NCBI GenBank assembly: GCA_965603825.1
Contig: CBFDEM010000056.1
Span: forward strand, 1-64,000
Source of the DNA: Blepharisma stoltei ATCC 30299
Lineage: Eukaryota > Protista > Ciliophora
Length of the DNA stretch: 64,000 bases
Direction: 5' to 3'
The notes under the pieces were generated by a model, which saw nothing but the letters and a program-made list of their open reading frames with translations, searched no databases and was not told the origin of the DNA. This document shows positions 1-64,000 of the stretch, one piece after another. Position 1 is the stretch's first letter, and each line of letters begins with the position of its first letter. Made by a program: the position numbers and the translations under genes.

Positions 1-3000
1 CACCCTAACACCCTAACACCCTAACAGCCCTAAGCAACCCTAACACCCTAACACCCTAACACCCTAACACCTAACACCCTAACACCCTAACACCCTAACA
101 CCCTAACACCTAACACCCTAACGACACCCTAACACCCTAACACCCCTAACACCCTAACACCCTAACCCTACCCCTAACACCCTAACACCCCTAACGACCC
201 TAACACCCTAACACCCTAACACCCTAACACCCTAACACCACTAACACCCTAACACCCTAACACCCTAACACCCTAACACCGCTAACACCCTAACACCCTA
301 ACACCCTAACACCCTAACCACCCTAACACCCTAACACCCTAACACCCTAACACCCCTAACACCCTAACACCCTAACACCCCTAACACCTCCTAACACCCT
401 AACACCCTAACCTACCCTAACACCCTAAACACCCTAACACCTCTAACGACCACTAACGACCCCTAACACCCTAACACCCTAACACCCTAACACCCTAACA
501 CCCTAACACCCTAACACCCTAACACCCTAACACCCTAACACCCTAACACCCTAACACCTAACACCCCTAACACCCTACCTAACACCTCAAACACCCTAAC
601 ACCCTAACACCCTAACACCCTAACACCCTAACACCCTAACACCCTAACACCCTAAACACCCTAACACCCTAACACCCTAACAACCCTAACACCCTAACAC
701 CCTAACAACCCTAACACCCTTAACACCCTAACACCCTAACACCCTAACACCCTAACACCCTAAACACCCCTAACACCCTAACACCTAACACCCTAACACC
801 CTAACACCCTAACACACCCTAACACCCTAACACCCTAACACCCTAACTACCCTAACACCCTAACACCCTAACACCCTAACACCCTAACACCCTAACACCC
901 TAACACCCTAACACCCTAACACCCTAACACCCTAACACCCTAACACCCTAACACCCTAACACCCTACACACCCTAACACCCTAACACCCTAACACCCTAA
1001 CACCCTAACACCCTAACACCCTAACACCCTAACACCCTAACACCCTAACACCCTAACACCCTAACACCCTAACACCCTAACACCCTAACACCCTAAACAC
1101 CCTAACCACCCTAACACCCTAACACCACTAACACCCTAACACCCTAACACCCTAACACCCTAACACCCTAACACCCTAACACCCTAACACCCCTAACACC
1201 CTAACACCCTAACACCCTAACACCCTAACCCCTAACACCCTAACACCCTAACACCCTAACACCCTAACACCCTCAACACCCTAACACCCTAACACCCCTA
1301 ACACCCTAACAGCACCCTAACACCCTAACACCCTAACACCCTAACACCCTAACACCCTAACACCCTAAACACCCTAACACCCTAAACACCCTAACACCCT
1401 AACACCCTAACACCCCTAACACCCTAACACCCTAACACCCTAACACCCTAACACCCCTAACACCCTAACACCCTAACACCCTAACACCCTAACACCCTAA
1501 CACCCTAACACCCTAACACCCTAACACCCTAACACCCTAACACCCCTAACACCCTAACACCCTAACAACCCCTAACACCCTAACACCCTAACACCCTAAC
1601 ACCCTAACACCCCTAACACCCTAACACCCTAACACCCTAACACCCTAACACCCTAACACCCTAACAACCCTAACACCCTAACACCCTAACACCCTAACAC
1701 CCTAACACCCTAACACCCTAACACCCTAACACCCTAACACCCTAACACCCTAACACCCCTAACACCCCTAACACCCTAACACCCTAACACCCTAACACCC
1801 TAACACCCTAACACCCTAACACCCTAACACCCTAACACCACTAACACCCCTAACACCCTAAACACCCTAACACCCTAACACCCTAACACCCTACACCCTA
1901 ACACCCTAACACCCTAACACCCTAACACCCTAACACCCTAACACCCTAACACCCTAACACCCTAACACCCTAACACCCTAAACACCCTAACACCCTAACA
2001 CCCTAACACCCTAACACCCTAACACCCTAACACCCTAACACCCTAACACCCTAACACCCTAACACCCTAACACCCTAACACCCTAACACCCACCCTAACA
2101 CCCTAACACCCTAACACCCTAACACCCTAACACCCCTAACACCCTTAACACCTAACACCCTAACACCCTAACACCCTAACACCCTAACACCCTAACACCC
2201 TAACACCCTAACACCCTAACACCCTAACACCCTAACACCCTAACACCCTAACACCCTAACACCTACACCCTAACACCCTAACACCCTAACACCCTAACAC
2301 CCTAACACCCTAACACCCTAACACCCTAACACCCTAACACCCTAACACCCTAACACCCTAACACACCCTAACACCCTAACACCCTAACACCCTAACACCC
2401 TAACACCCTAACACCCTAACACCCTAACACCCTAACACCCTAACACCCTAAACACCCTAACACCCTAACACCCTAACACCCTAACACCCCTAACACCCTA
2501 ACACCCTAACACCCTAACACCCTAACACCCTAACACCCCTAACACCCTAACACCCCTAACACCCTAACACCCTAACACCCTAACACCCTAACACCCTAAC
2601 ACCCCTAACACCCTAACACCCTAACACCCTAACACCCTAACACCCTAACACCCCTAACACCCTAACACCCCTAACACCCTAACACCCTAACACCCTAACA
2701 CCCTAACACCCTAACACCCTAACACCCCTAACACCCTAACACCCTAACACCCTAACACCCTAACACCCTAACACCCTAACACCCTAACACCCTAACACCC
2801 TAACACCCTAACACCCTAACACCCTAACACCCTAAACACCCTAACACCCCTAACACCCTAACACCCTAACACCCTAACACCCTAACACCCTAACACCCTA
2901 ACACCCTAACACCCTAACACCCTAACACCCTAACAACCCTAACACCCTAACACCCTAACACCCTAACACCCTAACACCCTAACACCCTAACACCCTAACA

Positions 3001-3027
3001 CCCCTAACACCCTAACACCCTAACACC
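1..3027 (+). repeat. Telomere, (CCCTAACA)n C-rich strand, ~3 kb
   Basis: Continuous 8-mer tandem array from base 1 with scattered small indels. CCCTAACA is the known heterotrich (Stentor/Blepharisma) telomere unit. Confidence 0.98.
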
Positions 3028-6000
3028 TGGGCTTCGGAATACAACTCCTTTACGCAAAATCCTTCAGAGAGCAAAAGCAAACTATTAAGACAGCCTGTGC
3101 ATTTATTTGTAGAAGATCCTGTGCATTTCTCGCATTCTTTAAAACAGGCTTCACATTTCCATGTATCTGACGATGCCCAGTAGCCATCCTGGCAGATGCA
3201 TGATCCAGTGTTGAAATCTGCATTGTCGACACAAGAGGTGCATGAAGTTTCAGATTCGCAAGTTTTGCATTGGTTTATGCATGACCTGCACTCAGTCAAT
3301 GTGGTGTCGTAATATAGGCCGTCATTACAGATACAACTATGATCTGAATCAGCGGAATTGGTGTGCATGTTGGTTGTGTCAGCACATTTAAGACATCCAG
3401 TGGAATCACAGGATACACACAAATCACCACATTCTTCACACTCGTTTCCATTGTAATAGGCATAACCATTACATTTGCAGCTTCCTAGATTTTCAGGGTC
3501 AATCGACATTGTATTTTCATCTAAGCACTTATTGCAGTTGTCTTGATCAGAGCAAGAGCTGCATAGAGTGCCACACTTAAAGCATCCTGTTGGGCTGGAA
3601 TATGCTGAATCACTACACTTGCAGCTTCCAGGATTTTGATTGTCAAGCACCATTGTGTCATTATCCATGCAATATTGGCAAAGTTCAGCTGATGTGCAAG
3701 ATCCGCAGAATTTGCTACAAGTTTCACAAGATTCCAACGTAGAGCTCCAATAGTGGTACTTGTCGCAAACGCATTTATCATTAGAATCAAGGGTAGAGTC
3801 TGATTTACAAGTGGTGCAAGTCCCGCTTTCTAAAGAAGTGCATTTTGAACAAATAGGGTCACTACAAAGATTGCAGGTATTTCCTGAAACGCAGCCATTG
3901 GTGCAGCTGCTTAAGCAAGATGAACATTGGTTAGACGAGTAGTATTCGGACGGCAAACAGTCAGCTAAGCAGTCTCCATACTCTGTACATTTTGAGCATC
4001 CACAGCCGACTGAGTCTCCATTTATGTGTCCAATAGCATAGTTATGAATCCTGAGTGAATAAATGTACCCTTTGAAAAAGGAGGCAGCTCTCATGCTCCC
4101 AATCTTTACCTCAGCTGCACTATTTTCATTGAAGTAGGAGCTAGAAGCAACCACAGAGTTTTCTAGGTTTGAAAGCAAGTAAAGCTTTAGCAGGAAGTCA
4201 TTGTCGTTTCATTTTTCCAGAATTCACGATATCTTTGTCCATTTATTGTAGCTGCTACTTTGGCTTGATACACATTCATTGTTCTTTATTGTTTCATCAC
4301 TGAGATTTATGAAATCATAGCAGAGTGATATGGAATAAGTTTGGGAACTGGCTTGAATTTTTAAAAGAAACAGAGCAGAGTCAGACGAGGATTTAGAAAT
4401 CACAATCATATCTTCAGTAGAAGCCATGACCAATAGTCAGATTTCAAAAGTATGGACGTGCCCAAAGGAAACCTGAGCTGTACTCGAGCCATCATTGAAA
4501 AGAGTTCCATATGATTTCCCGTTAAAATAAAGTCCGCGGTTTTTGAGTACCTTGGGATCATTTTCATCGTAATTAGGATAAAAGGAACTATTAGTACCAA
4601 AGAAGATAGGAAGAGAGCTTACTGTGTCAAGCTGAGTATTTGATAGCTGGTTAAATATGAAATTCACCATAAGCGAGTCAGAGTTGACAGCAGAGCAAGT
4701 AGTGCCATCCTGAGATGAGTAGCCTAATTGGCAATTGAATACGCAGTAGCCATCAGTAGTCATGTAAGATCCACCTACGCATCCTTTGCATTTATTAGCT
4801 TCGCGCCCACTGCATTCAGCACACATGCTATTGCAAGGGTTGCATGAAATCAAGTCAGCTGATATAACATAGTTACTTCCGCATTCACACACATGGTTAC
4901 TGTTAAAATCAGCATTGCTTACACAGGTTGAGCATGAGCCCCAGGAATCATCACACGTAGAACAAAGACTGTCTTCACATATTCCACAGTAAGAAGAAGT
5001 CAGACATCCATTTTGGCAATTATTAGGACAAGATTCGCATGAATTTGATTCAAGCTTGTAGGCCTCGGATGAGCTGCAAGTAGATAGGCATTGATTAAGG
5101 TCACTGCAAGCCTGGCAACCACAATTGTTGTTTCCTGCTTCTAGTGTTGTCAATACATAATTGTAAATTGTAAAAGAGTAAATATACCCACTGAAGAAAT
5201 ATTGAGATGAATATCCACCCAAAAAGAAGCCAGAGTTGTCGCTCTCATCATAGAAATAGGAGAGAAGTGTTTTTTGGTCTTTATATTCACTATTAGAATA
5301 GAAAACTAGTGTGTTTTCTCCGCTGCTAAATTTTAGAGTCCAAGTAAATCTGAATCACGAATTCTCAGTCACAGCGCTGCTCAAGCACAAATTCGATGTA
5401 GCTGACTTTGTGAAGTCGCTTAGCAGATAGCAAGAGGTGAAAAGCGTATCTGAGCCTGACAATTGAACTGCAGCCAATTCATTGGTACTGCTATCACTTT
5501 TTAAGCTCGCAAGAACAGCGTGAGTATCAGTGATTCCTGAAAGTGCATAGACCCACAAGTCAACAGTGTGTGAGTATCCAAGGTAAAATTGGCTTGAAGC
5601 AGGAGAAACTTGAGCATAAGAGCTTCCATCGAAATACAAACCTCTATATGGCAGAATTTTGGGATCATAATAATCATAGTTGGGATAATAGCTGCTGCTA
5701 TCTCCCAGAACCATCTCAATAGAGTTAGCTAAGTCATGCTGGGCATTGGAAATGCTTGAAAAAATATAATTCACTATTAAAGAGTTCCTTATTGTGTCAC
5801 TGCAACCATGAGCGCAATAGCTAGAGCAAATACCTTCAGCTGTCAAATATTGATCTGTAGCACAACTAAGACAGTTATAAATTTCATTTCCATTGCATGT
5901 CAAACAGCTAGAGCATAATGAGCATATATTATTATAAGGAGTGTAGCCATCTTGGCAATTGCATGATTTATCGACGAGATCTGCATGGTCAACACAAGAA

Positions 6001-9000
6001 GTGCAGGAAGTCTCAGATTCGCACGCTAAGCACTGATTTATGCATGACTTGCATAATGACTCTGCATCGTTGAAATATTGATCAGACGGGCAAGTGCAGA
6101 TTCCGTCATTTAAGCTCATCGAGCTGTCAATGCATGATAAGCAGAAATTCTCATTTTTGCATAAGCTGCAAGGAGATTTACATTTTTTGCACTCAGTCGA
6201 TGTGGTGTCGTAATATAGTCCATCATTACAGATACAACTGTGATCTGAATCAGCGGAGTTGATGTGCATGTTGGTTGTGTCAGCACACTTAAGACATCCA
6301 GTGGAATCACAGGATACACATAAATCACCACATTCTTCACACTCGTTTCCATTGTAATAGGCATACCCATTACATTTACAATTTCCTAGGCTTTCTGGGT
6401 CAATCGACATTGTATTGTCATCTAAACACTTATCGCAGTTTTCTTTATCAGAGCAAGAGCTGCATAAAGTGCCGCAAGCCTTGCAAGTTTCAGAGCTTTT
6501 GTCCCAATAAAATTCACTATTACATTTACACATCCTATTACTGTCATAATCTGCATTGACTTTACAGCCTGTGCAAGAGCCCTTTTCGAAGGTAATGCAG
6601 GTATTACAAATAGGGTCAAAACATACATTGCATCGATCAGCAGCAACACATCCAATATTTTGACAACTGCTCAGGCAAGACTCACATACATTTTGGTCTT
6701 TATTGTAAGATTCCGAAACAGCACAAGATGACAAGCATTGGTCAGAATCGGTGCAAGCTTGGCAGCCACAACCGCTGCTAGATGATGAGAAATCAGATCT
6801 TGGGTAGTTATAGATTTTCAATGAGTAAATGTATCCGATGAAGAAATCTTGGGAATTAAAATTTCCTAATTCAAAAGCTGCATCAGTATAGCCTTCGTAA
6901 TTGTAGCCATTAGCAGTTTGTGCTGCGGAAAATGAGCCATCTACATAAATGGCTATAGTAGACTCTCCATCATTAAATTCTAGACTTCAACTATATCTAT
7001 GCCATTCCCCCGTTGTTGTTTTGAAATTTGCACAAGTGTTAGAGCTTGTTGAAAGATCAAGAGAAGGTAATCCATAGCAAACAACTATCATTGGGGTACT
7101 TCCTTGAAAGTCAATCCCAGCACCCATTATATTACTCGAAGAAGACCACTTAGCTATTGCATATCCTTTATTAGTTTGATCAGGACTTATATAAACCCAT
7201 GTATCAATAGCATGTGAGAACCCGAGGTAGAATTGACTTGAGTTGTAAGGGTTTGGTGGCAATTTAGCACTTGAGCTTCCACTAAAATACAGTCCTCTAT
7301 ACTTTAGTATTTTCGGGTCTGATGAATCATAATCCGGATAATAGTCATTCGAACTGCCTAGATAGATTTCGATAAGGTTTTCAGACTCTTGCTGGTCATT
7401 CAAAATCTTTGTAAAGAGAAAATCAACAATGAGGGAGTTTCGGGTGGAGTCGCCGCACCCAAAAGCGCAGTAGCCCGAGCATATTCCTTCTGAAGTCAAA
7501 TAATGAGCGGAATAGCAGCTTTTGCATTGGTACATGTTAGTTCCACTGCAGGTTGCACAAGAAGAATCACACAAAGCGCATGTATCAATATTTGGGGTAT
7601 ATCCATCATTGCATATGCATAAATCTGAATCGTCAAATTTAGCATTATTTGTGCATTCTCTGCAGTCATTGGCTTGCAATGAAGCGCACTGTGAGCAAAG
7701 CTGATCATTGCACATATTGCAGCTGTTACCATTTATACACCAGCTGCAATCGCTTTTGCATGACATACAGCTAGTACCAGAATAATATTCGCTTTCTGAG
7801 CAAGTCCCCAAACAGTTATTTTGATTATCACAAATAGAGCATCCGCAAGAATTGGTGCCTTGGTCAAAGCTTGAGATTACATAACTGCTATACGAAAAAG
7901 AATAAAGATAGCCAGTGAAATACGAATTCGTTGATTTGCTTCCAAGTCTCGTTGTAAAATCTACACTTTCATCGAAAAATGACTCTGGAACTAAAGCTGA
8001 GTTCAGTAAGGTAGAATCGACATATAAATTTAAGCTAGAAGTATAGCTCGAAGACATGTCTGCTGACCATGAAATCCGTTTCCACTCAGAAAAGCTATAA
8101 GATCCGCTCTGCACGCATTTAAAATTTGAGGTTATTCCATCAGAAATACTTATAAAATCATAACAAATTTCTAAATAGTAGTCAGTCGATGAGCCATGAA
8201 CTTTAAGTGTAATAAGATCTCTACTCGAACTGTACTTTGCCATTATCACACCGTCTCCCTCATAATATCTCGGCATTGCCCAGAGGTCGAAGGTATGATA
8301 GAACCCAAACACAAATGGAGTTGCTCCACTATTCTGCAGAAATGTCGCATATGAGCTCCCAGAAAAATAAAGACCTCTGTCTTGCAGTACCCATGGATCA
8401 TTAGAGTCATAATTTGGATAAAAGTCATCAGAGCTGCCATAGTAAAGCTCAAAAGTACCCACATCTTTGTCAACCTGAGTATTTGTCAAGAAATTGAATT
8501 TGTAAGTAATAGATAGTAATGATTGCACTAAAGTGCATGAGTCCGCAGTTTGGGATTTCTCATAGTTTACAGGACAATCCTTTGCGCAAAATCCTTCAGA
8601 GAGCAAAAGCCAACTATTAAGACAGCTAGTGCATTTATTTGTAGAAGATCCTGTGCATTTCTCGCATTCTTTAAAGCAGGCTTCACAATTCCATGTATCT
8701 GATGATGCCCAATAGCCAGTTTGGCAGGTGCACGATCCAGTGTTGAGATCTGCGTTGTCGACACATGAGGTGCATGAAGTTTCAGAGTCGCAAGTTTTGC
8801 ATTGGTTTATGCATGACTTGCACTCAGCCGATGTGGTGTCGTAATATAGGCCGTCATTGCAGATACAACTGTGATCTGAGTCAGCAGAGTTGGTGTGCAT
8901 GTTGGTCGTATCAGCGCACTTAAGACATCCTGTAGAATCACAGGATACACATAAATCGCCACATGCTTCACACTCGTTTCCATTGTAATAGGCATACCCA

Positions 9001-12000
9001 TTACATTTGCAGTTTCCTACGTTTTCTGAATCAATCGACATTGTATTGTCATCTAAACACTTATCGCAGTTTTCTTTATCAGAGCAAGAGCTGCATAAAG
9101 TGCCACAAGCCTTGCAAGCTTCAGCATCCTTGTCCCAATAAAATTGGCTATTGCACTTGCATATCCCATCACTGTCATAAGCTGCATGGTCTCTACATCT
9201 TTTGCAAGAACCATATTCAAAGGTAGTGCAGGCTGCACAGATGGGGTCAAAACATATATTGCATCGATCAGCAGCTACACATCCATTAGCTTGGCAACCG
9301 GCTAGACAAGATTCACATATCCTTTGGTCTTTGTTATAAGATTCTGAAACAGTGCAAGTTGACAAACATTGGTCAGAATCGGTGCAAGCTTGGCAACCAC
9401 AGCCGCTGCTTGATGAAGAAAAATCTGTTTTTGGGTAGTTGTAGATTTTTAATGAATATATGTATCCGATGATGAAGTTTGTAGAACCATAACTTCCTAA
9501 CTCAAAAATTCCATCATTGTAATCTTCATAAAAAAATCCAGCTATAACTTGTGGATCACTAGCTACGCCGTCTAAGTAGATATATAGTGTAGATTCTCCA
9601 TCTTTAAATGCTAAACTTAGGCTGATTCTATGTCACTCTCCGAGAGTTGTTGGCAGAAATGCACAAGTATTGGAGGTCGTTGAAGAATCTAGGGCTTGCA
9701 ATACATAGCAAATGCTTATCAGTGGAGAGCCGTTTGAATAAATAAAGGCTAAAGTCATAATAGGGCCTAGAGAAGAAGTAGATTTTGTAATTAAGCAGCC
9801 TTGGCCCGTTTGATCAGTGCTTAAAAATGCCCAAGTATCAACAGAATGTGAAAACCCAAGGTATAATTGGCTTGAGTTGTAAGAGTTTGGGTGTAATTTA
9901 GCATTTGAGCTCCCACTAAAGTACAGTCCTCTGTACTCAAGAATTTTTGGATCTTCTGAGTCATAATTCGGATAATAGTCAGTTGAGCTGCCTAAAAAGA
10001 GCTCAATAGAGTTGATGCTGTCTTTCTGGTCATTAGAAATTGCTGTAAAGAGAAAATCAACAATGAGAGAGTTTCGGGTGGAGTCGCCACATCCAAATGC
10101 ACAGATACTTGAGCATATTCCTTCTGAAGTCAAATAACTACTGGAAGCACAGCTTTTGCATTGATACATGCTAATTCCACTGCAGGTTTCACAAGAAGAA
10201 TCGCAAGGAGAGCAAGCATCAATATCTTTACCATATTTGTCTTTGCACACACATATATTTGAGCTATCAAATTCAGAGTTAGTTGTGCATTCTGTACAGC
10301 TTTTGGCCTTCAATGATGAACAAGTTGAGCAAAGCTGATCATCGCACATGTTGCAGCTATCACCGTTTATACACCCACTGCAGCCACTTTTGCATGATAC
10401 GCAGCTGCCTTCAGAATAATATTCGTTTTCTGTACAAGTCACTAAGCAGTTATTCTGATTATCACAAGCCATGCATCCACAAGTATTGTCGCCTTGGCTA
10501 AAGTCCGTAATGACATAATTATACCAATAAATTGAATAAATGTACCCTGTAAAGTATGAAGCCGTTGATTTGCTGCCAAGATTTATCGTAAAATCAACAT
10601 TTTCATCAAAATATGTATCTGGAACTGTAGCAGATTCTAATAAGGTTGAATCAACATAGACAGAAATTTTGGAGCCATCAGTAGAGCTATAGCCAATTGT
10701 TCACGAAATTCTTTTCCACACAGAGTAGTCATACTTCCCACTTGTAATACATTGTAAAGTGGCAGTCGATCCATCTACTACACTTATAAAATTGTAGCAA
10801 ATTTTTAAGAAGTAGCTACTTGATGTCCCAGAAACTTGCAGGGTTATCAGATCCCTATCCGAGCTGTATTTTGAATATATCATACTGTCTCCCTCATAAT
10901 ATCGCGGCATCGCCCAAATATCAAAAGTATGTTTAATACCAAAGTAAAACGGATAAAGATTATTCGCCTTTAAATATGTGGCGTATGAATTTCCAGAAAA
11001 ATAAAGTCCTCTGTCTTTAAGCACCCATGGGTCATTAGAGTCATAATTTGGATAAAAATCATCAGAGTTGCCACAGTAGATTTCTAATGACTTATAGCCT
11101 ATATCACTTTGGGTATTTTTAAGGGCGTCAAACTGAAAAGCAATCAAAAATGTGGAGATTGCCACAGAGCAGATAAAATTATCATCACTGGAATATCCTG
11201 GAGGACACGTCTTTACACAAATTCCTTCAGGAAGCAGATACCAGTTATCTTTGCAGGCAGTGCATGCATTTGCGTAAGCTCCAGTACACGTGGTGCATTT
11301 TGAAAAGCAGGACTCACATATCAATGAGCTTGGGTTTCCATAGTATCCATTATAACATCTACAGTCAGAATTATTATCATCAGTAATGTAACCTTCTGCA
11401 TTCGTTGTGCAGACTCGACATCCGTCAGCCTCAACGTTAGAACAGGAAGAGCACAGGTAGTTATTGCATATACTGCAAGCTGAAGAAGTTTTGCAGCCGT
11501 TTTTACAGTCCTGAGGGCATGATTCACAACTGTTGCTTTCTTTATTATAAGCTTCATTGTACGCACAAGTTGATAAGCATGCTCCTAATTCAGTACACCA
11601 CTGGCAGCCACAGTTTGAGTTTCCAGCACTAATTGAGCCTAGAATGTAGTTATAGATCTTGATGGAGTAAATATAGCCTACATAGTAAGAGAGGGAGCTA
11701 CTATACCCGAGAACAAAATTCAAATAGAGGTCTTCATCAAAAATGAAATTATCTGTAAACGTTTGGGTGTCTTGATGGGTGCCATCAAGATAAGTGCTAA
11801 GGGTTGTTACTCCTGAAGAAAATCCAAAGGTTCATGTCAATCTTCCCCAGGAATTAGAAGAAGTTATAGTTGCTGAAGAACATAAATTATCTGAGTTGCT
11901 ATTGTCAACAGAGTACAGATGATAGCAAATTTTATATAGAGTATCAGAACCACCTACTATTTCCGCATACATTAAGTCGCTCGAGCCAAAAAATTTAGAC

Positions 12001-14780
12001 ATTATCGACCCTGAATATTGCAGAGGAAACAGCCAGAAGTCAACTGAATGAGAGTATCCAAGGTAGAGCTGACTGTCATTATATTGGGTTGGAGGAAATT
12101 GAGCATATGAACTACCAGTGAAGTATAAACCTCTGTAAGGCAATATCTTAGGATCATTATCATCATAAGTAGAATAGTAGTCATCCTTGCTGCCCAAGTA
12201 CATTATAAGCTGATTTGCACTGTCAGTTTGGCTGTTTGATATACTTGTAAAGACATAGTCTACAATTATTGACGTGCGACTTGCGTCTCCACAACCATAA
12301 GGACAGTAAGGTGTGCAAATTCCTTCTGAGGTCAAGTACCGTCCAGTAGGGCATGAGCTGCATTCAAGCATATATGGCCAGTTGCATTTACTGCAGTAAC
12401 TGCTACATTCAACACATGTTCCTGATACATCATCAAAATTTGCAGATCCACTGTTGCATCCACATAAGTCAGTACCAACCGTAGCATCAGTATAGCATTG
12501 GGTGCACGTCTCTGTCTCATAGACAGAGCACGTATAGCAGCCCGGATCATTACAAAGATTACAAGTAGTGGCACTTATGCATCCATATTTGCATGTGCTC
12601 ATGCAAGGCAAGCATGATCCATAGTAGCCGTAATAATGTATCCCACATTTATCTAAGCATATCAAATTTGATGCAGTGCAGTATGTACATCCAGAACAAC
12701 TCGTTGAAAAAAGCTGAGAAATCTTGTATGAGGACGCAGCTTCTGACATGTACACCATTTCATAGATGAAGCCTTTAAAATAATTAGAAACCGCAGAGTT
12801 CTTCCTTGTAGCTCCAAAAGTGACATAACTGGGAAGAGCTGGCTCCATTACTCCATCATATATATTAAATATAAAAGTCCTATCATTGAAGTTATAGGCT
12901 TTCCAATATGTAGTTCCACGTATAAAAGTTATTAAAACTGTAAGATAGACTCAGGAGTGCTTTGGAATATCAAAAAAGCTCATGGTTGGTTCCAAAATAT
13001 AGACGTAATCCTTCTTAGGGTCTGGATTTATCATAATTGCCAAGACTAGTGAAGTATCAGTGATCTCAATTTTAAGTACGGAGTTGCTATGATCATCGAC
13101 AGCGCTTAGAATGGATTGGGTGTTAGTCCCACCTTCATTTCTGAGCCAAAACCCATGAGTTTGATAATAGTTAAACATGATTTTATTATCTAGGGCCATA
13201 TATGAGCTCTCTCCGTTAAAGTAATATCCTCTTTGATAAGCTGGAATGGCATCTGAGGAGTCTGCGTTTGGGTAAAACTTTGTAGAATCGCTACCGGAGT
13301 TTAATGAAAAATACCCATATGTGTCTGTAATGGTTCCAGAAATTTCTGATAGGATAAAGTCATATACATAGCCTCCGCTACCTGTGCAGCCATCAGTAGC
13401 TTCATGATACGAAGTCGGGCAAGCTGTTATACAAGTATCATGATGCAAATAAAATCCGGTGCTGCATGATAAACAAGTATAATAATAAGAATCTCCACAA
13501 GTTTCACAATTCCCATAGCAGCTGTAATCTAGCTTGTCGCCATCACCGAATCCAGAACATTTAGTAACGCTTGAGCTATAGCAGAGGGTGCATCTATCTG
13601 AAAACACACAAGGATTTGTGCAGCTTGAGCCACAGGCCCCATCACAAGTTCCTGTAGTCTCTGCATAATGATAAATGTCACATTCGGAAAAGCAATCTCC
13701 TGAAGGTATGCACAGGCTGTTACAAGAATTGGTACAAGTTCCATAGAATGCTGAAATGTCTGTTACGGATAAAGCATCTATATAATAAGAAATCTTTGCA
13801 ATAAACCCAGTCCACCCTACCCCGCTTCCTGTATTCGGGTCTTGTGAATAGCCAATATAAAATGGTCCTTCATCGTCCCATATAAGCTTTTCGTCTCCAT
13901 CGTAAGAATTTGTGTCAACAAAGGCGTTATTCATATAAAATTTTGACTCGAAAGCTCCATTGGCTTTTGAAAATGTAAATACATAATTATTCCAAACTTG
14001 AACCCCTCCTGTAGCATAAGAATAAGCTGAAAAATCGTTTGCGCCGTTTTTTAGGTGGGTTCATTCATAATAAATATAGCCAGCAACGGTTCTTATTCCC
14101 CATATCTTGTTGCCTTGGCTATCAAACTTTTTGAATAAGCTCTGGTCAGCATCGCTAATCTGGTAGGCCCAAATTGAAAAAGTATGGTCTACATTCAGTC
14201 TAAACCCAACTTTTGAGATGCTATTTGGTGGCATCTGCATGTAGGAGCTTGATGAATCAAAGTAATATCCCCTGTCTTTGGTGGGGAAAGGATCATTACT
14301 ATCATAGTCTGGGTAAAATCTGTATGGATCGTTTCCACAGACTAAGCAGTCCCCACTATCGCTGTTAATTTCGAGGAATCCTTTGATTTTATCAAAACTA
14401 ATATCAAACACTGGCGAAGAAGTTCCCTTTTCACAAGTTCAGGCTCCCGTATAGCTAAAGCCATCTGGACATACAGTTAAGCATTCACCCGCTAAAAGAA
14501 AGTATCAACTTTTGCACTCATCGCAGCCATTATAGCTTGTGCTTGAGCATTGAAGACAGCCTGAAGGGCATGTGGTCACGCCCAATAGATCGCGCTGCGT
14601 TTTTTCTGATAGGTTTTCAAGCTCTTCATCAGCTTTTGGAATTATATCTATGCTTTTTGAGGGAGGCTTAAAAATGGAATTTAGAGTTTCTGATATACCT
14701 GCTTGAGGATTGACTGCTTCAGAATTTCAAATTTTAAAGAAAATTGCGAGTAAGCTTAAAGTAAAAAATTTGGTTATCAT
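3012..14780 (-). CDS. Giant (~3,922 aa) Cys-rich (furin/EGF-like) plus LamG/ConA-like multidomain secreted or surface protein, 3'-truncated by the telomere
   Basis: Ten track ORFs (14411, 13934, 12848, 11723, 10472, 9365, 6821, 5222, 4433, 4178) share one frame and are separated only by TGA (at least 13 in frame). I read the gaps and found no TAA/TAG. ATG at 14780 gives a signal-peptide-like MITKFFTLSLLAIFFKIWNSEA. Nine modules with RG(L/Y)YF...H.....W...F.G(Y/F)IY alternate with CxxC arrays. The stop TAG lies in telomeric repeat. Confidence 0.9.
3042..3575 (-). repeat. Intragenic near-identical repeat, copy of ~8575-9110
   Basis: Shared CKCNGYAYYNGNECE.CGDLCVSCDSTGCLKCADTTNMH...WASSDTW.CEACFKECEKCTGSSTNKCT...LLLSEGFC at both protein and DNA level. 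Boundaries approximate. Confidence 0.85.
6195..6850 (-). repeat. Intragenic near-identical repeat, copy of ~8820-9470
   Basis: Shared GCGCQACTDSDQCLS.C.VSESYNKDQ...CGTLCSSCSDKENCDKCLDDNTMSID...NDGLYYDTTS. Boundaries approximate. Confidence 0.85.
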
Positions 14781-15819
14781 TTATTATAAAAACGGTGATA
14801 AGCTTAAATATGCGGTTAAATATGAAACTTAGAACTTAGTTTCAAGAAATAATGATATTTCGCTTATGCCTAAGTCTGAAGAAGCCATTAGAATTAATTA
14901 TTGAAAGAGTTTTATAATCCTTAAAAATTTGTATGGAAGGCTTTGACTAGTTTTTAAATCGGCTATTTTTAATTTTACTGATCTCATTTTAGTTAAAGAA
15001 CTAGATTAAATAAAAATGATAAAAAATTAAAATAAATGGGATTTTATGTATTATCGTCGTTCAGCCTAATAATTTTAAGTTAAATAGAATTTATATAGGT
15101 GTTTTTTAAAGCAGTGCTCTTCTCTAACTTAAAATTAAGCAAAAAATTAATTAAAATGAATTGACCTATTTCGCCAGGCTATATAAAATCTTCCAGCACT
15201 TTTGTATTAATCTATTAAAAAATAAAAATTCAAAATAAAAATAAAAATAGAACATCTTAAGAAAATTTAAATAATTGTGGATTTTAGAAATATTACGATA
15301 AATTTTTAAATCAAAATCTACTGTTAATAACTAATTTTTTACAAAAATTTTTAGATCCAGATCCTTTAAAACGAAGAAAATCGGTTTAATCAAAGATGGG
15401 TAGCTAAAATATTGTATAACTTTTTAATCATTTTGACTTGTCTTTTATCTTGAAGCTGCTTTGTTTAATTTTTTTCTTTTAATGGCATTTGAGGTATACT
15501 TTTAATTTACTTTCGTTCAACTCTTTATTGCCTAGTCATTAGAGGCCTTACAAAAATGAAGCAATCCATCTGGTTTTAATTTAGAAAGCAATCTATCCGA
15601 TTAAAAGTTTATTATATGGCATTTTGAGGCTTCTTAATGCTTATTTGTCTATTAATTTAGTTAAGCATTAAATAATATTTAGATTATTTATGCTATATTT
15701 ACTTAAGCATATATTTTTACTAATTATTCGATTAAGGCTTAAGCTAGTATATGAGAAGCAATTTGAAAACAAAGAAACTCTTTCGCAATTAGAATATTTA
15801 TTGTTATATAAGAAGATTG

Positions 15820-18420
15820 TTAGTATCGAAAAATGACTTGACTTGGCCGATTTGGTGAGAAATTTCCATTAGAATTTGAAATTTCGATTTTGCAAACATC
15901 TGGAATTAATCCTGGGTCATTTATAATAGATCCTTGAATAACTCTATTATCAATCAATATCTCTACTTGTTTAGGAAGGCTTGAACAGCCATATATTTTT
16001 ATATTCGAAATATGCGGAAACTCATTTTCAGACTCATATTTACTATTTATAGGCTGAATATCCAATATATCAGTCGAGTAATTCATAAACCTCCAGTGGT
16101 AATCCATTCTAGTATAGTTTCCCTCATTAATTGTTCCAGATGAAATCCCATCATCAAAAACAGCTCTTCCTGCTGCTTCCAGATTAGAATTTAATGCAAC
16201 CAGTAGAGTTATATTAGAGTTTCTGAGTTCTTCTACACTTAAAGCAGTGTCTGCAGAGTCTAGTAGAGGAATTATAGATCCACCTCTCACATGAATATTT
16301 ATAAGCCCATGCAAAGGCATTTCTAAAGATATAACATAAGTTTTATCTAGCTTTATGCGAGCTCCACTATAAAAATTATATCAAATATCACCTGGAAAAT
16401 AAGAATCTGCCCTGCTTACCCCTTTCCACAAGCATGGGTGAACTATTAATGATTTTCCTAGCATAAAATGGTTAATCACATTTTCATACAATATTCTATC
16501 ATATGGATAACTAAAAAATGTAGGCTTAAAAAACATTTCTCCTGAAAAACTGGTAAAAAACATTTCAGTATAGATATAAAGCATAAGAAAATATCGATTT
16601 CTTATAGCCATATTAGAAGTCTCAAGCATATTTGTTCCAAAAGCCCAAGGTTCTTGAGGAAGAGCTTGATTATCATTATGGTTTCTTGCGAATGGATAAA
16701 GTGACCCCAGCTGCATCCACCTTGTACATAATTCTTCAGTGGTATCTCCAATAAATCCACAAATATCAGCACCTACATGAGGAATCCCAAACATCCCAAA
16801 ATTGAAAATTCCTATTATTGAGTATCTCATATACTCCCATTTAGCATAATTATCCCCGGTCCATTTAGAGCCAAATCTCCCATGTCCAGGGAAACTGCTT
16901 CTTGTTAAGACAAAAGCTCGCTTATTTAAATTTTCAGTGAAAAATCTATTGGTAGCAATTGTTTCCATGAATCCATATAATGAATGGACATTATATTCCA
17001 ATATTCCTCCATAATGGATTGATGCGACGTCTAAAGAATTTGTATTAATATCTTCTCCAGGAGTATATGGCATTGTGGTGCTATTAATGATTGTTGCTGG
17101 ATGGCCGAAATCTCCATTAATAAAATTGCTTGCTTCGTTCATATCGATTCATATACCAGAAAATTCAGTCAAATTATAGAAGCCAATTAGCTGGTCGACC
17201 CAAAAATCTGAAGTATTTGGATGAAACCAGTCTAAAAATACGGCGTCTCCAGGTCATACTACACCATCAGCAGGGTTTGAGTTGTAAGGATCTTTTATGT
17301 ATAGCTCTTTTTGGATCATTTCGTTATAGGCAGAATAGTTTTGTTTAGCAATGCCAGCGTCTATTATAGGGACATAATGCTTATGCAAGCTATGAAGATG
17401 GTCAATTCATGCTAAAAATTCTTCGTGAGGGTATCTGTCAGGATCTAGAGTAAAATCTTCGAATTTTGTCATGTAGTCGATGTCATTTCATATAGAATCC
17501 AACGGGAGTTTATATCTCATATATAAATCCACTATTTTTTCTATTATAGTCAAATTGTTATAGCCTCAATGCGATTGGTGCCATCCTAAAGACCAATATG
17601 GGGCAAGTGCTGGGAAACCTATAACTTCTTGATACTGCCTGACCACATCTGCAGCAGTCGGGCCTACAAAAACATAAAAATCAATTATTCCTCCAGTCGT
17701 CCTATATCCAACATAACTATTCCCTACAAATCCTGTCATTGCATTAGAATTTAACAGAAAGCCTCCAAAGCACTTAAAATCTTCATCAATTGCCACATAA
17801 AATGGGTGAACAGAATACATATTTCCATTAGGGTTATTTCCATCATCAATAGGAGAGCATCTATCTCTAGACCACATAGTATATTCTCCTCTATTTAAGG
17901 TTAAATTTGATACCCTTTCCCCAAATCCCATAATTTTAATATCATAGTCAAGGATATTAAAAAAAGCGATATCTTGGTCATTGTAAGAAAACAAGCTGTT
18001 TGGGTCAAGGTTAAAAATGACTTTTCCGTCAGATTTCCTAATGATGAGGATTCCCAAAGGATCTTCGTCTATCATGACATCGTATTTTGGCTCAAATGTA
18101 GTCTGATTATAAGGGACGACTACTTTTGGGACTTCTCATCTGCTATGTTCTGTGTCTTTTATTTGGATTCTGACTCTTTCTGATGTTTCATAAGTAATAT
18201 TAATTGTAAGCTTTTGAATTGTATGGCTCTTATTTTGATCAGAAATAAGTTTTGAGGAAGGGTTGAAAGAAGCATAAGCTACTATCCCTTGAGAAGTTCT
18301 TGTTATATTCTTAACTGTGTATGGGACTTGGCACTCTTTAAGGATATCTTCGTTTATATATGTTTGAGTGCTTGTACTGATCAGAATCAGGAAAATCAAC
18401 CAATTACTGATCTTCGCCAT
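15820..18420 (-). CDS. Glycoside hydrolase family 31 alpha-glucosidase, secreted or lysosomal, 866 aa
   Basis: Four same-frame ORFs joined by TGA=Trp. Catalytic G-I-W(TGA)-IDMNE, plus I-W(TGA)-NDIDYM, V-W(TGA)-PG, WTGDN, GADICGF, RWMQLG, PFARNH. N-terminal signal peptide; ends in TAA. Confidence 0.95.
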
Positions 18421-18773
18421 TAATTGATTATGTGGGATTCTAAATATCCATCTAATAATCTGATCTAATCTAATTAATTATTAGAAGAAATAAAGCTTAA
18501 AACCAATATAGAACCATGAAAAATAGCATTTTAATACAGTCAAATGTATAAATAAAAGACAATAATTAATAAATTTATAAAAATTTGCATTTTATTATGT
18601 TATTTATTATTTATTTTAATTTCTGTATGGAATAATTGCTTTTAAAGAATTTATTTTACTATCAATAAGATATAATTTCACTATAATAGACATGCATAAT
18701 TTTCCATATACAAAAAAGAGAATTGAAAATTTTTCATTAATAAATTTTTAAGTCTTACTTTAATTCAATAAAA

Positions 18774-20342
18774 ATGGGAATTATTTATTTGATTTTTTAT
18801 TTTTCTGTTTTAATTTCAGCTTGTGCATCAACACAATTTGATGAGAACAAAAACATTTTTAAAAATTCTTCTGAGGCTTCAGGCTTTCTCTCAAAGTCTT
18901 CAAGCTTAGTGCAAAACTACGAAAAACTAATTTTTGAGCAAATTGATTTTGAAAAATCAAGCAGAAACTTAAATGTCACAAATACTACAGACTCTCCTAA
19001 ATGAATTGATACAAAAGGTACCAGCCCTGCTCAAGCGTATATATGTATTGCAACTCTCATTATTTACGGGTTTTTATTAATTCTTAGTTGAAAAAAAGAT
19101 AAAAAAGAAGCAAAGGAAGAAAGTGAACTCATAATTAAAAAGAAAGGAACCCCAATTAAGCTGGAAGTAACCAAAAAATATATAGAAAATACTAAAGAGT
19201 TTAGGAGCTTTTCTATAATTTTTGAAGACAAGAATAAACTTATGGAAAAAAAAATATTCGATTTAGGAGAAACAGAAAGAGAGAATAGCCAAGAAAATGA
19301 AAATAAAGAGAGTGAAACAAATTACGAGAGAAAAATAGAGAATGCATCGAATAATTCTAATATAAAGGTTGACAAGTCTGATTACAAGGAAAATGATCAA
19401 GAAATAATTTATGAAAACGAAAATATTGAAGAAAAAAGCAATGAAAACTTAAATGATCCTCAAAATAAAGAAAACTTAGGAAGAAATCTTGACACTCAAA
19501 ATCAAAATGAAATGAATGAAGACATAGAAGGCAATGTTAGCCTTTCTTTTCTAGCGCCTGATGAAGTTTATATTTACAAGCAAGAAACCAAAAAGGATGA
19601 AAAGCTTACATATTCTCTTTTTCTTACCAAAAAGTCTGAAGATAAGCCTAAAACTTCATGAAAAGTCAAAGTAAAAAAACATCATAGTCTTTTATCTATT
19701 TTTTATTATAAAAATCCTAGAAGAACAAGGCTGTTTTTTGTTACCCTATACACTTTAGTTCTGATAGGACAAATGCTTTTTATAGGTTTATTCTATCTGA
19801 ACACTCACACTTCCACTGTAAAAACTGTCAAAGATACTAACACTTCTGATCAAAAAAAGAAGCCTAAAACCCTCGATTATGGAGCTGATGACTTTTTCAT
19901 AATGCTTTTTTGCGTTTTTGTGATGCTTGTTATTATGATTATTATTGACTTGATGTGTCTAGAAAGAGAAATTAAAGAAAATATGAGCGCAGATTATTCT
20001 AATAAAATTAGAAAAACAAATTTTAGATGAAGAATTGCTGGTTTAGTAATTTGCTGAGGATTAATCGGCTTATTTTGCTGGGTTATTATACAGCTCTGTA
20101 ATGATTATGAAAAAAGTATAAGCATGGTGTGGCTGACCAGCACACTTATAAGCTATGCAATTAAGATCTGTATTTTTTCTTTTTTTGAAAATGATCTTGT
20201 GGCTTGGTTGGCTTCACTTCCTGAGAAACTTAGAAAATATTTTGAAAGAAAGCATGAAATGGAAGATCAGGAAATTGATGATAATAACGAAGCAGTAAAA
20301 GATAAGAAAAAGTATAATGAGCAAGTTGAAGAGATAGCATAA
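18774..20342 (+). CDS. Multi-pass membrane protein, 522 aa, with signal peptide and an acidic Asn/Glu-rich loop
   Basis: Four same-frame ORFs joined by TGA. Several hydrophobic segments. KHHSLLSIFYYKNPRRTRL resembles the H..LS.F....TR motif of polycystin-1/REJ-like membrane regions. Confidence 0.75.
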
Positions 20343-20719
20343 TAAAGAAAATAATAATGAAGCTAATTTATAACACAGTCTGTTTGTATTCAATAGGATT
20401 TATATGGGAGGTCAAATATATTTTAATCTAAAGAAATATTATCGTGGAGAAAATTTATATTTTTGAAATTATGAATCTATAAAAATATATTTTATCTCTA
20501 AAGTAAAATGATTATTAAGTTTATATAAATATATTTTTCTGTCTAAATACTTAAACCAAAACATTCTTAACTATTATACCTTTATATTTTTCTTAAAACA
20601 ACTCTCTAAATCTAAATACTTAAATCATTTTTATATTTAATTCTTTTTACCTATAATTCACTTTCTTCCTTCCAAACCCCCACCCAGCTCTCTTAAAAAA
20701 CGCCTACTTCGCAATAATA

Positions 20720-22789
20720 ATGGAATCCAGCTTATATGCTCTTTTGTTAGCAATTTTTATCGACACAATCCTTTTCTCTATTTTCTTTGGTTTCTTTGTA
20801 GTGTATCGAAGACTCAGAAGTCGCCCTCTTGAAGTTGATATCGAAGACATCGAAATAAAAGAGCCTTATATAAACGAATCTCGATATGATGTTTTAGATA
20901 TTTTTCGGATTGTTAAGAACATGCAAGATATGGACTTTTTCAAAAGCCTAGGAGAGTGAGGATATCTTTACTTAGTCCTCCATCGGTATATGCAGCAAAT
21001 TTTTTATTCAAATTTGATTATAGGCGTTGGAGTCTTGGGAATTATTTATGCATGTGGGACTTCTGAAGTAGATGGAGGGTTAGATTATGTAAGCATTGAG
21101 CATGTTATTGATGACGATTATATGCTCATTGCTCCTGCGTTTTGTATATTTATTTTCTCATTTGTGATTTATTATTACATTTATAGCTTTTACCAACAGA
21201 CCCTTAAGTCAGATTTTTCAACTATCGCAAATTTGCCACAAGAATACACTGTTTATATGACAAATATTCCGAAAGACTACCCGCCTGACCAATTATCGGA
21301 AAAACTTTTTGTATGGTTTCGAGAAAATTATGGAAAAGGGGTTAGACATGTATATGTTGTCCCTAATTATTTTAATGCTTACGAGCTGTTTTTAGAATAT
21401 GATGAATTAGCTAAAAATTTGAAATTTTACCTTCATGAGCTGGAAACCAAACAAATTCGACCAAGAATATGGGTTTTTGATAAATGCCCCAAAAAAGTAG
21501 ATGCTATTGATTACACAAGAGACAGAATGACAAAACTATATGAAGGAATAGAAGACGCCAAAGCAAAGGGAAAAGGGATCAACTGTGGAGCATGCTTTGT
21601 AGTCTGTGGAAATAAAGCTTTAGCAAGAGAATTGTCAGAGCCTTATATTGCCAGAAATGAAGAACTGCACAGCGAAAAATGGAAAAAAAGAATGGCCCCA
21701 GCTCCTTCTGACATTAAATGGGAAAACATTGGTTTAACAGCTGCTGACACTTTTTTACAGCGACTATTTTATAATACTTTATTTATTGTTTTATTCCTTG
21801 GCATTTTTACAGAAACTGCTATTGAAAGATATACAGACGCATTACTTGAGTCTTTTAGTGCTCCAGACTGGCTGAACGATATTTTGATCCTTTATATCCC
21901 TTCCCTTTTATTACTTTTCTATCAGCAGGTCATTTTACCTGAAATTGTGGATTTTTTGATTTATCTTGAAAAACATGACAATAACGCTGAAGCCACTTCA
22001 AGTGCGTTCAGAAAATATTTATTTTATTTAATTTTTTACGTTTTCTTTTACCCACTTTTAGGACTTGAAATTTGGGAAATTTTTGAAGTCATTTTTGATG
22101 TTGACAAAAACTGAAATGACGTGTTTGCTGATGGGATTTTAGATGCAGGAGAATTTTTTATTATTTTTATGGTCCACCAAGCGTTTATTAAAAATGGGCT
22201 TGATTTATTAGTCCTTGCGAAGTATGCTAAAGTAAAAGCAAGGATGATCTTAGCTACCACATCTATTGAAAGTGCCCTGGCATATCAAGCTGACGATTTC
22301 AGGTTTCCTTTTGAGTTCGCTGTAACATTGAATACTTATATAATCGCTGCCACTCTTTCTATTGTGTATCCTTTTATTTTGCTCCCAGCAGCACTGTTTT
22401 TCTTTATGAGGGTAATTGTTACTTAGTATATTGTCCATAAGCATAATTTATTATGCGTATTTTTTGTCAATAAAAGCTCATCAGCGATTTCTGTGCTATT
22501 TTTGGTACTAGTTGGACTATCAATTTCTGCATATTTTATGCAGATTTCGACAGCAAGCACAATGTATAAAAATAATAAAGACGGGTATTTGATTTTTAAC
22601 GCTTTTATGAATTGTTTCACAGTTGTTCTATTTATAGCCTTAGCCTTTGTGTTTTACTCGCTGGCTGGGAAAGGAAGATCAAAGAGCTACAAAGAGGAGG
22701 AAGAAGAAAAAATTCTGATTAAAGTGGATCCAAGGCTATATGAGCATCCACTGGATACAGCTATTTTGGAAGATCATCGAATTGAATAA
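20720..22789 (+). CDS. OSCA/TMEM63 (CSC1-like) mechano/osmo-gated cation channel, 684 aa, one intron
   Basis: YTVYMTNIP, APAPSDIKWENI and P.ILLPAALFFFMR|YIVHKHNLLCVF after removing intron 22412-22426. Two TGA=Trp. Confidence 0.88.
22412..22426 (+). other. 15-nt spliceosomal intron GTAATTGTTACTTAG
   Basis: Removal restores the OSCA motif; A at -6. Confidence 0.85.
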
Positions 22790-22824
22790 TAATTAATAAT
22801 TACATGATACATTCTTATTTTAAA

Positions 22825-24096
22825 CTAAAAATCTTCTTCATCGCCTTCGCTGTCATCGTTTGGACCACTGGAAGAAGCCCTATGATTAGGTACTCTAAGT
22901 TTTAAGGAATATTCCAATTTTGCACTCTCATATTCTTGTCTTTTCTGAGGAAAATGATAAAGCAGAATTTCATCATAAATTAAGTCTTTTAGTTCTCTGA
23001 TATTCAAAACTCTTCTTTCAAACTCAAAATCAAAGCCAGAAACAGGACTCCTCACAGGCTCATCCTCAGGATAATGTAAAGTTTCTAAATAAGGGTGCTC
23101 TAATGCTTCATTTATTGTAATTCTTTTGGCTGGGTTAAATGCGAGGAATTTTTTCATTAAATTGATAGCATCTGGATTGCAGCCTTGGAAAACAGTTTCA
23201 AAGGGTTTTTTTGGCCTTTTTGGCATTCTTGATACTTTGTCTCTTCCTCTGACATGAGGAATGCAGGAGATGTCCTCGTCTGTAGGGCTGCCTATTATAT
23301 CAAATATCAGCTCTAACTGATGATTTGAGTCATTTCCTGGCAAAAGTGGCTTTCTTAGTAGTAATTCTGCAAAAATGCATCCAATTGACCAGATGTCAAT
23401 AGCAGTTGTGTATTTTTTGTATCCTAACAGCACCTCAGGAGCTCGGTACCACCTAGTAGCTACATAATCTGTCATTTGCGAACCTCTTATTTTCATATCA
23501 TCTATAAACGGCCGAGCTAATCCAAAATCGCAAATTTTCAAGTCACAGTTCGAATTTACTAATAAATTCCTAGGCTTTAAGTCTCTGTGCAATATGTGTG
23601 CTGAGTGAATATACTTTACTCCTCTTAAGATTTGATATAAAAAAAATTGGCAATGCTCATCAGATAAAACCTGTGGAGACTTGATTATAGAGCTCAAATC
23701 AGTCTCCATTAGTTCGCTCACTACATATATTTCATCAAACTCATCCCTTGACAAAGGCAATTGGATTGTTTTGATTCGACACACGTTTTCGTGTTCTAGC
23801 AAGCGGAGAATTATTAGTTCTCGCAGTGTTCGCTTTGTGAAGGTAGAGTGTTCAAAAGATTTTTCAATCTTTTTTATTGCGACAAGTTCACCTGATATTG
23901 TGTCTCGGGCTGAAACTACAACGCCATAAGCGCCACTGCCAACAGTGTCACGAATTTCATAGCGGCTGTCAAGTAAGAAGTTCGACCCTAGGATTTTCCT
24001 GGCTTTACGATTGACGGCTGAAGGCCCACCAGTTTGAGAAACTGAGAACTGATTTCTTGCTGACTGAGAAGTGGATAGTTTTCTAACCTTTTCCAT
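22825..24096 (-). CDS. Mitogen-activated protein kinase with TDY activation motif, 423 aa
   Basis: GSGAYGVV, VAIKK, HRDLKPRN, DFGLAR, MTDYVATRWYRAPE, LHYPEDEP common-docking motif. Confidence 0.96.
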   Translation of the reverse strand: MEKVRKLSTSQSARNQFSVSQTGGPSAVNRKARKILGSNFLLDSRYEIRDTVGSGAYGVVVSARDTISGELVAIKKIEKSFEHSTFTKRTLRELIILRLLEHENVCRIKTIQLPLSRDEFDEIYVVSELMETDLSSIIKSPQVLSDEHCQFFLYQILRGVKYIHSAHILHRDLKPRNLLVNSNCDLKICDFGLARPFIDDMKIRGSQMTDYVATRWYRAPEVLLGYKKYTTAIDIWSIGCIFAELLLRKPLLPGNDSNHQLELIFDIIGSPTDEDISCIPHVRGRDKVSRMPKRPKKPFETVFQGCNPDAINLMKKFLAFNPAKRITINEALEHPYLETLHYPEDEPVRSPVSGFDFEFERRVLNIRELKDLIYDEILLYHFPQKRQEYESAKLEYSLKLRVPNHRASSSGPNDDSEGDEEDF

Positions 24097-24312
24097 TTAT
24101 TTTGTGATAGGAAGTGATTAGTTTGATTATAAGTTGCTGAACATCAATTTAACCTTATTATTCTTTTGGCTTTTTTGAATTTTATTAATATAATGGATAT
24201 GCAGTCATAATCTTTAAGATATCTACTTATTTTCATAATTTCCAAACTATTTATGATTACTAAAAATTTTGTATTTTTTGAAGTTATGCTGATTATTACC
24301 TAAATAATACTA

Positions 24313-27300
24313 ATGTCTTCTTATCCAGCCATTTCAGTTGGCACATCCAGCTACTCCACCAGCGCATACTCTGCATATGAAAAACAAGAGTATGTAGGGC
24401 TTTCTAATCAAGGTGCAACTTGCTATATGAATTCTCTATTGCAAACTCTCTACATGACTCCTGAGTTTCGTCGAGAAATTTATCGATGGAGATACGACCT
24501 TCAAAAGCATGGCGAAGAACAAGACTGCATTCCAATCCAGCTGCAAATTTTATTTGGAAAGCTACAGCTGTCAGACCAAAGCTATGTTGACACTACTGGG
24601 CTTACAAAAAGTTTCCAATGGGATATCAGGGAGAGTTTTCAACAGCATGATGTACAAGAATTTTGCCGTGTTCTTTTTGACGCAATTGAGCAAAGCGTTG
24701 AAAACACTGAACAAGCAAACGTGATTAAGCAGCTTTATGAAGGGACTTATGTTGATTATGTAAAGTGCTTAAAATGTTTACGAGAAAGCTCAAGAGAAGA
24801 CAAATTTTTAGACCTAAGTTTGACTGTGCGTAACGAATTTGACAAAATTTATAACGATTCTGTAGAAAAAGCTTTAGGAAATTATATTAGGCCTGAAGAA
24901 CTGTCAGGAGATAATCAGTATTTTTGTGAGCATTGTGGGCATAAGCAAGATGCCTTAAAAGGATTAAAATTCAAAGAGTTGCCTTATATTTTACTTTTAC
25001 AGTTAAAGCGCTTTGATTTAGATCTAGACACAATGCAAAGAATCAAATTGAACGACGAGGTCAAATTTCCCCAAGTTTTAAATATGAACCCCTTCGTCCG
25101 AGGCTCCAACGTCCACGTCCCTACCACTTTCACTGAAAAAGTCCAAGAAAAGCCTGAAGAAGAGCCACAATACGTCGAAATTAAGCCAGAAAACATTGAC
25201 AAGCTAAAGCTCCAGCATATAAAAAACACAACTTACGATATCATCAGCGAAGACGACGATAAAAACTCATTGAAGCTTGACCATGTTGCTAAAAGAAAAC
25301 ACATAGAAAAAAGAGCTGAAATAAAAAAACAGGAAAGGGCCAAGCTAATACATCAGTATCGTCAAGAAGGCGAAAACGTATATGAATTATATTCAATTAT
25401 GATTCATTCTGGGTCTGCCTTAGGCGGCCACTACTACGCTTATATAAGATCCTTTGAAAATGATCGCTGGTACAATTTCAACGACTCCAATGTAAAAGAA
25501 ATTGATGAAAAAGACATAGAAAAAGTATTTGGTGGTATCAGTAAAATTGGGTATTTCGGAGGGACTTATTCGTCGACTGCTTATTTACTTATGTATAGAA
25601 GGGTCGATGAAGCCAGAAATGTCATTAAAGTAGAAGACGCAGAGGTTCCTTCTTATGTGCTAGAAGAGCTTGAAAAAGAAAAAGAGCGTGAACTTCAAGA
25701 ATCCATGGACAGGGCTGAAAAATTAAAAAGCATGCGCTTACGCATTTTTCACAAAAATTCCGAAAAATGCGTAGAAGTCAAAAAAGATGCAACTATGCTT
25801 GAATTAAAGCTAAAAGCGATGGAAGAATTTGGGATAAAAGATGAGCCAGAAGACGTGAGAATCAGAGGGTATAGCCAATATTATGACACTTTTCAAGAAT
25901 TGTTCAATGAGACAAAAACTTTAGAAGTCCTAGGACTTTACAGTCAAAGAGTCCTTGCTTTAGAAATAAAAAACCATGGGGAAGAATTTGAAGCTTATGA
26001 CCCATTTAAGCTTACAGTCAAAATAAACCTATGAAAAGAGACCTGTGCTGATCCAGAAATTTCTTTTGAAGACAAGACCAATAACCCAGTAAAAATCCAA
26101 ATTGACAAGCGAGACACTGTCAGAAAAATGATGGAGACGTTCGAAAAAAAATTTAATATCCCTGTAGACAGGCAAAAATTATTAAAAAAAGGCTATATTG
26201 GGTCGTCAACAATGCCAGAAATTCTGTCCCAAAGAGCCTTTATGGACCAGTCTTTGACATATGCAAGGATTTTTGAAGGGACTGTTATGTATCTAGAAGA
26301 CATGGAAAATCCTGCAAATAAAGGCAAATGGCAGCTTCTGCTTGACGAGGAGGCCAGCAAGTTTATGATCAAGTTTAACAACCCAGATTTAGCTGCGAAT
26401 TCATATGGGCAATACGAATTTAAGGATTATGTGGTTCTGCACTCAAATAAAACTGTTGGGGAGCTTAAAGCGCTGATTTCTAGCAAGCTTGGGATCCCTG
26501 AATCACAGTTTATAATGAAACGTAGCAGCAAATATGGCTCAGAAATGAAGGATTTGTCTATTAAACTATCACAAGCAAATTTAGTACAAAATAGCTTGGT
26601 ATTTATAGAGCGTGGCGTTCCCAGTAAACAAGACGAACTGAGGCTTGTGTTTAATCTTGCAATACCTCCTAAAGAAAAAGATGGAGATGGGGCGATATTT
26701 TCTTATATTGAGCTTTTTGAGCTTCCTGTACAAGTTGATACAAAAATATCTGAATTGAAATCATTGGTTTGCCAGGAGATGAATACTATGTATCCATCAA
26801 TGGAAATCCAGCCTAAACTTATGAGACTTCGTGATAAACATTATGATAAGCTATCAACAGTTTTTTATGATAATGAGTCATTAAAATCTTACCATATTTT
26901 CGAAAAGAAAAGCATCGGCGTACAACTATTGACTACCCCAGACCCAGAATTCAACATGCATGACCTAATTGTAGCTGTAAGAAAATGGACCCCAAGCACA
27001 TGGGAATTATCACCACCTGAAGAAATTGTTGCCAATAAGCTGTGAAAAATCCAAGACCTCGGTTCAAAATTAAGCAAACATTACGATATCCCTGTCGCCA
27101 ATGTCGAAATCGCCAGAATTTCTTACACTGCAAATTTCGTCAGAAGTGACCTAAAAACTGAAATTTTCACAAAATCTCACAATAATTACCATTATTTGTC
27201 AAGCCAGCCTTGATATTTATCTGCTGATGGGATGCTGTTTATGTAATTTTTATTTAGTGTAAAAGATTCAGCTGAAGAAGTTAGAGATATGACAGCAGAA

Positions 27301-27459
27301 GAAAAGAGAAAATTCGCGAGTAAAAGCAACTATGGGTATTATAGCAGCTGGAAATACGAGCCGCAGAAGGAAAAAAGTGTAAAAATCACTGTGAAAAAGA
27401 AGAAAAATAATGATGAAGCTTCAAAAGAAGAAGAAACAACTGATGAAATTGTTAGTTAA
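24313..27459 (+). CDS. Ubiquitin-specific protease (peptidase C19), USP47/USP7-like, ~1,043 aa, one intron
   Basis: Cys box GLSNQGATCYMNSLLQ, QHDVQEF, His box HSGSALGGHYYAYI, FNDS. TGA read-through at 26032, 27043 and 27211. Intron 27243-27257. C-terminal EKSVKI resembles the USP7/47 tail. Confidence 0.92.
27243..27257 (+). other. 15-nt intron GTAATTTTTATTTAG
   Basis: Removal continues the frame (GMLFIVKD); A at -6. Confidence 0.85.
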
Positions 27460-27885
27460 TTCAAAATAACTTACTATGCTTTAAGTAATGTGTTTAAAAT
27501 ATTATATTTTGTCCTAAAGTCGATTTTCTACTGTAAATTTTTTCAAGATGGATATTAAAAAATAGGTTTAAAAATGTCGCTTTGAAATTTAAATAAATTT
27601 CACGTTATGATTCCACTTGCACAATAAAGAAAAGAAACAAAGATTTTTATTTAATTTTGCTTTTAATCTTTTGGAATAAAATTTCTTAAACTTGAAAATT
27701 TCTGGTGGTGACATATGCTACTGTTTCACCAAATTAACCCACCATAAAAAAGAACTTAATTGAGGTTAAAGAAACTGAAAAATAATGTATTTAATAATTA
27801 GAAAAATTTATTCATAATTAGAAAAACTTTAGGTTCACTGGTTTAAATATCTACGGCAACAACATTTTTTATATAATAATTATAG

Positions 27886-28683
27886 ATGCGCACCAAATCC
27901 AATACCAGCGAAGCTCCATCATTCCTTCAAAAAACTTATGATATGCTTAATAATTCCGAATTATCAGAAATTATTTCATGAAGTGAAGAAGGTGACGCCT
28001 TTACAATCAAAAACATAAAAGAGTTTTCATCTCAAGTCTTGCCACGATATTTCAAACATTGCAATTTTGCAAGCTTCGTAAGACAGCTCAACATGTACGA
28101 CTTCCACAAAATCAGAAGCACTGGCAACGACAACACTTTTAAACATTCGCACTTTATTAGAGACAGAATTGATCTCCTGAAAGAAATCAAAAGAAAATCT
28201 ACCGAGCCAAACTGGGCTGTAACTCCAGTAAACAACCTTACAAAGTCAGAAATGGCTCCAATTATCCAAAAAATGATCGAACTTCACAAGAAAAATACAG
28301 CCACTGAAGAACTCGTTCGGTCACTCGAAGAAAAAGTTGTTGAGCTAACCCAGGAAAGGACTATTTTAGATACCCAGCTTTGGAAAACTCAAGAAAGGGT
28401 CAGAGAAATTGAGCAGGCGATTTATATCACTGCCTCCCTCATGAAAAAAGCCGGGAAAGAGTTCCCAATGCATATTAAAGCAATCTTCAAAGAGCCACAA
28501 TTGAAAAGCATTCAGCCAGAACTTCCTCAAAAAAGAAGGAAGATTGAACAATTGAGCATTGAAGAGTTGCTGAAAGTCCCTGAAACCCCTAAAGATAGCA
28601 ATGAGAAAGAAGAAAATAGCCCTTTAAACGATGTCTCTGAGGCTTTTGACGAATCCAGCCTGGAGCATTGGTTGGAGACCTAA
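27886..28683 (+). CDS. Heat-shock-factor (HSF) family transcription factor, 265 aa
   Basis: PSFLQKTYDML...IS-W(TGA)-SEEGDAF...LPRYFKHCNFASFVRQLNMYDFHK, followed by a coiled coil. Confidence 0.95.
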
Positions 28684-28990
28684 GGGTTATGAAAAGAGAT
28701 GTCAAGCTGTTTAGATTAAATGACCCTATTTCGAAATAAAGTTAGTTGCTGACCCATCTAGGAACTTGATATTATTGTATTAAATTGTTCATAGTAACTC
28801 GGATATCGAATTTACATATCACGAAGACTTAAATAATTTAATCTTCTCTTAAATCTACACCTACAAGTTATTTTTTTTCCTTTTCATTTGTTCGAGATTT
28901 CATATTGTTTAATAAATCGCTTAATGATCGTTAAATTCAGTAAATGTAAATAGATAATTATTATCAAAAAATAACCCCCCAAATTTATAT

Positions 28991-30193
28991 ATGAATTTAA
29001 GTGAGAGCCTTGATAAACCTCGGGATACTAAAAGATCCTGTAAGAGGTCGATAAAAATACAGTTATCACTTAAAGAAAGCAAAGAATTTTCGTATTATGA
29101 TTTATATGAAGAAATAGCAGAGTCTAAAGGTTTCCTTGAAGAAACAGAATCAATGGGTTTCACCAATGAAAATAGCTATATTTATCCAGTTTTTATGCAA
29201 AGCATAATAGAAAGGTTAGAAAAATATGGCCAATTGGCTTTACAAGATGATATTGGCTTGCACTCAGCGGCCAGAAAAAAAATGAAAATCGCAGAAAATG
29301 ATGACTCTTGTGTAGATCCTTCACTGGAGTATTATGATTTAGACGATAAGTTTATAGATGACACAGAAATTCTTAATGATTATCAGGAAAGCGACTATTT
29401 ATATGAAGAAGCAAAAAAAGAAAAATTTTATGTGGAGCATGACACTACAAAAATCAAGGCAGAAATCGTAAAAGTAAGCAAAAAAAGCAAGGAAAAAAAG
29501 GAAATCAGCTATGAAAGAGATGAAACTAAAGATTTCGAGAACCTTCCTGACGACTTAAAAGAAGCAGTTATAAAGCTAAAAAGCGTTTTTTATGAAACCA
29601 GAAGAACTGGGGCTAAAGCTGTATTCCCGAAAGGGACGCTCTTTATTATGACACAAATAGAAAAACTTGCAGAAATTCATAATATCAGAATTCGGACTAT
29701 CAACAAAATTTTATCAAAAATTTGTAAAGTAAAATACGTCAGCATAAAGCATGCTATGGAAAAAATCAAATTTAAAACAGAAAAAAATAAAGCCAAAAAA
29801 GCTTATAAAACACAAAGATCAGCATTTAGCAGCCTTATGAGGTCTGAATGCAGAAAATTTGATTTTAATTGAAATGAAGAACTCAGGAAAAAATTACGAG
29901 AGGTGTTAAGGCTGCTTTCAAATTACGTGAAAATTTCTAATGAATTTGTGAATAATTATTCAAAAAATCCAAAACTTTTAAACTATGAGGACCAGGAGAA
30001 GATTTTTATTGAAAAATTGAAAACTCAATGCAGCCCGAAGCTTGCTGGGATAAATTTAAAAGAGAGAATAAGGGTCCATGCCGAAGTTAAAAAAAATGAG
30101 CCGAAATTGCCAATTTTATCAAGATTTTTTGATAAAATGCCTGATTTTAATATTTCGGATTTTTATTATGAACCTATTAATCAATTAACTTAA
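28991..30193 (+). CDS. HPC2/ubinuclein-like (HUN/HRD motif) protein, 400 aa
   Basis: IIERLEKYG...YYDLDDKFIDDTE...FYV matches the HRD motif; one TGA joins two same-frame ORFs. Confidence 0.7.
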
Positions 30194-30654
30194 TGAGAAA
30201 AATGAAAATCTACTTCATAAGTGTCGTAATGTGATAGGCTCATGCCTAACGCCGTATACACTGATTGAGCTATGTCGTTTTCTTTATCCACATATAGCCT
30301 TACCCCAGCTCCATTATTTTCTCTAGCCATTGTATAAACTGCTTGATAAAGTTGCCTAAAGACGCCTCGTCGCCTATATTGTGGCTTTACATATACAGAC
30401 TGAATCCAATAAAAATTGCCATTTCTCCAGTCACTTCATTCATAAGTAACCATTAAGCATCCGACTAATTCGTCGCCAATTTTCGCAATTAAGTAAAATC
30501 CTCTTGAAGGATTTGTTAGGACTTCTAAAACGCCTGGGTTAGCTTTTGCAGGATCTAAATTTTTTCCTTCAGTTTCCAAAGCCATTTCAATGTTAAAGTT
30601 CACAATGGTTTGGTGATCTTGAAGCTCGGCTCTGGTAATAATAATTTCTGCCAT
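30190..30654 (-). CDS. GNAT-family N-acetyltransferase, 154 aa
   Basis: Read through TGA: VTYE-W-SDWRNGNFYWIQSVYVKPQYRRRGVFRQLY...VRLYVDKENDIAQSVYTALGM. Contains the acetyl-CoA motif A; TAA at 30190-30192. Confidence 0.92.
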
Positions 30655-31235
30655 GAAAAATTATTTTGGCTTATAAAAAGAAGAGTTGTGAAGAAAATCT
30701 TGGTTTCAGATAAAATCGGAAAAATAAAGAATTTTCTAATTTGGATCAATTAATAGACAATTTACAAATAATACTTCTTATAAAGAGGCGGAGAAAATAA
30801 TATTGATGATATTATTGGAATGTTTTAATAACAAATTGTTGCAAAAAAAAAGAAATTCTGTCTTGATAAATATGAAAATTATGGAAATTAATTAAGCAAA
30901 ATTTCGAAAGCATAATGCATAGTTCAAAAGTTTAATCAATACTTTTTAAATATTTTTCTGACTATGGTAAAAGCTTAGTTCACAATTATTTGTTTATAGA
31001 TTTAAATAGCCTGAAAATAAGAATAATAAAATAGTAGTTAAATATTATTATCAATTTATTAGCTTTCATCAATTTTAAATTATTAAATTAAATTGATTTC
31101 GAGTGCTATGATAAGTCTCTATAAGCCTCTTAAAATAAATATCTCTATTTTCCAATTTGATTTTATTCCTTAATTTTAAAACTCATTATTTTCCATTAAT
31201 TCATATCGCATTCATTAACCCAATATTAAATAACC

Positions 31236-31580
31236 ATGGGCTGTTTTAGTTCGAAAAAGAAGGAAGAAGGTCATAAAGAAGGTAAAAAAGAAGAGTCAAA
31301 AGCTCCAGCTGGTCAGGATCCTACTAAGGTTCCTGCTAACCAAAAGGTAGCTGTTCAAAAATTCCCATACCATTCAGATCTAGAGGCAGGAAAGAACTAT
31401 TATTACTGTGATTGCGGAAGATCCAAGAATCAGCCTTTCTGTGATGGAAGCCATACTGGGACGCCTTTCACTCCAATTGCTTTTACCGTAAATGAAACCA
31501 AAACTTATTATATCTGCGGCTGCAAGCAGACTAAAAATGCGCCTTACTGTGATGGCACCCATAAGAAGATTGATTGGTAA
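31236..31580 (+). CDS. Tandem CDGSH iron-sulfur (CISD3/MiNT-like) protein with acylation-type N-terminus, 114 aa
   Basis: CDCGRSKNQPFCDGSH and CGCKQTKNAPYCDGTH; N-terminus MGCFSSKKK. Confidence 0.93.
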   Translation: MGCFSSKKKEEGHKEGKKEESKAPAGQDPTKVPANQKVAVQKFPYHSDLEAGKNYYYCDCGRSKNQPFCDGSHTGTPFTPIAFTVNETKTYYICGCKQTKNAPYCDGTHKKIDW

Positions 31581-31804
31581 TTTAGCCTAAATTTTAAGTA
31601 AGGTTATTATTTACTCAAAATTTTCTTTAATCTTAGAGTAATTTGAATCTTGATAGGCTTGGAGAAAGTTTTTAATTAGCCTTATAGATTTACGTAATAT
31701 GGAGCCAAATTTAATACTAAATCCTTAGAAATAAGATTTAAAATAAAATATGATTGAATTGTTTTTTCAGTTAATTTAGAATATATGCAAATTACCTTCA
31801 TAAT

Positions 31805-33670
31805 TTAGACATAACAATAAGAAATCGCTGGAAAATTTTCTTGGAAATTCTCATAGGACTCTTCATTTTCAAACTCGCTTTTATACGGGATAATTCTTGG
31901 ATGAAAAGTACAGCCATTAAGCTCTTCCAGTTCTTTCCTTTTCCTCTCTTCTTCTAATTTTCTATCAACTTTTTGTTTAAATTCCAAGCTCCTCTCATAA
32001 AATTTGTGTATAGTTTTAACTGACGACGATCTTGATTTTTGTGGGGTATTTCTGGCTGAGTTTTCTCTTTTTCCTCTAGATAAAACAACATTTCTTTCTT
32101 CAGGGGTTAAAGCCTATATAAAATTTACCTTCATAAGGTTTTCTAAGCTATCAAAAAACTCATCAAAATCCAATGTAACTTCTACCATTTCTAGCTCTTC
32201 CATGAGTGGGGATATAACTTTATATATAGCAGGATCCACTGTATGCATTTTTATAGTTTCAGCGCTGATTTCTCCATTTAAATCTGGCTTTAAATTCTGA
32301 AAAATATACAAATATCTGTCATATTTCAGCTTGCTATAAATTTCGTCAGATTTTGGGTTAAATTCTCTTTGTGACTGAAAATTTGACTGAAATTCGCTGT
32401 CTCGATTGCTTTTGCTTTGGCTATACAAATGGTCCCATATTGGAAGTTCTTTATGCCTTGTAGAAGGAGCTCTGCCAGTTATAGGTCTAAAAAACTCTTG
32501 GCCTGTGCTTGGGTCACATAGTTCATTTCTTTTGACCCTTTCTTTCCTTATATGCTCTTCTATTTCTTTTCTTGAATTTACTAGCCTATCAATTAATTCA
32601 TTCGGATCAGTCCTTTGGCTATTTAATTTTACACTTGGCTGGAATGGGAATTCTGCCTCATAACTAAATAAAGCTTACAAAGACCTCGCGATTTCTTGTT
32701 GTCTCCATTCTCGTTCTTTAGCCTCTTCATATAGTTCGCTGAATTTATTTCTTGATAAAGGCTTATATCTTTTCCTGAGAATTTTTTCTGTCATTTGGTT
32801 CAGCTCAGGGTTAAAAGTGCAAAATTCCTGCTCTCTTGACAATTTTTCGCCTTTAGCTTTTTCTATAAATTCATGCTTATGTTTTTCATGCAAATAAAAA
32901 GAATCTTCAGGCTTTTTATAGTCTCTTACTATAGATTTTGATAATTTATTTATTTCTGGATGGAAAGTTAAGGCTTTGTTGAGCTCTTCTTCTCTTTGCA
33001 GCTTTATTTTTTCACGTTGATTTGCAGCTTTTTGCTTGCTGAGCATTCCTTGGTTATATAGCCTTTCACAAGAATTGTTTCTGCCTGATCTTTCTATTGA
33101 TCTCCCTGACCTTTCTGTGGACTCTGGCCTAGTTTTTACTGTATTTTCTTGTGATGAAATTTGCTTTATTTTATTTTTTAAAGAATCATTATGTAGTCTT
33201 TCGTAAACATTTGGGACAATTTTTTTCTGCATGATTTTCCGTGATTGTTCACATATAGAAGGGTGGTTTGAAGGAGGCCGAAATAGCCGTTTATCTAGCT
33301 CCTCACTTCATTGTTTTGCATAGTCTTTTCTGCTGATTTGCTGCTTTGTTTCAGTTTCTTTTGTGTATAAGTTTGATTTTATTTGGGCTATGAGCCCTGC
33401 TTCGGTTTCTTGGGTGAGGTTGTGTTTGGTAGAAAAATTTTTGACGAGGAGGGAAATATTGTCGTTTTCGTGGACTATTATATTGTCTTTGCTGCCGTTG
33501 CCGATATCAATGGAAACTATGAGGAGTTCTGCACCTTTGGAGTTTGTTGATGGGAGGGTGTCTAAATTTAAAGTTTCAGAAAGGGCTATTGGGTTCGATT
33601 TTTGGTCTTTAGGAGAGAGAAGGCCGATATCTCTGAGAAGATCATCTGTGTTAAAAGTTTCAAAATCCAT
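31805..33670 (-). CDS. Ciliate-type coiled-coil protein with repeated (T/P)FxP motifs, 611 aa, two introns
   Basis: Same-frame ORFs joined by one TGA and introns 32664-32678 and 32114-32128. Motifs LTFHPEI, CTFNPEL, FPFQP, FFRP, CTFHPRI. Confidence 0.8.
32114..32128 (-). other. 15-nt intron GTAAATTTTATATAG
   Basis: In-frame removal; A at -6; identical to the intron at 46834-46848. Confidence 0.85.
32664..32678 (-). other. 15-nt intron GTAAGCTTTATTTAG
   Basis: Removal gives ARSFYEAEFPFQP; A at -6. Confidence 0.85.
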
Positions 33671-33699
33671 TTAAAATGGCAATTCATAATATAAATTCA

Positions 33700-33951
33700 A
33701 TATAGATTAATTGTATTTTTATTCAATTTTTTTAGATTTTTGATCTTGTTTTGCATGAAAGGCAAAACAGCACTTTTTTATTGTAGATAAGGATCACCAA
33801 GGAGCTTTGGGAAATCCTGCTTGCCAGGTGAATTTAGTAAATAGTTCCTAAGTAGTCGCCACAGAAAAGTTCATAAGGATGGGTTTTTGCAATAGCATTT
33901 CACTTTTGCTTTTACTTAACGTATTCCAAACTTATATGTGATGCTGCTCAA
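33700..33951 (-). pseudogene. Degraded 5' relic of the Zn-finger/coiled-coil gene family at 36859 and 38929
   Basis: Manual translation VKCYCKNPSL..CGDYLG..LNSPGKQDFPKLLGDPYLQ*KSAVLPFMQNKIKNL aligns to AKCLCKTPALMLCAEHFGKHLVNSKGNHNFEKLFYDPYRQAKIDVLLYMKSKVEDL. Start decayed to TTG; TAA stops and frameshifts present. Confidence 0.75.
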
Positions 33952-34492
33952 TTTTTTAATTATTAGTAAATTTAATCTTTTAGAGTAATTTCGCATACTT
34001 TATTATGTAAATTGCACTAGATCAATTATTTATATAAATTGAGTGTTGGATGCCAAATTTCTAGATTGCTGATTATTTTTATAGTTAATATCAATTTGCC
34101 CTAAATTTACTTATATTAAGAGTTATAAGACTGAAATTAGGCTCAATTAGTTGCATTTATTTTTAAATATAAAATATTGATTTCACGAATCCAAACTTTC
34201 ATCAACTTACAATAGAGTTATTTATGCAGTAATTAAAAACTAAAATTCCAAACTTTTTTCAGCTCGAAATAGAAGCGCCTTTGAATAGGTGACTTTCAGA
34301 GTCTCACAAGCCCAAAGAACTCTTATCAAGAAAATAGGCTACTGGATTAATAAATCAAATCAAAAAAATGGCTATTTATATAAATTTAATTAATTCAGTT
34401 TGGCGTTTTTTCTTAAGAATTAGCTAAATATAACAGATTCCATTTTTTGGAGAATTTTATAGACAGGCTCAGTAATTGCTATTAAGAAATTA

Positions 34493-35344
34493 TTAACTGC
34501 TGATCTTTGATACCCATCCTCTGCCTGCTTCAAACCCATTTCTGTAGTTTCTGGCGTCATCAAAGGCTTGTTTTACTTCTTCACGAGTGTTCATAACAAA
34601 TTATCCATATTGCGCTACAGGCTCACCTATTGGTCTTCCAGCCATCAAAGCAAATTTGGCTCCTTTTGCTACTTTCTACCCTTAATTCTCCATTTTGAGT
34701 TAAAATTCCAGCTTGAAACCTCGTTATTTTTGTATTTCCTATTGAGACAGTTCCATTGAGAACATAAACAATTGCGTTCCACCCATCAGGGATTTCTTGG
34801 TTAAGGGTTTTTCCTCTTCCCAGCTCAACTATAAGAAAATAATTAGGTGTTCTTGTTATTGTTCTTGCAGTTTCTCCAAGACAAGTCCCTGCTATAATAG
34901 TGACTTTGACCCCATCCCCTTCTGCTTTTAAAAGTTCTGATTCATCAGCTTCTTGGTAGCTTGGTTCACACATCTTATCCCTTCTGCTTAAGTTTACCCA
35001 AAGCTGCAGGCCTTCTATGCTTTCAGTCTCAAGCATCTCACAATGCATAATTCCTTTGCCAGCTGTCATCCATTGTACGGAGCCTTGATTAATTTTTCCT
35101 TCATAGCCATTGAATCTTCATGTTTAGAAGACCCTGCAATCATATAAGTCACTGTTTCAAAGCCTCTGCGAGGGTGATCTGGGAAGGCTGCAGGCTTATA
35201 AATTAAAAAGTGGTCCACTATGAGAAAAGGGTCTAGGTATTTCAACTGATCACCACCTATTGCTCATATTAGACGGGTTCCATAGCCTTCTGAGTGTTCT
35301 TGAGGATTTATAACTCTTGAAATGGTCCGGAGAGTTCTGAGCAT
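34493..35344 (-). pseudogene. Pirin (bicupin) pseudogene
   Basis: LDPFL, FPDHP(R)RGFETVTY, HED, VQWMTAGKGIMHCEM, GLQLWVNL, EPVAQYG*FVMNT, NGFE. Frameshifts near 35114 and 34665, in-frame TAA at 34601-34603 replacing the Pro of GPFVMN, and His->Arg in the HPH motif. Confidence 0.85.
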
Positions 35345-36204
35345 ATTTTTATTTTTTCTCCAAAAGAGAGATTGAATATCTGGACACATTTGGGAGCGGA
35401 TAAAAGAGATTAAGAAGAGAAATAAGAGGATTAGCATTATTTTTTTAAAGTAGTGAATATTAGATTTACAAAATATCCTTAAAGCTGATAAAATACTTAA
35501 CCTGCCAAAACTGGAAAATGAATAAGCGAGTCCTTTTGAAATTTTTATTCTCAGATTTATTAAAAAGCTAGAAAAGAGTTTAATTCATATGGCCAAATGG
35601 TTTGTTTCCTATAAAGAAGAGAAAGTGAGCTCGACACAGCAAATAATATGCTTATTCTACTAATTAATCTATAATCACAAGCAAAAGAGAATGAGAAGCA
35701 TTAATCTAATCAGTCATCTCCCATTCATAGTGCCACTATTAGAACCGCATTCAGCAATTTCTATTTATCTTATCATAATGCAGATAATAGCAAAAACAAT
35801 TATGAATTCAAGTTATAAGAAAATGACTTTTTATTTAATATTTTACAATCAATTCGCTTTTATAAGTTCTAAAATTACATAATAGTTAAAACTTAATGAA
35901 AGTAGCCATATGGCCAAAAGATATAGTAACATAAAAATTGGTAGCTTATACATTTAAAACAGGCACATGGGTTCTTACTAATTTCAGCTCTAGTAAACTT
36001 ACTTTGGATATTGAGCATAATAATTTACCTATAGGCTAACTGTATCTTGGCTGTGGCTTCTTCTTTATATAATAAACTATTTTTATTTGCCTTTTAGTAT
36101 GCTAAATTTGAATACAAAACAACAGCTAATTATATTTTAAATCATTTTTGCAACTGAATGACGTACATAAAAAATATACGATATATATAATCGTTAATTA
36201 ATTC

Positions 36205-36530
36205 TAATTGGACCTAGAAGATTTCTGAAATTATTGTTTCACATGGAGTTTTATTTAATTTTGATTTTTATTTTACTATAGATATCAGTCTCACGTAGCT
36301 TTAATGTGCCTTTGTTGGTATTTTCTAATATCCCTGCTAGTTACTATTTGGGATGATCTGAATAGACATCAAAAGCCCCCATATATAGATGATATACAGA
36401 TGAGAAGTTTATTTATGATAGAATTTTTAAATTTATTATAAAGAAGTTTCAATTATAATCAATTTTCCTTAAATTACGTAGAATAATTAATGCAAATAGC
36501 TTTACAGATTTATAGTTATCTCTATAAATC
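36205..36530. mobile_element. 326-bp TA-bounded IES-like insertion present only in duplication copy 1
   Basis: Flanked by direct repeat TCTAA (36203-36207 and 36529-36533); copy 2 has a single TCTA at the equivalent site (~38572). The indel is seen directly; IES/mobile identity is inference. Confidence 0.45.
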
Positions 36531-36858
36531 TAACTCAACTATTTTTCTTTATTAAATGAGAAGGCACCTTTTATTACCGAATCTTTAATATTTTTCTAAA
36601 TCTAAAATTTGGCACATTCTGTTTTATGAGTTTCTGGCCAAACTCCAACTCATATTGCCTTTTCAAATAGAGAGTAAAATATTAGTATAAAATATTTAGA
36701 ATAAAAATTGCACAATTATATGACCTTATCTTGCACGCTTTAAATTTTTATATACATGCCAATTATATTATAGCAAATGGCTCCAATATTCTAAAATATC
36801 GAACAAGTTCTTATAGTATCTTTATTATTTAAGAAAAAAAGGAAAGATGCATTTAAAA

Positions 36859-37806
36859 TTATTGAAGTTTGCATTCGGGATTCGGTTTTTGTTTATGGCA
36901 AAATTCGCAAGTACTTGCATGTTCAGTTACACTTTTGCAATACATGCAAACCTTACAATCGCACCATTTTGTTAACAATTGATTTTTATCATATACCGTT
37001 AAGCATCTTCTGCAAGGCCTTGCATTCTGAATATACATATTGAATCTTAGACTAAGGTTTTCCTTTTCTTTATATAATTCATCATAAGTTCTTTGTGATT
37101 TTTTATTGGCAATCTCGTATGATTCTATTTTCTTTGTCTGCTCAAATTCTTGATTTTTAGCTTCCCCGTATAATTGTTTTAGTTCCTCGTATTCTTTGAG
37201 AGTTTTTTGTAGCAAATTGTCCATGCTTTCTTTGGTATCTAGTAATTTAAGTTCTATTGTTTTATTTTTTTTTAAACTTTCTTCTAATTTTATTAGCTTT
37301 GCTCAGCCATTTTTTTTGTAGATTTCTGAGATTATTTCTTCACATTTAATATTTAAAAATTCACTTTTCAGATTTGCTTTAGCATAATCAACAGCTTCTG
37401 TAGAAGGCAGCTTTAAATACTCTAAGGTTGTGGTTATGATATTATTTTCTAAAGACTGTATAGTTTGACTGATATCATCTTTAAATGCTGCAATTTCTTT
37501 ATTTATCTTGCCTATGTATTCTTGTAAATTATTGTTTAGCATGCATATTCCAGAAAGAACCTCTCTAATTACGCTTTTCTTTAAATTATTGAGATCTTCC
37601 ACCTTGCTTTTCAAATAAAGCAAAACATCAATTTTGGCTTGGCGATAAGGATCATAAAATAATTTTTCAAAGTTATGATTACCTTGGGAACTAGCTAAAT
37701 GTTTGCCTAAATGCTCAGCGCAAAACATCAGTGCTGGGGTTATGCAAAGGCACTTAGCTTCGACATTTCCCTGACATCCTTCAAAGCTGCATAAGAATTC
37801 ACTCAT
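36859..37806 (-). CDS. N-terminal Cys/His Zn-finger (B-box-like), coiled coil, C-terminal RING-like protein, 315 aa
   Basis: CSFEGC..KCLC..FCAEHLGKH; one TGA at 37303 joins the ORFs; CRRC..WCDCKVCMYC..CEFC. The start could be 8 codons earlier. Confidence 0.8.
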
Positions 37807-37939
37807 ATTTTTATTAATCTGCAATTTCATCAAAATTTTATCAACACGAATAATGTTTAAGTTCGTATAAAGAAAATATATAATTATCAATTTATAATAT
37901 TTTTCAAATTATGTTAGACGCGAAATAAATAATCATTAA

Positions 37940-38327
37940 TTATGTCAATAATCCTATCAAAAGACTTTTTCCATTGCATACGCTGCATTTTCTATTATGT
38001 TCACTATGAAGTATTCTAATCTCAAAATGAGAGTTTACACAATTAAAAAGTTACAATCAATCTTAATCTCCCTTTGCATAAAGAACATATACAAATACTG
38101 TGTTTCTCAGTGATACATTAGAAAACCCAAAAGAATTTTGCTTAGAAATTACAGAGTTATGCCAAGTATGAATGAGATAATCCTGCTGGGTAAGAAAAGG
38201 ATCTTTAGAGAGATTGGTGATTCTGATGATTTCTATAATTTGGTTATCTTAGCTTAGGTCATTATTTTATATATATATATATCACACTTCCATGATATAT
38301 TTCCAATTTCATCCAGATCAGATTATG
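37940..38327 (-). pseudogene. Duplicated 3' part of the Zn-finger/RING relic at 40086-40610
   Basis: CSLCKGRL and RKCSVCNGKSLLIGLLT* remnants with frameshifts and stops. Confidence 0.55.
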
Positions 38328-38335
38328 TGGTCAAG

Positions 38336-40487
38336 CATGGGTTCTTACTAATTTCAGCTCTAGTAAACTTACTTTGGATATTGAGCATAATAATTTACCT
38401 ATAGGCTACCTGCATCTTAGCTGTGGTTTATTTCTTTATATAATAAACTATTTTTATTTGCCTTTTAGAACGCTAAATTTGAATACAAAACAACAGCTAA
38501 TTATATTTTAAATCATTTTTGCAACTGAATGATGTGCATAAAAATATACGATATATAATCATTAATTAATTCTATCTCAACTATTGTTTTTATTAAATAA
38601 GAAGGAGCGTTATATTACCGAATCTTTAATATTTTTCTAAATCTTAAATTGGCTCATTCTGTTTCATGAGTTTCCTGCCAAACTCAACTCATATTGCCTT
38701 TTCAAGCAGAGAGTAAAATATTATTATAAAATATTTAGAATAAAAATTGCAAAATTATATGGCCTTATCTTGCACGCTTTAAATTTTTATATATATGCCA
38801 ATTATATTATATCAAATGACTCCAATATTCTAAAATTTCGAACAAGTTCTTATAGTATCTTTATTATTTAAGAAAAAAAGGAAAGATGTATTTAAAATTA
38901 TTGAGAGTTGCGCTGATTCTTACTGCGTTTAAATGTATGATGGGCTTCGGGCACGTTGCATTTTTTTATTTTTATGGCAAAACTGGCAAATATTCTCATG
39001 CATATTATTTATATATTTGCAATCCCTGCAAAACCTGCAACCGCACCATTTTGCTGACATTTCTTTTATATCAAACTTCCTTTTGCACTTAGCGCAAGCC
39101 ATACCATAATTCTCTAGAAACTTATTACATCTTAGACCAAGGTCTTCATTTTCTTTAGATAATTCATCATAAGCGTTTTGTAATACTATATTGGCAATCT
39201 CATATGATTCTATTTTCTTTTTATTCTCAATTTCTTGGTTTTTAGCTTCCTCGTAAATTTGTATTAGTTCCTCATATTCTTTGAGACTATTTTGCAACAA
39301 AAATTCTTGATTTTTAGATTCCTCGTATAATTGTTTTAGTTCCTGATATTCTTGGTGACTTTCTTGTAACAAAATATACATGCTTTTTTTGGTATCTAGT
39401 AATTCAAGTTCTATAGTTTTATTTTTGTCTAAACTTTCTTCTAATTCTGCTAGCTTTGCTCAGCCATTTTTTTTGTAGATTTCTGAGATTATTTCTTCAC
39501 ATTTAATATTTAAAAATTCACTTTGCAGATTTGCTTTAGCATAATCAACAGCTTCTATAGAAGGCAACTTTAAATACTCTAAGTTTGTGGTTATCATATT
39601 ATTTTCTAAAGATTGCATAATTTTATTCATATAATCTTCAAATGCTGAAATTTCTTTATATATCTTGCCTATATTTTCTTGTAAATTATTATTTAGCATG
39701 CATATTTCAGAAAATGCCTCTCTAATTACGCTTTCTATTAAATTATTGAGATCTTCCACCTTGCTTTTCATATAAAGCAAAACATCAATTTTGGCTTGGC
39801 GATAAGGATCATAAAATAATTTTTCAAAGTTATGATTACCTTTGGAATTAACTAAATGTTTGCCAAAATGCTCAGCGCAAAGCATTAGTGCTGGGGTTTT
39901 GCAAAGACACTTAGCTTCGACATTCCCCTGACATCCTTCAAAGCTGCATAAGAAATAACTCATATTTTTATTAATCTGAAATGTCATCAAAATTTTATCA
40001 ACAGGGATGATTATATTTAAGTTCGTTAAAGAAAATATATAATTATTAATTTATAAAATGCCATCCACGAAATAATAATCATTAATTATGTCAATAACCC
40101 TCTAAAAAGACGTTCCCCATTGCATACACTGCATTTTCTATAATGTTCACTATGAAGTTTTCTAATCTGAAAATGAGCAGTTCACACAGTAAAAATTCAC
40201 AATCATTCTAATTGACTTCATTAATCTTCCTTTGCATAAAGAACATGTAAAAATACCGTGTATCTCAGTCAGACATTAGAAATCCCAAAACAATTATGCT
40301 TAAAAAATGTTGCCTGAGCTATACCAGGTATGAATGAGATAATCCTGCTGGGTAAGAAAATGATCTTTAGAAAGATTGGTAAATCTAATGATTTCTATAA
40401 TTTGGTTATCTTAGCTTAGGTCATTCTTTTCTTTATATATATCACACCCCACAACAGATTTCCAATTTCATCCAGATTCCGATTATG
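38336..40487. repeat. Tandem segmental duplication, copy 2
   Basis: Collinear with 35966-38327 and lacks the 326-bp segment. Confidence 0.92.
38929..39963 (-). CDS. Paralog of 36859-37806 (Zn-finger, coiled coil, RING-like), 344 aa
   Basis: Same architecture with TGA at 39460, an extra ~21-aa coiled-coil repeat (LLQ....EY.EL.Q.YEE.KNQE twice) and a diverged C-terminus. Confidence 0.8.
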
Positions 40488-40610
40488 GAATATTGCGTGA
40501 AGAGTTAATTAAATAATTTCCACAAATGATCAGTACAGGATAATAACTCTGTATTCTTGCAAAGGCATAGATGCGTTCTTTCAGCTTGCATCCTTTTATA
40601 TTTCACATGA
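40086..40610 (-). pseudogene. Degraded relic of a Zn-finger plus RING-like gene
   Basis: Fragments in several frames: GCKLKE, CLCKNTELLSCTDHLWK, FTCSLCKGRL, YCVNCS, EHYRKCSVCNGERLFRGLLT*. Multiple stops and frameshifts. Confidence 0.6.
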
Positions 40611-41120
40611 GTATACTTAATTTTTGATTTATTTATTATATATTTAGATAGAAATAAGGCAGTAAATTGCTTTTCTAATTTATAATTGCAGAATAGTATA
40701 AGCTAGTCTATATTTTACAGAGGCGTTTAATTGGTGTTATTAAAATATATATAGTTAGTTAATTTGCAAAATATTAATTTATCGTATTTAATTTAAAATG
40801 ATTTCTTATAATTAAACACCTGAGAAACGTGCATATAGGGCTCTTTATGAAAAACTATATACTATAATTCTTTTTAAAATAAAAATTTGGAGTAATAAAA
40901 GCAATTTAAGTCAAATTTTAATTCGATAAATATTATTGAGAGCAGCATAAAGATAAATTATTTTCAAAATGTTTACTATAAACCATTTTTTTCTTAAGCT
41001 TTCCTATATAATTGGTAGTTTAAGAAGGATCAATCTAAAGCAAAACAGAACTATTTTAAAGATATTGCTAAAATTATTGAGTGTATATAATGTACTCATT
41101 ATTTTTATCAATTACGTTAA

Positions 41121-41306
41121 TTATTTTATTTCATGGGCATCTGGTAGATACCACCATTCCTTTCCTCTGAATTCAGTCCAAATTCTTGCTCCAGAAACAG
41201 ACAAATCATTGAGGAGAGGCTTTACATCTTGTAAATCCTGTGAAGCTTTAACTGAATCGTTTTTAACTTGTCCTTTAGCTTGGCTGAAGTTATTTTTGCT
41301 GTCCAT
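41121..41306 (-). CDS. Small hypothetical protein, 61 aa
   Basis: ATG after an A/T-rich leader, TAA stop, and GC content above flanks. No recognised motif. Confidence 0.45.
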   Translation of the reverse strand: MDSKNNFSQAKGQVKNDSVKASQDLQDVKPLLNDLSVSGARIWTEFRGKEWWYLPDAHEIK

Positions 41307-41619
41307 TTTAATATCTATAATATCTCAAAAAATGAAGTTAAAAAATCCATGATGAATTATGGCATTTTACCATTCAATTCTTTATTCAGAGTTTTTTTAT
41401 TAAATATAATTGCTTAATTTAATAAAAAAATAAATTAAACAGATTTTTATTAAATCAGTGGCTTAAGCAATATATTTCTTTTATTTTTTGCGAATTTTTC
41501 AACGGTTCTTCAAGTTAACACCTTTTAGACGAGAAAATATAATTGATTTATTCTAAAAACCAGTAGCCCAATACTATCACAATTTTAGCGCTTTTTGATT
41601 CTTTTTATTTAATTTATAA

Positions 41620-42750
41620 ATGGAACTACAACCTCTTGACTCAATCCCTCAGCGAATTTCTTCATCAGAATACAAATCTCTTCACACAAATACAGGCTTT
41701 CCAGCAATTCTTAACGATAGAATTCTAAAAGCAGCTCATGGTGAAGAGGTTGATAAAATTCCTATTTGGATTATGAGACAAGCCGGCCGATATTTAGAAG
41801 AATTCCGCAATCTCCGTGTAGAAAATGAATTTTTCAGGATCTGCACAACTCCACGCTTAGCCTGTGAAGTGACACTTCTCCCTATAAATCTTCTCCCTCT
41901 AGATGCAGCAATAATCTTTTCTGATATATTGGTAATTCCTCAGACCATGGGCATGGAAGTAATCATGGAAAAAGGAAAAGGCCCAGTTTTTACTCATCCT
42001 TTACAGACACCAGAAGATATAAATTTATTGAAAATTCCTGATATTTCTACAGATTATGAGCCTTATTTAGATGCGATTTTTTTGACTCGGCATTCTTTAT
42101 TAGGAAAAGTTCCATTAATCGGCTTCTGTGGAGGCCCTTTCACATTATTTACTTACATGATAGAAGGTCAAGGATCTACTGTATTTACAAAATCTCGAAG
42201 GTGAATATACCAATACCCTCAAGAAACCCATAGACTTTTAGACATGCTCACAAACATCCTCTGCGACTTTTTATTAGCTCAAATTTGTAGTGGAGCCCAA
42301 ATGCTGCAAATCTTTGAATCACATGCCGGAATTTTAGGCCCAGACGAATTTGAAGAATTTTTGCTATCTTATAATAGAAAAATCGCATCATTTTTAAAAG
42401 AAAAAGCAAAAATTAACCCAGGCCTAGAAGCTCCTTTAATAATTTTCTGCAAAGATGCAGGCTATGCATTAGAATCTATATGCCAAACAGAATTTGATAT
42501 AATTCAAATAGACTGGACAGTTCCAATCCCCAGGGCAAGAGAGCTTGCAAATCGCTATGGAAAAGTCCTTCAAGGAAATTTAGACCCAGCTGCGTTATAC
42601 GCCTCAGGCGATTTTATCAGACAAAAAGCTACTAAGATGGTAGAGACTTTTGGGAAAGAAAAATATATATGCAATTTAGGGCATGGAATTTATCCAGACA
42701 CAGACCCTGAAAAATTAAGAGTTTATTTAGAAACCGTTCATAGCCTCTAA
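41620..42750 (+). CDS. hemE: Uroporphyrinogen decarboxylase, 376 aa
   Basis: PIWIMRQAGRYL, DAAIIFSDIL, PLIGFCGGPFTL, LQGNLDP, NLGHGI; one TGA=Trp at 42202. Confidence 0.97.
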
Positions 42751-42765
42751 TTAATCAATAAAAGA

Positions 42766-44478
42766 TTAGTTATATCTTGATAATAGCGTATTATTGATGT
42801 CTTCTAAAATTCTCATACAGTCATTCATAATAGGGCCATAATTGGTTTCTGCTCCTTTACTTTCAATATAGCTTTTCAGCCCAAAAATAGTTTGCTCATT
42901 AATAGTCATTTTGCTTTCAGTTTCTTGCAATTCTTTATAAAATTTGACATCGCCCATTTGCTGCTTTTTGGTGTCAAGTTTTATAGTTAAAGCTCTCAGC
43001 TGTTGGCTTAGGGTGTCTTTTTTATTGACTAAATATTCTTTAGTCTTATAAAGCCTGTTTAAGTTTTCTTGTGCTGCAATTCTCATATCTTCTATATTGT
43101 TATATTTAGTACGGAGCTCTTCTTGAATTTGGGCTGTTTTTTCTTGGATCCCTTTAAGCTGCTGTGGGATCCTTTGGTCAAGGTTTTTCACTTTTTCTAA
43201 GTCTGCTTGGCGCTCTGCAAGTTGCCGCTTAAGCATTTCCATAGTGGCAGCTGCATTAGCGGTCTGGCCTTTTTTGAACGCTAAATCGCTACCCCATTCT
43301 TGGACTTGTTGTTGGGTTGGCATGCTTTCTTTTCTATCTAAAATCCTTGAAATCTGTTCAAGTAAATTCGAAATATTATCCTCCAAGGTCTTTATCATTT
43401 CCAGCTCATTTTTTTTGGTTGTCTCAAAGCTCTCAATAAACTGGGTCATTTCCTGGTCTCTCTGATTTAGAATTTCATACTTCTGTATATGAGAAGTATC
43501 ACTGCTCGTTTTCAGCTCCTGCTCCATCTCTTCTATTTGTTTTTTATAGTTCGCGATGCCTTTTTCTACCTCTTTGGTCCTGCTTTCAATATCTTTTATG
43601 ACCTGATTATCAGCCTTGACCCTTGCTAGAAGCTTTTCTCTGGCTTCTGGGAATGATAAATTTTGGTCATTGGTTTGGACTTCTAAGTCTTCTTTTCTCC
43701 TCAGGAGGCTTTCTTTTTGTTCTCTCAGATGGTTGGCTTTTTGTTTCATCACATCAGTTCTCAGCTTGGCATCAGCCATCACAAGTCTTTGATTTACATT
43801 GTCAAGAAGCTGCTTTTTCTGGCCAATTTCGTCTTCTAAATTTTTATTTTCATTTTGCAGTTGGACATATTCTTGGCGCTGGTCAGGCTCCAGCTCAGTA
43901 AGTCTTTCTTCAGCTTGAGCATTTATGGTCGCTATTTCATGCTCAATTGCAGCGAGTTGGTTTTCCATGCCTTTTCTTTCTAAAAAGAGAGAATCCAGCA
44001 TTTCTCGCTGTCGCTGGTTCTGCACCCTCATGAATTCATAATTGCTTAAAACTTCTTCAGCTTGGGCTTCTCCTCTTTTTTTATCTAGTGACAAATTGTA
44101 GTCAGCCAATTCTCCTTCTAAATTCCTGACTTCTTTAATTAGAGCTTCACGTTTTTTCTCAAGGACTTTGAACATATTGGAATCGCGGTTGATTTCTTCC
44201 ATTTCGTTAGAGAATTTCTCGATTTCTGTCATCAGCTCTTGGTTTTTCTTGCGAATTTCACCTAAATAGTAAGATTTGTCATAGTAAACACGCCCCGGCC
44301 CTGATTTTTGGGCTTGAATTCCGGTAAGACCGTGATTAGTGATAGGGCGATTGACGACAGTGACGTCAGGGACTGAGGCTCCGCCAGAGGCGTCGCCACC
44401 TCTCATTCCTGTTGTCCCACGGAAGCCAGTTCCTTGGCGAGATGGCACTCGGTATGCAGTCGGTGCACGTCCAGACAT
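42766..44478 (-). CDS. IFT74: Intraflagellar transport protein 74, 570 aa
   Basis: Basic N-terminus, RPITNHGLTGI, GPGR...DKSYYLGEIRKK, LEGELADYN, long coiled coil, C-terminal ETNY.P. Confidence 0.9.
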   Translation of the reverse strand: MSGRAPTAYRVPSRQGTGFRGTTGMRGGDASGGASVPDVTVVNRPITNHGLTGIQAQKSGPGRVYYDKSYYLGEIRKKNQELMTEIEKFSNEMEEINRDSNMFKVLEKKREALIKEVRNLEGELADYNLSLDKKRGEAQAEEVLSNYEFMRVQNQRQREMLDSLFLERKGMENQLAAIEHEIATINAQAEERLTELEPDQRQEYVQLQNENKNLEDEIGQKKQLLDNVNQRLVMADAKLRTDVMKQKANHLREQKESLLRRKEDLEVQTNDQNLSFPEAREKLLARVKADNQVIKDIESRTKEVEKGIANYKKQIEEMEQELKTSSDTSHIQKYEILNQRDQEMTQFIESFETTKKNELEMIKTLEDNISNLLEQISRILDRKESMPTQQQVQEWGSDLAFKKGQTANAAATMEMLKRQLAERQADLEKVKNLDQRIPQQLKGIQEKTAQIQEELRTKYNNIEDMRIAAQENLNRLYKTKEYLVNKKDTLSQQLRALTIKLDTKKQQMGDVKFYKELQETESKMTINEQTIFGLKSYIESKGAETNYGPIMNDCMRILEDINNTLLSRYN

Positions 44479-44844
44479 GTTTTAAATATAGTTGAATTAA
44501 GAGAAATAGAGGAAGTTATAGTTTAAGAAGAGACAAGTGCGGAAAGGAGAAACGGCAGCAAAAGATTTGAAAAATTAAATAGAACTAATTTAAAATAAAT
44601 ATAAAAATTTTGATTAAAAAGAATAAGGAAAACAGATTTTTCTGAAATTCTTTACGCTATTGATAAGAATAGAGAATCTAAATAGAGATTTATATATTTT
44701 ATTTTAAAACAGAAAAATATCAAAAACTATTTATTTTAATTTCTTTAAATTATTAGCTCTTATAGCATACTACAATAAAATATTTTATTTATTTTTCTAC
44801 CATTGAACGTAAAATTGAACGGTTTATTCATATAATTAATTGAG

Positions 44845-46377
44845 ATGGGAAATAGCCCAAGTTTGAATTCCGACCTGCTTGAAGCTGTATCTAATAAAGA
44901 CAGTTCAGAAGCTGTAAAACACCTCACTCAAGGAGCAAATCCCAACGCAATTGACTCATCTGGGCGTTCATGTCTGCGAATTGCTTTAGACAATGGTGAT
45001 GCTGACCTATTTAGGATTCTCTATGAAATTGGAGCATTAATTATCCCACCAGTCTCCAATACTACACCGCTTCACCTTTCTATTGAGAACTCCCATTACA
45101 AATTATCTCGCTATTTTTTACGTGATCAGAGGTCTTTTCCCAATTACAAAAACACAAGGAATTGGAATGGACAGACCCCTCTTCACATTGCAGCCAAAAA
45201 AGGAAGCTCAGAGCTGATAGCGTTACTATTGAAATATAATGCACATCCTTTTATCAAAGATAATGATGGAAAAACACCAAAAGACTTGGCGATTGAGGTG
45301 AATACAAGGGAGACTGATGAAATTATTGAGCAGCTGTCAATGGAAGATTTGATAGTAAAAACTCCAAACAGTGGGAAATTTGTGGAGACTGATTCAGGAG
45401 ATTTACAGGTGATGGCTCCAAAGAAAGAAAATTCAAAAAGCACACATGGATCATCTACTGAACAAGAAGAATCCACTTTAAGTTTGCTAGAAGAAACTTT
45501 AAAAGCTACAAGAATTCCTACAATAAAAAACAGTGAATTAATATTCGAAGAACTCATCAACAGAGGCAGCTCTTGCTTAGTTTTCAAAGGTAAATGAAGA
45601 GGGACAGAAGTGGCAATTAAGCAGTTTAAGTTGGAATATTCAACGACTTTTAAAGACATGGAAAAATTTGTGAAGGAAATACAGATTTTAGACAGGGTCA
45701 GACACCCAAATTTGATTTTATTAATGGGAATATGTGTTGACAAGCCTAATTTCTGCCTGGTTTCTGAGCTCGTGCCGAATTGTTCACTCTTCCAAGCTAT
45801 CCACAAGCGAAAAGACCACCCTTTAAGCCTTCTTGAGCGTTTTAATATTGCTATACAGATCACCCAAGGACTAGCTTATTTGCATTCAAATAATCCTCCA
45901 ATTATCCATCGTGACTTGAAGCCAGAAAACTGCCTTGTAATTTCTATATAGCTTGATCATTCTTATAACGTAAAAATCGCTGATTTTGGCCTTGCACGTC
46001 CACTGAATTGTCTTAGAGGGGAAGAATCTCAAACAACTCTTTGTATTGGCACAACCCGGTTTATGGCTCCGGAGCTGTTTGATAAGGACCAAATCCAAAG
46101 TATAGGTGTAGAAGTTGACATATGGGCCTTAGGCTGCTTATTAATTGAGCTTTTTTCTAACAAAAGACCATGAAATTATATTTCAAGTTCCAATGCAAAT
46201 TGCATTTACTATGAAATTTTTCAAAAAAAGCCTATCCCAATACCAAGCTCAATCCCAGATCTATTGAAATTTATCATTAGAAGTTGCTGTGATTATACAC
46301 CAACATTTAGGCCTCGGACGTCTCAAATTCTTGAGAAACTTAACGAGGCAAAAACTGTTCTTTGTATTAGTAAATAA
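44845..46377 (+). CDS. Ankyrin-repeat tyrosine-kinase-like (TKL) protein kinase, 505 aa, one intron
   Basis: MGNSPS myristoylation-like start, TPLH ankyrin repeats, FKGK-W(TGA)-RGTEVAIK, HRDLKPEN, KIADFGLAR, GTTRFMAPE. Intron 45937-45951. Confidence 0.92.
45937..45951 (+). other. 15-nt intron GTAATTTCTATATAG
   Basis: Removal restores ENCL|LDHSYNVKIADFG; A at -6. Confidence 0.92.
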
Positions 46378-46395
46378 GTTATTAAAACAAAAAAA

Positions 46396-47895
46396 TTAAT
46401 CCGTAATGCATGGCAAATGCTTAGGAGTTCTGCTACGCAAGCCACTTAAAAGTCCTCTGGAGCTAGCTGAAGTTTTGGTCTCCAAAATAAATTTCGCTTT
46501 CTCTTTGAGTTCATATAGAGGAAGAGGAGCCCTGGAATCATCAATTTCTTCATCTTCATACAGATCTTTAAAGTCAAAAATATTGCTAATTGACGTTGGA
46601 GTTATTGCAAAACTTTTTTCTTGTAAAATATCAAGGGCAATAGGTTTAAGTACAGGATGTTTATCATTTTTATGATAGGCTACTGATATTAAAATGTAGC
46701 TTAAATATTCTTCGATTTGCCCTAGAATAGGAAGAATGTTATCCTCTGTTAGAGATTCAAAATTAATTGAATCTACATAAGAAGTAGTAAGCTGTATAGG
46801 AAGTGTGGTAGACTGACACAGGTTTGACATTTTCTATATAAAATTTACCTTGACAATAGGCAAAAGCTTAGTAATCTCAGCTTGGACTTCTTCGAATTTT
46901 TGGCCTTTTTTGATGACTTTTAGCTCCATTGACTGTTTCCTTTTATCAAGATAATTTTTATTTTCAATACATTTTACTTCACCTTTTTCTTTATTTTTTT
47001 CATAGGATTCTATTTTTTCTGTAGCCTCTTTTAAGTTTTCTTCTAAATTGTCGATTTCTCCGTTCAAGGTGTTAATGTATTGTCAGACTTCGTGGATTTG
47101 TTCTTCACTTTTGATAAAGGCTGTGACTATATCGTCAATGTTGCCGTAGCCTGTGGCTGCTTGGATTTCTCTAAAAGCTAGCTTTATTAGCTTGATATTT
47201 TTTTTATAGCCTTCTAAAAGGATCTTTCTTTCTTTTAACGCTTTTTGCCATTTTTTAACTAATTTTCTTAGCATACTGCTAAGCTCCAAACTATCAGCAG
47301 GTTTTGAATTTCTAAACTCAAAAACATCTTTAATGATCCCCAATCCTTTCAATTTATTATTTCGCTCTTCTCTTATTATGCTTGCTAAGCTATTGATTTT
47401 GTTGCTATATCTTGTTTTGGCATTGGCGCTTTTGCTTCGCAGTACCGAAATTCTTTCCCTAAAAAGTTGGTCTTCTTCTATATTTTCTTTCCATTGAGAA
47501 TTTCTTTTCGCACCTTGCACTGATACGTTCAGGATATCTCCTTTCAAATTCTCTAGGCTTTGCTTGTAATTCAGCAAATCATTCCTATGGACTTCAATTT
47601 GGTTTTTAAGAAGATTGTTCTCAGAGCATGCTTCATTGTAATGGACTATTTCAAGTTCTAGCTTTCTTTCTAAAGCTAAAATATTTTTATGTAAATTTTT
47701 GTCTTTTAGTTCTGGGAGTCTTTTTAAGTTTTTCTTCTCATTTAGCTCGACTTCGACGATTTTTATTTGTTCGTCTAAGTAAGCATGCTCTCGCTTTTCC
47801 CTTTCTAGCTTTTGGATGATTAACTCTAGGTTTCGCTGTAACCGGTCTATTTCTGGCTCTTTGAAAAATGAGTCCTTGGTTTTTTGAGTTTTCAT
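46396..47895 (-). CDS. Coiled-coil protein resembling outer dynein arm docking complex subunits (CCDC63/CCDC114 family), 494 aa, one intron
   Basis: AFREIQAATGYGNIDDIVTAFIKSEEQ...YINTLNGEIDNLEE and LTEDNILPILGQIEE. One TGA; intron 46834-46848. Confidence 0.75.
46834..46848 (-). other. 15-nt intron GTAAATTTTATATAG
   Basis: In-frame removal joins two same-frame ORFs; A at -6. Confidence 0.85.
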
Positions 47896-49500
47896 ATTAA
47901 GAATTATTAGTAAAATAGGCTATTTGAGGCTTATGGTGAGTTATTTGGTATTTCTTAAAGTAAAGAAATGCATGATATTATTTTTATTAATTTTTATAAA
48001 GAATTAAGCAAGATAAATTGTGTATAATATTTGCTGCGTAGCAATTTAGTGCTGACTTTATTTATTGTAACATTAATTTTAATAGTAATTTATCTATAGC
48101 TATTTTATGAAAATAAAACGATTATTAATAATAGAGATACCTAGCCTCATAATAAACAATAAAGAAGCCTAGTAATTGTATTGCATTAAATTAAATTTTT
48201 AAAATGTTTACTTTAGAAAATCTTAATGATATTCAAGTTTATTTGAAATATTTCTGAAAAATCATCATGAAAATCAACTGCTTTAAAATTCATTTAAAAA
48301 ATTAAGTATTTTTAGCATGAATTCAGAATAAATCTTACTCAGCTATAATAATTTATTAAATTAAGGTTTGCTAAAATTTATTAATTTTATATTATGTATA
48401 GCTTATTTTAAATTGTAAATAAATTGCAATTTATAAAATCAGTATGTAAATTAATACCCTAAATCAAAACTATATAGAAAAATTTCTCGACCAAATTAAA
48501 TGCAGCCCCTAAATATGATTTTCAAAGTAGATTATAGAGAAACATTTAATAATGAGTGAAATTTATTATTTTCGCCTCAACTAAGAGCCTATAATTTTTT
48601 AGTTTAAAGCTTCCTGTAAAAGTATCAAGATTTTACTCTCATCCAAGCAGTACGGAATTTTTTTGATTACAACAGTGGAATGGATCTTTATAAAGGGAAT
48701 AATTTGCTCAAAGAAGCAGCATAAAGAAAATTCAATTGTCAATTCTTAGAGAGGAAATTATTTCTTTACGCTAAAGAACGTGCGCTTATATTAGAAATAA
48801 ATTTAGTTATAACGGTATGAGATGAAATTGTGATAATAAAAAGCCGCTATATACATTTTAGGGATAATTATAGCCGGTTATTGGCTTGGGCGCACTGTTT
48901 CCTAATATATCTTGCTTCCTTTTATTAAGTCTAATTTAAAATAAAAGCCTTTTTGCTTCAAAATCCAATATATTAAATAAAAGCAATATTAATTATTATA
49001 AACTATAATAAAGAAATTGTATAAACTATAAAAGAAATTGCAAGAAAAAGATTTAGTGTAAGCTTAGTTAACAAATACTTGATAAAATATGCTTGCAAGT
49101 TAAAATTTCTTTATAAAATATTTTTGCTATTTATCTAAGAATAGTCAATGTACTTGCGAACTTTTAAGAAAATTATGAGTTGCATGGCTTTATATTTGCA
49201 TTAATGTAATTTAAAACTAGCTTTATCCTGCATTTTTATTTTCGTGTATCAAATCAAAATGGACTTCTATTCAATTCTGTTTTCCTTCAAAAAATTATTT
49301 CGTCTAGTCTACATATGCTATATATACTTTATTAAGCACTAATTCTTCTAATCTTTCAAATTTCATCATTCTTAATTATTTCATAATATCTATGATCCTT
49401 TCAGAATTTTCAGAATTTCAAAAAATTAAATTTTATCTTAAAATCCAATTTTTATTTTAAAAAGCAGCAAAAGTTTAAAAAACTCGAATTAATATTAGAT

Positions 49501-49818
49501 TTAACCACCAAAGCCGTATAAGGTTCTTCCTTGTCTCTTAAGTGCATAAACTACATCTAATGCAGTAACAGTCTTTCTTCTTGCGTGTTCTGTGTAAGTT
49601 ACGGCGTCTCTTACAACATTTTCCAAAAATACTTTAAGTACATTTCTTGTTTCGTCATAAACCAACCCAGAGAGTCTTTTAACACCTCCTCTTCTTGCCA
49701 ATCTTCTGATGGCAGGTTTGGTAATCCCTTGGATGTTCTCTCTTATAACTCTTCTGTGTCTTTTCTTTGCTCCGACTTTTCCTAAGCCTTTTCCTCCTTT
49801 TCCACCTTTTCCTCCCAT
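49501..49818 (-). CDS. H4: Histone H4, ciliate-type N-terminus
   Basis: [28 protein letters not shown]...TLYGFGG. Confidence 0.99.
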
Positions 49819-50012
49819 ATTATAATCAAAGTCATTGTTAAAAGCGCTTAAATAGTGATAAATCTATCCTCTGTTTTCCTAATCTTATTTTCTATTGGCT
49901 AATTTCGATAATCCAGAATTACTCAAATCAGCCAATCATTTTCAAGATTCAATATAAATGGGATTTTTCTTTAGTATATAAATGCGAGAGCAAGGTCTAA
50001 CTATAATATTTA
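49819..50012. promoter_or_regulatory. Bidirectional H4/H3 promoter
   Basis: 194-bp divergent spacer with outward-facing CCAAT boxes (ATTGG 49894-49898, CCAAT 49932-49936) and TATATAAA near 49975. Confidence 0.65.
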
Positions 50013-50429
50013 ATGGCAAGAACCAAGCAAACCGCAAGAAAAACTACATCAGCTGGAAAAACCCCAAAGAAACACTTGGCAACTAAAGCCGCCAAGAAAG
50101 TCTCAGCCACCACCACCTCAGGTGTCAAGAAGCCACACAGATTTAGACCAGGAACTGTGGCTCTAAGAGAAATTAGAAAATACCAAAAAAGCACTGAACT
50201 TCTCGTCAGAAAACTCCCATTCCAAAGACTTGTCAGAGAAATTGCTCAAGAATATAAGACTGACTTGAGATTCCAAAGCTCTGCAGTCCTCGCTTTACAA
50301 GAAGCCGCTGAAGCCTATTTGGTTGGACTCTTCGAAGACACTAACCTTTGCGCAATCCACGGAAAGAGAGTCACCATTATGCCAAGAGATATGCAATTAG
50401 CAAGAAGAATCAGAGGAGAAAGATCTTAA
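50013..50429 (+). CDS. H3: Histone H3 with divergent N-terminal tail, 138 aa
   Basis: [36 protein letters not shown] and an intact histone fold. Confidence 0.99.
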
Positions 50430-50759
50430 TTTTATCACTTAATTACATTTTATTTCAATTTTTGGCTTATAAGATTTCGGTTAAAATGGTTGTTGGAAGG
50501 TTATTAGGCGCCATTTTCTGAGGGAGATTTAAAAATGTAAATGATAGTTTTTATTGGTAATAAGGCAAGGGAAGATTTTGAATAAGCTTTATTTTGGTAA
50601 ATATAAAAGAAAAATTTAAAATTCCATAAAATTTAAAATTTGCTAAAAATTTTCTAATAATGATCAATACTCAAAGATTTTTATGATAAAAGCTTATGGT
50701 CTACTCATTAAAACATTCTCCAATTATTTATGTTACAAAATTAGATACCAAAAAAATAA

Positions 50760-52502
50760 ATGGATCCTGACTTACAAGATGAAAGCGAAAGGCCTCAAAA
50801 AAGAGCCTTCTTACGTGAACAAATTATCAATAAAGGATATTCCCCAGAAGAGTTCACAGACTATTGCGATATCCTAAGAGGAGCTGATATTGATCTTTGG
50901 ACTCTTGCAGAATTAAAAGAATGTGTAAGAAATTTCCAAGCAATGCAAGCCAAAAAAGCTGATGAAGAAAAAAATAATAATGAAGAACCAGAAAACAAGC
51001 ACGACAAAGAGCCAAATTTGAGCCAGCCCAGCAATCAGTCCTTAGAAGAAGAGAAATTTCCTGTTACTAAAAAACCCAATCAAAATGAGAGCATTACAAC
51101 AGAAAAACCCCAAGAAAACATTGAAGAAACCAAAGAAGTCACAGAAACTTCTAATCAAGGACAATCGGAACCGACAGAGCAAAAAAACGATCAACAGCTT
51201 GAAGTGAAACAAGAGCCTCAAAGAACTCTCAGTTCTTTTGAAGACCCAAAAACATATTTCTTAAATGCTTTAAAAACCACTGATAACCAGCTTTCTAAAG
51301 AAATTTCTCCTGACGTTCATGTAGGATGGTAATTTTTATATAGTCCAGAATATTCTACAGGTGGCATGTTTTCTACTACAAAAATAAATTTCCCAATTAC
51401 TACAAAACCTTTTAATTGGAAAGTTAAGCGTCAAGAAGACGATTTTGTTTGGCTTAAAGGAATTCTAGGCACCTGCTTCCCTACATCATATTTACCTCCA
51501 AACCCTCCTAAAAGAGTCATTGGTGCTCATGGAGAAGAAAACCAAGAAAAGCAGCAGGCTTATTTACAGCATTTTCTATCAACAATTGTCAGAAATCCTC
51601 TATTCAAAAGGTCACAATTTCTCTTAGGATTTCTCAAAGAAGACGACCCTAAAGAATTTTCCAAGCTTAAAAAACAAGCCAGCAAGGTCAAAAAGCCTCA
51701 AAATTATTCTGAATTTTTAACCCTTGACGGCTACCTTGCTTGTGACCCAAAACACGATGAAAAAGAAAATGCAAACATTGAGGATTATTTAAAAAACACC
51801 CAAATTTTGAAGAAAAAACTAAAGAGACAGACTGATTCCTTGTGTGAAGCCATAAATAATGTAGCTGCAATGATTCTTGATATAGCAAGAAGCTTTGAAG
51901 CTTTAGAAAATCTCCAAGATAAATTCCCAGGCATTCCAGGTGTTAAGCCTTTGTATAATTCGCTGAAAACTAGCTTTGCGCTCTGGTCAGATCGTGAAAA
52001 TGAATCAGCTGAAATTGTGAAAAACTATTGCAATTTTTTCTTTAAATATGAATATAATGAAGTTATACCACTAATTGAGCTTGCAAAAGATAAAGAAATT
52101 AAATGTGCTGCATATCAAAAAGCTTTACAAAAGCTAAAAAGTAGAAAAGAAAAACTGTGGCAAGTTAAGGATATCTCTAAATGGGGACTTAGCCCTGAAG
52201 CTTTAAATAACCCTCAAGCTTTATTAGAAGACAAAGAAGCAGCCTTTGCAAAAATGATGGCTAAGGAAACTAAAGAGCTCGAAAAGCTAAGGGACGATTT
52301 CGCCTTTTACAACTATCAAGTAAAATCAGAAACTGCACGAGTTTTTATTGACAACCAAGCCAAAGAAAACGCCCATTTTACAGAATTCGGAAGAGTGTTC
52401 TCAGACTATACTACTAAATTGCATGAGCTTTGGGCAGATTTGGTAGCAACGCTTACACAAGTAAGGCATGAGTGTATCCAAGCTTTTCATAACGTAAGCT
52501 AA
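50760..52502 (+). CDS. PX-domain sorting-nexin-like protein with BAR-like coiled coil, 575 aa, one intron
   Basis: WKVKRQEDDFVWLKGIL...YLPPNPPKR...YLQHFL, followed by a helical C-terminus. Intron 51329-51343. Confidence 0.85.
51329..51343 (+). other. 15-nt intron GTAATTTTTATATAG
   Basis: Removal gives VGCPEYSTGGMF; A at -6. Confidence 0.88.
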
Positions 52503-52649
52503 AAAATCTTTTATAAAAAATCTAAAAAATCATATAAATTTCCCATTATTAAGGTAGCGTTATATAAGAATTTTCTAAAAGAAACGGAAATTAATAGTAT
52601 CGTTAAAAATGAATCCATCTTTTTACACGTATAAAAATTATCTGAGTAG

Positions 52650-53706
52650 ATGAAAGATTTTGGACAAATCAATCACAAAGAAATAGTAGAGCTTGTAGTG
52701 ATAATCATTGGGATTTATATTTCCTACCTTTATTTTGGAGTCCTACAGGAAGGAATGTAAAGATAATTTAGATATACTGACCCTAAACGTGAGAAATTTA
52801 ACCAAGCAGAATTCGTGGTATTTGTCCAATGCTTGATAGGATTTATCCTGTCGTTTTCTTGTATGCTGCTATTTAGGTATGAAATTTGGCATTACTTTTG
52901 GAGAAACGCCAAACCCAAAGCCTTATATAGGTGAGAAAGTCGGGATGTGGCAGCAGTATAAATACAAAATCGTGCATGCGACTGTTTTTGCACTTTCTAT
53001 GATTTTTTCAAATATTTCAATCACCTACGTCAGCTACCCTACACAAGCCCTTGCAAAATCCTGTAAAATTCTTCCAGTGATGATGGGTGGATTTTTTGTG
53101 AGTGAAGTAAAATACGAAAAAATTCAGTACATAAGCGTATCATTTATTACCTCAGGAATTCTTATGTTTAATCTAATGAAAACCACAAGTGGGTCAGCCG
53201 ATTCTATTATCGGCCTTTTTTGCTTGTTTTTATCATTAACTTGTGATGCAATTAACGGATATTTCACAGAGCAAGTCAGACATAGAAATAAGCCTACTTC
53301 TCTAGAAATGATGAGCTACTGCAACGGCTGGGGTCTCTTAGTGACAGGACTGGTCGTTCTATTTTTTTCTAACTTAGCCTACGAAACCCCTCTCTTTACG
53401 TATTTATATCAATACCCAGGAATCCTGTGGGACATTTTCAAATTCGGGTTTATGAGTGCAATCGGCCAAATGTTTATATTTAGAGGTGTTAAAGTCTTAG
53501 GAGCTCTCACATTAAGTATAATTACGACTACTCGCAAATTTATGACGGTGATTCTTTCTATCATATATTATAACCATAGTCTAAATGGCTACCAATGGGT
53601 TTCTTTACTACTCGTTTTCAGCGGCACTGGGATGGATTTTTACCTCAGCTTGACCCGAAAAGATAAAAAAGTGAAACAAGACATAGAGCGCCCATCTAAA
53701 GACTAA
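52650..53706 (+). CDS. UAA-family transporter (SLC35B1/HUT1-like), 341 aa, two introns
   Basis: GIYISYLYFGVLQE, YVSYPTQALAKSCKILPVM, SAIGQMFIF, IITTTRKFMTV. Introns 52757-52771 and 52861-52876. Confidence 0.93.
52757..52771 (+). other. 15-nt intron GTAAAGATAATTTAG
   Basis: Removal gives LQEGIYTD; A at -6. Confidence 0.88.
52861..52876 (+). other. 16-nt intron GTATGCTGCTATTTAG
   Basis: Removal puts the upstream exon in frame with ORF 52879; A at -6. Confidence 0.85.
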
Positions 53707-53723
53707 CATAAATTCCTATTAAA

Positions 53724-54272
53724 TTAAATATCAGGCGGCCACAGCCAAGTCGTCGGAGACTTTGTGTAGTTTCCAAGGCCAGAAAGAATGGTCACCACTT
53801 TTCATTCTTCGTGTAAAATGGCTTTTTGCAGAGGGGTGAAACCATGAGGATCTCTATGATGGGGGTTTACTCCACATTTTAATAGCTCGATCACCATATG
53901 TTCTCTGCCGAGGGCTGCAGCTTTTAATAGAGGAGTCATACCATTGCGGTCACGGACATTTGGGTCTGCGCCTTGCCGAAGCAAAAAATCAAAAATTGAT
54001 CGTCTGTCGAGCACTACGGCTTCGTGGAGCATGGTTGTCATATTATTTATAGAGACTATATCATTTACCTGTCAGTTTCCATTAAAAAGATTAGCTTGGA
54101 TTTCTTCAATGTCATTATCTCTTACTGCAACAAACTTTTTGCTTTTGTTTTTGGACGAGGCTGACTGGAGGCGATACTCGTGGGCATGGTAGCCTATGTA
54201 ATAGTAAGCCATGTGGCGGTATCATGCTATTCAGTCGTTGAAATAGTCGAAAGCATGATTGAGATAGTCCAT
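53724..54272 (-). CDS. Small ankyrin-repeat protein, 182 aa
   Basis: Four TGA=Trp; TMLHEA, GADPNVRDRNGMTPLLKAA, GFTPLQKA; ends in TAA at 53724. Confidence 0.85.
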
Positions 54273-55022
54273 TTTATGTTTATAGATTATTGGGGAAATT
54301 GGTTATTCGTTTGGGAAAACTAGGTAATATGAATATTTACTAAATAATTTGATTTGTAATATATCAATTTCTAATGCTCTAAATCTATTATATATTTAAA
54401 AGAATCCTAACCTAGCAAAATTCCATTGAGACTACACATTTCAATTATCTTCCCATATAATCTATACTCTTTTATATCCTTTTTCCCAATAAATGTCTGC
54501 TTAAAGGCAAATTCCTCCTAAATCAGCCAAAAAGTATAATATTCATTAAATAATAATAACTTAGCGGTTATTGCAATTTATTGGACAAATAATTTTCCAA
54601 AAGATACTCTCTCTAACAATTCCTCTAATAAGCCTCTGATGTTCCTATTAGATACCTCAACTTGATTCTGATACATATCCAAAACTATTCCATACAAATA
54701 AGCTATTTCTATCAGATTTATATCAATTAATTCCTCCTTCATTGTTCTTTTCAAACTCTTGATTAATTCCCTTCTATTTATCTCATAAAATTTTCATACT
54801 TCAATAGCATGCCACCAATTCTCAATAAATCCCAGTTATTTTCTCGTTTTTTGCTGATATTCTCTCACTCTTATACGTTTCAAACGCTTCCACTATTTTG
54901 AGTCACTGTCCAATATTTTCGAATATCCATTAAAAATATATTAATAATTTCCCAAATAATTATCTTACAAAAAACAAGCCTTAAAAGTATTAATTAATAG
55001 CTTGTGACGAATTTTTACAAAA

Positions 55023-56654
55023 ATGGAAATATTTGACGGGTGCATTTATGTGGAAATCCCTTACGCAAAACTTACTAACCCAAATCAGGTGTTTGCAAGG
55101 GCCTATACAGTAAAAAATAGATAGGAATATGAAGTTTCTGTAGGGTTTCATACACTTAAGTATAAACTTTTTAAAAGATATAGCCAATTCCGTTTGCTTT
55201 ATAAAGAACTCAAGCACGAATTTATTTTTGCTGATTGTTATAAAAATCTGCCTGAATTTCCTAAAAAACAGATTTTCGGCAAAAAATTAAAAGCAACTAT
55301 TACGAAGCGTCGCCAAAATTTGGAAAAATGACTAAACTCAGCTCTGCAGATAACCCAATTTTTACCCCATATGCAGAATTTCTTAGAAATCCCTGAGATG
55401 TATCAGCCACTTGTGCATGATTTTACTCAAAGCCATCAGTGTAGTCTTTCTGATCTTGACTTAGCAGTTGCATCTTTTATTAAAAGGCTGTCAAAATCTG
55501 AAAAAAAGCGTGGAAAAGCGATTGAGAGATTAGAAAATGAGTTTTTTAATGCAAGGCCTGATATTTCAGAACGCACAGCATCAATTTTGTTGTCAAGGCT
55601 TATTCCACTGTGTGGGATTCCTGGAGTAGGAGCCAAAGCTTTTGATATTTTATCAAAGCTGACAAGCTGTGACATGTTTCGATACTATAGTTTAATCATA
55701 GATGTTATGATGAAAATTGATATTGATTTATTGAGAGAAATGAAACTAAATTTGCATTTAACAGGGAAATTCCTAGCTGAACAAGCTTTTCACTTGTGTA
55801 AAATAATTGAAGAACAGTTAACTTTGAAAAGCTCTAGCAATTTGCTTATATATATATTAAATAATGATAATGAAGCTTTAGAAGCTTATAGAAGCTGGAC
55901 ACGCCCATTACTTTTTATTAAAAATAGCCAAGAAAATAATCCTCAAAATACAGAAAATTGGAAAAAATTAAATACTCAGCATTATTCAGGTGGGCTAAAT
56001 ATTAAATACAGAAAAATAAGCCACCTTTTCGAGATGAGCTTAGAAATCGAAATAGAAGCTTCAATAGCGACTTTAGTAGAAATTATAACTGAGCCTGCTT
56101 TAAGGAAAAAATGAGACTCTTTACTATTAGAATACGATGTCATAGAAAATATCAGCGAAAATGAATCTCTAGTATCCATCGTATTTCTCTCTGATAAAAA
56201 CGAAAAAATGGATTTGGCCTTAAGCTGCATAATAAATATTCAAGAAAATTACGCATCAGTTGAATACGCATCAGTCGAAACCCCCAAAGTCCCAATTAAT
56301 CCGCAATTTCCCAGAGTCCATTGCAGCGGCAGCAAATATGAAATTTATGATATGAGAAATAAGCCAGAAGAAGCTCAAAGTGATGGGGCATTATCTGATA
56401 TACAAGGAGAAAGGATTTCTGGCAGCAATGAATTTCGAAGTAAAATAGTTTATAAAACAATATTGATGCCTGATATGACGAAGTTCCTATGTAGTGAATT
56501 TGTAGAAGAAACTAATTTTATTAAAAGTTCATGGAAAAATTTAAAAGAGCTCGCAGAAAGCAACGATTTTAATTCATTTCATAGAACTCCTAGAGCTAAG
56601 AAAAATACAATAATCGAAGCTTTGGAGCATAAAGTGCATTTCCACAGTTTATAA
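55023..56654 (+). CDS. PX-domain protein with C-terminal START-like domain, 538 aa, one intron
   Basis: After intron 55110-55124: KRYSQFRLLYKEL..LPEFPKK..KRRQNLEK-W(TGA)-L (PX). Later IEASIATLVEII...RKK-W(TGA)-D and SVETPKVP..P.FPRV (START-like). Confidence 0.75.
55110..55124 (+). other. 15-nt intron GTAAAAAATAGATAG
   Basis: Removal gives RAYT|EYEVSV at the PX beta strand; A at -6. Confidence 0.8.
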
Positions 56655-56667
56655 TAATAAAATAAAT

Positions 56668-57483
56668 ATGTTGATTTCTGAACAAAATTTAATTAAGGAT
56701 GATTTTTTGCAGAAAAATGATGGAAAAGTGACAGAAAGAGAATTTGAAATTAATTATATGGAAAGTGGCATGAATGTATTAACGACAATAAATTTTATTG
56801 AAGGAAATATAAAAAGAAGACAATTAAATCTTCCTTGGAAAGTAACTAGTCATTTTGGAGTATGCAAACTACCAACTAATGATATTTTATTTTGAGGTAT
56901 CACTAGGTTTATACTTAAATTTGATGGAAATATTAGCATTTTACCTGTAGAGCGAGATAACCATGGGGCCGGATTATGCTATTATAACGCATCGGTTTAT
57001 GCTTTTGGAGGATGAGATAAACACCGCATAAAAGACTCAGCTTTTAAATTTGACATAAATAAAAATAAACAAATTCCAATAGCAAGCATGCCAAAGCCAT
57101 CAAGATTTTGCTCTGCTGTCAGCTTCAAAGGAAAATTACTTATTTCTGGTAAAGATATTCCATATTTGTATTTATATGATCCTTTTATCAATTCTTATAG
57201 CAAGATTTCGCTAATTCTCCATAATTTATCTCACAAAATTCTATTTAAAGGAGCTATAAATGGCAGGGTTTATCTTAGTCAAAGCTTAGAAACCACCAGT
57301 AAGATATTTGAAAGTCTAGATTTATATCACTGAGATCTTGCATTTACTTCTCAAGTCATGCATTTATCATTGCTCTCATATGTAGCTTACAATGAAAATT
57401 TAGTCTATTTTATTGACACATTTCAACGCTTTTATTGCTTTGACTTAAAACTGAAAATTTTGAATGAAATAAGGCTTAATTAA
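56668..57483 (+). CDS. Kelch-like beta-propeller protein, 271 aa
   Basis: Same-frame ORFs joined by three TGA; CKLPTNDILF, SVYAFGG, IASMPKP, LYLYDPFINSY. Confidence 0.7.
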
Positions 57484-57514
57484 AAAATATTTTTTTATAT
57501 CTGTTTATTAAAAT

Positions 57515-58876
57515 CTAAAGAACGACATACTCCTCATCACTATCACTAGTTTTTATATCAGGAACTTCAAAATCTTCTGTACAATACTGCGGCGTAAACT
57601 CTTGCACCCCTATAAGCCCTTTTATTGCATCTCTATTCTCACTTATAATCCTCTCAAACTCTAAAAATGACTCTTTATTTCTAAAATAATACCCAAGCGA
57701 TATAGAAGACTCAGCTGAACTCATAGGGATTAATTTATAAGAAGAACAATGGTAGGTCTCAATTTTATTTAAAAGGTCTTGGTCACTTGTACAAGCTTGC
57801 TGAGCCAAATGTGGGTCTAAAAATAACAAAGAATCATTCTGATAGCCTACAATATAAAGCGCAGATTTGGGTTTTCCTCCAATTATCCCTACAGTTTGTG
57901 GGATATTTAAAAAAAATTTTAAGGTTTCATAGTATTCTTGATGGATTGAGCCCAGTCCAAGCATTAGTGGGATCATGACCAGCATTGATTTGTTCCATTC
58001 TATTGAGTTGAGTTTTTCTCTGCATTTTTCACAATAATAACCTTCAGATTTTTTGCATAAAACACAATTAGATAAAAAATCATCAATATCGACGTCGCCT
58101 GCAACGCTATAAAGCTGGTCTTTATATATGATTGTTTCCATAAAAATTTTGGATTTCAGCTTAGGAATTGGGTGCAAGGTCAAAAGTTTGTCTATTGCGT
58201 GGCACATTGTAGAAGGCGAATACCAGTCGCCTGGCTTTTTTCCTAGCTCAGTTCCTACTGCTGCAATTTGTTGTATCGAATATGGGGCATCCAATAAATT
58301 TTCTTGAATTAGCTGTAATAATTGATAACACTCATAACTTTCTGTATAAAAATGCAGCTGAAGAGTCCTCATAAGCAGCATTTGTCCAACCCTTACCGTG
58401 CACCCTCAGCCAGTATCAGAGGAATAAGCAATTATATTTTCCCCTTCAATTCTTTCTAATGGCTTATACCCATACCTATACGTCACCCATATAAGTTTCC
58501 TGAAATCCTGGGAAAATTTATATTGGACGTTTTCTGGTAATTCATCTTTTATTTGATATTTTTTTGCAAGCATAATTACAGGGGACGAGCCTATAGAAAA
58601 ATCGACCTTTTCGTACCCGAATATAGGCATGATTGGGACTTCGCTTATTTGGTACCTTACATTTGTGCTGAAATTCGAAAATCAATCAGATCTTATAGTG
58701 ATAGGGATTTCTTTTTCGGAGTCATAGAGAGAAATATCTTTGGGGTCATTTCGGAATATTTGGGAAGATAGCATTTGGAGGTCATGGGTTTTGGTTTCTT
58801 CGTAGTTGTTGTTATTTATTTCTATAATGGAATCTTCTATTGAAAGCTCAATAGTGCTCTGATTATTATCTATCAT
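57515..58876 (-). CDS. ATG4: Autophagy cysteine protease ATG4 (peptidase C54), 453 aa
   Basis: IWVTYR, SSDTG-W(TGA)-GCTVRVGQMLL, GKKPGDWYSP, GIIGGKPKSALYIVG, FLDPH. Confidence 0.95.
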
Positions 58877-59101
58877 ATTAGTTTATATTTCTAAGATTTT
58901 AATAAGCAGATTTTTAGAATGCTTATAAAATTAAATAATTTTTTATGATTTTATTATATAATTACTGAAAAATATTTGAATTTTATAAGTCTGTTTATCT
59001 TTATATATAAAATGATAAAATACTATGGAATAAATAAAGATTAAAAACTGTCTTTAATAATTTTAGAATAATAAAATAATAAATTTACAAAATTATTATG
59101 G

Positions 59102-60274
59102 CTAGTTTGCCTTGGATTTCTTTTTTTTCTTTTTCTTTTTCTTCTTTTTACTTATCACATCTTTCATCCCTGTATTTGTCAATAAATGTTCATTTCCTTT
59201 TGGAATATAAAAAGGTGTAGTATTTTGTGCAGATAAATCAAAATCATTCAAAAATAGCCCACTTTCTAAGTAATCATACTGGCAAGACACCTTTTTCGAA
59301 GCTAATTTCATTTTCGTCATCATAATTTCTTCAATTCTTTGTTTAGCCAATTCATCAAGCTTATCAGGTGTAAACAAATGCTCAGTCTTTGATCTGATAC
59401 TTGGGCTGGAATTTGCATTTTGCGTCTCAAAATTACTTGGCCTTATTCCTGGGCTGACAGAGCCACTATTCATATTCCCAATCATACGAAAATCATAGTG
59501 CTCAGCTGGTTTGGTCGATTTTGACCGAATTTCATTTTTTTCTGTATCACTTTCTGGGTCTTCATTACCAGGATTTTTGTAAAACCTGCTCTGCTTTAAA
59601 GCAAATGCTTTTTCAGTGCGGGCTTTATCAATTTCTAAATCTGCAAGCTTTGATCTTTCTACTGTAACTGGTTCAGGAATAAATTTCTGTTTTTCTCAGC
59701 CAATTAGCCTTATTGTCGGTTTTTTCTTATAAATTCATTTACTCTGCCAGTGAATTGGTTTCGGCATAACCGGAGTTTTCGCCCCAGAAACTGGAGATAA
59801 ACTGTAATCAAGCCTTGGGGTTTCAAAAGACTGATTCGTCGTGCTTCGATTATACGCAGTAAACGACGAAGTCTCAGTCGATTCTGCATCAAGCTCATTT
59901 TTACCTATTTTTTTGATTCCTGGTAGAAAATTTCTGACTTTTTTTAGATACCAATTTTTGACATCGTCTAATAATTTTAGCTGAAGTATAGGATCCCTTG
60001 TAAAAACCATTTCATTAAGCAAATTATAAAGAGAGTGATAAAGCCGCTCTTTTCAAGACGGGGAATGGTTTTTGTGCATCATTTGTTTATTGTAAGGCAA
60101 TTTTCTATCTCCATAATATCTTTGTAGTTGGGTTTTTAAAAATAAAAAATCTGTGTTTTTCTCGATGTTGGGGTGGGTCAGGGAGGTTAAGTTTAAGTTT
60201 TCTATGTCTAAAACTGTGAATTTTGGGGCCTCAAGAATTTCCTCTTTTTCTTCAACTTCTTCATTTAATTCCAT
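59102..60274 (-). CDS. Hypothetical protein with poly-Lys C-terminus, 390 aa
   Basis: Three same-frame ORFs joined by three TGA; ends in TAG. Confidence 0.75.
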
Positions 60275-60373
60275 CAGGTTAATTCAATGTTTAATTATTA
60301 TGATAAATCGTATTAAATTACAAAATCGAGGTATTTTTTGATATTTTATAATATAATTAATTAAGCATAATCC

Positions 60374-61657
60374 TTACAATTTCTTCAAAGAATTTCTTTG
60401 GGTATTTCTCATGATATGCTGGTCAATTAATTCTGCGTAATAATTAATATTATTTGCTGCTGTATTTTCAATTATCAATGGCAAATTTTTATGGCTTTTC
60501 TTTTTCCAGATTTGTTCTTCAAGTCTAGTCCTTGCTCTGTCTCGCTCTCTTAATATATGATCAGTGATCTCTAGCTTTAATTTTTCATGAAAAAGCCCAT
60601 GCTTTGAGCTTGTGTCTATGCTTCCTCTCAGTTTTTTTACCATCCCTTTAACTTCAGTTAAATTTTTGCTTGTTTCAATTAAAATCCTAGTAGAATGTTT
60701 AGCGATATTTTTTGCATACTGGATTTCATTAGGAAGCATTTTTTCGCCTGATTGGAATTTATTTTTCCAATATCCATATCTCATAAACTTATAATTTCCT
60801 TTAGGCGAAACTAATTCTTGTATTTCATCATCAATGCTTTCTACATGTGGACTTCCACTATAAGAAATTGCTCCTAAAATGTCATTTTTTTTAGTCAAGA
60901 TTTTTTGAGTAGGTTCTGGTGTTGGAGAAAGTGCTGTTTTAAAGGTAGGGGAAAGAGGAGGCTTATAGAAACTTGTATTTCTGGTATTTGCAAATCTCTG
61001 AAGAGACTTGCAAGCTGAATAGGTATATTGGTGAATTCCTAATAAAAAATGCTCGTTTGCAGCTGATTTTAAAAAATCTATTTCTAGGTGCTCAATCCTA
61101 CATGATATATTTTTTAATTTTCTGTTTAAAATATTTTTCACTGAATCTGTCACTCTACGAAGTTTTGTTGGGCATAAAAATTCTCGGTTTTTTGAGGTAA
61201 AATCTTTATTTATTTCTGTGAAATTAGTGGATAGGCTTGGCTCACTTCGGCTTATTTTTGGGACTGAAGTAGAGTTATCTGTTGCCATTGTGTAGCCTTT
61301 TTGAAAGTCTCACGTTATACGAATGTTTGGGAAAGAGGAGTGGTGCTTTATTACCTGTTGGATTACGCATTCTTCATTTAAAAATTTCGCGATTTCGTCT
61401 GTGGTTTCACATCAGTGCTTTTTTGCATCTGTTTTAACGATCGCTATCGGTAACGAATCCTTAGCTGATCATCTAGAAATTATATGCAAGATATCCTCCT
61501 TTGAAACCACTTCAAAACTCAAATGATCGTTTTCAAAGTTTCACATAAAAGTGGGCTCTTCGAATCCAAAGCCAATTATGATGGTTTCTGGTAATTTAAT
61601 CTGGATATTTTCATGAACTTCTTCTAAAAGTTTGTAAAAGTGAATATTAGCTGTCAT
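60374..61657 (-). CDS. Hypothetical protein, 427 aa
   Basis: ATG at 61657 reads through four TGA into ORF 61288; ends in TAA. Confidence 0.75.
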
Positions 61658-61865
61658 TTTAAAGTAGATATATTTTCTATGAGTTATTTAAGTATTATTA
61701 ACCGAAGCATATATAAAAAATAATTTATTTATTATGCTTATACTTCTTTAAATGCTTCTAAAATATTAATTGACTGGATATTACACAAAAAATTTAGCAT
61801 ACAATAAACTATCCAAATTTATAATATATTATGCCACTATTAGCAAGTAATATTTTAAGCTCTAT

Positions 61866-61931
61866 AAAATTATAGCAATTGCCCGAGGATGGCGCTATCT
61901 TGCGCCATCCTCGGGCATTTCCTATATTTTT
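61866..61931. repeat. GC-rich palindrome: perfect 16-bp stem, 6-nt loop, imperfect AT-rich extension
   Basis: TGCCCGAGGATGGCGC-TATCTT-GCGCCATCCTCGGGCA (61880-61917), extending outward to TATAG...CTATA. Confidence 0.95.
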
Positions 61932-61969
61932 TAATGGAAGAAATAGTAATTAATAAATTATAAAAACAG

Positions 61970-62920
61970 TTAAGTAGACAATCGGCTATTTTCAAAATTT
62001 TTTAACTTTTCCCGAGAATTTGGAGAATAGTGCAAATCTTTTGTTTTTGGAGATTTCCACTGGCTTGTTACTATAATATCAGCTAATTCTACCTTTTTAG
62101 GTCCAGAATACGAGTCTTCAGAAATCTTGTCAAAGCTAGCTTTGGAGTTTCTTTTTGGAGAAAACGAGCTTAGTCTTTTCTTAAAAACTCGCTTGTTTCC
62201 ATTATCAAAATCCTCATTGCTAATAAATGATGATTTTTTACTAATTGGGCTAAGAAAATCCGTATTGACAGCAAATGAAGATTTCTTATTATTTGGGCTA
62301 AGAAAATCCTTATTAGCGATAAATGATGATTTTCTACTATTTAATCTGGGAAAATACCTTGTTTGCTTTTTAGAATGGGGAGATGGGGTTGAGTCTAAAT
62401 TTATTATCTTTTTTGTCTGAGGTTTAGATTTAGTCATATCTACAATATCAGTAATTACAATTTTCCTTGGCCTGTTTAAAGTCCCATCAAAAGTATTTTC
62501 AATTGATTTTTTACTGCTTACAGGAGAGAGACTAGACTTTTTCTTCTTTGTCTTTCTTTGAGATTTTTCAATAATTATTTTTTCTATATCTATATTTGAC
62601 AGCTTTTCTATCATTTTCTCCGCGGAGTCATTTTGATTTAAAAATTTCAAAGATTTTAAATAATTGTAATTGTTTTCTCTTTCCTTCATTCTGCATCTCA
62701 CCCTATTCAAAATTTCTCCTAAATTGCCTTCTATTGGAGCTAGTTTTACATGTTTTGGGGAAATTTTCTCCTTAGTTCCTCCATATAATTCTATATATGG
62801 AAACTTTAATTCTTGCTTTGGCTGCTCTTTATGCGCAATTTCTTTTGCTGAGAGTATATTTTTTATCAAGCTATTGATATCAATTTCGTTTCCACTAAGG
62901 CTTTTGATGCTATTTTCCAT
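61970..62920 (-). CDS. Basic Lys/Ser-rich hypothetical protein, 316 aa
   Basis: Open ATG-TAA frame with three 16-aa KSSF..N.DF(LSP) repeats at ~62205-62340. Confidence 0.75.
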   Translation of the reverse strand: MENSIKSLSGNEIDINSLIKNILSAKEIAHKEQPKQELKFPYIELYGGTKEKISPKHVKLAPIEGNLGEILNRVRCRMKERENNYNYLKSLKFLNQNDSAEKMIEKLSNIDIEKIIIEKSQRKTKKKKSSLSPVSSKKSIENTFDGTLNRPRKIVITDIVDMTKSKPQTKKIINLDSTPSPHSKKQTRYFPRLNSRKSSFIANKDFLSPNNKKSSFAVNTDFLSPISKKSSFISNEDFDNGNKRVFKKRLSSFSPKRNSKASFDKISEDSYSGPKKVELADIIVTSQWKSPKTKDLHYSPNSREKLKNFENSRLST

Positions 62921-63067
62921 TAAAAATAATTATTCTCTCAAATTTTGTTGGTATTGATATATAATAACACTATAAATATTTTAAGAAAAATATTTTCCCA
63001 TCTACAAAGAACCAAAAATTTTGATAATTACAATAAATTAATTATATTAAGACATAGATTTCTTATA

Positions 63068-64000
63068 TTAATAAGGATATGCTCTATGGACCATCTTCAG
63101 CTTCGTCTCACATAACGAGCATTTTCCATGTGGATGATTTGTAGGGATCTTCTTATCTAGCGACAGTCCTAGTTCATTTAGACACACATTGCAGTACATT
63201 AAATGTCCACAAGGGACGAAAACAGTGTTTTTCTTTTCATTCATACAAATAACACAAAGTTCTCGGTCTTGATATTCCCTGACAATAATTTCTCTTTCTT
63301 GCACCCTTTGCATTTCAATATATTTTTTCATATCTGGCGCTTTATTTTCTTCGAAATTTTTCTTTTGTACATAAAGCTGCTCGTTTAGCCTCTCAATGGT
63401 ATCAGCCATCTGCTTTTCTATTGCATTTTTTTCTTCAAGCTGCCTTTGTAAGAATATTATTTTTGTGCCTCTTTCGTCGATTTCTTTTCGTGACTTATCA
63501 GATTGCTCCAAAATTGTTTCTTTTTGCTTTTTAGTCTGAGTTTTTAAGTTTTGTAAATCTGCTTCAAAGTTCATGCGGTTGGCTTCTTTTTCTCGTCTTT
63601 CCCTGTCGATTTCTTCTGCTAGTTTTTGCAGCTCTTTATCATAGCCAGTTTTTAAATTTCTTATTAAAGCTTCTGTTTTAGTCCTAAGGTCTTGGATTTC
63701 TTGATCTTTATCTAGTAACTTTTGCTGGAATTCGACTTTTACTGTATTTTCAAACTCATAGACTAAGCCGTCACATTTTATTTTAAATTCATTTCTTTCC
63801 TGAGCCAGTTTTTCGCATTCTTCTTGTAAAAGCCGATTTTGATTTTCAAGAAAAGAAATTTTTTCTTCATGCGATTTTAATTTATTTTGGTAAGCTGACA
63901 AAGTGTCATGCTTTCCATATAAAAGTGAATGAGGCACTGCAAAAAGCCCAAGCTCTGAGTCTGTGACGGCTGAGCCAAACCCTGTGTCTTCTGTTCTATG
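63068..64000 (-). CDS. Coiled-coil protein with C-terminal C3HC4 RING finger, 5' partial
   Basis: CVIC....KNTVFVPCGHLMYCNVC...CSLC; the frame stays open to the window edge. Confidence 0.88.
   Translation of the reverse strand, partial: HRTEDTGFGSAVTDSELGLFAVPHSLLYGKHDTLSAYQNKLKSHEEKISFLENQNRLLQEECEKLAQERNEFKIKCDGLVYEFENTVKVEFQQKLLDKDQEIQDLRTKTEALIRNLKTGYDKELQKLAEEIDRERREKEANRMNFEADLQNLKTQTKKQKETILEQSDKSRKEIDERGTKIIFLQRQLEEKNAIEKQMADTIERLNEQLYVQKKNFEENKAPDMKKYIEMQRVQEREIIVREYQDRELCVICMNEKKNTVFVPCGHLMYCNVCLNELGLSLDKKIPTNHPHGKCSLCETKLKMVHRAYPY

What the first reader, a model, noticed from the sequence alone, without database searches (positions are those of the whole stretch)
3000..4200. The telomere cuts into a coding sequence and supplies its stop codon
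Seen: the 11.8-kb ORF has no stop or 3'UTR of its own and reads ...EAQ-VLGC-TAG, with the last codons made of TGTTAGGG repeats. The 8-nt unit contains TAG and 8 is not a multiple of 3, so the telomere terminates any frame within three repeats. The break falls mid-module (paralogous modules continue C-P into another LamG-like domain), and no TM or GPI tail is reached. Known: heterotrich macronuclei show alternative telomere addition. Inference: telomere addition could act as a somatic C-terminal truncation system, producing anchorless secreted isoforms with different module numbers from one modular surface gene.
Basis: partly seen in the sequence, partly recalled or inferred. Interest (0 to 1): 0.85.

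Follow-up and report, generated by a model that had tools for sequence, protein, structure and literature searches.

The report
Telomere-capped, truncated giant surface-protein gene
At the end of a Blepharisma stoltei somatic contig a telomere sits directly on the coding sequence of a 3,922-residue family gene and supplies its stop codon, but this is one case of the gene-internal telomere addition already published for this genome, and nothing shows it is a system for making isoforms.

Summary
Read with UGA=Trp, a single 11,769-nt ORF (window 3012-14780, minus strand) runs into 3,027 bases of CACCCTAA repeats. Its TAG lies inside the repeat, and UGUUAGGG closes every frame within 7 codons.

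The genome is Blepharisma stoltei ATCC 30299 (41.46 Mb, 64 contigs). The 3,922-aa protein, with its telomere-encoded tail VLGC, is already in NCBI and UniRef. It has nine LamG-like modules separated by Cys-rich arrays. It lacks the C-terminal multi-pass membrane region that 85% of its large homologues carry.

The "truncation system" reading is not supported:
- The genome paper says most contig ends were trimmed by eye and re-capped with the telomere of one read.
- It reports 18,396 intragenic telomere addition sites, five-fold rarer per kb than intergenic ones.
- It already asks how mRNAs from 3'-truncated genes are tolerated.

In my sample, 1 of 19 other contig ends also has a long ORF (a LINE-like element) ending in the telomere. 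Earlier notes of this scan list several more such ends in the same genome.

I could not tell whether 3028 is the main end or a rare one. One thing stays unexplained: DNA runs hold a 98% copy of the segment 7981-8575 that is absent from the assembly. Interest is low.

The parts
1..3027 (.). Telomere cap: C-strand repeats (CACCCTAA)n, noisy, 3 kb long
   Evidence: 371.5 copies, 93% match, 5% indels. [quoted passage not shown] The reported modal telomere length is 209 bp.
3026..3027 (.). Junction sequence: 2 nt (CC on the plus strand, GG on the coding strand) that could be telomeric or chromosomal
   Evidence: Read. It matches the 2-3 bp overlap reported for addition sites in this genome.
3012..3014 (-). 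TAG stop codon lying inside the telomeric repeat
   Evidence: The annotated public gene also ends at base 3012.
3015..3026 (-). Four telomere-encoded codons (Val-Leu-Gly-Cys)
   Evidence: The tail is identical in public protein P0009.
3028..3040 (-). Last 13 chromosomal nt, with no counterpart in the paralogous module
   Evidence: homology to 8587-9107 starts at 3041.
3041..3575 (-). Terminal Cys-rich array, a duplicate of internal arrays (91% to 8574-9107, 92% to 6188-6476), with a 1-nt insertion near 3045
3954..4715 (-). Ninth and last LamG/ConA-like module
   Evidence: E 1.5e-49 to the internal module. Pfam PF13385 at 23.1 bits, below the 27.6 cut-off.
3012..14780 (-). Whole CDS under UGA=Trp: 3,922 aa with a signal-peptide-like start, nine LamG-like modules separated by Cys-rich arrays (8.7% Cys), and no TM region
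   Evidence: It equals P0009 from NCBI/UniRef.

Best explanation
This is the left end of contig 56 of the Blepharisma stoltei ATCC 30299 macronuclear assembly. Telomerase added CCCTAACA/TGTTAGGG repeats, with 2 nt of microhomology, to a break in the 3' part of one member of a very large gene family. Family members have a signal peptide, repeated LamG-like and Cys-rich modules, and a C-terminal multi-pass membrane region.

The macronuclear copy therefore lacks at least the membrane region. The telomere supplies a UAG because the 8-nt repeat carries TAG in all three frames.

Shown here: the junction, the frame, the missing domain, the identity of the genome, and the published way its contig ends were built.

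Inferred: this is an ordinary by-product of Blepharisma's imprecise, genome-wide chromosome fragmentation and healing. It would be one of the roughly 18,000 published intragenic addition sites, or a fixed end of the same kind. It is not a device that makes isoforms.

Left open: whether most macronuclear molecules end at 3028 or only the read used for the cap. I put this at roughly even odds.
For: Identity of the genome:
- 41,464,486 bases in 64 contigs.
- CCCTAACA telomere, UGA=Trp, 64 telomere-to-telomere contigs.
- Paralogues are named Blepharisma stoltei.

Junction and ORF.

The kind is published. There are 28,309 intergenic and 18,396 intragenic addition sites, at 2.81 versus 0.562 per kb, with 2-3 bp junction overlap. 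The authors ask explicitly about mRNAs from 3'-truncated genes.

Curation of contig ends.

The case is not unique. The left end of contig 11 has a 1,095-aa LINE-like ORF ending ...EKIGC-TAG in the telomere. Earlier first-reader notes of this scan list six or more other such ends. These notes are leads only.

The family normally has a membrane region:
- 80 of 94 homologues of 1,500 aa or more have TM-like segments in their last 450 aa. The closest giant paralogues have 4-5.
- At least 74 copies of that domain occur in the genome, and none on contig 56.

No second half of the gene is in the assembly.
Against: - The flank is not AT-rich as described for typical addition sites: 37% GC against a mean of 25% at 19 other ends.
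- Contig ends are mostly non-coding. Only 2 of 19 abut an open frame of 100 codons or more, against 54-62% of random internal positions (p = 1.5e-5). A coding end is therefore the exception.
- In DNA runs X1 and X2 no contig was reported leaving the reference at 3028, and depth next to the end equals the gene body. This would fit a dominant, possibly constitutive truncation rather than a rare event. The stretch I laid started only 48 nt from the junction, so such contigs may have been counted as overhangs.
Confidence: 0.72

Rival explanations
1. Curation artefact in frequency. Most macronuclear molecules continue past 3028 into the rest of the gene. The curators trimmed that sequence off as 'cruft' because the modular repeats gave uneven mapping, and a single rare telomere-bearing read was used to cap the contig. 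The truncated gene model is then not the cell's main gene.
For: [quoted passage not shown]
- 38,686 of 46,705 addition sites rest on one read.
- The caps are noisy and have a median of about 2 kb, against a modal telomere of 209 bp.
- DNA runs hold a 98% copy of 7981-8575, with flanks absent from the assembly, and depth is 1.3-1.45x there.
Against: - No contig in X1 or X2 was reported diverging at 3028.
- The unitig at 3114-3417 has the same depth as the gene body: 136 vs 122, 53 vs 58, 152 vs 134.
- Contigs show presence, not absence, so this is weak.
Confidence: 0.4
2. One reading: telomere addition is used as a somatic system that cuts this modular surface gene at different modules, giving anchorless secreted isoforms.
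For: - The product lacks the family's membrane region.
- The telomere guarantees a stop in any frame.
- Run X8, labelled RNA only as a guess, holds contigs of this gene, 33 of them at least 99% identical.
Against: - Only one site is seen.
- Intragenic sites are five-fold depleted genome-wide.
- Module number already varies among many germline-encoded paralogues.
- No X8 contig covers 3001/3005.
- A retrotransposon ORF ends in the same way, so the pattern needs no function.
Confidence: 0.05
3. Constitutive truncation with consequence. 3028 is the fixed developmental breakpoint, at or just inside a germline-limited segment. This strain's macronucleus then holds only the anchorless version, which is expressed as a giant secreted ectodomain or is a decaying subtelomeric copy.
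For: - Depth near the end equals the gene body, and no alternative path was seen in X1 or X2.
- Homology to the paralogue stops 13 nt before the telomere.
- The unassembled 98% copy of 7981-8575 begins exactly at the corresponding point, 8575, and is flanked by AT-rich DNA absent from the macronuclear assembly.
- The ORF is intact over 3,922 codons.
- In the other-strain-like contigs, 8 of 15 changed codons are synonymous and no stops appear.
Against: - The germline beyond macronuclear contig ends has not been assembled, and L025 carries the same cap.
- Joining the terminal copy to the 7981-8575-like segment at the homologous point would be out of frame because of the 1-nt insertion (my reading).
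Confidence: 0.3

Closest known systems
Alternative telomere addition sites (ATASs) of the B. stoltei macronucleus (Singh et al., PNAS 2023, PMC9942806 with SI; bioRxiv 10.1101/2021.12.14.471607)
   Same: Same genome and same repeat. There is no gap between telomere and chromosome and a 2-nt junction overlap. The site is intragenic and leaves a 3'-truncated gene. The authors count 18,396 such sites and raise the question of their mRNAs.
   Different: This one is the assembly's contig end rather than a soft-clipped minority read. Its flank is less AT-rich than typical. Its read support is unknown.
Macronuclear deletion of the subtelomeric A surface-antigen gene in Paramecium tetraurelia d48, with telomeres added near the gene's 5' end (from my own knowledge, not checked here)
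   Same: A large subtelomeric surface-protein gene in a ciliate macronucleus is cut short by the choice of telomere addition site.
   Different: In d48 nearly the whole gene is lost and the state is inherited epigenetically. Here only the 3' part is missing, and inheritance or variability is untested.
Chromosome breakage and healing that truncates subtelomeric genes in Plasmodium falciparum, e.g. KAHRP and Pf11-1 (from my own knowledge, not checked here)
   Same: Telomere repeats are added directly to coding sequence at short microhomology, giving truncated genes at chromosome ends.
   Different: Those are spontaneous mitotic events in a conventional nucleus. Here fragmentation is a regular part of macronuclear biology.
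Alternative fragmentation of Oxytricha nanochromosomes (PMC3558436)
   Same: Alternative telomere positions give different somatic DNA isoforms.
   Different: Oxytricha sites are recurrent and tend to be intergenic. They change gene content per chromosome, not the protein's length.

Membership tests
B. stoltei alternative telomere addition site (as defined by MILTEL/BleTIES in PMC9942806 SI) | At least 3 telomere units directly abutting chromosomal sequence with zero gap | tested here: met
B. stoltei alternative telomere addition site (as defined by MILTEL/BleTIES in PMC9942806 SI) | Short (about 2-3 bp) junction sequence shared by telomere and chromosome | tested here: met
   Two nt (GG on the coding strand, 3026-3027) fit both readings. 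The original uncut sequence is unknown, so this is inferred.
B. stoltei alternative telomere addition site (as defined by MILTEL/BleTIES in PMC9942806 SI) | AT-enriched chromosomal flank (G and C fall to about 9-11% each near +37) | tested here: not met
   The flank at +6 to +65 is 37% GC, against a mean of 25% at 19 other contig ends. This is a tendency, not a strict rule.
B. stoltei alternative telomere addition site (as defined by MILTEL/BleTIES in PMC9942806 SI) | Only a minority of reads at the position carry the telomere while the others read through | tested here: inconclusive
   Only assembled contigs of public runs were available. None was reported leaving the reference at 3028 in X1 or X2, but the junction was only 48 nt from the end of the stretch I laid.
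Blepharisma LamG-like / Cys-rich multi-pass membrane protein family (paralogues named 'TNFR-Cys domain-containing' or 'Malectin domain-containing' in UniRef) | LamG/ConA-like modules alternating with Cys-rich (CXXC-type) arrays | tested here: met
   Nine modules. The internal module hits at least 120 places in the genome. There are 287 homologues at E<=1e-10. Pfam PF13385 is below its cut-off (23.1 against 27.6 bits) but is on record for the whole protein.
Blepharisma LamG-like / Cys-rich multi-pass membrane protein family (paralogues named 'TNFR-Cys domain-containing' or 'Malectin domain-containing' in UniRef) | C-terminal region with several TM helices (conserved F/L-RFW motif in some members) | tested here: not met
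   The focal protein has none. 80 of 94 large homologues have it. The genome holds at least 74 copies, none on contig 56.
Programmed, function-bearing alternative fragmentation that yields protein isoforms | Several recurrent, well-supported telomere sites within the gene, each with a matching stable transcript | not testable with these tools
   Raw long reads and RNA reads of this strain were not available, and the one read-laying run returned contigs only.

The most novel reading that the evidence does not exclude
3028 is the predominant developmental breakpoint. It lies just inside a germline-limited segment that interrupts the last module, and the germline gene continues beyond it (the unassembled 98% copy of 7981-8575 and onward to a membrane region). 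Whether the segment is excised or healed with a telomere would then decide between a membrane-bound receptor and a giant secreted ectodomain. The all-frame UAG of the heterotrich telomere would make every such break translatable. The choice could differ between clones, as in Paramecium d48.
Probability: 0.08. Interest if true: 0.6.

Novelty: new member of a known kind. Interest (0 to 1): 0.2.

Why it matters
As it stands it matters little. It is one visible example of a published property of this genome, and it warns that proteins at Blepharisma contig ends, including a 3,922-aa entry in NCBI and UniRef whose last four residues are telomere-encoded, may be artefacts of how the ends were curated.

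The all-frame stop in UGUUAGGG is a tidy general point. In a nucleus where about 1 in 8 reads carries a telomere and thousands of sites fall inside genes, every truncated copy gets a stop within 7 codons instead of yielding non-stop mRNA. That is arithmetic, not evidence of selection.

It would matter more if the end proved to be the dominant form and coupled to elimination of a germline segment.

Tried and rejected
- Standard or bacterial code: the ORF breaks at 13 TGA codons. Rejected in favour of UGA=Trp.
- A second half of the gene elsewhere in the macronuclear assembly: none. DNA of 3028-4227 matches only internal paralogues. The best LamG module outside contig 56 is 33% identical. No orphan TM domain sits at a contig start.
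- Protein database search with the last 150 aa: nothing.
- Exact look-up of an internal ORF piece: nothing.
- Look-up of the whole protein: it returned only this contig's MAC+IES version, which carries the same telomere cap and so gives no view beyond 3028.
- Read support for the junction: only contigs were available, the telomere bin is swamped by depths of 30,000-60,000, and no bridging piece was listed.
- A pure chimeric artefact with no such molecule: unlikely, because caps came from reads mapped to the end.
- An alternative frame with its own stop: the other two frames also have no stop between the Cys-array and the repeat that would give a normal gene end.
- Pfam on the family's C-terminal membrane region: no family found.
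Full report
**What is in the sequence**

Window 1-3027 is a tandem array of 371.5 copies of CACCCTAA, at 93% match and 5% indels. From 3028 the sequence is coding-like.

Under the bacterial code the minus strand shows a chain of ORFs separated only by TGA. With TAA and TAG as the only stops there is one ORF at 3012-14780: 11,769 nt and 3,922 codons, with 13 in-frame TGA. It begins with Met and a hydrophobic, signal-peptide-like N-terminus.

It ends ...EGFCVKELYSEAQ, then VLGC, then TAG. The TAG is at 3012-3014 and the last four codons lie within the repeat. TAG is an ordinary stop here: of 21 ORFs of at least 300 codons in the window, 7 end in TAG and 14 in TAA. TGA occurs in frame 49 times against 93 for TGG.

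(TGTTAGGG)n reaches TAG at codon 2, 4 or 7 depending on frame, and the C-strand reaches TAA in the same way.

**Which genome this is**

The window is contig 56 of an assembly of 41,464,486 bases in 64 contigs. That matches the Blepharisma stoltei ATCC 30299 macronuclear assembly:
- 41 Mb in 64 telomere-to-telomere contigs;
- telomere unit CCCTAACA;
- UGA=Trp;
- 15-16-nt introns.

Paralogues found in the protein databases are labelled Blepharisma stoltei. The exhaustive protein search returned a 3,922-aa representative, P0009, identical residue for residue to my translation, including the telomere-encoded VLGC. It is held by NCBI, UniRef and nr, and the public gene feature ends at base 3012. 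The gene model is therefore already public.

**What the gene is**

The protein has nine LamG/ConA-like modules separated by Cys-rich arrays (8.7% Cys) and no TM segment.
- Pfam gives Laminin_G_3 just under its cut-off for the last module (23.1 against 27.6 bits).
- It also gives weak Giardia-VSP-like hits for the Cys arrays.

The family is very large. One LamG-like module hits at least 120 places in the genome, in tandem clusters on contigs 61, 6, 26, 28, 29 and 63. There are 287 homologues at E<=1e-10 in the 1.84-billion-protein library.

Of 94 homologues of at least 1,500 aa, 80 have TM-like segments in their last 450 residues. The closest giant paralogues (P0010 with 11 modules, P0013, P0014, P0019 and others) have 4-5. 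That C-terminal region occurs at least 74 times in the genome but never on contig 56.

**Where the break falls**

The terminal Cys array (3041-3575) is 91% identical to an internal copy (8574-9107) and 92% to another (6188-6476). After ...EGFC-K the internal copy continues DCPVNYEKSQ... into the next LamG-like module.

The terminal copy differs in three ways:
- it has a 1-nt insertion near 3045;
- 13 unrelated nt follow (3028-3040);
- the telomere comes next.

The break is therefore in the linker after a complete Cys array, not inside a domain. Two nt at the junction (GG) fit both telomere and chromosome, as described for addition sites in this genome.

**How the contig end was made**

This is the key point for the interpretation. 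The genome paper states:
- contig ends with poor read agreement ('cruft') were trimmed by eye;
- 'most of the contigs' were trimmed in this way and 1.3 Mb was removed;
[quoted passage not shown] The noisy 3-kb repeat fits a single-read cap. The 20 caps I measured run from 61 to 3,844 bp with a median of about 2 kb, although the modal telomere length is 209 bp.

**The phenomenon is published**

The same paper reports 46,705 alternative telomere addition sites, 38,686 of them on a single HiFi read at 145x coverage. Of these, 28,309 are intergenic (2.81 per kb) and 18,396 intragenic (0.562 per kb). [quoted passage not shown]

At that rate an 11.8-kb gene is expected to carry about 6.6 sites. The five-fold depletion inside genes argues for avoidance, not use.

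**Controls I could run**

- One, on contig 11, has a 1,095-aa LINE-like ORF (endonuclease plus reverse transcriptase) running into the telomere and ending ...EKIGC-TAG.
- One, on contig 8, has a 140-codon plus-strand frame abutting the repeat.
- The rest abut only short frames.

Random internal positions abut a frame of at least 100 codons in 54-62% of draws, against 2 of 19 ends (p = 1.5e-5). Contig ends are thus mostly non-coding, and the focal end is one of a minority. Its flank is 37% GC against a mean of 25%.

Earlier first-reader notes of this scan list six or more further contig ends in this genome with a telomere inside coding sequence. A follow-up judged the LINE case to be ordinary healing. 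I treat these notes as leads only.

**Read evidence**

Only assembled contigs of public runs could be laid, on 2980-8900.
- The unitig next to the end (3114-3417) has the same depth as the gene body: 136 vs 122, 53 vs 58, 152 vs 134.
- In X1 all four partly fitting contigs are accounted for at other places, and X2 has none. No contig was reported leaving the reference at 3028.

This leans towards 3028 being a well-used end. But contigs drop rare forms, five loose ends of X6 were not shown, and my stretch began only 48 nt from the junction, so a diverging contig might have been counted as an overhang. I leave major versus minor at about even odds.

A run guessed to be RNA (X8) covers 28 of 30 bins. 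It has 33 contigs at least 99% identical to the window and 24 at 95-99%. In the diverged contigs, 8 of 15 changed codons are synonymous, cysteines are kept and no stops appear. No X8 contig covers 3001/3005. The gene or its allele thus looks transcribed, but nothing shows transcripts entering the repeat.

**The germline side**

The look-up of P0009 returned GCA_914767885.1, contig CAJZBQ010000056.1. It is identical to the window for bases 1-5189, including the same cap, and then carries at least 8 insertions of 268-1,520 bp inside the gene. This is the MAC+IES assembly. Three loose ends (5178, 6860, 6873) match these insertions exactly.

That assembly is scaffolded on the macronuclear contig, so it says nothing about DNA beyond 3028. 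Its authors note that eliminated sequence at chromosome boundaries remains to be analysed.

**Unexplained**

Loose ends at 3572, 6477, 7981 and 8575 lead into AT-rich DNA. None of the four is in the window or in L025. The three I searched in the genome (3572, 7981, 8575) are also absent from the 41-Mb assembly.

In X1 and X2 the only contigs on 7942-8509 carry 11-13 differences from the window. Eight of these are shared with X8, and by codon they are 5 synonymous and 7 non-synonymous. X6 shows the reference letters, and depth over 7930-8900 is 1.3-1.45x.

A 98% copy or allele of 7981-8575 therefore exists in this organism's DNA but not in the assembly. Its right edge, 8575, corresponds exactly to the point (3041) where the terminal copy stops matching the internal one.

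One reading is that the germline or trimmed DNA continues the gene beyond a germline-limited segment, whose first 13 nt remain under the telomere. A simple homologous join would be out of frame because of the 1-nt insertion, so I do not press this.

**Verdict**

The sequence facts are right and the arithmetic is neat. The case is an instance of a published, genome-wide and apparently disfavoured phenomenon, at a contig end that the assembly's authors defined by hand. The same pattern at a retrotransposon ORF shows that it needs no function. The 'truncation system' is not supported. The most interesting reading still open is a dominant breakpoint coupled to elimination of a germline segment, which I rate at about 8%.

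Noticed in passing
L015 (G000 contig 11, bases 1-3,950): A 1,095-aa LINE-like ORF (AP-endonuclease plus reverse transcriptase) on the minus strand runs into the telomere at base 663 and ends ...KIFDEKIGC-TAG, so its stop also comes from the repeat. The genome papers report such macronuclear retrotransposon genes with negligible expression.
   Followed up: partly
window 5178-14146; L025 whole: The MAC+IES assembly (GCA_914767885.1) has at least 8 germline insertions (IESs) of 268-1,520 bp inside the giant gene, at window positions ~5178, ~6006, ~6794-6860, ~7150, ~10443, ~11238, ~13385 and ~14129. More lie in the upstream GH31 gene.
   Followed up: partly
window 7942-8575, 3572 and 6477: Public DNA runs hold a 98% variant of 7981-8575. 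They also hold junctions at 3572, 6477, 7981 and 8575 into AT-rich DNA that is absent from the window and from L025; the flanks at 3572, 7981 and 8575 are also absent from the 41-Mb assembly (6477 was not searched there). These could be unannotated IESs, trimmed 'cruft', or a second copy or allele.
   Followed up: partly
window ~3045: The terminal Cys-array copy has one extra base relative to its 91%-identical internal paralogue just before homology ends. Without it the last codons would read KDCIPKPR-C-TAG, and KDC matches the paralogue. Because it lies in the last 20 nt before a single-read cap, it could be a consensus error.
   Followed up: no
L005-L024 (left ends of G000 contigs 1-20): Telomere caps are 61-3,844 bp long (median about 2 kb) and noisy. 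Contig 14's left end (L018) starts with several hundred bases of degraded C-rich sequence that barely resembles the repeat.
   Followed up: no
L012 (G000 contig 8, from base 2160): A 140-codon plus-strand open frame with hydrophobic segments starts directly at the telomere junction. It may be a 5'-truncated gene.
   Followed up: no
window 15820-18477 (minus strand): The upstream neighbour is an 886-codon open frame that looks to me, by eye, like a family-31 glycoside hydrolase; I did not test this. A separate 866-aa GH31 gene with Pfam hits on record lies further upstream in the MAC+IES record. About 1 kb of AT-rich spacer separates the open frame from the start of the giant gene.
   Followed up: no
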